IMG/VR virus record: IMGVR_UViG_3300017697_000015
Location: 1 to 64,000 of that record
Strand: one strand, 5' to 3'
DNA: 64,000 bases
From: an uncultured virus (IMG/VR IMGVR_UViG_3300017697_000015)
Lineage: Duplodnaviria > Heunggongvirae > Uroviricota > Caudoviricetes
The notes below the pieces were generated by a model. That model searched no databases, had not been told where the DNA came from, and saw nothing but the letters and a program-made list of their open reading frames with translations. Position 1 is the stretch's first letter. Every line of letters starts with the position of its first letter. Shown one piece after another: positions 1 through 64,000 of this stretch. The position numbers and the translations under genes are program-made.

Positions 1-122
1 TAATCAATAGACTCTAATTCAATTGCCAATTGAGGCAATATACGCTCAAATTCATCATCTGTCAGATTACGTAATGTATTTTTTTTATTTAAAAACTGTT
101 CTATCATTTAATTTTTCCATAA

Positions 123-2765
123 TTAAAAATCAAATAAATCAGAGAATGTATTATTCGCTGCTGCTGATTGTAAGTCCCATTTCAAAACACCGATTAGATT
201 TTCAATCTTCTTTGTGATGATAGTTTCTTCCATTAAGCCGTCGTCAAATGGTAGTTCTTTAAACCAATCAGGAATACGCTTTGCGTCAGTCGGATAACCA
301 ATACTAGTCATACCCATTGGGTTTTTCTTCAACTTACATACAATAGTTTTCATACCATCTGTGATATCCATGCTATATGCATCATCGTTTATCTTCTTCA
401 AACGATTCCAATTGATTGCTGCCATTGCATGACCAACGCCACACTTGCCAATCTTATTATATTTCTTTGTATGATTAGTCAAGTTGTTTACACGTTTAGG
501 TGTACCCTTCTGCCAACTATCCATTGCTCTAAACTCGCTGCGAAATTTCACAATACGATCTATTACTATGGATTCTTCAATACCAGTTAGTACCATTCCA
601 AGAATCTCTTTCAAGAACTCCTGCATGAACTTAGGTGTATCACTTCGCTTCAAGTCAAGTCCCATTGCTTTGATCTTGCCAGGCTTACCTTCTACATCTT
701 CGCGCTTGCCTTCGTTATCAATCACCATAAGTGCATAACGCTTCTTTATTACAAACAGACCCGAAGTAGCCACCACTTCACGTGCTGCTGCAATAATTAC
801 TCCTAACTCATGGGTGGTATGAAAGGTGTCCATCATGAATTTTGCAAACGTAGTATCTACTTCTCCACACACTGCATCATAATATGAAATCATTGTGTCA
901 TTATCCCAGTTAATTGAACCTGCTTCAATCTGATCTTTTAAAATAGGATATGCACTAAAATAAGTAGAGTCAGTATCACCATATACAATAGATTTACCTT
1001 TGTGATCATACTCACCAGTAATGACTTCGTTTAATGATGCTGCCATATGTCGTGCAATACAACGACCTGTTAAGGTAGTAGACTGTCCTAATCGCTCGTC
1101 AAAGAAACGACTTCCAGGATTCAATAAAGCACCATACAATGAGTTAAGCAAAATCTTTTTAACTAACTGTCGCTTATCCCAATATGCAAACTTATCACCA
1201 CCTTCATCACGCGCATCTCGTGCTTTCGTTTGTAATATTTTACGTTCAGCATACCAAGTTTCAAGTAATTGAGGTACAATACCTTTCTTCTCGTGTGTGA
1301 ACAATGTACCATTAGCAGTAAGTATCCAAGGCTGATCGCTTTCAAATACAAGTTCGTATATCTCAGCACCAGATAAGGTATGAGCAGTTCCGTCTACAAA
1401 TTCAAGTGTAAGTAATGATGTGGTATTCTTTTCCATTACCATTTCATATTCTATACAAGCAAATCTACCTTCCCACGCTTTCGGTACGTTCAAGTCATGA
1501 TCTTCAAGCATCTTTCTAGTGTGCACATGCTTTATCTGACCGACAACTGTTTCAGTAGACATATTACATGCACGTAAGATAGATGGGTATAATGAATTCA
1601 AGTCAATTGATGCAATATCTCTATGAACACCTTTGATCGGTGTTGCTACATACGCACCTGCTGCTGCAATAGGTTTTTCACCACGCTTCTTGTCAGGTAC
1701 AATTAAACCTTGTGAATGTGCTTCATTGATGATTGCTTGATCAATCTGTGCTACTGATCCCATTGTAGTTGGTAATAGTACGGTGTTTGAGTGTGCAATA
1801 AGATTCGCCAAATCAATGAATTGAAGTTTTTCATCTAATCGAACCATCAAGTCAACATCTTGTATACTATACTGAATGAACTTAAAAAAGTCATTATGGT
1901 ATAATTGATCAAGTGTTCCTTCGTATTCAACCTTTTGATCTCCTAGTTCATATTCACAGATAGCATCTAGTGAGTATGAGTGCATTTCATGATATGTGTA
2001 TTTACGATACAATTCAAGATAATCAAGATGTATACGACCAATCAAGTCATAAGTTTGTGTTTCTTTGCCGAATTTAACAACTTCTTTTTGCTTCGGAAAT
2101 TTATCCCAGAGACAGAACTGTCGTGTGTGACTCTTGCTCAATACACGCGATACACGATTTACTGTGTATGGTATATCAAATCCTTCACTATTCCAACCTG
2201 TCAATATATCGGCATCGTCTATCAACTCTAAGAATGAAGTCAACATTGCTTCTTCGCTATCACACAAGATAGCATTGTCAAACCTATCAACAATCGCTTG
2301 TGCATCTTCCTCAGTCATTGAACTAGGCTTGATTACCAAACACACTGTTTGCTTCATCCAACTCATATGCACTGATATAGCAGTGATCGCGTTAAACGGA
2401 TCATCTGGTGGTGCATAACCTATCTCTCTATTAAAGTCTGTTTCAATATCGAATAATGCCACATTGAGTGTTGGTGGTTCAGCATCAAGATAATTATCTG
2501 CGAGACAACGAAACACTGGGTTTGTGTCGCTCTCAAATAAACCTTTGCGATGGTGTAACTTTTTCTCTGCGGCAAACTTGCGACCAGAATTACACACTAC
2601 TCGCTCTAACGTGTCACCAAAGATAGAAGTATATTTTCCCTTCGGTGACGGATAGTACAATGTATGATGTGCAGGATATTCTAAGTAACGACGGACACCA
2701 TTCACACGTTCAACCACATGAATGATGTCTCTGTCACGATCAATTAATCCATCGACATAACTCAT
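123..2765 (-). CDS. 43: Family B DNA polymerase (T4 gp43-like)
   Basis: 880 aa; exonuclease DIET motif, DLNSLYPS, KILLNSLYG and YGDTDS motifs; no intein evident. Confidence 0.97.
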   Translation of the reverse strand: MSYVDGLIDRDRDIIHVVERVNGVRRYLEYPAHHTLYYPSPKGKYTSIFGDTLERVVCNSGRKFAAEKKLHHRKGLFESDTNPVFRCLADNYLDAEPPTLNVALFDIETDFNREIGYAPPDDPFNAITAISVHMSWMKQTVCLVIKPSSMTEEDAQAIVDRFDNAILCDSEEAMLTSFLELIDDADILTGWNSEGFDIPYTVNRVSRVLSKSHTRQFCLWDKFPKQKEVVKFGKETQTYDLIGRIHLDYLELYRKYTYHEMHSYSLDAICEYELGDQKVEYEGTLDQLYHNDFFKFIQYSIQDVDLMVRLDEKLQFIDLANLIAHSNTVLLPTTMGSVAQIDQAIINEAHSQGLIVPDKKRGEKPIAAAGAYVATPIKGVHRDIASIDLNSLYPSILRACNMSTETVVGQIKHVHTRKMLEDHDLNVPKAWEGRFACIEYEMVMEKNTTSLLTLEFVDGTAHTLSGAEIYELVFESDQPWILTANGTLFTHEKKGIVPQLLETWYAERKILQTKARDARDEGGDKFAYWDKRQLVKKILLNSLYGALLNPGSRFFDERLGQSTTLTGRCIARHMAASLNEVITGEYDHKGKSIVYGDTDSTYFSAYPILKDQIEAGSINWDNDTMISYYDAVCGEVDTTFAKFMMDTFHTTHELGVIIAAAREVVATSGLFVIKKRYALMVIDNEGKREDVEGKPGKIKAMGLDLKRSDTPKFMQEFLKEILGMVLTGIEESIVIDRIVKFRSEFRAMDSWQKGTPKRVNNLTNHTKKYNKIGKCGVGHAMAAINWNRLKKINDDAYSMDITDGMKTIVCKLKKNPMGMTSIGYPTDAKRIPDWFKELPFDDGLMEETIITKKIENLIGVLKWDLQSAAANNTFSDLFDF

Positions 2766-3020
2766 CTACAGAGTACGCCCCACTTTCTCAAGGATATCTT
2801 CAAGTTCGCTGAAGTCTTCACTCGTTTTTTGGAATTCTGATTTATATGCAACACGAATTGCTTTGTTTAGAATCGCAGGCTTAATATCAAGTTCTTCTGC
2901 AATTGCGGTTACTGTGTCTTTAAGACCTTCTTTTAATACATTCACTTCTTCTGTGATGTGAATGCCTTCTGTGATGATCTGCTTTAATTTATTTACGTCT
3001 TCTGGTGAAAAATGAGCCAT
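2766..3020 (-). CDS. T4-like double-stranded DNA-binding protein (DsbA-like)
   Basis: 84-aa helical protein, 'IAEELDIKPAILNKAIRVAYK'; GGAG SD; directly upstream of polymerase. Confidence 0.6.
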   Translation of the reverse strand: MAHFSPEDVNKLKQIITEGIHITEEVNVLKEGLKDTVTAIAEELDIKPAILNKAIRVAYKSEFQKTSEDFSELEDILEKVGRTL

Positions 3021-3071
3021 TGTGATGTTCTCCTAAAATTAATGAATATGCATTAGATAATGCATTTAACT

Positions 3072-3100
3072 ATAATACACTATAAACACAGAGTTGTCAA
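3072..3100 (-). promoter_or_regulatory. Sigma70-type promoter for dsbA-like gene and polymerase
   Basis: TTGACA-17 bp-TATTAT on minus strand. Confidence 0.75.
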
Positions 3101-3134
3101 TTGATTTTTTAGGTTATTTACAAAGGTAATGATA

Positions 3135-3154
3135 ATTGCACTGAGTAGTGCAAT
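3135..3154 (-). terminator. Hairpin after 3164 gene (possible terminator)
   Basis: ATTGCACT-4 nt-AGTGCAAT perfect 8-bp stem; weak U-tract. Confidence 0.4.
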
Positions 3155-3163
3155 CGTGACATA

Positions 3164-4165
3164 TTACAAGTCTAAGATAATACCTGTTGTAGAAGGTTTA
3201 TTAGTAACAACTAGTCTTAAATTGTTTTTATGAGTTTCAGGATTTTTTAATAACTTAGGCAGACCGAGTGTATTCTTTTCATCATACGCCACTTGAACTG
3301 TCTTATTATCTGCTATGTCACGCTTACGTATTCTAAAGTAGAAATTACCGATTTTATTAATGTACTCTTCTATTGTATAGAATTTTCCATTTAAATTCAA
3401 CATATTATTATTATCAACTTCTCCGATAGCATCCATAGGACCTACATACATATAATCAATAGGGCCACCCATTGCTTCGTTTCCTCTCATTATGCTTTCT
3501 ACATAATCGTCTGGTACACGCACAAATATATCTGGGATATGCTTTGATGCAATAATATCACCATTGGTTAATTGTAATTCATTCTTCATGAACTCTTCAA
3601 TTCTTGCAAATATCTTTTTGAATAAATCTGGTGCTACTGAATTGATTCCTGCTGCACCGCCGCCACCTAATGAGGGAGCAGTTGTTCCTTTCATAGAGAT
3701 ACCATGATCTTTTCCTTTACTGTCAGTTATGAATATATCAATGTATCGTTCTTTCTTCATTGCATTCACACCTTCATTACCACGCGCTGATTGTGCGGTA
3801 ATACCCATTTTGCTAATCACACAACCTGGATTATTATTGATTATTTCTATTAAACCATGTTCTTGCTTTTCAGAGGTGTCTTTCTTACTACCTGTGCTAC
3901 CGAATTCTTTAGTTTTTTGTAATTGAGTAAGACGAATTGAACCGCCTTCTTCCATATCAAACATCGCAGGGATATCGTTTTTCTTTAAACGCTCAATAAT
4001 ATCTGGGTCATTAACTAACACAATAGAAGGCTCAGTTTCTCCTGCTTTTACAAATGGAGAACCTGATTGAATCTTTGCTATGAATAAATCCAACCGCTTA
4101 CCACCATACTTGCGTAATTCTTGATTGGTCAGAGATCCTTCTTGTAAAAATTGAGTTGCTTGCAT
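3164..4165 (-). CDS. Hypothetical protein with PD-(D/E)xK restriction-endonuclease-like motif
   Basis: 'EKQE...YIDIFIT...ISMKG'; start reassigned to MQATQFLQE at 4165 because the upstream part overlaps a small Cys-rich ORF. Confidence 0.55.
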   Translation of the reverse strand: MQATQFLQEGSLTNQELRKYGGKRLDLFIAKIQSGSPFVKAGETEPSIVLVNDPDIIERLKKNDIPAMFDMEEGGSIRLTQLQKTKEFGSTGSKKDTSEKQEHGLIEIINNNPGCVISKMGITAQSARGNEGVNAMKKERYIDIFITDSKGKDHGISMKGTTAPSLGGGGAAGINSVAPDLFKKIFARIEEFMKNELQLTNGDIIASKHIPDIFVRVPDDYVESIMRGNEAMGGPIDYMYVGPMDAIGEVDNNNMLNLNGKFYTIEEYINKIGNFYFRIRKRDIADNKTVQVAYDEKNTLGLPKLLKNPETHKNNLRLVVTNKPSTTGIILDL

Positions 4166-4175
4166 AATAGTTCTC

Positions 4176-4340
4176 TTAGTCTTCTGGTATACACTTCTTG
4201 CACTGACATGAATCACACACTTTGATTCGTCTTGGGATTTCACCCAATATGGTTAATGTGCGATATCTTGCGGCTTTGCCATGACAAACTCCACCGCATT
4301 GATTACATTCATTTCTACTTTCTAGTGATGGTTCAAACAT
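4176..4340 (-). CDS. Small Cys-rich zinc-binding protein (54 aa, not in ORF track)
   Basis: MFEPSLESRNECNQCGGVCHGK...VCDSCQCKKCIPED; TAATG coupling to upstream gene. Confidence 0.7.
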   Translation of the reverse strand: MFEPSLESRNECNQCGGVCHGKAARYRTLTILGEIPRRIKVCDSCQCKKCIPED

Positions 4341-5521
4341 TATTTTTTCGCTTTTAATTTTGCTTTCTTTCTAGCAGATTCAAACATAGATGATGCTTGT
4401 TCTGAAACATGTTTCATATCTAATAGATACGGGGAAATACCTGCTGTTGATTTTAATTTCCAAATCGCTGCTGCTTTTGTTGCTGCTTCGTAACTAGTTG
4501 ATGCTGAAACTTCAATTGGATTTTTCTTTGCGTGTACAACTTTGTACATACGATCTCCTTCTTGTGTTCCAGTTGCTTCGGTCACATTGTTTAATTTTGC
4601 AGATTCATCCCAAGAGAATTCACCACCCAATGCTGCTGCTACATCTTCAAACGAATCAAACCCTTGATTATTAAAAAATAAAGTATCTGCGTTTGTGTCA
4701 ATTTCATACATACCTTGATCAACACCATCTTTATATATGTGGCCTGCGCTACCTTCATTGTCCATTTCTGTACGCTGACGTGTGATAACAGAGTTGGTAT
4801 CTCCAGCACCAGCAAATAATGCATTTAAACCACGCTTTTCGACTGCTGCTTTCTTTGCTGCTCTTTTCGCTTCCCATCGTTCATCAGCAACTTTATCGCC
4901 TACCAAATGTGGTAAATTTTCAATGGTACGCTTCAATGGAGCACTCAAGCCTGGTCTAGACGAAATTCCTTCATCTACGTCATAGTCTGCATCTAGATCC
5001 ATCATATCGTAATCCATTGCATGGTACACACTTGATATATCGTCTGCTGCTATAGTAATTTTAGCTTGCTGCCAACCTTGAATACCTTCTACTTCTGATA
5101 CAGATTTTAACATATCATGAAGTTTCATAGCATATTTTGCTATCTTATATAGATCAGCACGTGCCATTTGCACTTCGTGATCACGTTCTGCTACGTTGGC
5201 TAAGTCGCCAAATGCGCCTTCGTTAATTTTTTTGTTTGTCATGGGAATTTCCTGTATGTTTGATTCTTTAATTTTACGAATTACGTTATAGCCCTCGCTA
5301 TCATCAATTCTGTATGTGTCGTTATGTACTGGGATAGATTTTCTAGATTTACCAAATCCTACAATTACGGTTCGCTTATCTTTGTCAAGATTGACTCCTA
5401 CTATTTCTGCTACATTAGCATCATCAATTTGAATATAAACTGTATCACCACGTCCAAGTAAGTTAGAAACTTCTTGTGATAATGGTAATGTTGACTTCTC
5501 ATTTAATTGTTCGAATTTCAT
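4340..5521 (-). CDS. Modular putative internal head protein
   Basis: 393 aa; MKFEQLNE start; module 'DHEVQMARADLYKIAKYAMKLHDML'; several [LIV]xE sites. Confidence 0.6.
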   Translation of the reverse strand: MKFEQLNEKSTLPLSQEVSNLLGRGDTVYIQIDDANVAEIVGVNLDKDKRTVIVGFGKSRKSIPVHNDTYRIDDSEGYNVIRKIKESNIQEIPMTNKKINEGAFGDLANVAERDHEVQMARADLYKIAKYAMKLHDMLKSVSEVEGIQGWQQAKITIAADDISSVYHAMDYDMMDLDADYDVDEGISSRPGLSAPLKRTIENLPHLVGDKVADERWEAKRAAKKAAVEKRGLNALFAGAGDTNSVITRQRTEMDNEGSAGHIYKDGVDQGMYEIDTNADTLFFNNQGFDSFEDVAAALGGEFSWDESAKLNNVTEATGTQEGDRMYKVVHAKKNPIEVSASTSYEAATKAAAIWKLKSTAGISPYLLDMKHVSEQASSMFESARKKAKLKAKK

Positions 5522-5727
5522 TTATCTTTTTTATCCAACTTGTATTGTCTAAATCCTTTAAAAGATTTATTTGATTTACCTAAACCTAAATGTCCTTTAG
5601 GATCAACTGCCTTTCTAGCAGCCATTTTCGTAGTTCCAGGTGTCATTGGGAACGAAACAGCACCAAAATTGCCAGACATCGTATCACCTGTTGCTGCCTC
5701 TTCACTTATAATTTCATTTATTTTCAT
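5518..5727 (-). CDS. Small MKINE-tag protein
   Basis: Start reassigned to MKINEIISEE at 5727; ATGA overlap with next gene. Confidence 0.65.
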   Translation of the reverse strand: MKINEIISEEAATGDTMSGNFGAVSFPMTPGTTKMAARKAVDPKGHLGLGKSNKSFKGFRQYKLDKKDK

Positions 5728-5731
5728 AATA

Positions 5732-5986
5732 TTATTTATGCAATAATGCACTTTGTCCATTGTCAGTTTGTTTGACTAATTGCTTCGATATTCGCCTATC
5801 TTGCTTTTTACTAGATTTCTTCGCTTTCTGCTTTTTTGCGACTACTGTCCTATGTTCATGTAATTCATATTCTGATTCTTTTTTATTTTCTAGACCTGTC
5901 CATATTTTTGCATCTTCTTTTGCAACACTATTCATGGGACCATGTAAATCTTCGATATCATGATTCTCTACTTTCTTGTTCGCCAT
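5732..5986 (-). CDS. Hypothetical basic protein
   Basis: 84 aa; GGAGG SD. Confidence 0.6.
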   Translation of the reverse strand: MANKKVENHDIEDLHGPMNSVAKEDAKIWTGLENKKESEYELHEHRTVVAKKQKAKKSSKKQDRRISKQLVKQTDNGQSALLHK

Positions 5987-6008
5987 AATCTGCCTCCTGC
6001 ATTACTAT

Positions 6009-6389
6009 TTATCTATAAAACTGAACTCTCATATGTGTTTTGTTTGCAACTTTTAAACTCGCTTTATTATTTGGATTTATCTTGCACCATAATTGTCTAT
6101 AATGATATATTTCTTTTATCTGCTCAATTGCTGCTGTAGCAATACCATTATTTTGATATATTTTAGCAACCAAATATGCAGTTTCATGCGTATCTTTTAT
6201 CTCAATCGCACCAGCAAGTATACCATCATTGAGCCAAATACCCCATGTGTTGTATTCAGTAATAAACGACAATGCTATCTCTCTAGTAAAGGGCCAAGTG
6301 ATATATGCGTTTTTTGCTATATCTTCCTTTACTATACTTTGCAGTTTATAAACATCAGCAGGCGTTAGTCTACGTACTGTAATATCCAT
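6009..6389 (-). CDS. GNAT (RimJ/RimL-like) acetyltransferase
   Basis: 'YQNNGIATAA' motif A and 'INPNNKASLKV' motif B. Confidence 0.8.
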   Translation of the reverse strand: MDITVRRLTPADVYKLQSIVKEDIAKNAYITWPFTREIALSFITEYNTWGIWLNDGILAGAIEIKDTHETAYLVAKIYQNNGIATAAIEQIKEIYHYRQLWCKINPNNKASLKVANKTHMRVQFYR

Positions 6390-6395
6390 TATTAC

Positions 6396-7319
6396 TCATT
6401 CTTCTATATTTGATGAAGGATACTGCTTTTTGTAAGTTTGTACCAAAGCACGTCTGTCAAAATCTTTTGCGGTGCGTCTTGATACTAATGCTGCAAGTTT
6501 GTTCAATCCATATGATGGATATTCATCATGAAATTCTGACATCATTGCTGCTGCTTTTTTGTACATTGCTGCGTGTGTTGGTAATATCATACCCATTAAT
6601 GCTCCTATAGACTCGTCTAAGCCCTTGTCTGCTGTTGCAATGAGTCTAATGTCATTGTATCTAACTAAGTCTGCATCTTTTAATTCAGCACTGATTTCTT
6701 TTTTACCTTCGTCCCACTCTACCTGTGCTTGTTCTGCTGACAATTCACCTGATTGCTTACGACTACCAATATCTTTCATTAATGCATCTAATTCATCTCT
6801 TAATACATCAGTTGATGAATCACCATGATAAATTACACTGTCGGAGTCTTCAGTAGGATCCCATTGAAAAAATTCTTTATCACCCTTTGCTCTTGGATTC
6901 CATCCATACACAAACACACCAGACATCTTTGCTAATCGTTCCCATAAGGTCTTGCTACCTTTGGACTGCTTATAATCACTAACAATAGTATGACCATAAT
7001 CAACTATCGCCATTTTATACAATAATGGTGCTATACCTTTTCCTTGAATCACTTCATCAAAGAACACAACACTCTTATGCATTCCTTCATACTTGTGCTC
7101 AGGTTTTAATCGTAACTCACCTAAAAATCCGTCACCGTATGGCTCTTTTACCAAGAATGATACATCACCTTCATCAATTGTATGAATCTCATATCCGTTT
7201 ATCTTCTTACCAGTTGATTCAGTTGATCCTATCATGTCATCTAGATCATACTTTGACATATCATCTTTTTGAACATCTGATGAATACTCTATTTCATTTA
7301 TTACTTCATTAATTTTCAT
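6396..7319 (-). CDS. MKINE-tag protein with GNAT-like domain (paralog 1)
   Basis: 'IQGKGIAPLLYK' acetyl-CoA-binding-like motif and 'QSKGSKTLWERL'. Confidence 0.65.
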   Translation of the reverse strand: MKINEVINEIEYSSDVQKDDMSKYDLDDMIGSTESTGKKINGYEIHTIDEGDVSFLVKEPYGDGFLGELRLKPEHKYEGMHKSVVFFDEVIQGKGIAPLLYKMAIVDYGHTIVSDYKQSKGSKTLWERLAKMSGVFVYGWNPRAKGDKEFFQWDPTEDSDSVIYHGDSSTDVLRDELDALMKDIGSRKQSGELSAEQAQVEWDEGKKEISAELKDADLVRYNDIRLIATADKGLDESIGALMGMILPTHAAMYKKAAAMMSEFHDEYPSYGLNKLAALVSRRTAKDFDRRALVQTYKKQYPSSNIEE

Positions 7320-7321
7320 TA

Positions 7322-8233
7322 TTATTCTCCAAGACTATCATCAGCCGTTGCAATTAGTCTAATGTCTTTCAGACGATTGGGATACCTATCGTTTATTTCA
7401 TCCTGGATCGCCTGTTTTTCATCTTCTAAGGCTGCTGACATTTGAGCCATTGTAGTGAATTCACCTGATTTCTTACGAGACATAACATCTAGTTTTAATT
7501 CATGCATCTGGTTTTGTAATGCTGTTATTTCTGTATCACGATGATATACTTCACCACCTGCATCTTCCGAAGGATCCCACTGAAAGAATGCGTTGTCTCC
7601 TTTCTCTTTTGGATTCCAACCATATACAAACACACCTGGAATGTTAGATAACCTTTCCCACAATGTCTTACTACCTTTAGACTGATTCATATCACTAACA
7701 ATAGTATAACCATAATCAACAACTGCCATTTTATACAATAATGGTGCTATACCTTTTCCTTGAATCACTTTATCAAAGAACACAGTACTCATATAATATC
7801 CACGTTCTTGTGTCAATTCTAACACACCTAAAAATCCATAACGTGCTGGGTCTTCTACCAAAAAGTACACGGAACGATCATCTGACCTCATATGAATATT
7901 ATAGTCGTTGATCTTCTTTCCAGTTGACTTAGTTAAACCAATGTGTTTGTCAAACTCATAACGTGAAATACTATCTTTTGATAGATCAACATACTCTATC
8001 TCATCAATACGATCTTCTTTAACAATGCCATTAGCGATACGCACACTTGCTCTATCCATCATACGCTTCACTTTCATGATGCCTTTACCAGTTTTAAACA
8101 ATCCTTTCAATACGGGAACTGTCATAGTCAGTGCTGCGCTTAATGCTACTATCTCTTCACCAGACAATGACATCAATGTCTTCGCTATTTCCATAGCATC
8201 TTCTTTAATGGTAACAACTTCATTAATTTTCAT
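7322..8233 (-). CDS. MKINE-tag protein with GNAT-like domain (paralog 2)
   Basis: Same domain as 6396..7319 with a different flanking module. Confidence 0.65.
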   Translation of the reverse strand: MKINEVVTIKEDAMEIAKTLMSLSGEEIVALSAALTMTVPVLKGLFKTGKGIMKVKRMMDRASVRIANGIVKEDRIDEIEYVDLSKDSISRYEFDKHIGLTKSTGKKINDYNIHMRSDDRSVYFLVEDPARYGFLGVLELTQERGYYMSTVFFDKVIQGKGIAPLLYKMAVVDYGYTIVSDMNQSKGSKTLWERLSNIPGVFVYGWNPKEKGDNAFFQWDPSEDAGGEVYHRDTEITALQNQMHELKLDVMSRKKSGEFTTMAQMSAALEDEKQAIQDEINDRYPNRLKDIRLIATADDSLGE

Positions 8234-8243
8234 TGTTATTCTC

Positions 8244-8555
8244 CTAATTCTTTACGTTCTTTGCTTTGCCTTTGCGGTTCTTATTGGGATCATTTCTTTG
8301 TTTACGTTTAACTGCGGTAGCAATACCCTTTGCTCCATCTTTTTTACCGTCTTTGTTTTTATCAGCATTACGTAGTTTAGCGGCTGCACTCTTACTTAGA
8401 CATTTTGGTTTACCTTTACCATCACCATCGCCACACTTACCAACACGTTCGCCTTTGCTGTTGTAACGATCCCAACCACCGCCACCAGCACCACCTTTTT
8501 TGCCCTTTCCGAACCATGCGCGTAAATCTTCATTTATGATTTCGTTGATATTCAT
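8244..8555 (-). CDS. Basic MNINE-tag protein
   Basis: 'EDLRAWFGKGKKGGAGGGGWDRY..GKCG..KPKC'; start at 8555 by ATGA overlap. Confidence 0.65.
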   Translation of the reverse strand: MNINEIINEDLRAWFGKGKKGGAGGGGWDRYNSKGERVGKCGDGDGKGKPKCLSKSAAAKLRNADKNKDGKKDGAKGIATAVKRKQRNDPNKNRKGKAKNVKN

Positions 8556-8800
8556 TTCTTTGATTTCCCCCAATTGGAAGCACCGACTTTACGACACTTA
8601 ACTAATGCACCTGATGCATATGCTGAAGGCCATACTTTGTAACGACTTTTAACTTTGTGATAGCAAGCGTCTTTCTCGCCTGCTGCTTCTTCAAACTGTT
8701 CTTCTGATATCATCTGAGATTCAGTTTCTTTGTCATCTGTTACAAAATGCTTCTGAGCATTGGTTAATCCTTTATCATTTAAAATATCATTAATTTTCAT
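8552..8800 (-). CDS. Conserved phage protein (DUF5872-like)
   Basis: 'KDACYHKVKSRYKVWPSAYASGALVKCRK'; MKIND start. Confidence 0.6.
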   Translation of the reverse strand: MKINDILNDKGLTNAQKHFVTDDKETESQMISEEQFEEAAGEKDACYHKVKSRYKVWPSAYASGALVKCRKVGASNWGKSKK

Positions 8801-8802
8801 TA

Positions 8803-9801
8803 TTATTCTCCTAGTCCCATATTAAATAATTTATGAGATGAACTGCCACTCAATATAGGCGGACCTTTCTTTGTTATTTTGTTTCCGAACTTTGCTGCCT
8901 GTCGCTCAGTTTCACCAGGCTTTACATCTACTGTGGTATTAACGCCTGGCACAATCTTACCATCTTCTACTATTGATTCGTTTACTTTAAACTCCCAAGA
9001 GTCAATTTTGCTAGGAACGATAACACCACGAGGCGCTGAATATCTACTTACATCTAGCATATCTTGCCACCATACCCCATCAAGTCCTGCTTGCTCTGCA
9101 TATACGGGTAGAACAAAATCTAGTACACCAGTTGCTTCCATGCGTGTCTGTCTTGCTGCTTTTTTCAGTTTATCAGTTGGAACAATACCACCCTTGTCTA
9201 CTTCAACGTCATAGTGTTCTAATTCACCATCATATTCATATTCTGCATCTGCCATTGAATTGAAAGTTGAACAAAGGTCATCTTCCATTTCATCATCATA
9301 GTAACATACTGTAACAGTTTCTTGCTGTTCTAAGTATCCATTTTCAATTGCCCATTGTTTGATTACTTCGTAATGCGAATCTGTAAGTGCATGTGCATTT
9401 AGGAATCTGTTTCCATCTTTGGTAGCACTATATGTATCCCCAGTTACATGTCCTCTAGCAATCTTTTTCCAATCATCTGGATGGGTACTCACGCTCAACC
9501 CTGCACCCTCATATCCATCACGCTTCTTTGACGCATCTAATGTGCCAACATGATATAAATTTTTTACTGATGTAACTGGCAATGCTGGCGATTGATCTTC
9601 TTGTACCAATTTACTATGTCTATCTTTGAATACCTTCTTATCACCTTTTGTAGTCTTCATTACAGGTTGATTGTGAGCATCTTTTGTAAACCCCTTTACA
9701 GTTGCTTTACTGTTCTTGAATTTACCAACCAGCACTTCATCACCTACTTCTATCGTAGGTAATGTTAGTTTCGTTGGTTCTACTATTTCACTAATTTTCA
9801 T
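8803..9801 (-). CDS. Modular MKISE-tag protein
   Basis: 332 aa; N-terminal 'IEVGDEVLVGKFKN' module, central domain, C-terminal 'GKIVPGVNTTVDV' module. Confidence 0.6.
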   Translation of the reverse strand: MKISEIVEPTKLTLPTIEVGDEVLVGKFKNSKATVKGFTKDAHNQPVMKTTKGDKKVFKDRHSKLVQEDQSPALPVTSVKNLYHVGTLDASKKRDGYEGAGLSVSTHPDDWKKIARGHVTGDTYSATKDGNRFLNAHALTDSHYEVIKQWAIENGYLEQQETVTVCYYDDEMEDDLCSTFNSMADAEYEYDGELEHYDVEVDKGGIVPTDKLKKAARQTRMEATGVLDFVLPVYAEQAGLDGVWWQDMLDVSRYSAPRGVIVPSKIDSWEFKVNESIVEDGKIVPGVNTTVDVKPGETERQAAKFGNKITKKGPPILSGSSSHKLFNMGLGE

Positions 9802-9809
9802 ATACTATA

Positions 9810-10250
9810 TTACCATTTTTTACAAGACCAATATCCTGCTGTGGTTCTATCTTTTTTATCAGCACACTTATGACGTGCACGAAAACTCTTTCTTGCTGCT
9901 GGATTAGACTTTCTAATGCGCATATCAGGATCACCAAAGTTAACTTTAACTACGTTACCTTTGTCATTCTTTACATACACTTTGAACTTCTTAACATCAC
10001 CTCGTGAAGGCTTGCCTAGTTTAACTTTACGACCTTGGTATTCTGCTTCGTCTAAGATTTCTAATTCATCATACAACATACTTAATTCACCTTCGTATGT
10101 GTATTCGTCTTCACTAACCTCTATGACACAATTGTTTACACGAACACCATTGTCTATTTTTGTACCATCTTTTTTATAACCATCCCAACATTCAGGATCT
10201 AATCTTTTTGTTTTCTTCTTTTTTGCTTCATATAAATCTTGTATTCTCAT
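9810..10250 (-). CDS. Conserved basic phage protein (DUF6321-like)
   Basis: 'EAEYQGRKVKLGKP...VNFGDPDMRIRKSNPAARKSFRARHKC...YWSCKKW'. Confidence 0.65.
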   Translation of the reverse strand: MRIQDLYEAKKKKTKRLDPECWDGYKKDGTKIDNGVRVNNCVIEVSEDEYTYEGELSMLYDELEILDEAEYQGRKVKLGKPSRGDVKKFKVYVKNDKGNVVKVNFGDPDMRIRKSNPAARKSFRARHKCADKKDRTTAGYWSCKKW

Positions 10251-11467
10251 TTTACTTGTTCCTCTAATTCGGTTGGTATACCTTGCTTTATAATAGTAGG
10301 ATTAGATTTAAAATCACTAACTACCTTCTGAACTAAATCTGATGGGTAATTTTTCTTAGCAGCAGCATATAACGATTCAAAACTGTATAGATCATCAGCA
10401 TTGTCTAACTTTAATATTTTTGCCCACTCTGCTGGATTTTTAAATGGACCCTTGATTACTTCATTAGTATTTGCTTTTGTATAACCAGTACCATTCTTCT
10501 TTTCTACTGGTCTACGAATTACACGCACCATGCCCTGTGTCGGTGAGAACATCCAGCGTTCTATTTCAAGTGGTCTACCATCTGGTGTAGTTTCATCACT
10601 TGATTTAACGTCAATTTTGTCAATCATTGCACTAACCATAAGATTACGGTGAACACCTTTGTAGTTACTACTTTTACCATCTTGGCTCATCTCTTTTGAG
10701 TGTGGAGAATGATAGTAGTGCTTCATGAAGTCTATGTCGCCCGGCATAAAGTCAATTTGTACTTTGCCAGTGCGTTGCTTTCCATCTGCTTGCTTACTAT
10801 CATCGTATCCAACAATATCGGCACTTGTAATGAATACACCTGTTTTTTGCACAAATGTAAGTCCAGGTGTTGATTGTAGTTTCTTTTGAAAATCATCTTG
10901 CTCTTCTTTAGTTAGTTGCACTGCAATATCAATGTCTCCACTAAACTCTTTTTTGCCAACACTACCTAGTGCATTTTTCATTAAAGGTATACCCAATTTC
11001 TGTTCTAGATTCCGTAGAGTTGGAGCAATTTCTGAATGATGTATAGCACCAGCGCCCGGAGCAGAGTCGCCTTCGGTGATTGATTCTACTGGAAATTCTG
11101 TGTTATGAGTCTTAAAATCTTTTTTGCGCATAACAGTCTTAGCAATCAAATCAAGTTCTTGATTATTATGATCCCATACTAATACAAATGGTAGATTTAT
11201 CTGTGTCTGTAAATCCTTCATAGTACCTTCTGCATCTGGTCCCAATCTAGCAATAGGCTTTGCCCAACGTTTTGCTTCTTGCTTGAACAAGCGAGTCAAT
11301 TCACCTTTGGTGATCTGCTTAATGTTGCGCTCGTCATTTACTCTATCTAAGAAGTGTCGTGTGAAGTTTACATCAATGCCTACTTTACCAAATACTTTGT
11401 CTGCAAAAACTTCTAACGCATCTAAGTCTGCTCTACTCAGTGAATCATCAAATTCATTTAATCTCAT
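10247..11467 (-). CDS. Two-domain protein with C-terminal Pol-beta-type nucleotidyltransferase
   Basis: 'LGSVGKKEFSGDIDIAV' (GS...DxD) and 'VQIDFM'; N-terminal 'HFLDRVNDERN' domain. Confidence 0.7.
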   Translation of the reverse strand: MRLNEFDDSLSRADLDALEVFADKVFGKVGIDVNFTRHFLDRVNDERNIKQITKGELTRLFKQEAKRWAKPIARLGPDAEGTMKDLQTQINLPFVLVWDHNNQELDLIAKTVMRKKDFKTHNTEFPVESITEGDSAPGAGAIHHSEIAPTLRNLEQKLGIPLMKNALGSVGKKEFSGDIDIAVQLTKEEQDDFQKKLQSTPGLTFVQKTGVFITSADIVGYDDSKQADGKQRTGKVQIDFMPGDIDFMKHYYHSPHSKEMSQDGKSSNYKGVHRNLMVSAMIDKIDVKSSDETTPDGRPLEIERWMFSPTQGMVRVIRRPVEKKNGTGYTKANTNEVIKGPFKNPAEWAKILKLDNADDLYSFESLYAAAKKNYPSDLVQKVVSDFKSNPTIIKQGIPTELEEQVK

Positions 11468-11470
11468 AAT

Positions 11471-11695
11471 CTATTCCTTTTCAAACGGCTTTTCGCCTGT
11501 CATTTTTGGCAACGAAAACCATAACTTAAACCATTCTGGTGTTCCTGGCTGTATATTATTATCTCGTTCAATTTTACGCTTTTCTGAACCTGTTATTGAT
11601 ATATTAGATTCATCATCACCATCTACGATATCTTTATCCTTATCGTATATGCCTGCTAATTTCTTTAATTGTTCAATTTCTTCTTCTAATGACAT
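11471..11695 (-). CDS. Small conserved phage protein
   Basis: 'IEQLKKLAGI', 'IQPGTPEWFKLWFSLP'; GAGG SD. Confidence 0.7.
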   Translation of the reverse strand: MSLEEEIEQLKKLAGIYDKDKDIVDGDDESNISITGSEKRKIERDNNIQPGTPEWFKLWFSLPKMTGEKPFEKE

Positions 11696-11725
11696 GAAAA
11701 TACCTCTATTAATTTATATTAGTAG

Positions 11726-11733
11726 TATTTATG
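11726..11733 (-). promoter_or_regulatory. T4 late-type promoter heading the MKINE cluster
   Basis: CATAAATA 31 bp upstream of the 11695 start. Confidence 0.6.
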
Positions 11734-11745
11734 CTGTTGTTTAAT

Positions 11746-12162
11746 TTAAGTTGGGTTTTTGCCTGTGCGACATAATGCCTCAAGCATCTTAAAATAATTC
11801 CAAGCGTCTTGTACAGCGGGTGTCATATGTTCTTCTAATGGGATAATATCGTGCCAATGTCCTGGCAGACTACTTATTGAATCTAGCACATGTGTGCGTT
11901 CTCGTTTTACTAATTTTCCATCATATAATAAATCATCTATCAAATTGTGAACTTCTGATTTATCGTGAAGATGTAATTTATGTCTATTATTGCCCAGCAT
12001 CAAATGTATTGGGTCAATCGTACTCTTCCAGAATATATTCCATTGATCTTCATCTCTAAAATCAATTTCAACACATGTTATTACGAGTAACACGTCATTA
12101 TATTCTACTTTTTTTTCTAATATGTCGCTCAAGCATCTAACTAAATCAAATCCAATTAGCAT
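11746..12162 (-). CDS. Hypothetical protein
   Basis: Start reassigned to MLIGFDLVRC at 12162, overlapping the stop of the upstream gene. Confidence 0.6.
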   Translation of the reverse strand: MLIGFDLVRCLSDILEKKVEYNDVLLVITCVEIDFRDEDQWNIFWKSTIDPIHLMLGNNRHKLHLHDKSEVHNLIDDLLYDGKLVKRERTHVLDSISSLPGHWHDIIPLEEHMTPAVQDAWNYFKMLEALCRTGKNPT

Positions 12163-12518
12163 ATTAAATACACGATTAATGCATATGTTGCATAATGAGA
12201 TATTTGATCGCATGTTTGTATGCACCAAAATACTGAACCATCTCTTGGTATTCCAAATGTCCATAGCAGTTTTGATTTTAAACAATCAATGTGCCAGTGT
12301 GCTACATAATCCAATACAGCAAATGCAAGTGCAAGCCATGGATTAATAAAAAATACCAATACGACTAGTGTTAGTGTCGCATGATCTAATGCATGTATGT
12401 GCAATCCTTTATTAAAATAAAGTCGCTTTGTGGTTGGTTTTCTAAGTGACTGTAATGCTAAATCTGCAACTGAATGTTTACACATTAACAAGAACAATAT
12501 TACTGCTTCTACTTCCAT
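12156..12518 (-). CDS. DUF3307-like membrane protein
   Basis: HxxAD, HxxDH, HWxID and DQxxH motifs in hydrophobic helices. Confidence 0.75.
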   Translation of the reverse strand: MEVEAVILFLLMCKHSVADLALQSLRKPTTKRLYFNKGLHIHALDHATLTLVVLVFFINPWLALAFAVLDYVAHWHIDCLKSKLLWTFGIPRDGSVFWCIQTCDQISHYATYALIVYLIC

Positions 12519-12539
12519 GTTATTTCTTCTACTTCCGTG

Positions 12540-12785
12540 TTATTTCTGCAACAACTTTATGTTTAATATGAAATTTTCAACAATCAACTTCGTAACAGTT
12601 GCAAGTAAAACTACTTCGTGATCATCTGGACTTCGCATCATATGATCTGACAACACTTGATTCGCTATGAGATTGTATGCGGAATCTTCACTTACATTTA
12701 ACTCTTCCCAATCAATAGGATCCTCAAGTTCTACTTCTCGTGCGATTTCTACTAATTGCTCTACTGTAGGTATTTTATTATTCAT
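12540..12785 (-). CDS. Hypothetical protein
   Basis: 81-aa ORF; ATGA coupling. Confidence 0.65.
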   Translation of the reverse strand: MNNKIPTVEQLVEIAREVELEDPIDWEELNVSEDSAYNLIANQVLSDHMMRSPDDHEVVLLATVTKLIVENFILNIKLLQK

Positions 12786-13126
12786 AATGATTCAAACGAA
12801 TATTTGCTCCTTTGATTTTTTCTTTTCAACTTAATAAAGAATGCCAATTCAATTCTATCAATTTGTGCTTGTGACAACCATGCGCTTATGTGGATTTTGT
12901 CTCCGTATGTATCATATTGTTTATGAACATCTATTTCGTTATTATCTGTATCACATAAATTTGCTAGGTAATTACCTAAATCAGATTCCCGATACCACTC
13001 ATATACAACAGTTTGGTTAATCCAATGTTCAATATTGTGCGGTAAGATGTTATTAGGTATCTTTTTTTGTAAATCCCAAGAATCAATTGTTATAGTGTGC
13101 ACGTGCATATTTAATAATTCTATCAT
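12782..13126 (-). CDS. Hypothetical protein
   Basis: Start placed at ATG 7 nt after a sigma70 -10 box. Confidence 0.55.
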   Translation of the reverse strand: MIELLNMHVHTITIDSWDLQKKIPNNILPHNIEHWINQTVVYEWYRESDLGNYLANLCDTDNNEIDVHKQYDTYGDKIHISAWLSQAQIDRIELAFFIKLKRKNQRSKYSFESL

Positions 13127-13133
13127 AACCAAT

Positions 13134-13162
13134 ATGATAACATAATCATACACTTATGTCAA
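13134..13162 (-). promoter_or_regulatory. Sigma70-type promoter
   Basis: TTGACA-17-TATCAT. Confidence 0.6.
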
Positions 13163-13729
13163 TTAAACAATTCCTCTTTTTGACAACCATTCTAATATTT
13201 CATTGTCATCAAAATCTGGCGATCTACGATGAGTTTCTGTAAGACTATCCCAATCTCGTAATGCTGGATGAGTTTTATCTGCCGAATTAAAGTAAGACCC
13301 ATGTCTCCAACCTTCAGATACTTTCTCACTAACCCATCTATTGTGATGCCATTTCTTCATATCAAACAATGCTTGATTTTTTACATCTTCATCAATGTGG
13401 ATTGAATTCTCAAAATTTCCCATTGCTGCTACATCATATTGACTAGATAATTCAATATCGAAGTCATCATCAAAATGATACTCCCATACATTAACAATAA
13501 ACAATGCCTCATCTGCGGTAATATCACGTGTTAACGGGATAACATATGTATGAGTCATATCGCAATCTGCGCAATGACCATATTCCATACCTATGTGGTC
13601 TTCACCTAATTGATACTTTAATACTGTTTCAACTGGTGAAAATTCTTTAACTGCACTGTACCAAGTTAATGCTTGCTCTTGCGTTAATGGCTCTGCTGTT
13701 TTTAATTGAATGTGATGTTGATAATACAT
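13163..13729 (-). CDS. RyR (ryanodine receptor Ryr) domain protein
   Basis: C-terminal 'HNRWVSEKVSEGWRHG...KTHPALRDWDSL'. Confidence 0.8.
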   Translation of the reverse strand: MYYQHHIQLKTAEPLTQEQALTWYSAVKEFSPVETVLKYQLGEDHIGMEYGHCADCDMTHTYVIPLTRDITADEALFIVNVWEYHFDDDFDIELSSQYDVAAMGNFENSIHIDEDVKNQALFDMKKWHHNRWVSEKVSEGWRHGSYFNSADKTHPALRDWDSLTETHRRSPDFDDNEILEWLSKRGIV

Positions 13730-13734
13730 AATAT

Positions 13735-14064
13735 CTATCCTATTTGTTCGTCTGATGAATAACGTGATACTGAACGAGGCGATGACTTCGTGGTCGCAAC
13801 CTGTACTGGTGTTGTTGTATGGTTGCTACCAGAGTTTACATATAGACCAAACCATGCTGCGCCTGCGCCTACTATAACTGATACCAATCCTGCTTGTGCC
13901 ATATTAGGCTCTTCTAATAACATAAACCACTGTGATACATCATATAGCAAATAAATGTAAACAGTTATGAATGCTCTTGGAAATAATCTTAATTTATCAA
14001 ACCAATATGGAAATGCTTCTAGCATACTTATTTTTCCATCTTCATTTAAATCTGTATCTGACAT
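13735..14064 (-). CDS. Two-TM membrane protein with N-terminal EF-hand-like loop
   Basis: 'DLNEDGKISMLE' then two hydrophobic helices; GGAG SD before ATG 14064. Confidence 0.65.
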   Translation of the reverse strand: MSDTDLNEDGKISMLEAFPYWFDKLRLFPRAFITVYIYLLYDVSQWFMLLEEPNMAQAGLVSVIVGAGAAWFGLYVNSGSNHTTTPVQVATTKSSPRSVSRYSSDEQIG

Positions 14065-14077
14065 ATTTACTTTCTCC

Positions 14078-14106
14078 ATTATATGATAGTATTTATACAA
14101 AGTCAA
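14078..14106 (-). promoter_or_regulatory. Overlapping sigma70 and late promoters
   Basis: TTGACT-17-TATAAT with TATAAATA (14090-14097) in the spacer. Confidence 0.65.
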
Positions 14107-14111
14107 GCCGT

Positions 14112-14150
14112 AAAAAAACCAAGCATGCAGGAAAACATACTCGGTTTTTT
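14112..14150 (-). terminator. Rho-independent terminator
   Basis: ACCGAGTATG...CATGCTTGGT stem (with G-U pairs) followed by a T run. Confidence 0.7.
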
Positions 14151-14180
14151 AATTACATTAACTTACGTTAAATGTTAAAC

Positions 14181-14486
14181 TTATGCTACTGTCATTGCAC
14201 CTGCGATTGTTAGTGCTAATGCCTGTAGTGCTGTTTGCATAGCGGCTGCATCAGCCCATGCGCTTCCTTCAACTGATACGGTGAATACCGTTCCACCTAC
14301 GCTGTGATCAGAAAGACCAATAATTGTACCACGCATTGCGATACTCTCTAAAATTGCTTCCATTTCTTCGCCTGGATTAACTTCTGCTGAAACATCTGCT
14401 GCTGCTGTGATTGTATAATCTGTGATTGTTGGTCCGTAGTTGAATTTACCGAATTCAATTACGTTTGCTGGGTTACGTGTTGCCAT
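14181..14486 (-). CDS. Small putative virion structural protein
   Basis: 101 aa, Ala/Thr-rich; own late promoter, AAGGAG SD and downstream terminator. Confidence 0.6.
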   Translation of the reverse strand: MATRNPANVIEFGKFNYGPTITDYTITAAADVSAEVNPGEEMEAILESIAMRGTIIGLSDHSVGGTVFTVSVEGSAWADAAAMQTALQALALTIAGAMTVA

Positions 14487-14532
14487 TTTTATGACTCCTT
14501 AATTTGTTATTTGTGTGCTTATGCACTAATTG

Positions 14533-14540
14533 TATTTATC
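14533..14540 (-). promoter_or_regulatory. Late-type promoter
   Basis: GATAAATA. Confidence 0.6.
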
Positions 14541-14554
14541 TTTTATACTAAATT

Positions 14555-15034
14555 TTAGTATGCAAAATCTGCTACTGTCCAAGCCGATCCAGCCCAGCCA
14601 GCGTTTAATTCTGCTGCTAGTGAAACTGCTGTCCATGTACCATTGTTTTCAACTGCTACACGAAGATCAGGAGTAGCGACTGCACCCATAACAACAAGTG
14701 TTGCACGTCCTTCTACAATGTGAACTGCACGCTTTACTGCTGCTTTGTGTTCGTTAAGAGCAGTTAGTGTAACTGCTTCTGCTGCAACTGCTGCTGCTTC
14801 TGCAATTACTGCATTATCATATGCTGTTTCTAAACCAGCGTTGCCTGGATCTGCATCCCATGCTGCTTTCGCTGCGATAGTTGCTGCCTTTGCTGCTGCT
14901 GTATCTACTACATCTTGAGCATATGCGCCCGCTGCTGCTTCGTCCATGTCTGCACATGTTGTTGTAAAGTGAGCAAGTGAACCTGTTAGGAACTGGCTAT
15001 CTACTTCGTATACGTCATTTACTTTAGTTGTCAT
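14555..15034 (-). CDS. Putative virion structural protein
   Basis: 159 aa, Ala-rich; late promoter and AAGGAG SD. Confidence 0.6.
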   Translation of the reverse strand: MTTKVNDVYEVDSQFLTGSLAHFTTTCADMDEAAAGAYAQDVVDTAAAKAATIAAKAAWDADPGNAGLETAYDNAVIAEAAAVAAEAVTLTALNEHKAAVKRAVHIVEGRATLVVMGAVATPDLRVAVENNGTWTAVSLAAELNAGWAGSAWTVADFAY

Positions 15035-15079
15035 AATTTGACTCCTTTAATTTTAATTTGTGTGCTTTTGCACTATTTG

Positions 15080-15087
15080 TATTTATC
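15080..15087 (-). promoter_or_regulatory. Late-type promoter
   Basis: GATAAATA. Confidence 0.6.
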
Positions 15088-15103
15088 TTTTATTGTAAAA
15101 TAA

Positions 15104-17467
15104 TTAACGTGTGACCTCTATCAGTTCTAAAAATACAACCCAATCAGTTGATGTTGCTGCTGGACCTTGTACTGATACTTTGATTCTATCATTTGCTACA
15201 TCTACTGATACAAATCCTGTACATCCTGAATCACTATCCTGTGTTACTTCATAACTGTTATTTCCAATGGCGACCATAGTTCCTGACATCTTGTGAACAA
15301 TACCAGTTACTTTAAAACTATCATGTGCTGTACCACTAGTAGCAACATAAGTAGCAGAAAACTTAGCAGTAGTATTATCTGCTAATGTAACGTAAGTGCT
15401 ATCACTAAATGATACCTCTGTTTCCACTGCATCAGTAGTCTCTATTGCAAACACTAAGTCACGTCTTTGTGCTGTTGTTGACACACCAGATACTACTTGC
15501 TTAATATCTGCTCTAAACTCAATATTATTAGTGAAATTTCTATCACCAATAACATCTGGCTCTGCATGTTTATTGTTAACATAACTCTCTGTTGCTAATC
15601 CCGCAACACTTGGTATATAAGGCTTATTAGCCAAATCTAAATAATTACCACTGAACAATACTGGTGCGTTAGATAAATCGCTGTAACTACCACTGAAGAC
15701 TGTTGGACTATTTACTAACGTGCTGTAATCTAATGCAAGTGTAGATAAGTCAATTTCATTTCCATTATTTAATGAAAGTACGTTCTGTGTTAATATAAAC
15801 GATAAGTTTGGTAAACTACTTGCTGGTATATTGGATAAGTCGTTATAATTTCCACTAAACAAGGTAGGTCGGTTAACAAGATCGTTGTAGTCAGCACTAA
15901 AGTGATCGCCACGTTCTACTAATTTTTGTGTTACCCAAGATTCACTTGCATAGCCTTCTAAGTCGATTACACCATCTGTTTGCAGTCCTACTAATTGTGC
16001 CGTAACATAATCTTTACTTGCCCAACTAACGTCTAAGTCTATATTTTCCCACATCGAACTTAATGCGTTATACATAAGTATATGGTTGGTTGATACACCA
16101 GATATTGCAACATCATTTAAATCAGATGTTGAACTGAGAGTTCCAAAATCAGCAACACTTATCGCATTTGTTACATACGCTTCTGATGCCAATCCTGTGA
16201 TACTTGGTATTGTTGGTGTATTAATTAAGTCGTTATAATTAGTTGTTCCACCACCGCCACCACTACCTAACAGACTTGTGGTGTCAGTTAAGTCACTTAC
16301 ATCTGTTGGTATTGTGGGCTTGTTAGTTAAGTTGTTGTAATTAGTTGTTCCACCACTACCTAACAGGCTTGTGGTGTCAGTTAAGTCACTTACGTCTGTT
16401 GGCAGTGATGCAATCGTTGCTAATCCTGCGATACTTGGAATAATTGGTTGATTAGTCAAGTCGGTATAACTACCACTAAAGATGGTAGGTGTATTAATCA
16501 AATCTGCAAATTCACCACTGAACAATGTGGGTGTATTAGTTAAATCTGCATAGTCACCGCTAAACAATGAAGTTGTTAATGCATAAACACTTAAATCAGT
16601 TATAGGCTGATAAGAAGCCAATGTATTCGTAAGATAACCAGTTGTAACTAAATCTACTGGTTTGTTAGTTAAATCATCATAACTACCACTGAATAACGCA
16701 GTAGTTAATGTATATGCAGCCAAAGAAGTCGCTAATGAAGATGTGGTTATGAATTCACTAAGATTACCAGCACTGACATTTGCAATTTGCTGATCAACGT
16801 ATGTAATGGTTGAATATTCAGTTAGATCGGTTACTAATAATGAATCGGTGTCTGTTAAATCATTTATATCAGTTGGCAAACTGCTTATCAATGCATGTGC
16901 TGATAAATCAGTTGCTGGATGTACAACTGCTGCTATTTGTTGATCTACGTATGCAATACTTGCTAATCCATCGATACTTGGAATGATTGGTTGACTCGTC
17001 AAATCAGCATAATCGCCACTGAATAAACTTGGTTTATTAATCAAATCAGTATAATCACCACTAAATACGTCAACTGCTGCTATTTGTTGATCTACGTATA
17101 CGCTGGTTGCATATGGTGTTAGTGATGGAGTGTTTAGTATGTTTGCATAATCTACTAGAGGAGGTACATATGCAGTGAATAATGCTTCTACTTCTACTGT
17201 TTTTATGTATGCTGCTAGATCAATAACACCACCCACAGATGCTACCGCATTGGCATCAATCGCTGCATTAACTTCCGCTAGTGAAAGAAAACCAAGGTCA
17301 TTGTTAAAACTACCAAGTGTTAATGCCGAGGTCGTTGATGGTACGTACATGTTCTTTAATGAATCATATACTAACATGTCACCAGTAGTTACAGGCATCG
17401 TAGTATCTACGATACCTTGCTGTGAACCATCAAGGGTCGCACGAGGTCTTACTGCGTTAATTGCCAT
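15104..17467 (-). CDS. Fibre-like structural protein with internal repeats
   Basis: 787 aa; many 'FSGxYxDLxNxP' and 'YAxxxYVD' repeats. Confidence 0.7.
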   Translation of the reverse strand: MAINAVRPRATLDGSQQGIVDTTMPVTTGDMLVYDSLKNMYVPSTTSALTLGSFNNDLGFLSLAEVNAAIDANAVASVGGVIDLAAYIKTVEVEALFTAYVPPLVDYANILNTPSLTPYATSVYVDQQIAAVDVFSGDYTDLINKPSLFSGDYADLTSQPIIPSIDGLASIAYVDQQIAAVVHPATDLSAHALISSLPTDINDLTDTDSLLVTDLTEYSTITYVDQQIANVSAGNLSEFITTSSLATSLAAYTLTTALFSGSYDDLTNKPVDLVTTGYLTNTLASYQPITDLSVYALTTSLFSGDYADLTNTPTLFSGEFADLINTPTIFSGSYTDLTNQPIIPSIAGLATIASLPTDVSDLTDTTSLLGSGGTTNYNNLTNKPTIPTDVSDLTDTTSLLGSGGGGGTTNYNDLINTPTIPSITGLASEAYVTNAISVADFGTLSSTSDLNDVAISGVSTNHILMYNALSSMWENIDLDVSWASKDYVTAQLVGLQTDGVIDLEGYASESWVTQKLVERGDHFSADYNDLVNRPTLFSGNYNDLSNIPASSLPNLSFILTQNVLSLNNGNEIDLSTLALDYSTLVNSPTVFSGSYSDLSNAPVLFSGNYLDLANKPYIPSVAGLATESYVNNKHAEPDVIGDRNFTNNIEFRADIKQVVSGVSTTAQRRDLVFAIETTDAVETEVSFSDSTYVTLADNTTAKFSATYVATSGTAHDSFKVTGIVHKMSGTMVAIGNNSYEVTQDSDSGCTGFVSVDVANDRIKVSVQGPAATSTDWVVFLELIEVTR
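16236..16402. repeat. Tandem intragenic duplication
   Basis: Two near-identical copies encoding PTDVSDLTDTTSLLGS(G)nTTNYN; Gly linker 2 vs 5. Confidence 0.85.
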
Positions 17468-17478
17468 TGTTTAGTTCC

Positions 17479-17850
17479 TTAAATCATTAGTACTATTTTG
17501 TTTACCACGCCGTGCGTTGATGCATCATATGTTTGATCAACCAAGTACGATCTGTCTATTCTTGCACGAACATATACAAAATTACCAGTGAATGTTGCTC
17601 CGTATGTTGTTGATTGTGCATCGTATGGTAAATATGCAGTACCGCTTGATAATGCAATATTAAACCAATCTGCTTCTGTTGGTGACTCAAGTAATGTTGC
17701 TTCTAACCAAATACGACCAGTGAAATTATTTACATGAAAACTAACAGTATGTAGACCGTCGCTGTATCCATAAAATCCATCACCTCTGGCTTTTTCACCT
17801 GTGTATGACATTTCTGCTTTGTTTGTTAAAATTACTGTTGAACTAGCCAT
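17479..17850 (-). CDS. Putative structural beta-sandwich protein
   Basis: 123 aa; 'FTGRIWLEATL...DWF' resembles the C-terminus of 54281..55102. Confidence 0.55.
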   Translation of the reverse strand: MASSTVILTNKAEMSYTGEKARGDGFYGYSDGLHTVSFHVNNFTGRIWLEATLLESPTEADWFNIALSSGTAYLPYDAQSTTYGATFTGNFVYVRARIDRSYLVDQTYDASTHGVVNKIVLMI

Positions 17851-17854
17851 TTTA

Positions 17855-18028
17855 TTATTGTCCGTCTAATGTTTCAATTTCAATCAACACGCCAGTGCCA
17901 GTCAATTCTTCAATTACTGCTGTAAGTTGAGCGAGTGAATCACTATCTAATACGTCTATTGATTCGTCACCATCTTTTAGCAATTTGCTTGCCTTAATCA
18001 CGATGACCGTTTCTGCTATCTTAGCCAT
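17855..18028 (-). CDS. Small hypothetical protein (57 aa, not in ORF track)
   Basis: MAKIAETVIVIKASKLLKDG...IEIETLDGQ; AGGAG SD; late promoter at 18053-18060. Confidence 0.75.
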   Translation of the reverse strand: MAKIAETVIVIKASKLLKDGDESIDVLDSDSLAQLTAVIEELTGTGVLIEIETLDGQ

Positions 18029-18052
18029 AAGATACTCCTATTAATATAATAG

Positions 18053-18060
18053 TATTTATC
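18053..18060 (-). promoter_or_regulatory. Late-type promoter
   Basis: GATAAATA. Confidence 0.6.
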
Positions 18061-18089
18061 ATTATAGGAACTATGTTAACTATGATGTA

Positions 18090-18947
18090 TTAAGGAGTTG
18101 CCATTGAGAATGTAGTTGGTAGGAATTGTATCCATGATGTTCCGTCATAACCTTCAAACAGTTTCGTTTCTGTATTGAAAAACATCTGTCCTTCAACTGG
18201 ATTGGCTGGATGCTGTGCTGCTGTACCTTTTGGTAACACAAACGAGTCATTAACTTGCAATTCATCTATTGATGCTACTGTTACTGCTATTTGCGAATCA
18301 TTATTGCCAGTACCAACTGTAAGCACTGGATCATTTGCTAGTGTATCACCGATATCACCATATAGTGATCCTGTTAGATGAACGTTATGTCCTGATAGTG
18401 TAGTTGCTCCAGAAGTGTTAAGTATTGTTGCACCGCCACTACTTGCAGGTGCTTTTATTTTTTCAATATGTGCATCATGGATTGTTAATGTGTCTCTTAC
18501 TGGACCAGTAGTAATAATTGGCGTATTTTGGGTAGGTGAAAGTACATCGCCATATAAGCTGCCTGCTACATTACCTGTTAATGTGTAAATACCTCCGGAG
18601 GCGTTTACTACCATTGCACCAGTAGTTGGATTTAAAATGTTACCTTTAATATTACCAACAAATGAATCTGCTGTAATCGTTGCTACTGTAATATTGCCTT
18701 TTACTATACTTGTATCTAATGGACTGATATCATTAATAGATTGTGAACTTAAATTAATTGAGTTAATTAGAATGAACGAATCTGTTTCTGAATCTTTAAC
18801 AAGACCAGAGTAAGATGACGGACCAATTCTTCCTAAGAATCCCACATCTACTGGAGTTGTACCTGATTTATTTAATATAAGCAACGCATCATCAAATGCT
18901 GCGTCTACACTTATTAAGTTTGTTGCTTGAATACCTCTATATGCCAT
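18090..18947 (-). CDS. Tail fibre/structural protein
   Basis: C-terminal 'LPKGTAAQHP...GQMFFNTETKLFEGYDGTSW' module typical of phage fibres. Confidence 0.65.
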   Translation of the reverse strand: MAYRGIQATNLISVDAAFDDALLILNKSGTTPVDVGFLGRIGPSSYSGLVKDSETDSFILINSINLSSQSINDISPLDTSIVKGNITVATITADSFVGNIKGNILNPTTGAMVVNASGGIYTLTGNVAGSLYGDVLSPTQNTPIITTGPVRDTLTIHDAHIEKIKAPASSGGATILNTSGATTLSGHNVHLTGSLYGDIGDTLANDPVLTVGTGNNDSQIAVTVASIDELQVNDSFVLPKGTAAQHPANPVEGQMFFNTETKLFEGYDGTSWIQFLPTTFSMATP

Positions 18948-18956
18948 TGGGTTTAT

Positions 18957-18995
18957 CTCTCTTTATAACAATACTATTTATCATTATAAAGAGAG
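18957..18995 (-). promoter_or_regulatory. Late promoter enclosed in RBS-sequestering inverted repeat
   Basis: CTCTCTTTATAA / TTATAAAGAGAG 12-bp IR around GATAAATA (18975-18982). Confidence 0.7.
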
Positions 18996-19010
18996 TACAC
19001 AACAATCAAA

Positions 19011-20432
19011 TTAGTATTGCATATCTAGATCGATAGCCCAGTGAGTTGTTGCTGGATCGTGATTTAAACCACAGGCGATATCGTACAGGGTACGTACACC
19101 AAATCCTACTGCACCTTTAGGTGTGGTATCTTTAGGACTATCAGCCCATGCCATTCCTGCAATATCCAAATGTGCCCACGGAGTATCACTATCAACGAAC
19201 CGATACAAGAACTCTGCTGCTGTGGTGGAACCACCATACGGACCGCCAATGTTCTGCATATCAGCAATAGGGGAATCTATCATCTTATTCCATACTTTAC
19301 CCATTGGCATACGGAAATAATTCTCTCCTGCATCTGAACCAACTGATGAAATATGACTAGCGAACCCAGTAGAATTACTAAACAAACCTGCTGCTTCGTG
19401 ACCTAGTGTTACCAAAATAGCACCAGTTAATGTTGCTAAATCAATAATCTGTGCTGGCTTGTATTCATTTTGTACATACGTTAGAATATCTGCAAGTACC
19501 AAGCGACCTTCTGCATCTGTATTCAAGTTCTCGACTGTTTGACCATTTAATGACCCGATAACATCACCTGGGCGAGTTGCACCACCAGACGGCATGTTTT
19601 CTACAAGTCCTACGATTCCTACTACATTGGCTTTTACATTCTGAGAAGCAATTGCGTGCATAGCACCAACTACTGCTGCTGAACCACCCATGTCAGTCTT
19701 CATATCTCCCATACCCTTTCCAGGCTTTAGTGAGATGCCGCCAGAATCAAATGTAACACCCTTTCCTACTAGAGCAAGTGGTGCTGCGTCTGTATCAGCA
19801 TTCATGTGTTCCATCACAACAACATAACTGTCACGATCAGAACCTTCACCAACACTCAATAGCAAATCAAATCCTAGTTTACGTAGAAATTTCTCATGCA
19901 TAATCTTTACTGTTACACCCAAAGGTGTTAACATTTGGTTGATACGATCTGCGTACTCTTCTGGATACAATTCGTTACCCGGCTCAGTAACTAGGTCACG
20001 TGCCAAGAACACACTTTCTTCAATGGTTTTGACTGAATCTGTACCATGAATATATGTAAACGTAGTACTTTCTGTATCTGTCTTGTACTTACTGAATGAG
20101 TATGCAGCAAGTCGTGCACCTTCAATGATAAACGCTGATGTCTTATCATTAAACTCAAAATAAACATGATTGCACTTTTTATTATATTTGGAAAAGCATT
20201 TACCACCAAGATTGCGGTAATCGGTATCGGTAGATGCTGTTGTTTTTACAATGAGTACTGCATGAACAGACATACCAGATGGATATGTTACTTCAATCAT
20301 ATCATCATCTTTACTTGAATCATTCATATCCCATGCTGCTTGTAACTGTCCTTTCGTTGTTTTGTCTAATACTTTGTAATACTTTGATTTATATTCAACT
20401 ACAATTGCTGAATTATTTTCATATTCACTCAC
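19011..20432 (-). CDS. pepA: M17 leucyl aminopeptidase
   Basis: GKGVTFDSGG, DMKTDMGG, NTDAEGRL, ATLTG and HLDIAG motifs. Confidence 0.95.
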   Translation of the reverse strand: MSEYENNSAIVVEYKSKYYKVLDKTTKGQLQAAWDMNDSSKDDDMIEVTYPSGMSVHAVLIVKTTASTDTDYRNLGGKCFSKYNKKCNHVYFEFNDKTSAFIIEGARLAAYSFSKYKTDTESTTFTYIHGTDSVKTIEESVFLARDLVTEPGNELYPEEYADRINQMLTPLGVTVKIMHEKFLRKLGFDLLLSVGEGSDRDSYVVVMEHMNADTDAAPLALVGKGVTFDSGGISLKPGKGMGDMKTDMGGSAAVVGAMHAIASQNVKANVVGIVGLVENMPSGGATRPGDVIGSLNGQTVENLNTDAEGRLVLADILTYVQNEYKPAQIIDLATLTGAILVTLGHEAAGLFSNSTGFASHISSVGSDAGENYFRMPMGKVWNKMIDSPIADMQNIGGPYGGSTTAAEFLYRFVDSDTPWAHLDIAGMAWADSPKDTTPKGAVGFGVRTLYDIACGLNHDPATTHWAIDLDMQY

Positions 20433-22705
20433 ACTGCCTCCAGTTCTTTCGTTGTTATTAATACTTCACCATCTGTATAACTGATAATCAGTTTTTCAGT
20501 GATTGTATCATTCATAATATGCTTTGCTAATGGTAATTTAATACGCTCGTTGATTAGTCGTGAAAGAGGACGTGCGCCCATTGCTGGATCATAACCTTCT
20601 GTTTCAAGGAAAACTAATATACTCTCGTCCCATTCAATCTCAACACCACGTGATGCGATATAACCTTCTAATTGTCCTAAGAACTTTAGAACGATACTGC
20701 GCATATATTTTAATTTTAATGCATTAAATTGTACAATACCATCTAATCGATTTCGGAATTCTGGTGCAAAGAATTTGTTAATTGCTTCATTAACGGCTAC
20801 TGCGTTATATGCTTGATCACCAAATCCAATCGCTTTCTTTGAACCCTCACGCGCACCTAAGTTAGATGTCATAATGATAATTGAATTCTTACCTGATACT
20901 TTTTTTCCTGTACTTGATGTGATCACACCATCGTCTAATAATGCCAATAATACTGACATAATATCTGGATGTGCTTTTTCTACTTCGTCTAACAATAACA
21001 CACAATTTGGTGAATCTTCCAATGCAGTGATCAATAAACCATCTCCTGCTTTTCCGTCACCATGACCTACATAACCAGGAGGTGAACCAATCAACTTCGA
21101 TACAGAATGTGCTTCTTGATACTCACTCATATCAAATCGCACGAGTTTCATATCCATAGACTCTGATAGTCGCTTTGCTGTTTCCGTTTTGCCAACACCA
21201 GTTGGACCAGTGAATAAATAACTTGCGATAGGCTTATTTGGTTCTTTTAATCCTGCTAAACTAATGGTAATTGAATTGATTACACGATTGATCGCTTCGT
21301 CTTGTCCAAATACATTATTACGCAAGAAATTCTCTACTTGAATATGCTTGTTGTTTGTTTGTTCTTCTGCTTTAGTTCCTAAATGCTCTGCTGGTATACC
21401 AGTGTAGCGAGATAATTCTGCACGAATCGCTTCGTCAGTAATCAATGTGACTTGCTCATTGATAGGCTGAATCTTATTAAATGCACATGCACGATCAATT
21501 ACATCGAATGCCTTATCTGGCAATTTCTTATTAAATACATACTCTGCACTTAAATCAACTGCTAAGTCACATGCAGATGGTTCAATTTCAAATCCATAAT
21601 GTATCTCATATGACATAGCAGCATTACGAATAATCTTCTTTGCTTCTTCGGAAGTAGGCTCTTCGATATTAATCTTAGTGAATCTTCTTGCTAACGCTGC
21701 TTCTTTTTCAAATAATTTACGATATTCTTGATCAGTTGTTGCACCAATTACTTTTAATTTACCACTTGACAATGAGGGTTTGAGTAAGTTTCCTGCATCC
21801 ATACCGCCAGAACCACCACTAGTTGAGCCTGCTCCAATTACCATATGAATTTCATCAATGAACAATATGATATCGTCACGCTTTTCTAATTCTTCAACTA
21901 GTGCCTTCATACGCTCTTCGAAATCACCACGATACTTAGTACCAGCGACTAATTTTGCCATGTCAAGCATTAATACAGTTTTACCTTTGATAACATCTGG
22001 TACTTCATCTTCTACGATGAGTTTTGCCAATCCTTCCACAATAGCAGTTTTACCAACACCACTACCTCCTACTAACACTGCATTAGATTTCTTCTTACGT
22101 GCAAGTGTCTGTACTAGATCACGTAATTCATCACGGCGACCAATTACATCATCATAATTACTTGACTCTTCATTCATATTGACAGTGAATTGTGCTAATG
22201 CCGAAGGTGCTGTATTACTACGAGGTATTTGCTTCTGTTTGGTTCCTGTTGTTTCATCACGAAAGTCTTCACTTATTACTGAATTCACATCATGCAACCA
22301 CGCTGATAGTGAATGCTTATCTAGTCCACATTCGTATGCGAAATGTGCTGTTACTGATTGCTCTTCTGAGAGAATACTTAATAGCAAATCAACATTGTTG
22401 ATTGATTGCTTTCCGTAAAATACAGCCTGTGTCATTGCACGATTGAATACGCGCTCTAACATTTGTGTCTTACGTGGAGTAATTTCTTCATCAGATGACA
22501 TAACTAATTCATCACATTCTGCTGCTAGGTAATCCTCAATCGCGAGTTGTATACTTTCACAATCTGCTTGAATTTCGTAACACATAATACGTACTGCGGT
22601 ATCGTCTAAAATTACCAACGATAAATGCTCTAGCGTCACGTATTCATGATTATGACTTTTTGCTAGATCAATAGCGCGAACTACTATGTTTTCAATTTCT
22701 GACAT
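20429..22705 (-). CDS. clpA: ATP-dependent Clp protease ATP-binding subunit ClpA
   Basis: Clp N-domain, two AAA+ modules (GVGKT twice), AGTKYRGDFEER, IGF loop, no ClpB middle domain. Confidence 0.92.
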   Translation of the reverse strand: MSEIENIVVRAIDLAKSHNHEYVTLEHLSLVILDDTAVRIMCYEIQADCESIQLAIEDYLAAECDELVMSSDEEITPRKTQMLERVFNRAMTQAVFYGKQSINNVDLLLSILSEEQSVTAHFAYECGLDKHSLSAWLHDVNSVISEDFRDETTGTKQKQIPRSNTAPSALAQFTVNMNEESSNYDDVIGRRDELRDLVQTLARKKKSNAVLVGGSGVGKTAIVEGLAKLIVEDEVPDVIKGKTVLMLDMAKLVAGTKYRGDFEERMKALVEELEKRDDIILFIDEIHMVIGAGSTSGGSGGMDAGNLLKPSLSSGKLKVIGATTDQEYRKLFEKEAALARRFTKINIEEPTSEEAKKIIRNAAMSYEIHYGFEIEPSACDLAVDLSAEYVFNKKLPDKAFDVIDRACAFNKIQPINEQVTLITDEAIRAELSRYTGIPAEHLGTKAEEQTNNKHIQVENFLRNNVFGQDEAINRVINSITISLAGLKEPNKPIASYLFTGPTGVGKTETAKRLSESMDMKLVRFDMSEYQEAHSVSKLIGSPPGYVGHGDGKAGDGLLITALEDSPNCVLLLDEVEKAHPDIMSVLLALLDDGVITSSTGKKVSGKNSIIIMTSNLGAREGSKKAIGFGDQAYNAVAVNEAINKFFAPEFRNRLDGIVQFNALKLKYMRSIVLKFLGQLEGYIASRGVEIEWDESILVFLETEGYDPAMGARPLSRLINERIKLPLAKHIMNDTITEKLIISYTDGEVLITTKELEAV

Positions 22706-23376
22706 TCTCTTAACCTTAATATAAATTGATCGATACTAGTATCAGTATCTAATTTTGGGATTTCAGTATTCACAATAATGTGCAATCCTGCACGCTTCTT
22801 TGTTAGTTTATTCATCAAGCCCTTGTTAGGTACTAGAATGACTAACCCATCTTGCGCTCCCGCTGGGATTTCTATTTCTAAATGCTCGTCACATGGACCT
22901 ATAATTGGGATTACACTTCCTTGCATCGCATCTACGATATCAATTGTGATATTCATTATAAGCGATAATCCCTGTCTTGTCAATACTTTATGTGATAATT
23001 CTTTGATATTAACAATATATTTGTCAATAGGAGTGTTTACTTTATACTTATCATCTAACCTAGATCCTGCTGGTATTGCTACTTTCAATATCTCACCAGT
23101 ATCTGTCTCAATGTAATCATCTACACCTTCTATCTGCTGCTTGATTGTTAATTTTACATTTACTAAATGTGTATGTGAAGTTACAATAATAGGCACGATA
23201 GTACTCTTTCGTAGTTGTTCGTATGCTTGAACAACACGATTAAATTCGACTGATTTGCCGCCTCTATCTGGGTGATGCTTCATTGCAAGTTTTTTAAATG
23301 CTTGCTTTATTTCTTCTTGGGATGAAGATGTCGCTATATTTAAAATGTCCCAAGGGTTACTATTTGTTTGTTTCAT
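22684..23376 (-). CDS. DnaJ-class (CbpA-like) co-chaperone
   Basis: J-domain with HPD motif plus DnaJ C-terminal domain; no zinc finger. Confidence 0.88.
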   Translation of the reverse strand: MKQTNSNPWDILNIATSSSQEEIKQAFKKLAMKHHPDRGGKSVEFNRVVQAYEQLRKSTIVPIIVTSHTHLVNVKLTIKQQIEGVDDYIETDTGEILKVAIPAGSRLDDKYKVNTPIDKYIVNIKELSHKVLTRQGLSLIMNITIDIVDAMQGSVIPIIGPCDEHLEIEIPAGAQDGLVILVPNKGLMNKLTKKRAGLHIIVNTEIPKLDTDTSIDQFILRLRECQKLKT

Positions 23377-23480
23377 ATTATTTCATACTGCTGAATTAGT
23401 TTGTTCCTATAAACTGCCTCAACATCGTTACCATATATTTCATTGCTCGACAACGAACAATCACACTTCTCGTGTAGTTG

Positions 23481-23488
23481 TATTTACT
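23481..23488 (-). promoter_or_regulatory. Late-type promoter variant for dnaJ-clpA-pepA
   Basis: AGTAAATA about 105 nt upstream of the start. Confidence 0.45.
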
Positions 23489-23536
23489 TATTTTTTTATA
23501 TGAATTATATGACACTATATATGAACTGATTTTTTG

Positions 23537-24004
23537 CTAGTCTTTAAATATCTTTAGTACTTTATCAGTAATTCCTGGCTCTACAGGGACGGGAATAGTT
23601 ACATCACGATTATCATTGTGATTATCAATATTGATTTGAACACCTTCATAGTATGATTTGTATGCTGCTATAATAGATTGCTGCTGTGATAACAATTTTA
23701 ATATTTCAGAATTATTCAGACTTAGATTTTCATATCCAATATCAGTTAATGCAAATAATGCAATATTACTATTTACTTTTTGTAACTCTTTCATTACTTC
23801 ATCCATATTATCTATTGTGACTATAATAAAATCTACGTCACGCAATGCTAATACAGAAGTATCTGGCAATATTAAATCAGGCTTATCTATGGGCGCTGAT
23901 TTATATGTAACTACTTTTGGTACAGATGAACAACTACTTAGGAATATAGTTGGGATTAGCAATGTCATAACAACTGCTATTCGTTTGACTCTTTTTAACT
24001 GCAT
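23537..24004 (-). CDS. Outer-membrane lipoprotein o-spanin (Rz1-like)
   Basis: Signal peptide with lipobox LSSC; overlaps 3' end of i-spanin in another frame. Confidence 0.75.
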   Translation of the reverse strand: MQLKRVKRIAVVMTLLIPTIFLSSCSSVPKVVTYKSAPIDKPDLILPDTSVLALRDVDFIIVTIDNMDEVMKELQKVNSNIALFALTDIGYENLSLNNSEILKLLSQQQSIIAAYKSYYEGVQINIDNHNDNRDVTIPVPVEPGITDKVLKIFKD

Positions 24005-24404
24005 TTAATTCTTCCTCTGTTAGTGGTGAACCACTTACTATCTCAAAACATCTTAACACATCTTTAGTACCTTTGTCAACTATTTTTTCAACTAATACAG
24101 GCTTTGATTCTGCTAATGCACCTAGTTCATGTCTACTTAACTTAGACTGTAAATCTTTAACTCGTGAATTTGCTGCTTCAAATTTATTAGATACACGCAA
24201 ATACTCATCTTGCACTCTTACTAAATCTGCTTGTACTAATTTTAATGCGACATCTGTTGCTTGTTGTGCTTGTTCTGCTTGTGCTGCGTTGACTGCGAAT
24301 ATTTGAATTTGGTTTTGGGTGTATTTGTAATATTGCCAAGCACCATAACCAACTGCTCCAAAGATCACTGCTGCTATTAGATATAGTTTAATACGTGAAA
24401 ACAT
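23934..24404 (-). CDS. Inner-membrane i-spanin (Rz-like)
   Basis: N-terminal TM, coiled coil, C-terminal Cys residues. Confidence 0.75.
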   Translation of the reverse strand: MFSRIKLYLIAAVIFGAVGYGAWQYYKYTQNQIQIFAVNAAQAEQAQQATDVALKLVQADLVRVQDEYLRVSNKFEAANSRVKDLQSKLSRHELGALAESKPVLVEKIVDKGTKDVLRCFEIVSGSPLTEEELNAVKKSQTNSSCYDIANPNYIPK

Positions 24405-24625
24405 TATTTGTTCCTATATATGATTCTGCATTTTGTCAAATCATAAGGTGATATTTCTACCTCAACCTGATCTGCAAGAAGTACATTAATATTCATTTTT
24501 CGCATCTTTCCACTCAAGTGCGCTAATAGAACATGTTCATTCATGTCTAACTTAACTCTGAATTTAGCGTTTGGTAGACACTCTGTTATAATTCCAGTTG
24601 TTTTTATTGTATCTTCTTTAGACAT
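24404..24625 (-). CDS. infA: Translation initiation factor IF-1
   Basis: 'MSKEDTI...[10 protein letters not shown]...LAHLSGKMR...[16 protein letters not shown]'. Confidence 0.95.
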
Positions 24626-25122
24626 TAGTAACTATTCAAAAACTTAATTCTTTCTGATATCACTTTAGCATCTGGGTCATGTGCAATAACATATTCATAA
24701 CTGGATGTGTGTACTGATTGTTCAAACTCTTCCGAAGTCCAATCTTTTGGAATAGTGTCCTTGTATGCTACAAATTTCCAAGATTCTACTTCATTGTCAA
24801 TATTTAAAATATCTTGTAACATAACATCAATTAACCTAAATAAAAAATTACTACGTGTGTATTCAATAAACACTGTATATTTTCCTTCTGGAGTGGGTCC
24901 TACTGATACATCAACATCTAGTGCATCTTTGTGTCCAGTTTCGATGAATTGACTAAGGTCTGACGCTGCGTCGATGTGATTTACTTCAATTGCGACTACA
25001 ACGATGTTCTTATCATATCCAATCTTACTTTCGTATTGATCAATACTAACTACATTGCTCACAAGACCACGTAGATCATTGTGTTGCACTGCTTCATTAA
25101 GTGTCGTCTGATATGATTTCAT
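24625..25122 (-). CDS. Conserved hypothetical phage protein
   Basis: 165-aa ORF; GGAG SD. Confidence 0.7.
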
Positions 25123-25618
25123 CACTTGCTCCTAGATTATCATCGTATGCTTGTTCAACTGCTGCACTGTCAAACTGCATATCATCTACTTTCACACGAC
25201 TTGATTCAATGGTGTCTATTAAACCACGTGGGACTTCAAGTGTAACCAACCATACTGGTCGTAGTATCTTCTTTGCTCTACGCTTGTTTGGACGTTCTGG
25301 ATCAATCTCAGAATCTTCTGGCTCAATTAACTTTGCTGCGGTGGTAAGTGTGTCTTTTGCATAGAATACTTTGCAGCCATTTTTAAGCAATCTATCTGCA
25401 CCATCTGGATCTGGCATCATCTTATGTGGATATAACAAAGTCACTGTTACCCAATAACGCTCAATTTGTGGACCATCTACAATCTCACCTTCAATCCAGT
25501 TCTTGTATGCATATACGTTTAATGATTCTAATACACCATCAATTTGCATCAATGTTTCCAATGCCGAATTTCTCTTTATGTTCTTACCTAATTGGGCAAT
25601 GATGTCTGTTTGTTCCAT
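25097..25618 (-). CDS. Conserved hypothetical phage protein
   Basis: 173 aa, 'YAYKNWIEGEIVDGP...MPDPDGA'; late box GCTAAATA at 25647-25654. Confidence 0.7.
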   Translation of the reverse strand: MEQTDIIAQLGKNIKRNSALETLMQIDGVLESLNVYAYKNWIEGEIVDGPQIERYWVTVTLLYPHKMMPDPDGADRLLKNGCKVFYAKDTLTTAAKLIEPEDSEIDPERPNKRRAKKILRPVWLVTLEVPRGLIDTIESSRVKVDDMQFDSAAVEQAYDDNLGASDEIISDDT

Positions 25619-25718
25619 AGTATTCTCCTAACTATTAATATAACAGTATTTAGCCTTTCTTTATTAATTGACTTACTGTAATAGTTAATAGTATATGTTA
25701 ACGAGTTATTGTATTAAT

Positions 25719-25726
25719 GCTAAATA
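25719..25726 (+). promoter_or_regulatory. Late-type promoter for phoH
   Basis: GCTAAATA, divergent from an identical box on the minus strand. Confidence 0.5.
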
Positions 25727-25779
25727 ATATTGTACGAGCAAGTACGAGGCACACTCATAAAACTTAAAAGGAGTTTTTA

Positions 25780-26520
25780 ATGGCCAGACGAGCAAGAAAA
25801 ACAAAAAACCAACAACGTCAAGATCATGATGTAAAAAAGGACGTTATCCAACTTAATGGGATGAAGCGCCGAGAGCGATTCGTTACCATGATTCCAAAAA
25901 ACCGCAGACAAGAAGACTACATAGAATTACTAGATGATAACAATCGACACATAGTATTCGCAATGGGACCAGCGGGCACAGGAAAAACAATGTTAGCGGT
26001 TTTAGCCGCTATACGAGCATTCAAAGAAGGTATCTGTGAAAAAATAGTCATAACACGACCAGCAGTAAGTGTGGACGAACAACACGGATTTCTTCCAGGC
26101 AGCCTAGTAGAAAAAATGGCGCCATGGACTCGACCAATATTTGACGTATTTGAAGAATATTGGACACCACAAGAAATCGAAAATATGGTTGAAGATGGTG
26201 TTATAGAAGTCGCACCACTCGCATACATGAGAGGACGTACATTTAAAAATGCATGGATAATAGGTGATGAAATGCAAAACGCCACACCAAGTCAAATGAA
26301 AATGCTACTAACCCGTATCGGAACTAATAGTCGCATATTCGTAACAGGCGATCTCGCTCAACACGATAGGGGATTTGAAGCGAATGGTCTAAAAGACTTT
26401 TTAGTACGACTAAAAGAACAAAAAAGTGATATGATCGGAGTCATTGAATTTGAAAAACAAGACATTGAAAGACATATCGTAGTAGAAGCCATATTAAACA
26501 TATATGGTGATGAAGACTAA
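25780..26520 (+). CDS. phoH: PhoH-like ATPase
   Basis: GPAGTGKT, GFLPG, YMRGRTF, DEMQN, LTRIG and GDLAQHD motifs. Confidence 0.96.
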   Translation: MARRARKTKNQQRQDHDVKKDVIQLNGMKRRERFVTMIPKNRRQEDYIELLDDNNRHIVFAMGPAGTGKTMLAVLAAIRAFKEGICEKIVITRPAVSVDEQHGFLPGSLVEKMAPWTRPIFDVFEEYWTPQEIENMVEDGVIEVAPLAYMRGRTFKNAWIIGDEMQNATPSQMKMLLTRIGTNSRIFVTGDLAQHDRGFEANGLKDFLVRLKEQKSDMIGVIEFEKQDIERHIVVEAILNIYGDED

Positions 26521-27093
26521 TTAGCCGAGAATTTTCTCGACTATATCTGCCCAAGTACTTGCTCGTACTATCCGTTCATCACTGTATTCTGCATTATGAG
26601 GATGATCAACTAAAATTGATTTCAATCCCAAATCTGCACCCAACACAGCATTTTCCCATTTATCTTCAAGCCAATACATACCACTACCACGATAATACTC
26701 TAATGCATCATCTTTGTCAGCACCAGTATCAAGACAGATTACATCAACAAACACATCACCATATAACTCTTTCAAGTTACTAACACGTAACGCCTTTGCT
26801 TTTACATCTAAACTTAGACTAGTGATCGCTAGAAACTTATATCCTGCTTCAACCAACTTAGCCATACCAGAACGAGAATCACGCAACGCTGGCAATGAAC
26901 TCATCCAAGCACTGTTGTTAAACTCACGTATTAAACTCTTTCCTTTTGCTTTCTCAATACCATACATGACAGAAATATCATATACTCCAGACACAACAAC
27001 TACATAACCTTTCGTTGACATCCAATCATTAAATCCTGCTTCCCAATCTAGACACACTCCGTCACAATCAGTCAATATAATCTTTTCGTTCAT
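26521..27093 (-). CDS. HAD-family 5'(3')-nucleotidase-like phosphatase
   Basis: DCDGV motif I; WLEDK motif. Confidence 0.8.
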   Translation of the reverse strand: MNEKIILTDCDGVCLDWEAGFNDWMSTKGYVVVVSGVYDISVMYGIEKAKGKSLIREFNNSAWMSSLPALRDSRSGMAKLVEAGYKFLAITSLSLDVKAKALRVSNLKELYGDVFVDVICLDTGADKDDALEYYRGSGMYWLEDKWENAVLGADLGLKSILVDHPHNAEYSDERIVRASTWADIVEKILG

Positions 27094-27130
27094 ACTCTTT
27101 ACTTCCTTGCTTTAATTAACTTATACAATA

Positions 27131-27159
27131 ATTATAACACAAGGCGCCTTACTTGTCAA
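27131..27159 (-). promoter_or_regulatory. Early sigma70-type promoter
   Basis: TTGACA-17-TATAAT. Confidence 0.85.
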
Positions 27160-27162
27160 CCC

Positions 27163-27807
27163 CTAATTACAATAAGTTTGCCAATTCTCATTCTTTATCT
27201 GCTCTTCTTGATCCCTCTTAATTGCTTCAAGACATTCACCAATTAGACTGGCTTGAGTATTATTGATTGTTTCCCACATTTCTTCATGGAAAGCATCTTC
27301 TGCTTCATCGTCAACCCATTCATCATCAACGTAAGACTCTTCTGTCAATCGTTCAGAATCATTAATAACAAGATCAATGGTTTCTTCATAATCATGTTCA
27401 ATACCATCATACATTTCCTCACCTTCATAGATATCTGCACCAAAGAAGTTTGGCCCTTCATCCTCATATGAAATAGATGTAATGATTTTAGGATCATATT
27501 CTACCAGAATACCTAGTAATTTCTCCAACCCCTGTTCTGGGGAACTCCATGCAGATTCTCCAGAGAAATATACATCATCCTCTTCGGCAGAAAAATCCTC
27601 AAAATAACTCCACTTAGGGCCTATGTTAGAGGTAGTCCACTCATACTTTTCTGTCTCTTCATATGTCAAGTCGCCCTCAACAAAGATATCAGAAAACCAT
27701 TTGTGCGGTGCATCATCACGAATACGTCCAAACATCTCTTTCAGTTTTGTGCGTGCATCATCATTGATTTGATGAAATTGCACATAAAAGTGTACATGAT
27801 TTGCCAT
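27163..27807 (-). CDS. Acidic YubB/DUF1281 ferredoxin-like domain protein
   Basis: 'MANHV...YEWTTSNIGPKW...SAWSSP...YEDEGPNFFG'. Confidence 0.6.
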   Translation of the reverse strand: MANHVHFYVQFHQINDDARTKLKEMFGRIRDDAPHKWFSDIFVEGDLTYEETEKYEWTTSNIGPKWSYFEDFSAEEDDVYFSGESAWSSPEQGLEKLLGILVEYDPKIITSISYEDEGPNFFGADIYEGEEMYDGIEHDYEETIDLVINDSERLTEESYVDDEWVDDEAEDAFHEEMWETINNTQASLIGECLEAIKRDQEEQIKNENWQTYCN

Positions 27808-28049
27808 TATTCAATCTCCTCTCGTGATTCGTGATTGTCAATCATACCTCGTAGTACCATCCTACAATAACCCTCAATATAATTTTCTTCGTCTTCAAGA
27901 TAATCTTCAATCTCATTAATCTGTTCAACACCTAAGTCGTCAGTACTTTCAACACCATACTGCTCCTCAATACTATATAATACCCAATCATAGGCAAGTG
28001 ACTCTAATTGATCACATAGTTTACCTTGTTTAGTTACTTCAAACGACAT
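27807..28049 (-). CDS. Hypothetical acidic protein
   Basis: 80 aa; AAGGAG SD. Confidence 0.7.
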   Translation of the reverse strand: MSFEVTKQGKLCDQLESLAYDWVLYSIEEQYGVESTDDLGVEQINEIEDYLEDEENYIEGYCRMVLRGMIDNHESREEIE

Positions 28050-28068
28050 CTTATATCTCCTTAAACTT

Positions 28069-28359
28069 TTAAAGTTCTAATTTCTTACCTAACGCATATC
28101 CTGCTGCTGCTGCGCCGCCACCTATAAGAACTGTTTTTCCTATAGAGGATTTACGTCTAGGTCCGCTATCATCATCATCATCATCATCATCATTGTTGTT
28201 GCCACTGTTACCTACCAGCATAGACACTGCTGCCAATATCGGTGCACCAAAAATCCAACCTGGACCACCACCAAGCAGCAACGCAGGAATGAGAATAACC
28301 GCAGTAACAATCAACCATGCGTATACGTAGATTTCTGTATCATCAGTTTTGTTAGACAT
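28069..28359 (-). CDS. Small membrane protein with poly-Asp linker
   Basis: Two TM segments, (GAT)n Asp run, Gly/Ala C-terminal helix; AGGAG SD. Confidence 0.7.
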   Translation of the reverse strand: MSNKTDDTEIYVYAWLIVTAVILIPALLLGGGPGWIFGAPILAAVSMLVGNSGNNNDDDDDDDDSGPRRKSSIGKTVLIGGGAAAAGYALGKKLEL

Positions 28360-28382
28360 CTTCTATCTCCTATTTAAATATT

Positions 28383-28589
28383 CTATGCTACTAATGTAAC
28401 GATATCACTGAAATGTTCATCGAATACATTTACTAAATGCTCGTAGTCACCACTCTTCATATCTCTTACGATATCTTCGTGATCAGGCTTGGCAAAACTA
28501 GTTGCCAATGCGATTAGATTCTGCTCAGAACCTTGCTCACCTGATATGTCTACGACAATACTTTCTCTAAAATGACTAGATGTGTTCAT
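28383..28589 (-). CDS. Hypothetical protein, paralog of 38188..38424
   Basis: 'VDISGEQG...DMKSGDYEHLVNVFDEHF'. Confidence 0.65.
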   Translation of the reverse strand: MNTSSHFRESIVVDISGEQGSEQNLIALATSFAKPDHEDIVRDMKSGDYEHLVNVFDEHFSDIVTLVA

Positions 28590-28592
28590 GAT

Positions 28593-28865
28593 TTAAAACC
28601 GATTAGCGTTGCGTTCAAATAATTGCTCACCAGTAGGCTTGCGATTAAGGTATGCTTCTACTGCCACCATATCCTGCTCTTCTTTTGCAATGACAGTGTT
28701 ATCATAAGATACCTGACTAATGTAACCGAATGCTAGGAAATCACCTAGCACATTCGCAAACGGACTACGATCATTAGACTTCCATAATACGACACCATCA
28801 AGGTCGCGCACGTATGCATGTGACCACTGCTCGTAAACTTTAATACCTTTTGCTGTTTTAATCAT
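28593..28865 (-). CDS. Hypothetical early protein
   Basis: Start moved to MIKTAKG, downstream of promoter and GAGAG SD. Confidence 0.6.
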   Translation of the reverse strand: MIKTAKGIKVYEQWSHAYVRDLDGVVLWKSNDRSPFANVLGDFLAFGYISQVSYDNTVIAKEEQDMVAVEAYLNRKPTGEQLFERNANRF

Positions 28866-28897
28866 AGTCTTGCTCTCTTTAATTAACTTATACAATA

Positions 28898-28926
28898 ATT
28901 ATAACACAAGGATCCTTACTTGTCAA
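28898..28926 (-). promoter_or_regulatory. Early sigma70-type promoter
   Basis: TTGACA-17-TATAAT; near-duplicate of the 27131 promoter. Confidence 0.85.
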
Positions 28927-28929
28927 CAC

Positions 28930-29691
28930 TTATTTTACAATACGTTCCTTACATATTTTAAAGTAGTTCGTATCTAACTCAATGCCAATGAAATCACGAT
29001 TTAGATTAATTGCAGCTAATCCTGTTGTGCCACTTCCCATGAACGGGTCAAACACAACATCACCCTCATTACTCCATGAGAGTATATGATCTTGGGCCAT
29101 CTTTAGTGGAAACACAGCAGGATGCGGAATCTTACCACCACCAACACCATATTCCCAAATGTTTTTTCGTTTGCCATATTCTGCTGCTGTTTTGTACACT
29201 CTATCAGGGATAGTTCCATCTTTTTTCATACCAGACTTAGCAGTGCTTTCAGTCATACCGCCTCTAACATTTTTCCTATCCTTGATCGCATTAAATGTTT
29301 TTGGTCTACCTTTACTGAATACAAACATATACTCAAAACTATTAAAGTATGCATATTTTGATCCAGTAAACGACTGTGACTTTTGATAGATCATTGTATC
29401 ATGTAAGCGAAAACCACACTCTTTAGCCCATAATGCTTGCTTAAACGATGTGCCAGTTTCGCTTCCTTCAATTGTCGCGTCTGCAACTACCCAAACTATT
29501 ACACCACCATCACTTGTGACTCGAAATAGATCAGTTAATACGTCTTTCCATACTTGTTCTCCCCATTGGTCATTATTTCCATTGTAGGTGCGCAAATTAT
29601 CATATGGAGGACTCGTGACTGTTAGATCAACCGAACCATCTGGCATTTTCTTCATTATTTCAATATTGTCACCATGTATCAAATCAATCAT
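28930..29691 (-). CDS. Orphan beta-class N4-cytosine/N6-adenine DNA methyltransferase
   Basis: TSPPY before DPFMGSGTT; HPAVFP. Confidence 0.9.
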   Translation of the reverse strand: MIDLIHGDNIEIMKKMPDGSVDLTVTSPPYDNLRTYNGNNDQWGEQVWKDVLTDLFRVTSDGGVIVWVVADATIEGSETGTSFKQALWAKECGFRLHDTMIYQKSQSFTGSKYAYFNSFEYMFVFSKGRPKTFNAIKDRKNVRGGMTESTAKSGMKKDGTIPDRVYKTAAEYGKRKNIWEYGVGGGKIPHPAVFPLKMAQDHILSWSNEGDVVFDPFMGSGTTGLAAINLNRDFIGIELDTNYFKICKERIVK

Positions 29692-30491
29692 ATAGGAGTA
29701 ATTGAAGTAATATTCTTTAGCGTCTTATAAAGAAACTTATCGTGAAGCACATTGTTAAGTGGTTTTACTTGCCCTCTACCATCTAATCTCACACTACCTG
29801 TTATGGCAAAGATTGCATCAAATGCCGATGCTGCGCTAACCAAGTCAGCCATAGTATGCTCACTATCGCGGTTTCTTGAAACGGACAATTCATATACCTT
29901 ATTGTGATTGTCTGTCAACCTATATACAAATGCTTTTTGTCGCATTGTATCATGTCTATATTTTTCGATAAGACGTAACTGTAATCCCTCAAATTCACAA
30001 TGAGAGCGATGATTATAATCATGAGACACATATTTTTCAGCAATAGCATCAGTGCGTTTTTCATACGAAGTGATTCGCGGCAACGTCATTAATAACTTCT
30101 TGTACGATTCCATCATTGGTGTATTTCGATTACTACACATATGCAGCAGTTTTTTCCTCCAGGAAGTAAGTGTAATATCATCACTTAATTTCGACATGAA
30201 GAACTTATTTTCCCAATATGAAAATATATCAGCAGCGTTTGCGTAATCTTCTGCAAGAGGAATTGTTGCATTAAGTGTATTGCCGTCGCAGCAGTTTGTG
30301 AAAAGACTCATGGACTCAGAGAATGCATGAGTTCTATTCATATAGAGTAATACAGCCAATGCACCTTCTATGCTAACTGATAAAAGACTGCTTGATGCCC
30401 GTTCGTCATAGTGCGTGTGAATTTCTTCAATTTCATCATGTTTTAGTAGAGTATTTAATGTGACTTGTGGGTAAAAATTTGCGGTAGACAT
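29688..30491 (-). CDS. Hypothetical protein
   Basis: 267-aa ORF; ATGA coupling. Confidence 0.65.
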   Translation of the reverse strand: MSTANFYPQVTLNTLLKHDEIEEIHTHYDERASSSLLSVSIEGALAVLLYMNRTHAFSESMSLFTNCCDGNTLNATIPLAEDYANAADIFSYWENKFFMSKLSDDITLTSWRKKLLHMCSNRNTPMMESYKKLLMTLPRITSYEKRTDAIAEKYVSHDYNHRSHCEFEGLQLRLIEKYRHDTMRQKAFVYRLTDNHNKVYELSVSRNRDSEHTMADLVSAASAFDAIFAITGSVRLDGRGQVKPLNNVLHDKFLYKTLKNITSITPI

Positions 30492-30510
30492 AATGCAATC
30501 TCGTTAATGG

Positions 30511-30587
30511 TGGCCTCCACTAGAGGATTCGAACCCCTGACCTAGTGCTTAGAAGGCACTTGCTCTATCCAACTGAGCTAAGTGGAG
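30511..30587 (-). tRNA. tRNA-Arg (UCU)
   Basis: Cloverleaf: CTCCACT/AGTGGAG acceptor, anticodon loop CTTCTAA, TTCGAAT T-loop, encoded CCA. Confidence 0.95.
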
Positions 30588-30596
30588 ATATTCGGT

Positions 30597-30812
30597 TTAA
30601 TGTTCAATTTTTACAATATTGAACTCTAATATTGTGATGTTTAGTAATTCAATGTATAATTGAAAGATGGGAGTATATAGCGTGAAGTCACCACGCATGA
30701 CACTTAACTTGAAGTCAACTAATGATACCCCATCTGAGAAATTTTTATATTTGCGCAATGCTGCAACTTCCCACCCAATATTTTTTTTCGTGCGTCCACT
30801 GAATAAAATCAT
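30597..30812 (-). CDS. Hypothetical protein
   Basis: 71 aa; ATGA coupling. Confidence 0.55.
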   Translation of the reverse strand: MILFSGRTKKNIGWEVAALRKYKNFSDGVSLVDFKLSVMRGDFTLYTPIFQLYIELLNITILEFNIVKIEH

Positions 30813-31033
30813 ACCTTTTCCTTTTTACGAAAGTTTTCTGAATAATTTTCTGTAAATGTGTCGTGCGTTACTTTTTTAAATTTACGTCTTGACTTATAGA
30901 ATGATAGAGGTTTCTTGAATTCAATAAGTGTATCATCATGTACACGTATATAAGCAAACAACTTTCCTTCAGGATTCAAAAAATATGTGTGAGGTGGAAA
31001 TTCACCACCTGTGATTTCTAATAAACCTTCCAT
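30809..31033 (-). CDS. Hypothetical protein
   Basis: 74 aa, 'PHTYFLN...FKKPLSFYKSRRKF'. Confidence 0.65.
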   Translation of the reverse strand: MEGLLEITGGEFPPHTYFLNPEGKLFAYIRVHDDTLIEFKKPLSFYKSRRKFKKVTHDTFTENYSENFRKKEKV

Positions 31034-31071
31034 AATAATATTACTCTATTTAATTTATTTTGATATGTTCT

Positions 31072-31197
31072 TTATGCATTATTGATATGATGCTTATGCT
31101 TAACAACACCACGCTTTAAAGATTTTTTACGATCAACCATTACTGCACTCTTATTGAATGTGCGTGCATTCTTTGATACTAAATTTCTTGCTTTCAT
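31072..31197 (-). CDS. Small basic protein (41 aa, not in ORF track)
   Basis: MKARNLVSKNARTFNKSAVMVDRKKSLKRGVVKHK...; AGGAG SD; downstream of early promoter. Confidence 0.65.
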   Translation of the reverse strand: MKARNLVSKNARTFNKSAVMVDRKKSLKRGVVKHKHHINNA

Positions 31198-31229
31198 TTC
31201 ATACTCTCCTTAACTCATTAACTATACTA

Positions 31230-31258
31230 ATTATACAACAAGGAGCCTTACTTGTCAA
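31230..31258 (-). promoter_or_regulatory. Early sigma70-type promoter
   Basis: TTGACA-17-TATAAT. Confidence 0.85.
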
Positions 31259-31292
31259 CCTTTTTTTGATTTAATTTGACATTAATGTATAT

Positions 31293-31369
31293 TGGTGGGT
31301 CTACTCAGACTTGAACTGAGGACCTGCCGATTATGAGTCGGATGCTCTAACCAACTGAGCTATAGACCC
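31293..31369 (-). tRNA. tRNA with CAU anticodon (probably Ile2, lysidine-type; elongator Met not excluded)
   Basis: GGGTCTA/TAGACCC acceptor, anticodon arm CCGA-CTCATAA-TCGG, encoded CCA; lacks initiator features. Confidence 0.9.
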
Positions 31370-31413
31370 CCAATATACACTACTATTGCTCTTTGCTTAT
31401 GAGTTTCTATTTA

Positions 31414-32010
31414 TCAACCCGGAATCCAGAAAAAAGTTTTATTTGTATTAAATTTATTATTTGTTTTTACCCATTTCTTATTTTCTAATTTATATATAAC
31501 ATTCGCATCAATCTTATCAGCACCTTTAAATTTAACTGACGAGAAACTAGCACCTCTCACAAACATAGGACAGTTTTCATTTCTCCACATATATAATGTT
31601 TCTTCTTTAAAATATATACATGCGAATGAACCATCTACTTCGCTCAACTTTAACATATTACTAACAATGTGTTTGTGCAAACATGCAGTATCCCAATTTG
31701 AATGATAATTCCATTTCTTCAATTGTTCTTCTTTTATAATACCATTGTGCCATAATAATGTTTCGTCTAGTTCAGATGGGTGAACAGATGAAATAGTCCT
31801 TTCAGATGTAGTAGGTGCTTGCACATGTCCGACATGCAATGAACCAGATCGGGTTTCACTAAGTTCAAACTTACCCAAACTTTTATCAATTATTTCTAAT
31901 GATTTTCCATCATACATTGCTGTTGAAAATGAATGGTTTCCTCTATGTGAATTCAATTCTGCTAACTCATTAAACTCACCAACATAATAACTACCAAATA
32001 TACTACACAT
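31414..32010 (-). CDS. Class II (Ntn) glutamine amidotransferase
   Basis: N-terminal MCSIFG, HRG, WHNGII, DT and DGSFA motifs. Confidence 0.85.
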   Translation of the reverse strand: MCSIFGSYYVGEFNELAELNSHRGNHSFSTAMYDGKSLEIIDKSLGKFELSETRSGSLHVGHVQAPTTSERTISSVHPSELDETLLWHNGIIKEEQLKKWNYHSNWDTACLHKHIVSNMLKLSEVDGSFACIYFKEETLYMWRNENCPMFVRGASFSSVKFKGADKIDANVIYKLENKKWVKTNNKFNTNKTFFWIPG

Positions 32011-32013
32011 CGC

Positions 32014-32754
32014 CTACAATCGCCAAGGTATAGTAATCTGATATTCAATAGGATCTGCAATAGACCTATCCATGAATGCTTTGATACGTTCTGCACAACT
32101 CGGACATACACCACAAGACTTACCATCAATATCAGGATCATAACATGTCAATGTATGCTCATATAAATGTACCAAATCAAGTTCCTCTAATAGCGCAATC
32201 TCTTCATCCTTTGTCAATGTATTAAATGGTGCTACTATTTGTACAGGACAGTTGCGATTCATACTCATTACATCATTCAATGCGTTTGCGAAACTAGGCG
32301 TAGTATCCCAATAACCATATGCATCGGTTGCTTGAATACCAGCAAACACATACTCTGCACCCATCGCTTCTGCATACGCAGCAGTCAATGAAAATAAGAT
32401 CATATTACGATATGGTACATATGTAGAAGGCTGCGGTTCACCTAATACATCTTGAATAGTAGGCATATCAATATCAGTGCCCGCAATGTTTGCACTCATA
32501 GGTTTTGCAATTTCTCCTAGAATAGAAAGATCAAACAATTTACGATGAACACCAAGTTTATCACATAATTGTTCTGCACGTTCAAGTTCTACTCGCTGCT
32601 TTTGTCCGTAATCATAACCAACTGAGTATACATTGTCAGCACCATATTTGTGTGCTGCAATAATAACAGCCGTTGAACTATCAAGTCCGCCACTATGTGT
32701 AATAACTACTTTGTCTGTATCAGGTAATGTATTCATTACTTCGTTTAATGTCAT
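32014..32754 (-). CDS. queC: 7-cyano-7-deazaguanine synthase QueC family
   Basis: SGGLDS PP-loop, DYGQ, YVPYRN, TCY...CGVCPSC. Confidence 0.92.
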   Translation of the reverse strand: MTLNEVMNTLPDTDKVVITHSGGLDSSTAVIIAAHKYGADNVYSVGYDYGQKQRVELERAEQLCDKLGVHRKLFDLSILGEIAKPMSANIAGTDIDMPTIQDVLGEPQPSTYVPYRNMILFSLTAAYAEAMGAEYVFAGIQATDAYGYWDTTPSFANALNDVMSMNRNCPVQIVAPFNTLTKDEEIALLEELDLVHLYEHTLTCYDPDIDGKSCGVCPSCAERIKAFMDRSIADPIEYQITIPWRL

Positions 32755-32777
32755 AAATTCCTCTTAATTATTAAATC

Positions 32778-32806
32778 ATTATACTATGATTGTATATATT
32801 TGTCAA
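32778..32806 (-). promoter_or_regulatory. Sigma70-type promoter for queC-gat
   Basis: TTGACA-17-TATAAT. Confidence 0.8.
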
Positions 32807-33192
32807 TCCCTGATATGCCATGAAGAACCTGATAACGCTGTTGTTAACTTCGTTCTCTGTGCACGATCTGTTACACCCAAATCGTATTGTCCATGATCTC
32901 TTGCTGTGTCTACTGCGCTTTTCGCAGTTCTCAATTCCCATCCAAATACTATACGAAGCGTCTTTATTGCAGCAATATAAGTGTCTTGATCGCCTGTCAC
33001 ATCATACTGCAATAGTGCATGTTTAGTGCTGTCACCAGCAAACATAGTCATTAACATGCCACCACGTATAGATGGGTCTAGTGCGTCAAACATCGCTATT
33101 GCCTGATCACCACCAAATTCTTCACCAAGTTCGGTCTTACAAACTGCATAGAATTCTTGTACTGCATCCATTAATGCATCACTTATTTTCAT
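32803..33192 (-). CDS. Protein with ribosomal L7/L12 CTD-like motif
   Basis: 'YIAAIKTLRIVFGWELRTAKSAVD' resembles the L7/L12 KIxxIKxxRxxxGxxLxEAKxxVE pattern. Confidence 0.55.
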   Translation of the reverse strand: MKISDALMDAVQEFYAVCKTELGEEFGGDQAIAMFDALDPSIRGGMLMTMFAGDSTKHALLQYDVTGDQDTYIAAIKTLRIVFGWELRTAKSAVDTARDHGQYDLGVTDRAQRTKLTTALSGSSWHIRD

Positions 33193-33247
33193 CTAATACC
33201 CAATTGTACATATACTTATCAGTATTCTTTTATTAATTCACTTATCT

Positions 33248-33276
33248 ATTATACAACAATAAGCCTTTCATGTCAA
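33248..33276 (-). promoter_or_regulatory. Early sigma70-type promoter
   Basis: TTGACA-17-TATAAT. Confidence 0.8.
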
Positions 33277-33283
33277 GTATTAG

Positions 33284-33832
33284 TTAAGATATAAACCATT
33301 TAGGTATTGAACGACCTGTCCATGTCATTTTAAATCTAGATTGCTTAGTCATATAGAACTCGCGATATGATCTAACTGCATCGCCAGGATGCATACATTC
33401 TGGATTTGATCCCATTGCAAGTCTGAATTCAGTTTTTGATTTTCTTACTATATTGGTGGGTATTGCTTTGAGTACTTTGCGTAATTTAGTATCTGATGCA
33501 TGTACTTTTCCATAGCGATATGTATATTCATCACATAATGCTATAAAGTGAGTGTAATGCCATTTATAGTTGGTATCTGATTCGAATGTCCATTCAGTAC
33601 AAGGATGATACATATGTACCGCTTTGTACAATACATCGTCATGTACTGGATGTGACCATTTCTTTACCATACGCTTGCCTGAATTAGAAGGCGCTGTGTA
33701 TAACTTACCATCTAACATACGATGAACTGTAGATAACATCTGTGCTGACTCTAAAATCATTTTAACTACGTGCTTATCACATTGTAGTTGGGCTGCTTTT
33801 ATTGGGTCATTATCAAGTATGAATAAATTCAT
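33284..33832 (-). CDS. Pyrimidine-dimer DNA glycosylase (DenV-like) family protein
   Basis: 'MNLFILD.DP..AAQ..CDKHVVKMILESAQML...HPC..W'. Confidence 0.8.
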   Translation of the reverse strand: MNLFILDNDPIKAAQLQCDKHVVKMILESAQMLSTVHRMLDGKLYTAPSNSGKRMVKKWSHPVHDDVLYKAVHMYHPCTEWTFESDTNYKWHYTHFIALCDEYTYRYGKVHASDTKLRKVLKAIPTNIVRKSKTEFRLAMGSNPECMHPGDAVRSYREFYMTKQSRFKMTWTGRSIPKWFIS

Positions 33833-34068
33833 TAGTGTACTACCGGCGAATTGGCAGACTCACATAATTTATTGATGCATTCTTGTAATAGATCATATGC
33901 TTCTTCTTCTGCATCACGTGAAATTTCTAACGGGGAATCAATATGTAAATCAGCAGACACAAAATTCCAGTTTATAGAATTATCTTCGTATCTATTTTCA
34001 TCGTCTGACAAATAACCATTATCGATAACCATTTTTGCAATTTCTACAGCATTCATAATATTTCTCAC
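33832..34068 (-). CDS. Hypothetical protein
   Basis: 'INWNFVSADL'; start may be ATG at 34056. Confidence 0.6.
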   Translation of the reverse strand: MRNIMNAVEIAKMVIDNGYLSDDENRYEDNSINWNFVSADLHIDSPLEISRDAEEEAYDLLQECINKLCESANSPVVH

Positions 34069-34087
34069 TTAGATTAATGTAAGACCT

Positions 34088-34116
34088 ATTATACAATAAT
34101 GAACATCACTTGTCAA
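34088..34116 (-). promoter_or_regulatory. Early sigma70-type promoter
   Basis: TTGACA-17-TATAAT. Confidence 0.8.
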
Positions 34117-34144
34117 TAGTTTTTAACTAATTATTTTAATCATG

Positions 34145-34819
34145 TTACGTTTGGTCGAAGTTTGCAATTAGATCATGGGGAATTCCGTATCTTTCCTGAT
34201 TGAAAAACTCCCTCCAATTAGTTGGTAATTCCCAATCATCAAACGACATCATATCTTCTCCGTATTTTAAATAAGATTTTTGCAACATCGCAGTGTAGAT
34301 TTCATTATTGAGATTAGCTTCCCATGGTGCGCCAAGACACAATGTATACTTTGTTTCACTATGTGTATTAACCATATCATGAGGCCATCTACCACTAATA
34401 ATATACGGTTTGTTTGTATCGTGGTTTACAACGTATCCGTTAGATGTTATCCATCTAAGGTCTGTTACGTTGCCTCGGAACACATATCTAAATTTATGCT
34501 GAACTGTGTTGAATTTATCTGGAGCGCAATCGATATGCGGGGCCATTGCTTTACCTATAGGTGTAGTTATGACCACCATCTGACTACGCATAGTCCATGG
34601 AAATAAGTGCATTTCTGCCCAATCAACAAATTCTGGTAATTTGTCTGTAATTGGCATCCATCTTCCCTCAGGAGACATTAATACGATTGAAGGACTAACT
34701 CTATAATCATCTGAAACCATTTCAGTTTCACTATCTAGCACCTGTGATATATCAGGTGGGGATGGTATGTCTAATGGCATTGATATTAGATTTGAAAAAT
34801 CAATCTGTTTTTTACTCAT
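34145..34819 (-). CDS. Putative 2OG-Fe(II)/cupin oxygenase
   Basis: 'APHID'...'WPHDMVN' HxD...H triad. Confidence 0.6.
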   Translation of the reverse strand: MSKKQIDFSNLISMPLDIPSPPDISQVLDSETEMVSDDYRVSPSIVLMSPEGRWMPITDKLPEFVDWAEMHLFPWTMRSQMVVITTPIGKAMAPHIDCAPDKFNTVQHKFRYVFRGNVTDLRWITSNGYVVNHDTNKPYIISGRWPHDMVNTHSETKYTLCLGAPWEANLNNEIYTAMLQKSYLKYGEDMMSFDDWELPTNWREFFNQERYGIPHDLIANFDQT

Positions 34820-35339
34820 TTTCCTTCTCCAATGATATTGAGTACGGCGATATTGTTGCTATATTTTGCCAACAATTGGGATCATTTCTACTTGTTGGAA
34901 CTGTGCAATATAATCCATCCAACACTCTAAATTCGGATATGATATACTTGTTAAATGTAGACACTGCCTTTTGAATGGAGTTGCGTTTTTTTGCTGTTTG
35001 TATTGAAAAAAATGGTTGGTATCCATTTTTAATGCAATCATCAACCAATTTGTTGACCATGATAGATGCCCATTCTGTGTGGGCAAGAGAACTGCTTCTG
35101 TAGGTTGGCGTTACGAAATATCGGTCAAATATACGTGCTTCTTGATTGTCGAACTTTCTAATTCCGCAAAATGCTACAACATTAACCTCGTCATACAATA
35201 CATAAAATCCAATCCACTTTGTCCATGCTTTTTCAAACTGATCCAAGGTGTAGTTATTTCTGTTATCATCCTCAGTTAAATGTGCTTGCCTAAAGGTATA
35301 CTTTGCAAGTTCTTTATCAGTAATTAATTTAAAATGCAC
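34812..35339 (-). CDS. Putative GNAT-fold acyltransferase
   Basis: 'VVAFCGI...ARIFDRYFVTPTYRS'. Confidence 0.55.
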   Translation of the reverse strand: MHFKLITDKELAKYTFRQAHLTEDDNRNNYTLDQFEKAWTKWIGFYVLYDEVNVVAFCGIRKFDNQEARIFDRYFVTPTYRSSSLAHTEWASIMVNKLVDDCIKNGYQPFFSIQTAKKRNSIQKAVSTFNKYIISEFRVLDGLYCTVPTSRNDPNCWQNIATISPYSISLEKENE

Positions 35340-36084
35340 GTCCCCATGCCTCCCAATACATCCGGTATCGTTTGAATGCTCTATCCCATTCTTTTAAATT
35401 TTTTACATTGACGACAGTAAATACTAGAGCATATCTGTCTACATCTGAATTATTAAAAACAGCATGTTCTATTTTATCTTCTTCAAACGTATAGAAATGT
35501 CCGGTTGACTTAAAATTATATAACGCTTCACCATCACTATCTCTAAACGCATTCTTAATATCGTAATGTGTTATAATAGGACATATGACACGCATGTTTT
35601 TAGATGCAGTTTCATCTCTATGATACGGCATTGTGCCTCCTGCTGGAAGTTTAACAATACGGGCTCGACATATATCAACTGTAGGTGTTCTGTCAGCATC
35701 AAACGCCCACATTGAATTTAGATCAGATAATAATTTTTTCACATCTGGATCATCTGAAGGTATAACAAAGTTTTCTTCATTAGTTTCAACTGTGAACTTA
35801 TCGTGATTCGTGTTAAGAAAATCTACAATGTCGGTATTGCCCAATTTGCGTTCCACACTTGTTAGGTATCTAATATACTTAGACCCATCTCTATTTGATT
35901 CTCGACTGTAATCACATTCATGCAAATTTAAAAACTGTACTGCACATTCCCTATCTTTGTATATGTTAAGATAACTCTCTGTATTAGAGAATGGACAAAA
36001 AAACTTATCTTGATTCTTATCAATTATATTACGGACTATATCAGTATCAATTCTTAGATGCCATGTTCTATCAAAGTGTTTCAT
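35329..36084 (-). CDS. Asp/Asn beta-hydroxylase-like 2OG-Fe(II) oxygenase
   Basis: 'RARIVKLPAGGTMPYHRD'...'EHAVFNNSDVDRYALV'. Confidence 0.8.
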   Translation of the reverse strand: MKHFDRTWHLRIDTDIVRNIIDKNQDKFFCPFSNTESYLNIYKDRECAVQFLNLHECDYSRESNRDGSKYIRYLTSVERKLGNTDIVDFLNTNHDKFTVETNEENFVIPSDDPDVKKLLSDLNSMWAFDADRTPTVDICRARIVKLPAGGTMPYHRDETASKNMRVICPIITHYDIKNAFRDSDGEALYNFKSTGHFYTFEEDKIEHAVFNNSDVDRYALVFTVVNVKNLKEWDRAFKRYRMYWEAWGRAF

Positions 36085-36989
36085 AATTTCGACTGGGTCT
36101 TAGCATAGTATTCGAAAAATGGAGCAACTTTGTAATCATCAGTTAATATACCACGTCTGGATGATCCTGAATCTGGTATTCCATCATCATCCACTGTCCA
36201 ATCTGTTATCTTTCCTAGCATTACGCCAGCGGCTGTTTCAAATTTGTAAGTTAATGATCTCTTCTCTACATGACCGTCTATAGTATCTATAAACTCTATC
36301 CCATTTCCATGCAGATCGGTTACAATTTTTTTAAGTTCGTGTATTGTGAATGTATGGGTATCTTTAAAGAACCCTATTTTACCAACAGATTTTAATCTAA
36401 TCATAACTGGGAACTTAGTAGGACTAAACTTTACATTATGTTTCAGCGCCATCTCTACAATATATTCTATAAGAGGAGCAACTACGTGTACATTACTCGG
36501 ATCAAGAATGACATTAATGTGAGGCAGCATCTTAACTTTAAATATATTTTCTAGCGCAATCATCTTTGATTTAGCATACTTACCATTGTCAAAGTCCATA
36601 TACACTTTGTCTTCCAATCCGCCATTCATTGAGATACCTAATAAGTTTAGACCAGCATCTTTTAGTTCTTGTGCATAAGGTTCACGTCTTAGTTTTAATC
36701 CGTTGGTTAGAAGAGATGGCCTGTGACCACTGGTTCTCACAATCTTTATTAACTTAATAAGGTCAGTATTCATCGTTGGTTCAGCGCCAATAAATCTAAT
36801 ATCAGTTCTTTTGGGCAATGCCTTGATTGCTTCTTCAAATCTTACAAGATCAACATCTGGTATACTATCATTATTCAGCATTTCCCCAAGATAACAATTT
36901 GCACAAGTCTGTTGACACTTGTACGTTGTTTGAATCGATAGAGTTTTAAATTCATTTTGACTTGTGGGTAATTCATAATACTTTGTCAC
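36081..36989 (-). CDS. Radical SAM enzyme (MoaA-like core)
   Basis: CQQTCANC, GAEPT and TNG motifs; GTG start with AAGGA SD. Confidence 0.88.
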   Translation of the reverse strand: MTKYYELPTSQNEFKTLSIQTTYKCQQTCANCYLGEMLNNDSIPDVDLVRFEEAIKALPKRTDIRFIGAEPTMNTDLIKLIKIVRTSGHRPSLLTNGLKLRREPYAQELKDAGLNLLGISMNGGLEDKVYMDFDNGKYAKSKMIALENIFKVKMLPHINVILDPSNVHVVAPLIEYIVEMALKHNVKFSPTKFPVMIRLKSVGKIGFFKDTHTFTIHELKKIVTDLHGNGIEFIDTIDGHVEKRSLTYKFETAAGVMLGKITDWTVDDDGIPDSGSSRRGILTDDYKVAPFFEYYAKTQSKL

Positions 36990-37016
36990 TTTGATTGTCC
37001 TTTTATAGTGTAATAC

Positions 37017-37024
37017 TATTTAGT
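37017..37024 (-). promoter_or_regulatory. Late-type promoter variant
   Basis: ACTAAATA flanked by GTAATACT/AGTATTAC inverted repeat. Confidence 0.45.
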
Positions 37025-37042
37025 TACCAAGTATTACTTGGT

Positions 37043-37567
37043 TCAAAGTGAAAGAGATACTTGAATAGATACACTATCGCCTACATTGAAGAATTTATTT
37101 GTTTTGAATGATAACTGCATATTGTTATATTCAGCCATAACAATATTTCCATCATACTGTCGAATAACTTCTGTAGTGTAATTAGTATTACATTGTCGCT
37201 GACTTTGATAACCAATAATCTGCTTCTTAGAGGACTTCTTATTAGCAATATCTGCACCAGCAATAGCACCAAGTAATGTCGCTGCATCTTTTCCTTTTCC
37301 GCCACCTACACTATTCCCTATCAGACCTCCAAATATCGCGCCTGCGAGGACATCGGCAGTACTTGCATCATTTGTGTCTCCGTAGATGGGTACATTAACA
37401 TTTGTACATACTTCTACAGGGGTTTGCACACTAATGTTACTATACACTTTCTGCACTGATTTCACCACTGCGTTCTGCATGTATGTCTCTGCTGATGCCA
37501 TTGTTGCCGCTACTGTGGTTAATAGTAATGCACCACCTAATGCGATTGATCGTTTATAACTTTTCAT
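37043..37567 (-). CDS. Glycine-zipper 2TM exported protein (YcfJ-like)
   Basis: Signal peptide; 'GAIFGGLIGNSVGGGKGKDAATLLGAIAG'. Confidence 0.85.
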   Translation of the reverse strand: MKSYKRSIALGGALLLTTVAATMASAETYMQNAVVKSVQKVYSNISVQTPVEVCTNVNVPIYGDTNDASTADVLAGAIFGGLIGNSVGGGKGKDAATLLGAIAGADIANKKSSKKQIIGYQSQRQCNTNYTTEVIRQYDGNIVMAEYNNMQLSFKTNKFFNVGDSVSIQVSLSL

Positions 37568-37737
37568 TATTGTTCTCCAATTTTATTAATACTTTGTAGT
37601 ACATCGATTCCCAATGTACCTTTTAGTACTTTCAGTTTAGTTTGTTTGCGTTCATTTTCTGTTACGCTTTTCATGTCGTTTTTAATTCTCTCAACTATTT
37701 CGTCATAGACATCATAATCTTGATCATAATCATGCAT
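37567..37737 (-). CDS. Small hypothetical protein (56 aa, not in ORF track)
   Basis: MHDYDQDYDVYDEIVERIK...; TAATG coupling. Confidence 0.55.
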   Translation of the reverse strand: MHDYDQDYDVYDEIVERIKNDMKSVTENERKQTKLKVLKGTLGIDVLQSINKIGEQ

Positions 37738-37746
37738 AATTAAATC

Positions 37747-38034
37747 CTACATCAACTCAGGGAACATATCCCCAACATAAGTTCGTACTCTTGCTTCCAC
37801 GAGTGCATCAATATCAATTAGATTCTCTTTAGGTCGATGAATTCCATCACTCTCAACTGCATCTTTCGCCACTTGCAGCAATTGTCGTTTATTGAGACTA
37901 GTTACCGCATACGGTCGTACCGTTCCTGATTGTACCGCACTTAGTATATAATCTGCCACATCGGTTATATCCATTGGTACTACAATTTTTGTGTTGATAC
38001 GCTTAATTCCATCTTCGTATAATTCAGCCCGCAT
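37747..38034 (-). CDS. Hypothetical protein
   Basis: 95-aa ORF with SD. Confidence 0.65.
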   Translation of the reverse strand: MRAELYEDGIKRINTKIVVPMDITDVADYILSAVQSGTVRPYAVTSLNKRQLLQVAKDAVESDGIHRPKENLIDIDALVEARVRTYVGDMFPELM

Positions 38035-38047
38035 AAAATGTTACTTC

Positions 38048-38191
38048 CTATAGTTGTTGTTCAAATTTAATAATTTCAGGCATTAGTGCCTTCTTCGTTT
38101 TTGCTGTTAATACAGTTCCATCTGGTTTATATGTAGCAGTCCATGAACTGCCACTTTTTACAATAGACCAGTCTAATCTTGAGGTCTTCAT
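38048..38191 (-). CDS. Small hypothetical protein (47 aa, not in ORF track)
   Basis: MKTSRLDWSIVKSGSSWTATYKPDG...; ATGA coupling. Confidence 0.55.
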   Translation of the reverse strand: MKTSRLDWSIVKSGSSWTATYKPDGTVLTAKTKKALMPEIIKFEQQL

Positions 38192-38424
38192 AACAACTCT
38201 TTATTAGTTGTTTCTAAAATGACAAAACTACCAAAGTAAGATTCAAACGTTTGAACCAAATTAGCGTAGTCACCACTCTTCATTTCACTTAAAATTGCAT
38301 CACCATCATAACCTAATCGTGTTGCTAATTTCGAGGCATTTCCAAGTAGACAGAATGCATTGCCTTCTGGTCCATCAAGATCAATTGTCATTTTTTCTTT
38401 TAACTGTTTTTGAATAATAGTCAT
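38188..38424 (-). CDS. Conserved small phage protein
   Basis: 'IDLDGPEGNAFCLLG...EMKSGDYANLV'. Confidence 0.7.
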   Translation of the reverse strand: MTIIQKQLKEKMTIDLDGPEGNAFCLLGNASKLATRLGYDGDAILSEMKSGDYANLVQTFESYFGSFVILETTNKELL

Positions 38425-38432
38425 AGAATTAC

Positions 38433-38648
38433 CTAAATTGTTTCTAGTTGAGGTTTTGCTTCTAAGATAATATCACGAACCATTTCACGGTCAATTGAAT
38501 CACCCTGAAACGGCAGCATAGCATTACGCGCCAAACGTATTCCTAATGCCAACAGAATATCGTCACGAGTTACACCGATATCGTAGATTCCACCCGGTCC
38601 GTAAAAATCAAGAAGGTATGAGATAAATGTTTCAGTTTTAGTATTCAT
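38433..38648 (-). CDS. Hypothetical early protein
   Basis: 'FYGPGGIYD...FQGDSIDREMVRD'. Confidence 0.7.
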   Translation of the reverse strand: MNTKTETFISYLLDFYGPGGIYDIGVTRDDILLALGIRLARNAMLPFQGDSIDREMVRDIILEAKPQLETI

Positions 38649-38681
38649 AATAGTTTTACTCTCTGATTAACTTATGTTACT

Positions 38682-38710
38682 ATTATACAACGATAAGCCT
38701 TACTTGTCAA
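38682..38710 (-). promoter_or_regulatory. Early sigma70-type promoter
   Basis: TTGACA-17-TATAAT. Confidence 0.85.
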
Positions 38711-38734
38711 TGAGTTTTATGAAAATAATTGAAT

Positions 38735-39037
38735 TTAATTTGCGAACACATCAGTCGATGCCGATATGATTGTAGCAGTATATGGGCCACTGCCCACTGA
38801 ATCATCGATTCTTGCTACAGGTGGTTCATCACCAATTACATCACTGCTTGCAGATGTAATCACACTAGTGTGACCACAATCTGCTGTAACAGTATCGCCT
38901 AGTCTTGCACAAGGCTTGTCATTGACAACAATGGTTGGCGAACCAGAAGTAATTGTACCTCCGGTCGTTATTGGGGTTATATGCGCAGTACAAGTTCCAT
39001 ATGTGCGATCTCCTACTCTTGCTACACCCCTAGCCAT
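38735..39037 (-). CDS. PAAR-repeat spike tip protein (gp5.4-like)
   Basis: 'GVARVGD', 'PCARLGD', 'PVARIDD', CGH. Confidence 0.9.
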   Translation of the reverse strand: MARGVARVGDRTYGTCTAHITPITTGGTITSGSPTIVVNDKPCARLGDTVTADCGHTSVITSASSDVIGDEPPVARIDDSVGSGPYTATIISASTDVFAN

Positions 39038-39038
39038 A

Positions 39039-39335
39039 TTATGCGCCTGCCATTACAATGCCAGAAGTTTTCTCGCTATACATCTTAGCAGTTTCTTCTT
39101 CTGTCTTAACAATGCAAATAACACCATTAAGTCTCATTGTGTATTTCGCGTCCATTGACGAAGTAAACATGAATGGAGCCATTCCCATTCCACCATCATT
39201 TGCGATAAGCATAGTAGGCTTAGATAAAACCAATGTGTCGGCTGTCTCTTTTTCAAGACGTGCTACCATTTCTTCACCGCTGGCTAGTTTAATACTGATG
39301 ACATCGCCATCTCTGTAAGGTACTTCTATTAACAT
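39039..39335 (-). CDS. Sm-like fold phage protein
   Basis: 'VISIKLASGEEMVARL...LVLSKP'. Confidence 0.6.
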   Translation of the reverse strand: MLIEVPYRDGDVISIKLASGEEMVARLEKETADTLVLSKPTMLIANDGGMGMAPFMFTSSMDAKYTMRLNGVICIVKTEEETAKMYSEKTSGIVMAGA

Positions 39336-39562
39336 TCTTCACTTCCTTTAATGTATTGGGCTAATTGATCGTATCCGCCTATTACGTTTCCATCAATTAC
39401 AATTTGTGGTACTGTGCGTGCTTGTGGTGCAATTTCTAATAATTGCTCACGAGTTACATCAACACCAATCTTTCTTTCAATAAACTCCATATGCTGAGTT
39501 TCAAGCAGTATCTTTGCTTTAATGCAATATGCACAATTTTCTTTTGAATAAACTTCTACCAT
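39329..39562 (-). CDS. Glutaredoxin
   Basis: CAYC, TVPQI and IGGYD motifs. Confidence 0.93.
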   Translation of the reverse strand: MVEVYSKENCAYCIKAKILLETQHMEFIERKIGVDVTREQLLEIAPQARTVPQIVIDGNVIGGYDQLAQYIKGSEEC

Positions 39563-39590
39563 ACTTTCTCCTCCTTTAATTATTATTGTA

Positions 39591-40721
39591 TTATAATGAC
39601 ATACCAGAAAAGGTATCCTTCGTAACGTCCGATGTTACACCGCCTATAATATATGACGATAGTTGAACTTCTTGTGGTGCTACTTGTACATCTGCACCAG
39701 CAATCCATTTTTGTGTCCAAGGTAATGGGTTTGCTTGGGGTACTTTGTATGGACAAGATAAGCCCACTGCTACCATTCGCTTGCATCCGATCCATTCTAC
39801 ATATTCGCACAATAGTTGAGCATTTAACCCAATCATTGAACCATCTTTAAATAGATATTCTGCCCATTGCTTTTCTTGTTCAATTGCATCTACAAACATT
39901 TGAATGCATTCTTCTTCTGTTTCTTTTGCGATTTTAATATAATCTGGATCATCTTTTGGCAATATCTTTAATAGTGATTGCGTGAACGCCAAATGTAGAT
40001 TTTCATCACGTGCAATAAACTTGATAATTTTTGCATTACCTTCCATCTTTTTAAGTTCTGCAAACGCCCAACTACATGCAAACGACACATAGAAGCGAAC
40101 ACCTTCTAGTATGTTTACACCCATTACTGCCTTGTATAACGACTTCTTCAACTCGTACAAGTCAACAGTGATTTCTCTACCATTAACCTTATGTACGCCT
40201 TCACCTAGTAAATTGTACCATGCTGCTTTATCAATTAGATTATCATAATTTACCGAAATCGCAGATGCACAATCGACAATTTCCTCAATTTCCAAAATTT
40301 CATCAAATACAATAGATGGATCAGAATATACATTACGAATAATATGTGTATATGATTTACTATGAATAGTTTCATTAAATGTCCACGTTTGAATCCATGT
40401 TTCTAATTCTGGCAAACTAACGATAGAACCAAATGCTTCACTAGGTGCGCGCCCTTGTACACTATCTAGCAGTATTTGACGCTTTAAATTAGATGTGAAT
40501 ATATGTTGTTCGTTTGCAGTTAGTTGCTTAAAATCATTAGAATCTTTTGTAACATCAACTTCATCTGGGATCCAAAAGAATCCCAACTGCTTCTCTGTTA
40601 ATTTATCAAACTGCTTGTACTTGAGAATATCGTATCTCTGTAAACTTACTCGTCCTTCGGGATCAAGAAATGCTAATGATTTCGTATGATCTTCTTTTTT
40701 TGTTATATTAAAAATGCTCAT
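39591..40721 (-). CDS. nrdB: Ribonucleotide reductase class Ia beta subunit
   Basis: FFWIPDE, ETIHSKSY, EGVRFY and RDENLH motifs. Confidence 0.97.
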   Translation of the reverse strand: MSIFNITKKEDHTKSLAFLDPEGRVSLQRYDILKYKQFDKLTEKQLGFFWIPDEVDVTKDSNDFKQLTANEQHIFTSNLKRQILLDSVQGRAPSEAFGSIVSLPELETWIQTWTFNETIHSKSYTHIIRNVYSDPSIVFDEILEIEEIVDCASAISVNYDNLIDKAAWYNLLGEGVHKVNGREITVDLYELKKSLYKAVMGVNILEGVRFYVSFACSWAFAELKKMEGNAKIIKFIARDENLHLAFTQSLLKILPKDDPDYIKIAKETEEECIQMFVDAIEQEKQWAEYLFKDGSMIGLNAQLLCEYVEWIGCKRMVAVGLSCPYKVPQANPLPWTQKWIAGADVQVAPQEVQLSSYIIGGVTSDVTKDTFSGMSL

Positions 40722-40737
40722 GTTTATTTATATTCCT

Positions 40738-43038
40738 TTATAAGACACAACTGTCGCAGTCTTCGCCTTCAATTTCACTCAGTCCCGTTTGTGCTAACGG
40801 CTCTGCATTCATTTTATTAATGTCAATCTCACCTTGTCCATCATACGTGTTAAAGTAGTAAAGATTTTTACCACCATATTTGTAGAACATTAGTAAGTGC
40901 TTCATCATGGTACTCATTGGAATCTTTTCATCTTCAAAGTAGATAGGATTATAACTAGTATTTACGCTGATCGCTTGATCAATATATTTCTGTAATACTG
41001 CCATAATCTTTAAATAACCTTCTGGTGACTCTTGATCCCATAATAATTCATACTTATTCTTTAATCGATGTATTCCCGGAACTACTTGCTTGAGTATACC
41101 ATGCTTTGATTGCTTTACACTTACCAAAGAACGTGGTGGTTCAATTCCGTTTGTGCTATTACTTATTTGCGCGGATGTCTCGGCTGGCATCAATGCCATT
41201 AATGTGCTATTACGTACACCAGTTTTCTTTATCTGTGTTCGTAACGCTTCCCAAGGCATACGCTCTTTATACGCTACTAATTCATCTACTTCTTTTTTAC
41301 GAGTATCGATTGGTAAAATACCATCACTATACTTAGTTTCATTGAAACCAGAACAATGTCCTTGTTCTACTGCTAAATCAGCAGATGCTTTAATCAAATA
41401 GTATGACCATGCTTCTGTCCATTCGTCTACTAGTTCAAGATCAGGATTACTATAATTAGTATCGTTCTTTGCAAGCCAATATGCAAAGTTAATAATACCA
41501 ACACCAAGTGGTCTGCGCTTCTGTGTACCTAGTTCTGCTGCTAGAACTGGATAATTCTGATAACTCAATAATGCATCAAGTCCTCTCACTGCTAATTCAC
41601 ATGGCTTCTGAAAATCTTCTAGTACTTTGATATTGCCCCAATTCACTGCTGACAATGTGCAAGTAGCAACTTCACCATCACCATTGAATACATCTGTCAT
41701 AGGAGATGTAGGTAATGTAATCTCTGCACATAGATTGCTCATTCTTACAGGTGCTAATTCTTGCTTGAATGAACTATGCTCATTTACGTTGTCTACATTC
41801 ATCAAATAGATGCGACCCGTATTCTTTCTCTCGTGCATGAAAGTAGAAAACAATTCAATCGCAGTCATTGACTTCTTACGGATTTTTGTATTACGCTCTG
41901 CTTTTTCATACAACTCTTTAAATTTATCTTGATCTTCAAAGTATGCGTCATACAATCCAGGAACATCACTAGGACTGAATAATGTAATATCACCACCAGA
42001 AATCAAACGCTCATACATAAGTTTATTGACTTGAACACCAAAATCTAAATGCCTTACACGATTGTCTTCAGTACCTTTATTGTTCTTTAACACCAGCATA
42101 TCTTCTACTTCAAGATGCCATAACGGATAGTACAATGTTGCTGCTCCACCTCGTACACCACCTTGTGAACAACTTTTAACTGATGATTGGAACATCTTAT
42201 AGAACGGGATAACGCCTGTGTGTGCTGCATCACCATTACGAATAGGAGAATTGATAGCACGAATACGTCCTGCGCCAATTCCAATACCTGCTTTTTGTGA
42301 TACATATTTTACAATCGCATTTGATGTTGCGTTAATACTATCTAGACTATCATCTGACTCAATTAAAACACATGAACTAAACTGACGTACATTTGTACGA
42401 ACACCAGCCATAACGGGAGTAGGTAATGAGATGTCAAAATTACTGATTGCATCATAGTAATCTTTAACCCATTTCATACGATTGACTGTGTAACTACCAA
42501 ACAAAGTTGCAGCAATCATCATATACGCGATTTGAGGTGTTTCAAAAATCTGACCTGTCACTCGGTTTTGTACCAAGTATTTTCCACGAAATTGTTCCAT
42601 TCCAACATATGCAATGCTTTGATCACGATCATGTTTAATGTAATTGTTTAATTGATCAAGTTCATATGATGAATATAATGAAAGAATTTCATCATCATAA
42701 TAACCACGACCTATGTTATCTTCAATCACCTTAACTAAATGATCAGGCTCAAATGCATTATACACTTGCTTTCGCAAATGATAATTAATTAATCGACCCG
42801 CTACCCATTGATAGTTTGGAGTTTCCTCAGTGATTAAATCTGCTGCTGCTTTAATTAATGTTTCTTGAATTTCATCAGTTGTTATTCCATTATAAAACTG
42901 AATACTACTTTTAATTTCCACTTCTGACGGGCTGACGCCTGCAATATCATTGCAAGCATAAAAAACAACTTTGTGTAATTTATCTAAGTCAAGTGGTTCT
43001 CTAGCGCCGTTGCGCTTTTTTACCATTATTTCCTTCAT
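40738..43038 (-). CDS. nrdA: Ribonucleotide reductase class Ia alpha subunit
   Basis: ATP cone, FSSC, SNLCAEI, LYY and C-terminal CDSC. Confidence 0.97.
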   Translation of the reverse strand: MKEIMVKKRNGAREPLDLDKLHKVVFYACNDIAGVSPSEVEIKSSIQFYNGITTDEIQETLIKAAADLITEETPNYQWVAGRLINYHLRKQVYNAFEPDHLVKVIEDNIGRGYYDDEILSLYSSYELDQLNNYIKHDRDQSIAYVGMEQFRGKYLVQNRVTGQIFETPQIAYMMIAATLFGSYTVNRMKWVKDYYDAISNFDISLPTPVMAGVRTNVRQFSSCVLIESDDSLDSINATSNAIVKYVSQKAGIGIGAGRIRAINSPIRNGDAAHTGVIPFYKMFQSSVKSCSQGGVRGGAATLYYPLWHLEVEDMLVLKNNKGTEDNRVRHLDFGVQVNKLMYERLISGGDITLFSPSDVPGLYDAYFEDQDKFKELYEKAERNTKIRKKSMTAIELFSTFMHERKNTGRIYLMNVDNVNEHSSFKQELAPVRMSNLCAEITLPTSPMTDVFNGDGEVATCTLSAVNWGNIKVLEDFQKPCELAVRGLDALLSYQNYPVLAAELGTQKRRPLGVGIINFAYWLAKNDTNYSNPDLELVDEWTEAWSYYLIKASADLAVEQGHCSGFNETKYSDGILPIDTRKKEVDELVAYKERMPWEALRTQIKKTGVRNSTLMALMPAETSAQISNSTNGIEPPRSLVSVKQSKHGILKQVVPGIHRLKNKYELLWDQESPEGYLKIMAVLQKYIDQAISVNTSYNPIYFEDEKIPMSTMMKHLLMFYKYGGKNLYYFNTYDGQGEIDINKMNAEPLAQTGLSEIEGEDCDSCVL

Positions 43039-43066
43039 TTATATCCTTACCTGTTTGGTTTCAATA

Positions 43067-43507
43067 TTATTTTACTAAGTCGTCTGAATACCATGTATTC
43101 AAAATTTCACATTTATCTAATACGGACACTTTGTCTACTATACCATAATTATGATTTAATATATATTTGTTGTCTAATCGTATTACAAGTGCTACACTCG
43201 ATTTACCTGCATCTTGTACTAATAGTATATCACAAGACCAATCGCATAATTCTAGTGTGTATGCCATTCCAAGCGCAATCACATTTTCATCGTATGCACC
43301 ATTCCATAACAAGTCCCATGGATTGGGCCACTCTTCAGAGTTATATACATCTATAACTCTATTAGATAGTGGTGCTAGGCGCCACCAATCTACGAGTGTT
43401 TGTAAGTATTCTTCATCAGATAAATCTTCTAATGAGTCTAATTCTGTACGAAATGACTTCCATTCCGTCAGTCGTTCCTTGGGCATTAGTTGCCATATTG
43501 TATGCAC
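43067..43507 (-). CDS. Conserved hypothetical phage protein
   Basis: 'WPNPWDLL...ALGMAYTL'. Confidence 0.7.
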   Translation of the reverse strand: MHTIWQLMPKERLTEWKSFRTELDSLEDLSDEEYLQTLVDWWRLAPLSNRVIDVYNSEEWPNPWDLLWNGAYDENVIALGMAYTLELCDWSCDILLVQDAGKSSVALVIRLDNKYILNHNYGIVDKVSVLDKCEILNTWYSDDLVK

Positions 43508-44226
43508 TACAGTGTTGCTTTAAAGTTATTAGCCAACCATGCCAAGTTTGCAGTTTCGGTATCTGTCGTAGTATATTGTAGTGTGAATATACCAGCAACC
43601 ATGCTACCAGAGAATACATGATCTAATAAACTACCTGCTGTAGTCGCATTAGTTGTGTGATTGTCAGAGATGGTGTGCGTATTATGTTCGCCCACTAAAC
43701 CAGTATCAACATTGACTGCAATGCTTAATACTCCCTTTCGTATATGTCCTGTCGGATTTCTTAATGAATATCGTATGTCTACGTTATCATATCTAGTTCC
43801 ATCAAACGAAATACTAGCGATATTCGCATTGGTTGCTGGACCCGTAAGTCCGACAATACTAGGATCATCTAATCCTACATCTGGTTCGAATAGAAAGATT
43901 TCTGAATTATACTTTAATACAACATTTCCAGTTCCTACGCCGGGCGCAGTAGCAAATGTAAAAACAAAATTATTTTTGGTATAGTCAACAGACTCTACTT
44001 GCAATACAGTATCTACATATACATTATATGATACACCTGGCGCAGTATCTAAATCAACACCAAAATTAAATTCGGTATCTGTGTTATTACCATCAAGTGC
44101 TGCTTGCGTATTACCAATGAATAATCGTTTTGCATCTAATGCATATCCTAATTCACCTTCCAGTAATATAGGAAGTTGCGCTAGAGTACCACTTCGTTGT
44201 TTTTGTAATTTTATTTCAGTTGTCAT
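43507..44226 (-). CDS. Structural protein with Mtd/hyaluronidase-like N-terminal module
   Basis: 'QRSGTLAQLPILLEGELGYALDAKRLFIGN'; late box AATAAATA at 44251-44258. Confidence 0.65.
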   Translation of the reverse strand: MTTEIKLQKQRSGTLAQLPILLEGELGYALDAKRLFIGNTQAALDGNNTDTEFNFGVDLDTAPGVSYNVYVDTVLQVESVDYTKNNFVFTFATAPGVGTGNVVLKYNSEIFLFEPDVGLDDPSIVGLTGPATNANIASISFDGTRYDNVDIRYSLRNPTGHIRKGVLSIAVNVDTGLVGEHNTHTISDNHTTNATTAGSLLDHVFSGSMVAGIFTLQYTTTDTETANLAWLANNFKATL

Positions 44227-44274
44227 GTTAATCACCCTTTTTAGTATATGTATTTATTAAATTCTGGTAGCAAA

Positions 44275-44964
44275 TTATGCGATATTATAGTATTCTTCCA
44301 ATCTTTTTGCCCATTTTAGTTCCCATTCTGAAAACTCACCAATCTGCATTTCAAACAATTGCCAAAGTCCTTCTCTGCTGCACATGAAAATAGCAACGTC
44401 TTTTATGTCAGTTCCATATAGTTCATTATGTGCTAACGCATACGCAGTGCCCTGTAAGAAGTAATCGCCAATCCATTCACGTTTCTTAGGCTTATTCGTC
44501 TGCTTGAAATCCATCACAGTTGGTTTGCCTTTCCACATGCCTAATAAGTCTGCTGTGCCTGCATATAAGTCAGGATAGCATAAACTAACTTCTGCTCCCC
44601 ATACTTCATTCAGTTCAGCATCAATATTCTTGATTACTATATCAGCCATCATACGAGATTGAAGTAATGTTTTACCAGTTTCTTCATTGCCTACATATTC
44701 TTCGTTTTTGACATATGACTCTAGCATCGCGTGCATTTGAGTTCCAACCCTTGATGCCTCTGTCACTATTTGTTGGGCGGCTTCATCACCTACACGTTTC
44801 TTCCAATCTGCTAAGATTTTCCGATCTCGTGCAGGCTTCGTAGCCGACAGTACGGTGGTGACACTAGGAACAGGTTCACCATAGGGGTTCTTATATAAAC
44901 GTTGACCATTTACAGAAGTTCGTGTTAATTCGCTATAAGCGTAAGGAGTTTTAATATTTACCAT
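44275..44964 (-). CDS. PD-(D/E)xK exonuclease
   Basis: PSVTTVL, GTQMH, YAGTAD and DFKQ motifs. Confidence 0.85.
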   Translation of the reverse strand: MVNIKTPYAYSELTRTSVNGQRLYKNPYGEPVPSVTTVLSATKPARDRKILADWKKRVGDEAAQQIVTEASRVGTQMHAMLESYVKNEEYVGNEETGKTLLQSRMMADIVIKNIDAELNEVWGAEVSLCYPDLYAGTADLLGMWKGKPTVMDFKQTNKPKKREWIGDYFLQGTAYALAHNELYGTDIKDVAIFMCSREGLWQLFEMQIGEFSEWELKWAKRLEEYYNIA

Positions 44965-44970
44965 AAAGAT

Positions 44971-44999
44971 ATTATACTATTATAATACCCCTATGTCAA
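44971..44999 (-). promoter_or_regulatory. Sigma70-type promoter (leaderless transcript likely)
   Basis: TTGACA-17-TATAAT, 6 nt before ATG. Confidence 0.75.
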
Positions 45000-45013
45000 G
45001 TGTTATTTACTAA

Positions 45014-45631
45014 TTACCAGTAAATGTACCATGAAAATGTGTTACTTGTTACAGTATTTGTGATACGCTCAATCTTGTAACCAAGATTGGAAAAGTGCTT
45101 CATGACTGAATCCATATCTGAATATTTTGCACGATTTGTTTCAGTTCCTTGCCATGTATTAAAGTAACTAACGCTTGAAGGGGGAGTTGCTGTTGAAGTT
45201 CCTGCTACTAATCCCAAACTAGCATTCGCTGTACCAGCACCAATTACATACTGGTAACTATTAGTACCAGATGTGGTTATCTTTAATCGTAGTTGATCAA
45301 GTTCTTTATATGCAAGAACATTTGGAATTGCTGCATCATTTATATCAGCGATTACCGCATTGAGACTTGTTCCAGTTGTACCTAATACAACAGTTACTCC
45401 CTCAATGATAACAGTGGTAGAATTAACAATGGTGGGAGTAGTAACTGTTCCCGACACAACTGCATCAGGCGTAGATTCTGTCATGACTGTACCATCAGAA
45501 ACAGTTGTTTCATAGAGTCCCGATACGGAATCTGCAATAATTGCTTTCATTATTTCTTGAGTTTCATTAAAGATAGTTAAATCTTGATTGCTGTTTGCTC
45601 TTGCCTGGGATGCGTTTAATCCTACACTCAT
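45014..45631 (-). CDS. Putative virion structural protein
   Basis: Thr-rich; 'SLNAVIADINDAAIPNV'. Confidence 0.6.
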   Translation of the reverse strand: MSVGLNASQARANSNQDLTIFNETQEIMKAIIADSVSGLYETTVSDGTVMTESTPDAVVSGTVTTPTIVNSTTVIIEGVTVVLGTTGTSLNAVIADINDAAIPNVLAYKELDQLRLKITTSGTNSYQYVIGAGTANASLGLVAGTSTATPPSSVSYFNTWQGTETNRAKYSDMDSVMKHFSNLGYKIERITNTVTSNTFSWYIYW

Positions 45632-45632
45632 G

Positions 45633-45950
45633 TTATATGTCCTTTTTAACTTGCTTTCTTGCCATTTTATCTATGCGCTTATCTTGTTGATCACGACTTG
45701 GTTCAGAAGATGATTTTCCATCTCTGCCAAAAAAGATGACATCATCTTTAATATTATCAACTATGGGAATAGAATCTAGTATATCAAACAATATTGAATG
45801 ATCTATCTCATTTCCCATTTCTGCAAGAGATTTTGCCAATGTATCAATACTCAAACTAGACATACCTTCTGCTGCTGCCACTGAAATAATATCAATAATA
45901 ATTGATTTAATATCACTTGTGTCTTCAACGACAATCTCAGAAAAACGCAT
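45633..45950 (-). CDS. MRFSE-tag hypothetical protein
   Basis: 105 aa in a late operon. Confidence 0.65.
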   Translation of the reverse strand: MRFSEIVVEDTSDIKSIIIDIISVAAAEGMSSLSIDTLAKSLAEMGNEIDHSILFDILDSIPIVDNIKDDVIFFGRDGKSSSEPSRDQQDKRIDKMARKQVKKDI

Positions 45951-45951
45951 T

Positions 45952-46749
45952 TTAGTTTCTCAACGTAGCAAATGCTTGCTTTAGCAAATCTTTGCTGATT
46001 TTTCCGTCTTGTTGTGCTTCTTTAACCATGCGCATTGCAGAAAGATACTTATCTTCTTTCATTTCGCGACCAATTGGATTTTCTGCACCTGATGCTGCAT
46101 CAACGCCTTCAAAGTCATCACCAATTTCTAACTCATCATCAGCGAAATCATCGCCCATGCCTAACTCGTCACTGACATCAGTATCTAATGTATCCATTGA
46201 TCCACCGCTTTCAACAGGCTGTCCCTGTGCAACTAATAATGCATCAGTAACTTCACTATTAGCAGATTTAACTGCGTCTAGTGCTGCGCCAATTGCTGCT
46301 TCTGCTGACATTGTGAATGCTTCTGCTTCTGCTGTACCTACTTCTTCTTTCATAGCATTAGTGATAGACATAAGGTCCTCAACTTGCATACTTGCTAAGT
46401 TTTCAGCCATTTTCTGTAAATCGTCTGCCATTTGTTTAGCAGCAAGCAATACTTCTGCTTGATCTAAATCTTGAGTTTCTTGTAATTTCATGTTAGTATC
46501 CTGAGTTGTTTTTTCTACTTCGTTCAGTACCATATTGATACCTTCTGATATTAGAAGTAATTTTTGGAAATCTTTCGCACTAACATCTACGCCAGATTCG
46601 CGCAATGCTGTAATACGAGAGTTAGTTGTTTCTTGAATCTTGACAAGTTTTTTTGTCTCCATGCTGAAATTGAATTTAATATCAAAAACTTCATTCAAGG
46701 CTTTTGTTAACTTGGTAAATTTGTCTTCTTGCAAATCGTGTAAAATCAT
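45952..46749 (-). CDS. Acidic helical protein, possible prohead core/scaffold component
   Basis: Coiled coil, acidic linker, [LIV]xE sites; TATAAATA upstream. Confidence 0.5.
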   Translation of the reverse strand: MILHDLQEDKFTKLTKALNEVFDIKFNFSMETKKLVKIQETTNSRITALRESGVDVSAKDFQKLLLISEGINMVLNEVEKTTQDTNMKLQETQDLDQAEVLLAAKQMADDLQKMAENLASMQVEDLMSITNAMKEEVGTAEAEAFTMSAEAAIGAALDAVKSANSEVTDALLVAQGQPVESGGSMDTLDTDVSDELGMGDDFADDELEIGDDFEGVDAASGAENPIGREMKEDKYLSAMRMVKEAQQDGKISKDLLKQAFATLRN

Positions 46750-46781
46750 GTTAGGGCTCCATTAAAAATTATATTATAATG

Positions 46782-46789
46782 TATTTATA
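46782..46789 (-). promoter_or_regulatory. T4 late promoter
   Basis: Consensus TATAAATA. Confidence 0.75.
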
Positions 46790-46844
46790 CAAAAACTAAA
46801 TTACTATTTAAATATTGCAATGAAGAAGTGTATTAGTTGTTTGA

Positions 46845-47444
46845 TTACAATAACTTTTTTATTGCAATCTTCATCTTGTGCATCTTCTCAGTTGCAACAC
46901 TATGCTTTGCGGCTGCGATATCAGACTCAATACTTTCAGTTAATGTCTTCTGTCGTCTTTTTTGCGCTGCTGCTTCTTCTAGTGCAGATGCATATCGTGA
47001 ATCATACTCAATAATAGCTTTGGATTTGACTGCATCATTCTTGAATAGTTCATTCTTTATAATTGCCATTGCTGACTCAAATAATGCTAAATTTTCATAT
47101 CTACGAATACCATTTTCTGCTACTGTATAATAGGTTTTTAGATAACCAGATATATTGTGCTTTTCTAATAAAATATTAAATTTATCAATACCTACACTTT
47201 CTGTTACCTTATTGACTGATTCAACGAATTGTTCCGATTCAGTTACAATATTGGTTGCTGCTGAATCAGTTGCATCTTGTACTTTATGTAACTTAGCCAA
47301 GATATTATACATTTCTGTAGCATCTTGACTAATATTACTAGGTACTTGATTTCCAGTTGCATCAACTACTGGTGCTGTTTTATTATTTGTTGCATTTTCT
47401 AAATTTTGCAATATTTTAAGCATGTCCTGCGATTCTTGATTCAT
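46845..47444 (-). CDS. Hypothetical (putative head-associated) protein
   Basis: 199 aa; 'M..IL..L' repeats and xES sites. Confidence 0.6.
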   Translation of the reverse strand: MNQESQDMLKILQNLENATNNKTAPVVDATGNQVPSNISQDATEMYNILAKLHKVQDATDSAATNIVTESEQFVESVNKVTESVGIDKFNILLEKHNISGYLKTYYTVAENGIRRYENLALFESAMAIIKNELFKNDAVKSKAIIEYDSRYASALEEAAAQKRRQKTLTESIESDIAAAKHSVATEKMHKMKIAIKKLL

Positions 47445-47653
47445 TATAAACTGCCTCTAAGTCTCTTAAAATATACCTTGCCTTCCTTAACCACTCTAGT
47501 AAGTACGCCTTTTGATACTAATGATTTAGCAACAAATGCTTCACGCTCGGTAAAATCTGATTTGCATGTTTCTTCAACTATTTTATCATATACTTTATAT
47601 TCTGTATTTGATAGTATGATTGAAATACCACCCGGACACTCAACAAGTTTCAT
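47444..47653 (-). CDS. Small winged-helix-like protein
   Basis: 'TEREAFVAKSLVSKGVLTR'. Confidence 0.55.
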   Translation of the reverse strand: MKLVECPGGISIILSNTEYKVYDKIVEETCKSDFTEREAFVAKSLVSKGVLTRVVKEGKVYFKRLRGSL

Positions 47654-48432
47654 TACTTTAGACCTGCGAGTTTCTTTAATCTATCAATAGCACTTGCATT
47701 AGCAGCGGCTGAATTTGAATTCTTTTCTGCTGCATCTGAATTTGCATTCTGTTGTACATCATCAGGATCAGTAGATGTCGTGCTTCCTGTAGAGACTGTG
47801 TCACTGCCGTATGCTGCGTTCCCGCCTGCTGCGCCTGCTACTCTACGCTCTTCAAGTTCGTGTCCCCATCCTTTATCTTTTAGTTCTAAATGTAATTCTT
47901 CTGTGTCTGCATACTTTTCTTCTTTACCATCTTTGCTGTACATCATATGTGGTTCAAATGCTTCGTCGGCTGCTTCATCAACGGTATCTTCTTCATCACG
48001 CTTATCTTTTAAATCTGCTACAACGCCAGGAGACTGCATCTCTTGCATGCTGTCATCTTTGTCATACTGCATATATTCGTCATAAGACAAATAGTAATCA
48101 GTATCTGGATCATAATACATACCTTCTTTTGGATCATAATATACTACTTTACCAGAACGTAATGGAAATGGACCTTCTAATCCTTCACGCTCTTGATAAC
48201 GCTCTCTATCCATTGGTGGAAGAATAGTGTATCCTTCTTCTAGGTCTAGTGTGATATACTTAGAAAATAAGTCTTTATCATCATTCTTTAGTGCATTAGT
48301 TAACTGCAATGTACCAGAAAAATTTAATTCTCTAAGTTCTGCACTAATCTGTTCATCGGTTAATTCTACACCAAAATTCTCAAGTGCAAAATCGCGTACT
48401 GTATGTATAATACTATTATTCTTGATTTCCAT
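47653..48432 (-). CDS. Modular acidic putative head protein
   Basis: 'GLEGPF...YYDPKEGMYYDPDTDYY' module; C-terminal 'RLKKLAGL'. Confidence 0.6.
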   Translation of the reverse strand: MEIKNNSIIHTVRDFALENFGVELTDEQISAELRELNFSGTLQLTNALKNDDKDLFSKYITLDLEEGYTILPPMDRERYQEREGLEGPFPLRSGKVVYYDPKEGMYYDPDTDYYLSYDEYMQYDKDDSMQEMQSPGVVADLKDKRDEEDTVDEAADEAFEPHMMYSKDGKEEKYADTEELHLELKDKGWGHELEERRVAGAAGGNAAYGSDTVSTGSTTSTDPDDVQQNANSDAAEKNSNSAAANASAIDRLKKLAGLK

Positions 48433-48719
48433 TATCTTCTCGACTTATTTAATTGTTTTACGATTTTACTCGTTGGATTGACTCGCTTTGTTTTTTGCGC
48501 TTTCTTTGTCATCCTAGCACCTTTCGACGCTTTTGTTTTTTTCATTAAGAAACGTTTTTTAATATCAATTGGTGCTGCGCATTGCTGTGGACTTGCCACA
48601 ACTCTGCCTTTTCTCTTTCCAACTGTACATCTAAATTTCTTAACAACCTTATTTCCTCTCTTAGCAAAAACTACTTTTGATTCGGAAATAACTGTATTGT
48701 ATGCTTCATTAATTATCAT
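48432..48719 (-). CDS. Highly basic MIINE-tag protein
   Basis: 'KKFRCTVGKRKGRVVA...C'. Confidence 0.7.
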   Translation of the reverse strand: MIINEAYNTVISESKVVFAKRGNKVVKKFRCTVGKRKGRVVASPQQCAAPIDIKKRFLMKKTKASKGARMTKKAQKTKRVNPTSKIVKQLNKSRR

Positions 48720-48722
48720 CTT

Positions 48723-49076
48723 TTATCCGATCCCTACCATAGGTCCCATCGACTGTAAATCTATCATCAGCATAACGACAACTGATACTAAACCTATAAT
48801 AATTGTTCCTGCTGCTCCGACAATCAATCTCATATTGTTATCTTTGCCAAGTCTATTTCTATCAACCATTTCAGACATATCATTTGATATTTGGTCAATT
48901 TTCTTTTCTAATCGTTCATTATTATTATCTATTTTTTCTTCTATTCTTTTATTGGAATTATTAACTCTATCTTCCAAATTAGTAAATTTTTCTTCTAACA
49001 CGCGATACCTCTCTGCACATAAATCCACATGGGCTTCGAGATTTTCACGCTCTAATCTTGACTGACGTATTGACAT
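48723..49076 (-). CDS. Coiled-coil protein with C-terminal TM helix
   Basis: 'ENLEAHVDLCAERY', coiled coil, hydrophobic tail. Confidence 0.7.
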   Translation of the reverse strand: MSIRQSRLERENLEAHVDLCAERYRVLEEKFTNLEDRVNNSNKRIEEKIDNNNERLEKKIDQISNDMSEMVDRNRLGKDNNMRLIVGAAGTIIIGLVSVVVMLMIDLQSMGPMVGIG

Positions 49077-49149
49077 AATTTATTCCATACTAACCGCGTC
49101 TTCAAAAGAGCTGATTTTCATTCTTGGGACGATCTTCGCCTCTTGTAAG

Positions 49150-49157
49150 TATTTATG
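49150..49157 (-). promoter_or_regulatory. Late-type promoter
   Basis: CATAAATA. Confidence 0.6.
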
Positions 49158-49168
49158 CAAAGTGTCTA

Positions 49169-49576
49169 CTATATAAAATATATGTTTTTGATTTTTTTAT
49201 TCTGAGTAGATAAACTACTAGGATTTAATTTAATTGTTTCTGACAAATCGGTGTGCACTGGTACATTATTACAGTCATTTATTAAATGCGTGTATTTTTC
49301 GTCACCAGATTTATATGCATCTTGTATATCTGTTGTAAATGTCATTTTCCAAACAGAATGCGTATCTTTGAACTTTGAACCGAATTTATATTCATCCATA
49401 GTCGCTTTTTCAAGTTTTGTTACGATTGGATTTAATGGCTGAGTGCGCATACTAAGAACTTGTATCAATGAATTTAAATTCTGGGCTTGACGAAATTCCA
49501 TAGTTGAACCCTTGGGATTATTAACGCCAGTATCAGTGATGTCAACTAGCGTGTATAATACATGCTCTGCGTTCAT
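49169..49576 (-). CDS. Conserved hypothetical phage protein
   Basis: 'YTLVDITDTG...QAQNLNSLIQVLSMRTQP'. Confidence 0.7.
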   Translation of the reverse strand: MNAEHVLYTLVDITDTGVNNPKGSTMEFRQAQNLNSLIQVLSMRTQPLNPIVTKLEKATMDEYKFGSKFKDTHSVWKMTFTTDIQDAYKSGDEKYTHLINDCNNVPVHTDLSETIKLNPSSLSTQNKKIKNIYFI

Positions 49577-49577
49577 G

Positions 49578-50270
49578 TTAGAGTTCTAACGCTTTACCAG
49601 CGGCATACCCTACTGCAAATGCAGCGGCACCTTTTGCCAATGTATTGCCAATACTTGATTTTTTCTTGTCGCTAATCTCAAGACCCTTGTCTTTTGCAAA
49701 CTTTGCATATAGTGGCATCAAATCACTGCGTCTAGCGTTTATTCTGAAATATCTCATTAATTGAGTTGTAACCAATTGCTGTTGTTGTGTTGATAATTTA
49801 GTCCAGTCCTGTGTTAGTCTACGTGCTGCACGTAACTTAGGATCTTGAATTTTTAAATCTTTTTCTAACTTAAAAAAGAACTGCTGCGCCACCGCTGGAC
49901 TCATGTTACCAGATTTTATCTTTTGCAAAAATTGCTTTATCTTCGGGGTATCAATCTTTACTTTACCCATCAACATAGTATCTCTTTCATCAGTGAACAT
50001 TTCGCCTGGACGCTGTATACTGAAAATTGTTTGATACAAATCAGGACTGCTGGGACTTGGTCTATTGAAATTTCCCATTGCAGTAGCACGCTGTGCGTAA
50101 GCCTTTGCAACTGGTGCATAATTATAATCATTGCTCATTGCATATAAACTCATAAGACTAACGAACAAATGATCAGTTAGACCTCTTGCTCCTGTATTTG
50201 CAATTTGATCTCTTGTTCTGAACATTCTTGCTTCACCTAGTGTTTGCATAAATTCTAATTCATTTGACAT
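49578..50270 (-). CDS. Conserved hypothetical phage protein with C-terminal Gly/Ala helix
   Basis: 'LEFMQTLGEARMFR'; C-terminus shared with 28069..28359. Confidence 0.7.
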   Translation of the reverse strand: MSNELEFMQTLGEARMFRTRDQIANTGARGLTDHLFVSLMSLYAMSNDYNYAPVAKAYAQRATAMGNFNRPSPSSPDLYQTIFSIQRPGEMFTDERDTMLMGKVKIDTPKIKQFLQKIKSGNMSPAVAQQFFFKLEKDLKIQDPKLRAARRLTQDWTKLSTQQQQLVTTQLMRYFRINARRSDLMPLYAKFAKDKGLEISDKKKSSIGNTLAKGAAAFAVGYAAGKALEL

Positions 50271-51502
50271 TATCTTACCGCCCCTCTATTTGCTGCACTA
50301 AACGTTGCTCTTGGTACTAACTTCATATCACCTTTAGGACTAGCAAGTACATACCCCTCGCCTCCAGGTTGACCATTAATGCTTTGCTTCACTTGACCAC
50401 CTTGACTGTCGAATTTAGCAATGATATCGTCTTTCGTAGCCATAACTGCTGCTACTACATTCCATAATGCAACGAATGCAACTTTATGTTGACCAATATA
50501 TTCTAATACTTTGACTTTCATTTTATCTGACACTTGCTTTCTATTCTCTAACCAAGTTGGAAAATCTGCACCTAAATTAGTTAGACCAGTGTCTACTTTA
50601 CTATTCATATATGCGTATAATAATTCTGGCAATGCCTTCATTTTCTGCGTAGTTAGTGTGTTATCATTTAATAACTCATCTACGCCCGCCGCATTCTTTT
50701 TAATTATTTGCTCAAGTTGATCAATTGCGCTTGTATCAACTTCAACAGGTTTTTCGGTTGTCACACTTGGTACTACCAATACATCTTTTTGGTTGTTAAA
50801 CATTTCCATATGCGTGAAAGGACCTTCTTTTCCATTAGCATCTTCTTCTCTATGTATTACAATACCAGATTTACTTGCGCCAATGCGTTTGCCTAAGTCG
50901 CTTTCTACATCTACTGCATAATCAACAATCTGTGGCTTGAAAACATAGTTATTTCCAACAACGGGTGGTGTTGATTGATATAATAGATCACCTTTAAAAA
51001 ATCCTCTAAAGTCTGTTGGTACTGTTTTTTCATATATAGGAAACAGACTTGATAACTGTTTGGCGAATGCTACACGCTCTGGGTCTTCTCGGTTTATTCC
51101 ACCACTACGATTAAGCATAATATCTTGTAGTTGTTCAGCACTCTTTGCTTTACCATCTGTTTTCACTGCTACAAAACCTGACTTGTCTGTGAATATAAAC
51201 TCACCGTTTTGATCACGACCAAATACCATTGCAGGACTTCCATCCCATTTAAGCGTTACTGCTTTATGATCATCTCCTGACATACTGCGAAGGGCTGCAA
51301 CTGCTCTCATAGCACCGCTACTACCTTGGAAGAATATTAAGTCTTCTATATGCTGTATGCGACTTTCTGATAGTGTTGATTCACCTAACTTGGATACATC
51401 AACATCGTATAAATCAGCGCCATGTTTCAATCTGCGTTTTCGTGCATCTCTGTCTTCGCGCTTCTTTCTTCCTGTAATATTAATAATTTCTGAAATTTTC
51501 AT
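50270..51502 (-). CDS. DUF6267-like protein with ligase-type nucleotidyltransferase motifs
   Basis: HIEDL, TLKWDGSP (KxDG), KGDLL, GEGYV, KLV; MKISE tag. Confidence 0.65.
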   Translation of the reverse strand: MKISEIINITGRKKREDRDARKRRLKHGADLYDVDVSKLGESTLSESRIQHIEDLIFFQGSSGAMRAVAALRSMSGDDHKAVTLKWDGSPAMVFGRDQNGEFIFTDKSGFVAVKTDGKAKSAEQLQDIMLNRSGGINREDPERVAFAKQLSSLFPIYEKTVPTDFRGFFKGDLLYQSTPPVVGNNYVFKPQIVDYAVDVESDLGKRIGASKSGIVIHREEDANGKEGPFTHMEMFNNQKDVLVVPSVTTEKPVEVDTSAIDQLEQIIKKNAAGVDELLNDNTLTTQKMKALPELLYAYMNSKVDTGLTNLGADFPTWLENRKQVSDKMKVKVLEYIGQHKVAFVALWNVVAAVMATKDDIIAKFDSQGGQVKQSINGQPGGEGYVLASPKGDMKLVPRATFSAANRGAVR

Positions 51503-51747
51503 TTATTGTCTCGTAGTTTTTTTACACCTCGTGCAAAACGAACAGGTTCTCTATTTTTAAGATCCAAGATCATGCGCTTTTGCAAATCTTGCGCTATCTC
51601 AGCATCATACGTCTGTTCTATCATTTCAAGAAGATTGATCATACTACTCAATACATTTACTCCGCGCGTTTCTATTAATTGTGCGTTATCTCTGTTTGGT
51701 GCAATATTGTTAATTTCTTCCAATAATGATTTGGTTCGTTTCTTCAC
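51499..51747 (-). CDS. Conserved small phage protein
   Basis: GTG start with GGAG SD; TATAAATA at 51771-51778. Confidence 0.7.
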   Translation of the reverse strand: MKKRTKSLLEEINNIAPNRDNAQLIETRGVNVLSSMINLLEMIEQTYDAEIAQDLQKRMILDLKNREPVRFARGVKKLRDNK

Positions 51748-51770
51748 GTCGATATCTCCATGCTTATGTG

Positions 51771-51778
51771 TATTTATA
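51771..51778 (-). promoter_or_regulatory. T4 late promoter
   Basis: Consensus TATAAATA. Confidence 0.75.
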
Positions 51779-51781
51779 CTT

Positions 51782-53188
51782 TTAATCTTGTTTTCTTAAA
51801 ATACTACGTAGACGTGCTGCTTGATCTTCTGTACTAGTTGCTTCGGGAGCAGGTTCATTCGGACTATCAACTATTGTGTTTTTCTTCTTCAATTTATCAT
51901 ATATTGTACTAGATTGATTAGTTATGGTATCTTGTTCATCATCAGGCAAGTCAGTTATACGCAATCCTTCAATATCAAACGCTAAATCAACTTTTTGTCC
52001 TACACCAGATGAACTACGTGTCTTCATAAATTGAATTTGATACCTACCGCGCTCTCGCATCGCTTGACTTGTGAATATACCAATTACGTTGTCTGCTGTT
52101 TGAATCTTACTCAGACCACCAGAAATATGACTATGATCAAATTCTACTTCTTCAACTGCTGATCTATTTAACTGTGACGCAGTTGCAAACAATACGTCAT
52201 TTTCTACTGCAAAGTTACGTAATTCTTCAGATACATATTTGTCTTTAATGAACAAGTCACTCGCATTGATCTTCCGTCCAGCAGGAGTCATTAAATCTAA
52301 GTAGTCAACTAACATAGCATCAATGCGCACACCATTCTGAACTTCAAATTCTCGCATATAACTTGTCAAATCATTTGCAGTGATACCATTCGGAACTTGA
52401 ATTATTTGTAGTTTGCCAGCAGATTTGCCCTGCATACCTACTTTCAACGCTGTACCTTCTACATCATTAAATATTGCTTTCGTGTTCATGCCAGTTAACA
52501 TACCATCAAGTCTTAGACCAGATAGTTGCTCACTTAATTCTAGTGATACATATAATACATTCTTACCCATTAATGACCAATTAAGTGCCAAGTTTTGTAG
52601 GAATAAACTTTTACCACCTCCTGACGCTGCTGCGAAGATATTCAACTCGCCGGGATTAAATCCACCAAATAATTTGTAATCAACTGACTTCCAACCAGTA
52701 CTTGTTCCTGCTCGTTCATGTCTTGCTGCGTTAATACGTTCTTTAGGATCATCCCAATAGTTGATACCCATGTGCTTTGCAAGACCAACTTGCACTGCTT
52801 CTTTGATGATACGCTCTACTTCACCGAATTCACCTTTTTCTACAAGATCAGCACTTTGAAGAATTGCTGCTTCTAATGCCTTGTGTTTACAAAATGCTTC
52901 AAATTCATCAATGAACCAACTTTTATGTCTATCATCAACTGTGTCACCAATGCCTGCTAACTTAATACCAGTGAGCGCCTTGATCTGATCAGTAGTAGGT
53001 AATGCACCATATGATGCTACATGCTCTTGTAAGAATACAACTGTCTTCCTGAGTGTTCTATCAAAATAACTTGCTTCTACTATATTGTTTACTCGTAAAA
53101 ATAAATCTTTATCTTGTGCTAAAAACTCAATGAAAAGTTGTTGCAATTCCACTGTGTATTCTTTTGTTTCGCTCATTTGGTTTTCCAT
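51782..53188 (-). CDS. 41: Replicative DnaB-like helicase (gp41)
   Basis: SGGGKS, SLEL, VDYLDLM and ASQLNR motifs; start may be 53176. Confidence 0.93.
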   Translation of the reverse strand: MENQMSETKEYTVELQQLFIEFLAQDKDLFLRVNNIVEASYFDRTLRKTVVFLQEHVASYGALPTTDQIKALTGIKLAGIGDTVDDRHKSWFIDEFEAFCKHKALEAAILQSADLVEKGEFGEVERIIKEAVQVGLAKHMGINYWDDPKERINAARHERAGTSTGWKSVDYKLFGGFNPGELNIFAAASGGGKSLFLQNLALNWSLMGKNVLYVSLELSEQLSGLRLDGMLTGMNTKAIFNDVEGTALKVGMQGKSAGKLQIIQVPNGITANDLTSYMREFEVQNGVRIDAMLVDYLDLMTPAGRKINASDLFIKDKYVSEELRNFAVENDVLFATASQLNRSAVEEVEFDHSHISGGLSKIQTADNVIGIFTSQAMRERGRYQIQFMKTRSSSGVGQKVDLAFDIEGLRITDLPDDEQDTITNQSSTIYDKLKKKNTIVDSPNEPAPEATSTEDQAARLRSILRKQD

Positions 53189-53204
53189 TCAATTATCATG
53201 ATGT

Positions 53205-53233
53205 ATTATAACATACTGAATTGCTATTTGCAA
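53205..53233 (-). promoter_or_regulatory. Sigma70-type promoter
   Basis: TTGCAA-17-TATAAT. Confidence 0.6.
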
Positions 53234-54237
53234 TACTTATTCATTATTACTTGTATCTTTAGTGGATTGTGTATCGCACTATCTAGTATAGTCTGTATAG
53301 TGAATAATTCACCATATTTTAGTGCTGCATCTGCTGCGTCTTTACATTCATCCCATTCTGGGAATGATACGTACCATCCGCGATTGATTGCTGTATCTAC
53401 TAATGACTTACTTGCAGAATCAGCATCGGGTAATAATATAATTTTTTTCTTCAAACTATCGATTATATTTCCTTGTTCGATATTTATATTATTTGAACCA
53501 ACTGCTATTCCATCAGTGAAGTATGCATCCAGTTGTCCTTCTGTTACGATCACAATCTTTTTATTAGATTGCTTATCTAATCCATATACGAAATCTAGTT
53601 TTGGTTGCTTAGTGAAATATTTTGGTATTTCTTTAGTAATTGTTCCTACCCATCGTGCAGTGTATCCTACTATCACACCTTTATAAAAGAATACATGAAT
53701 AAATCTATTCTTCATTCGTGCTGGTGACATAGATGGTGAATAATAGAAACGAGAATCCATAGGATCTAATCCTCTTGACACCATGTATTCCAATACTCTC
53801 TCAAGTTCAGGAGTTACCTCGGTGTACTCGGATATAGGCTTCGCACCTTGCGGCAATTCTACTGGTTCCCAATTGATCTCTACCGCATCATCGATTGATA
53901 CTTTCTTTAAAAGAATAGTCTCAATATCGCGATCTTCAAGTAATCTTAATTGTAATCGTTGAATATCACTTGAATCTGCACCAAATGCTGTATATAATGC
54001 TTTCAGACGGTCGTCTATTTTATTGTCTAGCGTGGGCCAGCCTGCTGTGAAATTACAGTTGAAGCAATTGTATTGAAAGGTATCTTGCTCTGGGAAATAG
54101 AAACCACCACGACCTTTTGTGTCGTGAGAATGACCCCTAGTAGCACATACAGGGCAATTACCAGAAACCCATCCAGACGGATTTATCTTCCAGTTAGGTG
54201 GTATATGCGCTCTTGTAAAATCTATTATTAATCTCAT
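53224..54237 (-). CDS. 61: DNA primase (gp61)
   Basis: Zinc finger CPVC...CFNC; TOPRIM EGQLD and DAD. Confidence 0.9.
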   Translation of the reverse strand: MRLIIDFTRAHIPPNWKINPSGWVSGNCPVCATRGHSHDTKGRGGFYFPEQDTFQYNCFNCNFTAGWPTLDNKIDDRLKALYTAFGADSSDIQRLQLRLLEDRDIETILLKKVSIDDAVEINWEPVELPQGAKPISEYTEVTPELERVLEYMVSRGLDPMDSRFYYSPSMSPARMKNRFIHVFFYKGVIVGYTARWVGTITKEIPKYFTKQPKLDFVYGLDKQSNKKIVIVTEGQLDAYFTDGIAVGSNNINIEQGNIIDSLKKKIILLPDADSASKSLVDTAINRGWYVSFPEWDECKDAADAALKYGELFTIQTILDSAIHNPLKIQVIMNKYCK

Positions 54238-54244
54238 GTTATAC

Positions 54245-54273
54245 ATTCTACACGATTAATGTGATTTTGTCAA
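54245..54273 (-). promoter_or_regulatory. Sigma70-type promoter (leaderless transcript likely)
   Basis: TTGACA-17-TAGAAT, 7 nt before ATG 54237. Confidence 0.7.
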
Positions 54274-54280
54274 TAGAATG

Positions 54281-55102
54281 TTACACTCTTATTACGATTT
54301 TATCCACAGTACCACTAAATGTATTATCAATCTTCGCTCTCATATATGACAAGTTAGATTGTACTGAAAACGGCTCAATACCAGTGAAATTATTGAACTC
54401 GTGATAATCAGCGAATGGTGACAAATCTAAATCAAACCAATCACTTGGTCCAGGTGACTGTGCAGTTGTTCCCTGCATATAAAAATCACCTGTGTAGTCA
54501 GTGCAATATACGCCAAATGTAATCAACCCATTTGGTTTATTATAGTAAGAAGGTCCTACAATAATTGAACTATAGTCAAATATACCTTCTGATGTAAATT
54601 CGGTTACGATTTGAGAAGTTAACGGTATTGCATGTGCTTCATCTGATATCTCTACTGTGAAATTAGGGCGCATATTCTGATCTACATACATAGGCAATAC
54701 AAGTCCTAGTTCATTAGTATATGTTAATACTAAATCACATAGACCAGTATCTATATTTGATAAGTGAGATGCACGTACTACTAATTTCACACTACCTAGA
54801 TCATAATCGGTAATTGTACATGTTGTACTTAATATCGTACTATTAGATTCCCTGTATACTAATGATGCATTAATATTCATATTAAATAATGAAATTGGTT
54901 TGCGATCTTGATTCTTTATGAAGAAATGCAACTCATTGTCAAGTCCCTTAAATAATTTAAGACGATTGAAATTAACGGGCGCATTGATCGTTGTACCACG
55001 TGTACTATTGTATTGCGATGAACCTGTGGCTGTGCCGTGATCTTTTAATATGTATAGATCACCAGATTGATTTATATTGTAACTTGTGCTGTAATTGCTC
55101 AT
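54281..55102 (-). CDS. Putative structural (baseplate/tail) protein
   Basis: 'KGLDNELHFFIKNQDRKP'; late box CATAAATA at 55128-55135. Confidence 0.55.
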   Translation of the reverse strand: MSNYSTSYNINQSGDLYILKDHGTATGSSQYNSTRGTTINAPVNFNRLKLFKGLDNELHFFIKNQDRKPISLFNMNINASLVYRESNSTILSTTCTITDYDLGSVKLVVRASHLSNIDTGLCDLVLTYTNELGLVLPMYVDQNMRPNFTVEISDEAHAIPLTSQIVTEFTSEGIFDYSSIIVGPSYYNKPNGLITFGVYCTDYTGDFYMQGTTAQSPGPSDWFDLDLSPFADYHEFNNFTGIEPFSVQSNLSYMRAKIDNTFSGTVDKIVIRV

Positions 55103-55158
55103 TTTATAAGTCCCTGATTATATCTTGTATTTATGCAGAAATGATGAAAATATTTTAG

Positions 55159-55166
55159 TATAAATA
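55159..55166 (+). promoter_or_regulatory. T4 late promoter
   Basis: TATAAATA 6 nt before ATG 55173. Confidence 0.7.
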
Positions 55167-55172
55167 ATAGTA

Positions 55173-55544
55173 ATGCAAAAACAATATGAAGAATTACTCG
55201 ACCAATATCCATTTCTGACAGTGCTATCTTACGCCGGCAACGAATATGTTGGTGTCATGCAGAACATTGACACTCAAATCGCAAGCATGTATATGTTTGA
55301 ACGATTGGAATCAGTAGATGAAAAGCAATTATTTCTTATGCTAGGAGAAGAATGGTGGTGGGAAACTAATAGACAGTTACCGATCAACATTGCCTTGATC
55401 AATAGGTGGCATTTTCAACACTGTATACAAAGTTTTAATGTAAAGCAAATGGAAATAATCGCTGGTCCCGAAGTTAGACTCAGCAATTCCATTACAAAAA
55501 GAATAAAACGTAGAAGTATTAATCTTATGAAAAAGAGTCTTTAA
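55173..55544 (+). CDS. Conserved hypothetical phage protein
   Basis: 'YPFLT...EYVG...LGEEWWWETNRQLPINI'. Confidence 0.8.
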   Translation: MQKQYEELLDQYPFLTVLSYAGNEYVGVMQNIDTQIASMYMFERLESVDEKQLFLMLGEEWWWETNRQLPINIALINRWHFQHCIQSFNVKQMEIIAGPEVRLSNSITKRIKRRSINLMKKSL

Positions 55545-56103
55545 CGATCTTGTTTAATTGCATAACCACTACCATTGCGTATGAGTGAGCGTGACTTTTC
55601 TTAAAGTAATAAGAATCATCTTCTGGCTTAACCCAAATGTCGTTCATCACAGTATCCCAATCTTTGCCAATTAGGTGACTCTTTGCTGGTCGTATCATTG
55701 CCAATACTGCTGCCAATTGACCAACACTTTTAGGCTTCATTTGTTGAACAATTCCATAATGTGAATGTATATGGAAACATTTCTCAACAATTTCCCTATG
55801 CTCTAATAGATCCCACATGGGTTCCATTTCAAGTAATTCATCAAGTTCTGCTTTGTTATTGATATCATTATATACTGATACATTCAACAAATCCATTTTA
55901 AAGTAACCCATCTTTTCGGCATCTTTATGATCTATTGTCGCTAAACCATTATATGGATTAGTAGGAATCTCATGAAAATATACACCTGTGTTGTGCTTTT
56001 TTTCAGTATGTTCTCGCTTTATCATTGCAGGCGTATTTTCAATTAGAGCAAGTAATTTATCTCTATTCGCAATATCTATGTCAATATCTGTATTAACTAT
56101 CAT
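55525..56103 (-). CDS. Miniature DNA polymerase III alpha (DnaE)-like protein
   Basis: DIDID, KHNTGVY, GYFKMDLL, AMIRP and FKKSHAHSYA motifs in 192 aa. Confidence 0.8.
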   Translation of the reverse strand: MIVNTDIDIDIANRDKLLALIENTPAMIKREHTEKKHNTGVYFHEIPTNPYNGLATIDHKDAEKMGYFKMDLLNVSVYNDINNKAELDELLEMEPMWDLLEHREIVEKCFHIHSHYGIVQQMKPKSVGQLAAVLAMIRPAKSHLIGKDWDTVMNDIWVKPEDDSYYFKKSHAHSYAMVVVMQLNKIVKDSFS

Positions 56104-56109
56104 ACTAAT

Positions 56110-56802
56110 TTATCCTATACTCGCTTGTTTCAAAATAGTTTCTACCCATTGTAAATCTTTAACTTCATTTTTACGCTTTAATCGTATCTGCCAATATTGA
56201 GGATCAATATAATCTACAATCATTTCAATCTGTTTATTATTCAACATATCCAATAATCCCTGTGCATCATTACTTGCATATATAACCCAAGGACTGATTC
56301 TACCAGAACATATATGAAAAACTGCTAGACTAGGCGCTACTGTTTTGAAATATGTATTCCAATCACTTTCTCTATCTTCTGCCCAATCTTGCATTGCTAG
56401 TATTGTTCGCTCGACTGCTCTATCAACACTCTCAACTTTCAATCGCTCTTTTACCCACCCACTAAATCTCGCATCATGTGTCCAGTGATCTAGTTTTACT
56501 TGATTCTTTAGTAACCAAGTGGTGAATCCAATTACATCATCTATCTTAACCTCAATGCAATATTTGCCAAACTTTATGAACGCACCATAATACGAACTTT
56601 TTGCAAATTCGGTATAAGATTTGTCTTTCTTTGAATTTGTCCCAATACGATAAAATAACTGATATGCACGATATCCTAATTGAACATCTTTATCTGTCTC
56701 TTGCATATGTCGTTTTTTCTGTACACATAGATGTACGATAAGCGTGTTTTCACGCTTAAAGTCTTTATTGCAGTATTCACATTTATACGATTTTTGTTGC
56801 AT
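56110..56802 (-). CDS. Zinc-finger protein in replication cluster
   Basis: 'CEYCNKDFKRENTLIVHLC'; 'GRISPW'. Confidence 0.7.
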   Translation of the reverse strand: MQQKSYKCEYCNKDFKRENTLIVHLCVQKKRHMQETDKDVQLGYRAYQLFYRIGTNSKKDKSYTEFAKSSYYGAFIKFGKYCIEVKIDDVIGFTTWLLKNQVKLDHWTHDARFSGWVKERLKVESVDRAVERTILAMQDWAEDRESDWNTYFKTVAPSLAVFHICSGRISPWVIYASNDAQGLLDMLNNKQIEMIVDYIDPQYWQIRLKRKNEVKDLQWVETILKQASIG

Positions 56803-56822
56803 AATTTATAAACTTGTTATTC

Positions 56823-57281
56823 TCATTTAAGAAGAGCAGTTGTTTCTTTTTTACTTAATCCAAAATCAAATAGCAATTCTCTTAGATCATTCTTGTCATG
56901 CATACCAATAAACAATTCTACTTCATCATCGTTTAAATTAGGGTAGTTTTCTTTAATGAATTTAAATATCTTCGTATCTGTTCCCTTCTTGCCAGGAGAA
57001 ATCCACTCATGATATTGACTAGTTCCTAATGACAACGCTTGTAATAACTGAAACTGTAACTTGGGATGATGTCTAAGAGTATTAAAGTGAATATTTACTA
57101 ATTCGTTTGTCCACTCTAAATAATGCTCTGCCAATTTACCTTTACATGAACTTATGAACCGTTGCTGTGTCCACATATTCTTATTATATTTCACAGTCTC
57201 TTCATCAGTTAGACTATCATACCAATTGCGATCACGTGTATCAATTGCACGCATCTCATTTTTAATATTTAATTTACTCAT
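56823..57281 (-). CDS. Clamp-loader small subunit (gp62-like)
   Basis: 'QRFIS...TNELVN...HPKLQFQLL...YHEWI'. Confidence 0.6.
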   Translation of the reverse strand: MSKLNIKNEMRAIDTRDRNWYDSLTDEETVKYNKNMWTQQRFISSCKGKLAEHYLEWTNELVNIHFNTLRHHPKLQFQLLQALSLGTSQYHEWISPGKKGTDTKIFKFIKENYPNLNDDEVELFIGMHDKNDLRELLFDFGLSKKETTALLK

Positions 57282-57283
57282 AT

Positions 57284-58003
57284 TTAAAACACTATTTTCA
57301 ATTCTAGGGGTTGCTTTTTATCTTCTTTAACTATGATTGCTTCTTTTATTATACACGTAGATACGTCAAATGACAACCTAAACATCATCAAAGCACTAAT
57401 ATCATTAGTATATATTTTTACATCATCATAATAAGCAGTGGTCATACTATTTGGCATTGTGTCTTTTAACCATTTTCTCATATCAAGCATACGTTTATGT
57501 GATTCAGGATTACTCCTACTCCATTGATATTGATGCTGAGGCTGCTTAACTGTAATAGCATTCATTCGAATAGTTACACTGTATACATACTTATCATAGT
57601 AGTTCTGCTTTCTTATAATCTGCGTTATTTCTTTGTTATTAAGCAACTCTCTATGTGCTTCATCTTTTGGGGACTTTACTTGCACTATATCAAAAAGATT
57701 AGTATTTTTATCTGTGACATGCAATAAGAACTTAACTGCTTCGTCATTAAACATATTAAAGTATACGCGCAGTGTGCATCCATTCATACGATAATAATAA
57801 TTATCCCCAATCACTATTTTTACATCAGTTGTATTATTTTTGATAATTGGTTTAAGTGCCATTAGTCTTCGATGAGTACTCATGTGAGAATCAGATAATT
57901 TAGTCGTGCATATATACATACATGAGTCATAACCATAACACAATTTAGTAGTCATGTCCCACATATCGTGTTTCACTATTCTTACATGATGATCTTGAGT
58001 CAT
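57284..58003 (-). CDS. Hypothetical protein
   Basis: 239-aa ORF with AGGA SD. Confidence 0.6.
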   Translation of the reverse strand: MTQDHHVRIVKHDMWDMTTKLCYGYDSCMYICTTKLSDSHMSTHRRLMALKPIIKNNTTDVKIVIGDNYYYRMNGCTLRVYFNMFNDEAVKFLLHVTDKNTNLFDIVQVKSPKDEAHRELLNNKEITQIIRKQNYYDKYVYSVTIRMNAITVKQPQHQYQWSRSNPESHKRMLDMRKWLKDTMPNSMTTAYYDDVKIYTNDISALMMFRLSFDVSTCIIKEAIIVKEDKKQPLELKIVF

Positions 58004-58012
58004 AATTTATTC

Positions 58013-58513
58013 CTAAATCAACTCACTAATGTCTAATACTTCTGGTATCTTATTTACTTCTTTTATAAGATAGATACATTCTGGATTATCACCATCACAC
58101 AATGGTACTGACAGAATATGACCAAACTTCAGTTTTGGGGCATGCCATTTTACATCTGTAAACACATTAACAATATTCACATCAAGATATTTTGGGCTAT
58201 AGCCAGTCATTGGGTTCATCGCAATTGTAGTGAAACCTCTATCATTTAATCCCATCAAACTAATTACTTCAGGATTTCCTACTTCTGGGTCGCAAATAAC
58301 AATACTCCAATCCAAAGGTACATTGATCGTATATTCACCAACTTGCAACACTGCTGCGGGACTATAAAAACTTTCTAAAAAAATTAATGGAATAAAATAA
58401 TAATCCACGTTCTTTGGGTCACTATAATCTAATACGCCATATCGTAGATCATCTACTAATTCAGGCACATCATCCAATTCGTAGGTGCGATTTTCCACCG
58501 TGAGTATTTTCAT
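58013..58513 (-). CDS. Conserved hypothetical phage protein
   Basis: 'DYYFIPLIFLESFYSPA...PLDWS'. Confidence 0.75.
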   Translation of the reverse strand: MKILTVENRTYELDDVPELVDDLRYGVLDYSDPKNVDYYFIPLIFLESFYSPAAVLQVGEYTINVPLDWSIVICDPEVGNPEVISLMGLNDRGFTTIAMNPMTGYSPKYLDVNIVNVFTDVKWHAPKLKFGHILSVPLCDGDNPECIYLIKEVNKIPEVLDISELI

Positions 58514-58542
58514 AATTTGGTTCCTTATTATTAATGTAATAC

Positions 58543-58571
58543 ATTATATCACATTATATCATACGAGTCAA
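58543..58571 (-). promoter_or_regulatory. Sigma70-type promoter
   Basis: TTGACT-17-TATAAT. Confidence 0.7.
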
Positions 58572-58577
58572 TAGGTT

Positions 58578-60035
58578 TTACTTGTAATCTACTTTCTCTA
58601 TTGAAAAAGGATAATTTGCTTCTTTATAAAATTTCTTACGTTCAGTCAAATGACGCTTACTAAACTTTGCTGTACTCGTGAAATCATATATCTCTACAAA
58701 GTCCTTATCATCTGCTCTACGAACACCACGTCCAATTGATTGTATTACACGCACAAAACTCTTACCAGGCTCAATCAATACCATGTTAAATATGCGTGGG
58801 ATGTTTAATCCAACTGCTGCTACACCATATGTCGCAATAGTAATACTATTAGTCGCTTCATTAATTTCATCGTATGTGTCTTTACGATCTGTAGACTTCA
58901 TTGCTCCCTTAACGAAAGTAGTATCACCGCCAATATGATCAACTAACATTTCGCCTGCTTTAATGCGATCAACCAATACCAGAGTATTACCAGATTGTGA
59001 TATTGTCTTTATTAAATCACCCATGTAACTAATACGATGTGCATTCGTTGTCAAAAATGTCAATTCACTTTGATAATTAGTATAGTCAGTGATTTCTTTC
59101 ATTTGTACAATATTAACATGACAATTACTTAGTACACCCATGTCTTGTAATTCTGATGCTGCTAAACGATTTACTACATTGCCCAAACTAACTTGCAATG
59201 TCATTTGTTCGTTTTCTGCTTTTGGTATTGTACCTGTCAATCCCCATCGTAGAGGTACATTAGCAAATTCCTTAGTAAGCATATCTTTTAGTACATCCGC
59301 CTTTGCTTGGTGAACTTCGTCTACTATGATACAGACTACATCCTCTGCAAAGTCTTGCAATCCCCAATCTTGCTCACCATTCTTGAATCGTTTACGAATT
59401 ACGTTAAGACTCTGCCATGTACAAATTGTATGAGTTCGTCCAAATTCTTTTTTATCACCAAAGTACACACCAACATCAAGTCCAAGATTAATATAATCTG
59501 CGCATGTTTGATTCACCAAATCTTTATTTGGGACAATAACAATAGAACGACCATACTTCTCTGCTTTATAACTTAACGCTGCTGTAATCAATGTTTTACC
59601 AGCACCCGTTGCAATCTCTTGTAGACACTGAGGAGTTTCTACAAACTTGTTGACAATGTCAATTTGATAATCACGTAGTGTTACAGGATGTCCTTCAAAT
59701 CGATGCTTTGCGGGCCATACTTTATGTTGAAACGTAGATTCATCTACCAAATCAAACTCAAATTTATTATGAGTTCTAAGATCATCCAATTCAATCTGAT
59801 AACCATCTTCGATGATAATAGGAATCGCTGTCTCTAATAGACTGACAAATGTAATACCACCGATGGTAAAATATCGTTCACACCCATCCCATCTACCTAA
59901 TTTATAGGAAGGAACATGTCGCGCATAAGGCAAGAAAAACTTAAACTTTGCCTCTAGTTTTTTTCTAGTGGTAAGTTCAAGTCCTTCTATCTTTGCATTG
60001 ACTTCGTCTTTCAATATAATTGTTGCAGTTTTAAT
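58578..60035 (-). CDS. uvsW: UvsW-like SF2 DNA helicase (probable ATT start)
   Basis: ATGAGKT, DEVH, GLTGT and QSIGRGVR motifs; GGAG 7 nt before in-frame ATT at 60035. Confidence 0.9.
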   Translation of the reverse strand: MKTATIILKDEVNAKIEGLELTTRKKLEAKFKFFLPYARHVPSYKLGRWDGCERYFTIGGITFVSLLETAIPIIIEDGYQIELDDLRTHNKFEFDLVDESTFQHKVWPAKHRFEGHPVTLRDYQIDIVNKFVETPQCLQEIATGAGKTLITAALSYKAEKYGRSIVIVPNKDLVNQTCADYINLGLDVGVYFGDKKEFGRTHTICTWQSLNVIRKRFKNGEQDWGLQDFAEDVVCIIVDEVHQAKADVLKDMLTKEFANVPLRWGLTGTIPKAENEQMTLQVSLGNVVNRLAASELQDMGVLSNCHVNIVQMKEITDYTNYQSELTFLTTNAHRISYMGDLIKTISQSGNTLVLVDRIKAGEMLVDHIGGDTTFVKGAMKSTDRKDTYDEINEATNSITIATYGVAAVGLNIPRIFNMVLIEPGKSFVRVIQSIGRGVRRADDKDFVEIYDFTSTAKFSKRHLTERKKFYKEANYPFSIEKVDYK

Positions 60036-60070
60036 TGTTGTTCTCCAATTTGTTTTTACTTATTCTAACG

Positions 60071-60096
60071 AAAGACCCAGGATTCCTGGGTCCTTT
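60071..60096 (-). terminator. Hairpin terminator after AAA ATPase gene
   Basis: GACCCAGG-3 nt-CCTGGGTC stem followed by TTT. Confidence 0.6.
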
Positions 60097-60114
60097 ATAA
60101 CAGTCAATAAACTA

Positions 60115-60999
60115 TTATGCAGTTGATCGCATACAGGTGATTTCTGCCATACGCTGCCATTTGTCACTTTTGGTTTTACGCAAGTCTGCAATTTTACATA
60201 CCATACGTAGACTAATCTCGCGCATACGATCTTTGTTATTATCTACAAAGTCAACAATTTCGTGTTGCTCTGCTTCTGAAAAACCATACTCTTCTAGCAT
60301 ACCATCCTTAACAACTTGACGGCAACGCAATAGACGCTCACGTGTACTGTTCATAGTCAGATCAAGATAGTGACAACGCGACATAATTGCATCTAAGTGA
60401 TCTTTGATCTTACCACGTACTTTGTCAAATTTCAAGTTAGTAATGAAAATTACAGATCCTTTAAATTCAAATGACTCAGGAATTCCTTCACGACGGAGTG
60501 CTGAACTTTCAGTGTTCCAAGAAATCCTACGCTTCTTAGAACTATCTAACGCTGCTTTTAATAGGTTTAATGACAATTCATCATACAACACCGAATCACA
60601 ATCGTCTAATACAAGTACATTGTTAGCATCAGCATAACGATATAACAACTTATATAAACCGATTGCAGAAGCAGCGCCTTTCTCAATGCCAAATCGCGAT
60701 ACTGCACCACGTAACTTATCAAACAATGAATTCTTTTCAATAACATTCTCAACACCGAATGACTTACCAACTCCAGGAGGACCTGTTACTACCATTCCGC
60801 GAATATCACCATCTACTGACATTTGAGTCATTTCATCTAAGATACTGAATCGTTCACGTAGACGCTCAACAATCTCATTATCAGTTTCAGTAGTAACCGA
60901 CTCAGTAGTATCTACTTCAATGATAGATGCTGCTGCGTTCTTACGAGGACGACCTGCTTTGCGTTTTGTAGTGGTTAATTTGATTGTTTGAGTAGTCAT
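60115..60999 (-). CDS. Phage AAA+ ATPase with N-terminal AT-hook-like motif
   Basis: GPPGVGKS, VLDDCD, FITN; 'KAGRPRK'. Confidence 0.85.
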   Translation of the reverse strand: MTTQTIKLTTTKRKAGRPRKNAAASIIEVDTTESVTTETDNEIVERLRERFSILDEMTQMSVDGDIRGMVVTGPPGVGKSFGVENVIEKNSLFDKLRGAVSRFGIEKGAASAIGLYKLLYRYADANNVLVLDDCDSVLYDELSLNLLKAALDSSKKRRISWNTESSALRREGIPESFEFKGSVIFITNLKFDKVRGKIKDHLDAIMSRCHYLDLTMNSTRERLLRCRQVVKDGMLEEYGFSEAEQHEIVDFVDNNKDRMREISLRMVCKIADLRKTKSDKWQRMAEITCMRSTA

Positions 61000-61035
61000 G
61001 TTTTAGATTCCTATCTAATTAATTAATGAAGTTCT

Positions 61036-61065
61036 ATTATACAGTAAGATGTATTGGTTTGTCAA
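61036..61065 (-). promoter_or_regulatory. Sigma70-type promoter
   Basis: TTGACA-18-TATAAT. Confidence 0.7.
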
Positions 61066-61068
61066 GGG

Positions 61069-61287
61069 TTATTTAAGATATAATGCAAATGATGTTGCAT
61101 AATGTTTAACGATGTAGGACTGTGGTCGAGTATATTCTGCATTTGAAGGACCACGATACTTATATCTAAACTTCCCAGGATATTGACGCTGCACATCATC
61201 TACATACATCATTGGGATGCCCTTTGCAAAACTTCTCTCGTTAGGTGATGTTTCAAAAATCTGCAATATTGAATCAAGTTGTGTCAT
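61069..61287 (-). CDS. Hypothetical early protein
   Basis: 'FRYKYRGP...RPQS...ATSFALY'. Confidence 0.65.
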   Translation of the reverse strand: MTQLDSILQIFETSPNERSFAKGIPMMYVDDVQRQYPGKFRYKYRGPSNAEYTRPQSYIVKHYATSFALYLK

Positions 61288-61322
61288 AATTTTCTCGCTC
61301 TTCTTTATTAACTTACTTAACT

Positions 61323-61351
61323 ATTATAGCAAGGATCATTACTTTTGTCAA
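61323..61351 (-). promoter_or_regulatory. Early sigma70-type promoter
   Basis: TTGACA-17-TATAAT. Confidence 0.85.
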
Positions 61352-61363
61352 GTGTCTATCCAC

Positions 61364-61390
61364 AAAAAAACCCACATTTGTGGGTTTTTT
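61364..61390. terminator. Rho-independent terminator (bidirectional form)
   Basis: A7-CCCACA-TT-TGTGGG-T6. Confidence 0.85.
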
Positions 61391-61433
61391 ACCTAGTTTA
61401 TATTATTGTATTTTCAATAACAACATCGATATT

Positions 61434-62630
61434 TTACTCTGTTATATTTACACCAGCAATATATGAACTAAATTTTCGTGGGGCTATTGGCACTATACCA
61501 GCAGCAACACCAAACTGATTTCCAAAGGTATTCGCATTGCCTCCAAGACTGTAAGGATTATTAGGATATTGGCTGGTAGTCCATGCTGGTGGACTTTCAT
61601 TCATATCAATAACAGTTAAACGATCATTATGCTCACCAAATATCAATGCAACACCTGGAGCAGCCTCAAATGCACCATTACCATATTCAGTGGAAGATTG
61701 TGATCCATTTTGAATTTTAGATACTACACCAGTAGAAATGTTGTAGTAAGTAAAGTAATTAGTACCTTGCTCCACTATATAACTTTCGCCTAGTGTATTA
61801 GTAACAACACATGCCCCATCAGAATAACCACCGACAGCAAGGTTCACATTGTTAATATCAATTGGAGTTGGTGCTGGATCATTGGGACCAGGAATAGTAA
61901 AGTAAGACATTACATTACCACCGCCTGATGTTTTCGAATATATTTTTCCATTATGATGAAGAGTATAACTTCCTTGGTTATGTGCTGGCATGTATAACCC
62001 ACCAGTTACAGAAAAGTCCGAATGAATTCCAGTATCAATATGTCTTCTAAGAACAGTACTCGCTGATGATATTGCATACATGTAAGTTCCGTCAGTACAC
62101 ATCTGGTGCACATTAGTTGCACCAAAGGAAAATTCATCTGTCTCTACGCCGTCCTCGTCATATTCAGTTACTACACCAGCACAAAGTTTATAGAATTTTA
62201 TAGTTGACGTTACTCCATGCACGTGAACAAAACCACTAGTTCCAATATTAATGCCGGTTGTTTCACTAACACTCTTTACTTCAGGATTGAGGTAGCCGTT
62301 TACAGTAGTAAACGTATTCAACCCTTCACTGCCATTACAAAAGAACAAACCTTTAAGACCCGTTGAAGGCCTTAAAGGGAACTTAAACGACACGGTAGAA
62401 TTATTGTCAACCAATATTGATTTATTAAGCTGAAGACTTCCATCATTATTACTAGTTTGTAGTACATGACCATCTTGTTCTAGCGTTGCGCCTCTTCCTA
62501 GATTTATCGCGTCTATATCGCTAATAACCGCTTTGGTCGTACTCGTTGTTGATACTATATTCTGTGTAGTTGCTTCTGGAGATACCTCTAGGTCAACTAT
62601 GTTTTGAAATACTTTTACTTGTTCTGGCAT
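61434..62630 (-). CDS. Beta-rich (propeller-like) putative virion/receptor-binding protein, paralog 1
   Basis: 398 aa; colinear with 62656..63864; GGAGG SD. Confidence 0.6.
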   Translation of the reverse strand: MPEQVKVFQNIVDLEVSPEATTQNIVSTTSTTKAVISDIDAINLGRGATLEQDGHVLQTSNNDGSLQLNKSILVDNNSTVSFKFPLRPSTGLKGLFFCNGSEGLNTFTTVNGYLNPEVKSVSETTGINIGTSGFVHVHGVTSTIKFYKLCAGVVTEYDEDGVETDEFSFGATNVHQMCTDGTYMYAISSASTVLRRHIDTGIHSDFSVTGGLYMPAHNQGSYTLHHNGKIYSKTSGGGNVMSYFTIPGPNDPAPTPIDINNVNLAVGGYSDGACVVTNTLGESYIVEQGTNYFTYYNISTGVVSKIQNGSQSSTEYGNGAFEAAPGVALIFGEHNDRLTVIDMNESPPAWTTSQYPNNPYSLGGNANTFGNQFGVAAGIVPIAPRKFSSYIAGVNITE

Positions 62631-62655
62631 TTGAAGCCTCCAATTTTTGAATTTA

Positions 62656-63864
62656 TCATGATTCTGTTATAGTTACGCCAGAAACCAGTGCGCTAAAACT
62701 TCGGGGTGCTATTGGTACTATTCCACCAGCAATGGTAAATTTATTACCAAAGCAATTACTTGCTTGTACAGTAGAATAAGGATTACCATCTTGCCATGTT
62801 GAAGTTGACCATGCTGGTGGACTTTCATTCATATCAATAATTACTATACGATCATTATGCTCACCAAATATCAATGCAACACCTGGAGAAACTTCACAAG
62901 CACCATTACCATATTCAGTAGAAGCAGTACTTCCAGATGCAACTTTCGTGACTACATCAGTATCAAGATTCCAATAAGTAAAGTAATTAGTACCTTGCTC
63001 TACTATATAAGGTACTCCTGCTACCGTTGTTACTACTGTAGCACCATCAGAATAGCCACCGACTGCTAAATCATTGTTAGCAACCTGTTGTACTGCGCAA
63101 TTCAAAGCCGGATTGCCTGTAAGAGTTATGATCTGTGCATAGCCATGTCCACCGTTTCCCTTATTATATAGTTTCCCATTATGATAAAGAGTATAACTTC
63201 CTTGGTTGTCGGCTGGCACGTTAATATTTGGTGCACAAGTGAATGAATCAGTAACTCCTGATTCAATATGTCTTCTAGTAAATGCCGATGTAGTAGTAAC
63301 TCCGTACATATAGATTCCATCAGTACACATTTGTCTTGTAGCACTTGTACCAAACGGAAATGATGTTAGAAGTTGTCCAAGATGATTATGCTCATAGACC
63401 ATGCCGTTTAATATTGCAAAAAACGTTATATCCCCTGTAACTGAATGTACATGAACAAATCCAGAAGTTCGACTTTTTGAAGCGTCTGCACCAGTGGAAA
63501 TACTTGTAATTTGCGGAGTCATAACGGTTGGTCCACCTTCAATATAATTATTTCCTTCAATCCCGCCGTGTCCAAAGAACATGCCTCTGAAACCAACGTT
63601 TGCTCTAGATGGAAATTTTAAAGATAATACAGAATTAGTATCAACCACTAGTTTTTTAGTACGTGTAAGAACTCCTAGACTATCGCCAGTTGCCATACTT
63701 CTACCATCAAGGTCTAAGGTCACATTCGCTCCTAAGTCTATACAGTCAACATCCTTAATTACTGCGCGTTCTGTTGAACTGGTTGTTACCAACGGAACCG
63801 TTGTTTCTGCTACTGGCACTTCTTGTGCTACTATGTTTTGAAATACTTTTAATTTTTCAGGCAT
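62656..63864 (-). CDS. Beta-rich (propeller-like) putative virion/receptor-binding protein, paralog 2
   Basis: 402 aa; AAGGAGG SD; late box CATAAATA at 63886-63893. Confidence 0.6.
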   Translation of the reverse strand: MPEKLKVFQNIVAQEVPVAETTVPLVTTSSTERAVIKDVDCIDLGANVTLDLDGRSMATGDSLGVLTRTKKLVVDTNSVLSLKFPSRANVGFRGMFFGHGGIEGNNYIEGGPTVMTPQITSISTGADASKSRTSGFVHVHSVTGDITFFAILNGMVYEHNHLGQLLTSFPFGTSATRQMCTDGIYMYGVTTTSAFTRRHIESGVTDSFTCAPNINVPADNQGSYTLYHNGKLYNKGNGGHGYAQIITLTGNPALNCAVQQVANNDLAVGGYSDGATVVTTVAGVPYIVEQGTNYFTYWNLDTDVVTKVASGSTASTEYGNGACEVSPGVALIFGEHNDRIVIIDMNESPPAWSTSTWQDGNPYSTVQASNCFGNKFTIAGGIVPIAPRSFSALVSGVTITES

Positions 63865-64000
63865 TTTAAGCCTCCTTATTATGTTTATTTATGTTTGAGT
63901 TTTATGACGTAACAACATAATCTCTTATCAACTTTAAGGTCTACCTTAACTCAGATGCAATATAATGTTACAGTATCTACTCTATTATCTATTTAAATAA

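What the first reader, a model, noticed from the sequence alone, without database searches (positions are those of the whole stretch)
13163..14106. EF-hand/2TM membrane protein co-transcribed with a RyR-domain protein: candidate Ca2+-responsive membrane module
Seen: the 14064 protein begins with DLNEDGKISMLE (14017-14052), matching the 12-residue EF-hand loop pattern D-x-N-x-D-G-x-I-S-x-x-E, followed by two TM helices. Five bases downstream is a protein with a clear RyR repeat. The pair lies after a terminator and has overlapping sigma70 and late promoters. Established: RyR domains occur in eukaryotic Ca2+-release channels and in uncharacterised prokaryotic and phage proteins. Inference: a phage two-gene ion- or nucleotide-sensing pore or holin regulator (lysis timing or superinfection exclusion). 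Caveat: the loop has no preceding helix, and the adjacency may be chance.
Basis: partly seen in the sequence, partly recalled or inferred. Interest (0 to 1): 0.72.

Follow-up and report, generated by a model that had tools for sequence, protein, structure and literature searches.

The report
Holin-like protein beside phage nucleotide binder
A large aquatic phage carries a small membrane protein, probably its cell-bursting 'holin', with a conserved calcium-type loop, next to a relative of newly described phage proteins that bind bacterial alarm nucleotides; the pairing is old and survives swaps of the membrane gene, but nothing shows that the two proteins touch.

Summary
In detail: Ca2+-type loop, two membrane helices, 5-nt gap, RyR domain, terminator and nested promoters are all present. 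The loop's ligand positions are near-invariant in the 120 closest homologs. The pair is conserved: 55 of 65 RyR-gene clusters have a small two-helix membrane gene directly upstream.

The loop and the pairing are independent, though. The slot is filled by five membrane-protein families, most without the loop. Loop-bearing proteins also occur in many phage loci with no RyR gene nearby. Two of these families replace each other in lysis cassettes and other slots, so the membrane protein is most likely a holin or holin partner (inferred).

The RyR protein is a ferredoxin-like + RyR fusion, widespread in Atu_ph07-like jumbo phages. It keeps the ligand residues of RyDEP, the phage cADPR glycosidase/sponge family (2026 preprint), but has proline at the catalytic aspartate, so it is probably a non-catalytic nucleotide binder. 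In Atu_ph07 both proteins of the equivalent pair appear in the published virion proteome.

Verdict: a real late two-gene unit and a new variant of known parts. A jointly gated Ca2+ pore is not supported. No earlier scan finding matched.

The parts
14110..14150 (-). Intrinsic terminator-like hairpin with U-tract, closing the upstream gene
   Evidence: Fold -21.2 kcal/mol vs shuffles -7.6 +/- 2.5, 0 of 300 as low; not listed by the strict scan
14078..14106 (-). sigma70-like TTGACT-17-TATAAT; function doubtful because its start would fall after the ribosome site
   Evidence: similar TTGAC...TAT arrangement upstream in several close relatives
14090..14097 (-). T4-type late promoter TATAAATA (motif meaning recalled)
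   Evidence: TAAATA within 46 nt of the start in 34 of 43 relatives
13735..14064 (-). Gene for a 109-aa two-helix membrane protein ('family A', PHROG 10198), holin-like; alternative ATG at 14079
14017..14052 (-). 12-residue Dx[DN]xDG Ca2+-type loop (residues 5-16), no entering helix
13921..13986 (-). Approximate first membrane segment (residues 27-48)
   Evidence: hydropathy; AF2 helix 18-49
13837..13896 (-). Approximate second membrane segment (residues 57-76), Gly/Ala-rich and the most conserved part of the family
13163..13729 (-). Gene for a 188-aa two-domain protein (ferredoxin-like + RyR repeat)
13442..13729 (-). N-terminal ferredoxin/ACT-like alpha-beta domain (residues 1-96); fold class only
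   Evidence: AF2; VIA-align Z 6-8 to ribosomal-protein, ACT and PII-like domains, non-specific
13172..13390 (-). RyR (R12) repeat, residues ~114-186. H129, W132 and H154 match RyDEP H75, W78 and H100; P171 stands at RyDEP's catalytic D117
13134..13162 (-). sigma70-like TTGACA-17-TATCAT right after the RyR stop; the next gene probably starts a new unit

Best explanation
A real two-gene late transcription unit whose two products do separate late jobs. Gene 1 is a holin or holin-associated inner-membrane hairpin (both ends probably cytoplasmic). In this lineage it carries a cytoplasmic Dx[DN]xDG loop that binds Ca2+ and tunes when the protein oligomerises, for example as Ca2+ leaks into a failing cell. 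Gene 2 is a conserved jumbo-phage ferredoxin-like + RyR protein that binds an adenine or ADP-ribose nucleotide (cADPR-type immune signal or a relative) without RyDEP-type hydrolysis. It is made late and probably packaged. The genes stay together because they share one late promoter with tight coupling. Shown: anatomy, conservation, gene swaps, lysis-cassette contexts, residue mapping. Inferred: holin activity, topology, Ca2+ binding, ligand, and packaging in this phage.
For: Families A and B occupy the same slots in several unrelated phage groups. A lysin or spanin gene lies in the fetched locus for 18 of 80 A loci and 31 of 80 B loci (identities). In Roseobacter phages, B directly follows a lysozyme (CRP-207), and A (CRP-901) and B (CRP-701) sit among peptidase and glycoside-hydrolase genes. 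The family spans large myophages, T5-like phages and 29-55 kb phages, which argues against a tail-specific part. The best fold match is a Vibrio phage protein named 'Holin' (43% identity, name untested). Family C has sub-threshold hits to GTA_holin_3TM (E 0.005-0.09). Loop ligand positions 1, 3, 5, 6, 9 are kept in 116-120 of 120 homologs while positions 2, 4, 10, 11 vary. The segment between the helices is acidic (3 D/E, no K/R) and basic residues precede helix 1. In the RyR family H129 is kept in 147, W132 in 144 and H154 in 116 of 148 sequences; position 171 is D in 68 and P in 24. Loop and pairing vary independently.
Against: No holin family model is hit at threshold by family A. CRP-701 has a separate annotated holin next to family B, so B may be a partner rather than the holin. 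The commonest context of family A is the T4-like baseplate block (29 of 80 loci). Family C proteins are reported in virion proteomes of Atu_ph07 and PA5oct, which is unusual for a holin. The membrane|RyR junction is more stable than the junction upstream (41 of 43 vs 26 of 43), which may mean more than shared timing. All nine proteins in the RyDEP paper's table, sponges included, keep the aspartate (counted by eye), so binding by an aspartate-less member is untested.
Confidence: 0.5

Rival explanations
1. Coupled lysis regulator: the RyR protein senses a nucleotide such as cADPR, ADPR or ATP and advances or delays holin triggering, with the Ca2+ loop as an optional second input.
For: A small two-helix gene lies directly upstream in 55 of 65 (90% identity) and 27 of 36 (70%) RyR clusters, against a background of 6 of 96 genes. 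This extends to Atu_ph07 and Phosso at about 25% identity. There are at least 14 label changes among 7 partner states on the RyR tree, with family C nested inside the A clade (quick tree). Four loci with no upstream membrane gene have a small hydrophobic gene directly downstream. Most gaps are -2 to +21 nt.
Against: The partners share no detectable sequence feature (A vs B hhalign probability 3%, A vs one C protein 0.3%), so one specific interface is hard to picture. In-place A/B swaps happen equally in slots with no RyR gene. 9 of 36 clusters lack an upstream membrane gene. SCTP-2 has its family-A gene about 84 kb from its RyR gene. PA5oct has family C with no RyR gene downstream. A short gap is simply a small target for insertions.
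Confidence: 0.2
2. Virion-delivered module: both proteins are packaged. The hairpin inserts in the host inner membrane at entry (ejection aid or plug) and the RyR protein soaks up immune nucleotides before phage genes are expressed.
For: Atu_ph07 gp284 (25.12 kDa, 7 peptides, 50% coverage) and gp285 (14.30 kDa, 3 peptides, 24%) are in the virion MS table, and these masses match the RyR and family-C proteins. PA5oct's family-C gene is annotated 'structural protein, ESI-MS/MS'. Families A and B sit between the hub-assembly gene and a long gene (probable tape measure) in T4-like marine phages. The pair ends a virion-protein cluster.
Against: The Atu_ph07 sample was PEG-purified and no CsCl step is mentioned, so membrane carry-over is possible. 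These data concern family C, not family A. Lysis-cassette positions in small phages are not explained.
Confidence: 0.2
3. The hairpin is a non-lytic membrane protein (assembly anchor, antiholin or superinfection-exclusion factor) and the adjacency is inherited gene order only.
For: Baseplate-block position in 29 of 80 family-A loci. Co-occurrence with another annotated holin in CRP-701. The RyR gene stays behind structural-type genes even when the membrane gene is missing.
Against: Repeated placement next to lysins and spanins in unrelated phages. The pair stays intact when upstream neighbours change.
Confidence: 0.1

Closest known systems
RyDEP and its sponge-type homologs (phage Pfam PF02026 proteins against Thoeris; PMC13232231)
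   Same: Same Pfam domain; H75, W78 and H100 equivalents kept with identical spacing (H129, W132, H154); phage-encoded.
   Different: D117 position is proline. The RyR repeat follows a ~96-residue ferredoxin-like domain. Late promoter, membrane-gene neighbour, conserved across a jumbo-phage clade rather than an insert in a NARP1 operon. None of the nine proteins in the paper's table comes from this subfamily (judged from their sequences and host genera).
Two-helix (class II) holins and pinholins; GTA_holin_3TM (PF11351)
   Same: Small helical hairpin with hydrophilic ends, late expression, relatives in lysin and spanin cassettes, high exchangeability.
   Different: No sequence match of family A to any holin model; here unlinked from the spanins (about 9.5 kb away); N-terminal Ca2+-type loop, for which my searches found no holin precedent.
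Dx[DN]xDG Ca2+-binding motif proteins, including EF-hands (PMC3123361, abstract)
   Same: Loop with canonical ligand spacing and an exiting helix.
   Different: Single loop, no entering helix, no paired hand; Pfam EF-hand not hit by the query and below threshold in homologs.
Animal ryanodine receptors
   Same: One R12-type repeat (best chain E 3e-17 with the family profile).
   Different: Only the peripheral nucleotide-binding repeat is shared; no pore, no channel EF-hand homology.
Agrobacterium phage Atu_ph07 gp285-gp284 and Sinorhizobium phage Phosso genes 208-209
   Same: Same arrangement: two-helix membrane gene, then ferredoxin-like + RyR gene, abutting or overlapping.
   Different: The membrane protein is family C without a loop; the RyR protein keeps the aspartate but has Ser at the H100 position.

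Membership tests
EF-hand | 12-residue loop with ligands at 1, 3, 5, 7, 9, 12 | tested here: met
   D1 120, N3 118, D5 120, G6 116, S/T9 120 of 120; E12 120 of 120 but used as alignment anchor
EF-hand | Helix-loop-helix with an entering helix, usually paired | tested here: not met
   Only 4-9 residues precede the loop; AF2 gives coil for 1-17; single loop
EF-hand | Pfam EF-hand model above cut-off | tested here: not met
   No hit for the query; EF-hand_5 at 12-19 bits in homologs and family B vs cut-off 25.9
Dx[DN]xDG Ca2+ motif | Ca2+ binding | not testable with these tools
   Needs ITC or a Tb3+/45Ca assay
Holin | Small protein with membrane helices and hydrophilic tail | tested here: met
Holin | Match to a curated holin family | tested here: not met
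   No Pfam or NCBIfam hit; PHROG 10198 is of unknown function; only an unverified 'Holin' name on a 43%-identical protein
Holin | Linkage to endolysin or spanin genes | tested here: inconclusive
   Not at this locus; yes in 18 of 80 family-A loci and in CRP-901
Holin | Timed membrane lesion that releases or activates endolysin | not testable with these tools
   Needs expression and complementation
RyDEP family (PF02026 phage proteins) | RyR/R12 domain above cut-off | tested here: met
   36.8 bits vs 27.4
RyDEP family (PF02026 phage proteins) | Ligand residues H75, W78, H100 | tested here: met
   H129, W132, H154 at the same spacing; mapped by motif offset, not by a computed alignment to RyDEP
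RyDEP glycosidase | Catalytic acid D117 | tested here: not met
   P171 in the query and its close clade; D in 68 of 148 wider homologs. An acidic residue follows at 172 in the query.
RyDEP family (PF02026 phage proteins) | Q54 and the two N-terminal helices that form the dimer and pocket | tested here: inconclusive
   Pfam match starts at profile position 26; the model has helices 114-138 and 175-184 after a disordered linker; no Q54 equivalent assigned
RyDEP sponge | Binds 2'/3'cADPR and rescues phage from Thoeris | not testable with these tools
   Needs EMSA and plaque assay
ACT domain | Ferredoxin-like fold with ligand-binding dimer | tested here: inconclusive
   Fold class matches at Z 6-8 along with many unrelated ferredoxin-like domains; no Pfam ACT hit

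The most novel reading that the evidence does not exclude
Jumbo phages couple lysis to host-immunity status. A conserved ferredoxin-like + RyR protein reads a Thoeris-type cADPR or ADPR signal and retimes whichever holin sits beside it, while marine holins of two families carry a Ca2+-binding loop as a second trigger. This would be a lysis clock gated by an immune nucleotide and by Ca2+.
Probability: 0.2. Interest if true: 0.85.

Novelty: new variant of a known kind. Interest (0 to 1): 0.57.

Why it matters
It names concrete holin candidates for phages whose lysis genes are unassigned. The Atu_ph07 paper says its lysis mechanism is unknown, and families A and B are annotated as hypothetical proteins in KVP40, Mosig, HTVC008M and Melnitz. 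If the loop works, these would be holins with a built-in Ca2+ site, for which my searches found no precedent. It also extends the new RyDEP story to an untested, widespread (at least 130 clusters at 50% identity), late and possibly virion-carried subfamily with a remodelled active site. All of this is directly testable with cultured phages and published assays.

Tried and rejected
Complex prediction (2 copies of the RyR protein + 1 membrane protein, with alignments) gave 'no answer', score 0.00 with an uncertain partner fold; it is no evidence either way.

Foldseek against PDB for the RyR protein gave no match at E <= 0.001; the N-domain has no specific relative.

The search for fused forms of family A (only the 8,000 best candidates scored) gave three hits, none a RyR fusion; they look like chimeras or frameshifts. 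Nine longer RyR-family proteins scanned show no membrane-family or lysin Pfam domain.

RNA-library contigs cover the upstream genes well and the pair sparsely. One 170-nt contig bridges the two genes and one runs across the terminator, but contigs cannot show a transcript.

No RyR gene was found in five records where family A sits near spanins (largest 268 kb, 75% complete), and no family C in five records lacking it upstream; neither search had a positive control. A viral-contig search with one family-C protein found nothing.

A PROSITE-style EF-hand pattern (recalled from memory) matched 24 of 121 sequences and not the query. A-B homology is unresolved (probability 3%, E 0.014). A core-only tree of family A needs 3 loop changes on 58 columns, which is too weak to date the gain.

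Literature searches listed no paper whose title or abstract start concerned these membrane families, a Ca2+-loop holin or this pair. Subscription papers are not covered. Earlier-finding look-ups returned nothing relevant.

Rejected: a miniature ryanodine-type channel (only the nucleotide repeat is shared); chance adjacency; a chance loop.

Full report
Setting. The window is the first 64 kb of a 73-kb virus record, 36% GC, with nearly all genes on the minus strand. The RyR protein's only full-length relatives among cultured phages are in Phosso, Atu_ph07 and (weaker) SCTP-2, so this is a fragment of a jumbo phage of that group (inference). A spanin pair lies about 9.5 kb away at 23537-24404.

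Observation. The loop is not chance: 1 of 200,000 shuffles and 0 of 1,268 unrelated ORFs match. In the 120 best homologs the ligand positions are D 120, N 118, D 120, G 116 and S/T 120 of 120, while positions 2, 4, 10 and 11 vary (E12 served as the anchor, and these homologs were selected by similarity to a loop-bearing query). There is no entering helix, so this is a Dx[DN]xDG motif rather than an EF-hand domain. Such motifs arise repeatedly in different folds (PMC3123361, abstract only). The sigma70 site is doubtful as the working promoter; the late motif is kept in 34 of 43 relatives.

The membrane protein. It belongs to PHROG 10198, with 2,691 homologs among 2,700 candidates and 353 phage records, 348 of them Vibrio phages. 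The family is defined by the hairpin, not the loop: only 8 of 77 recognised family-A ORFs in 80 viral loci carry the loop, and five of those eight lie in T4-like baseplate blocks with no RyR gene. Contexts of the 80 loci (overlapping counts): baseplate hub 29, lysin or spanin 18, carbamoyltransferase 16, terminase 8, DnaJ 7, RyR 4. A second family, B, has the same kind of loop in 75 of 80 loci (the five without may be mis-started ORFs, not checked). It turns up in the same slots: lysin or spanin 31, carbamoyltransferase 13, DnaJ 8, terminase 7, RyR 5, hub 1. A and B are at most distantly related (probability 3%). In small Roseobacter phages, B directly follows a lysozyme (CRP-207) or precedes an annotated holin and glycoside hydrolase (CRP-701), and A lies between a peptidase and a chitinase (CRP-901). 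Interchangeability across tail types plus lysis-cassette placement make 'holin or holin partner' the best reading. Against it: no curated holin model is hit, CRP-701 has another holin beside B, and the baseplate slot is the commonest.

The RyR protein. AF2 (pLDDT 81, pTM 0.50) gives a ferredoxin-like domain (1-96), a disordered linker and a RyR repeat. The family is broad: 271 representatives at E <= 1e-10, most of the 150 listed covering both domains. A 2026 preprint (PMC13232231; I read the abstract, parts 1-3 of 6 of the text, sections 18, 22 and 27, and both supplements) shows that phage PF02026 proteins hydrolyse or sequester the Thoeris signals 2'/3'cADPR, using H75, W78, H100 and D117; six of eight homologs bound without cleaving. 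By motif offset the query keeps H129, W132 and H154 but has P171 at D117. Across 148 aligned members H129 is kept in 147, W132 in 144 and H154 in 116; position 171 is D in 68 and P in 24. All nine proteins in the paper's table keep the aspartate (by eye). So RyDEP-type catalysis is unlikely here, nucleotide binding is likely, and the ligand is open.

Adjacency. I took 156 loci from five searches and three cultured phages; one (L312) had no RyR ORF and was dropped. Of 155, a small membrane gene ends within 170 nt upstream in 135 (A 109, B 10, C 9, D 6, E 1), none does in 12, and 8 are at contig edges. Dereplicated on the RyR protein this is 55 of 65 clusters at 90% identity and 27 of 36 at 70%, against 6 of 96 such genes in this contig. 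The count includes L202/L204, where a 54-aa ORF intervenes, and the D loci also have A one or two genes further up. At 70%, 11 clusters have a loop-bearing partner, 12 a loop-less one, 2 both and 11 could not be scored. On a quick RyR tree the partner label changes at least 14 times, with C nested among loop-bearing A, and B mixed with loop-less A. Four of the 'none' loci have a small hydrophobic gene just downstream. The membrane|RyR junction is intact in 41 of 43 clusters versus 26 of 43 for the upstream junction (rough test, some mis-starts, and a short gap is a small insertion target). Exceptions: SCTP-2 keeps its family-A gene about 84 kb away, and PA5oct has family C with no RyR gene after it. 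Because in-place swaps also occur in slots without RyR, they prove that the membrane families are interchangeable, not that they bind the RyR protein.

Virion evidence. In the Atu_ph07 paper (PMC6102473; passages, sections 29-30 and part 3 of 3 of the supplement) gp284 (25.12 kDa, 7 peptides, 50%) and gp285 (14.30 kDa, 3 peptides, 24%) are listed as virion proteins. Computed masses along the locus match gp284-gp290 in order and identify these two as the RyR and family-C proteins. The two genes that follow the pair are not in the listed table. The sample was PEG-purified with no CsCl step mentioned. PA5oct's family-C gene is annotated from MS as structural (I did not read that paper).

How it most likely works. 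A late promoter after a terminator drives both genes (motifs shown; use inferred). The hairpin accumulates in the inner membrane with its loop in the cytoplasm and acts in lysis, Ca2+ tuning the trigger in loop-bearing lineages (inferred). The RyR protein binds an ADPR-type nucleotide late in infection or arrives with the virion (inferred from RyDEP and Atu_ph07). I put this at 0.5. A coupled nucleotide-gated lysis regulator gets 0.2, a virion-delivered entry module 0.2, and a non-lytic anchor or antiholin with inherited order 0.1.

Novelty. Both parts belong to known kinds: holin-like hairpins and RyDEP-family domains. New, as far as searches of the open library reach: the ferredoxin-like + RyR jumbo-phage subfamily with the catalytic acid lost in one clade; its deep pairing with exchangeable membrane hairpins; and two holin-like families with a conserved Ca2+-type loop. 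Verdict: new variant of a known kind, interest 0.57.

Noticed in passing
L213-L292 (family B); Melnitz L326:4001-4330; HTVC008M hit H174: A second widespread phage two-helix family with a near-invariant Dx[DN]xDG loop (75 of 80 loci) and no annotated function; often beside lysins or spanins. A candidate holin or holin partner of SAR11, OM43 and Roseobacter phages.
   Followed up: partly
L087:5602-6639 (Atu_ph07 gp285, gp284): Both proteins are in the published virion proteome; gp285 is a candidate for this phage's unassigned holin.
   Followed up: partly
L293:1465-2037 (SCTP-2): A 190-aa protein made of two family-A hairpins in tandem, suggesting the hairpin works at least as a dimer.
   Followed up: no
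L090:5007-5237 (KVP40.0094): Family-A member about 3 kb downstream of the KVP40 spanins; a holin candidate for Schizotequatrovirus.
   Followed up: no
window 14181-14486 and 14555-15034: Two small Ala-rich related proteins with no Pfam or PHROG hit, conserved upstream of the pair and the best covered by RNA-library contigs in the stretch laid; possibly abundant virion proteins.
   Followed up: no
window 23537-24404: Rz/Rz1-like spanin pair next to J-domain and Clp-type ATPase genes (these two names from sequence, recalled). In related phages a family A or B gene lies between the spanins and the J-domain gene; here that slot is empty.
   Followed up: partly
L297:3154, L299:3139, L301:3178, L302:3165: A small hydrophobic protein (67-93 aa, no Pfam hit for the two scanned) directly downstream of the RyR gene in a clade lacking the upstream membrane gene.
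   Followed up: no
L120, L198, L199, L201, L203: A second 65-aa two-helix gene (family D) inserted between family A and the RyR gene, so these loci carry two small membrane proteins.
   Followed up: no
window 15104-17467: 787-aa fibre-like protein with many short repeated 'FSGxYxDL'-type motifs (PHROG 17509, unknown function).
   Followed up: no
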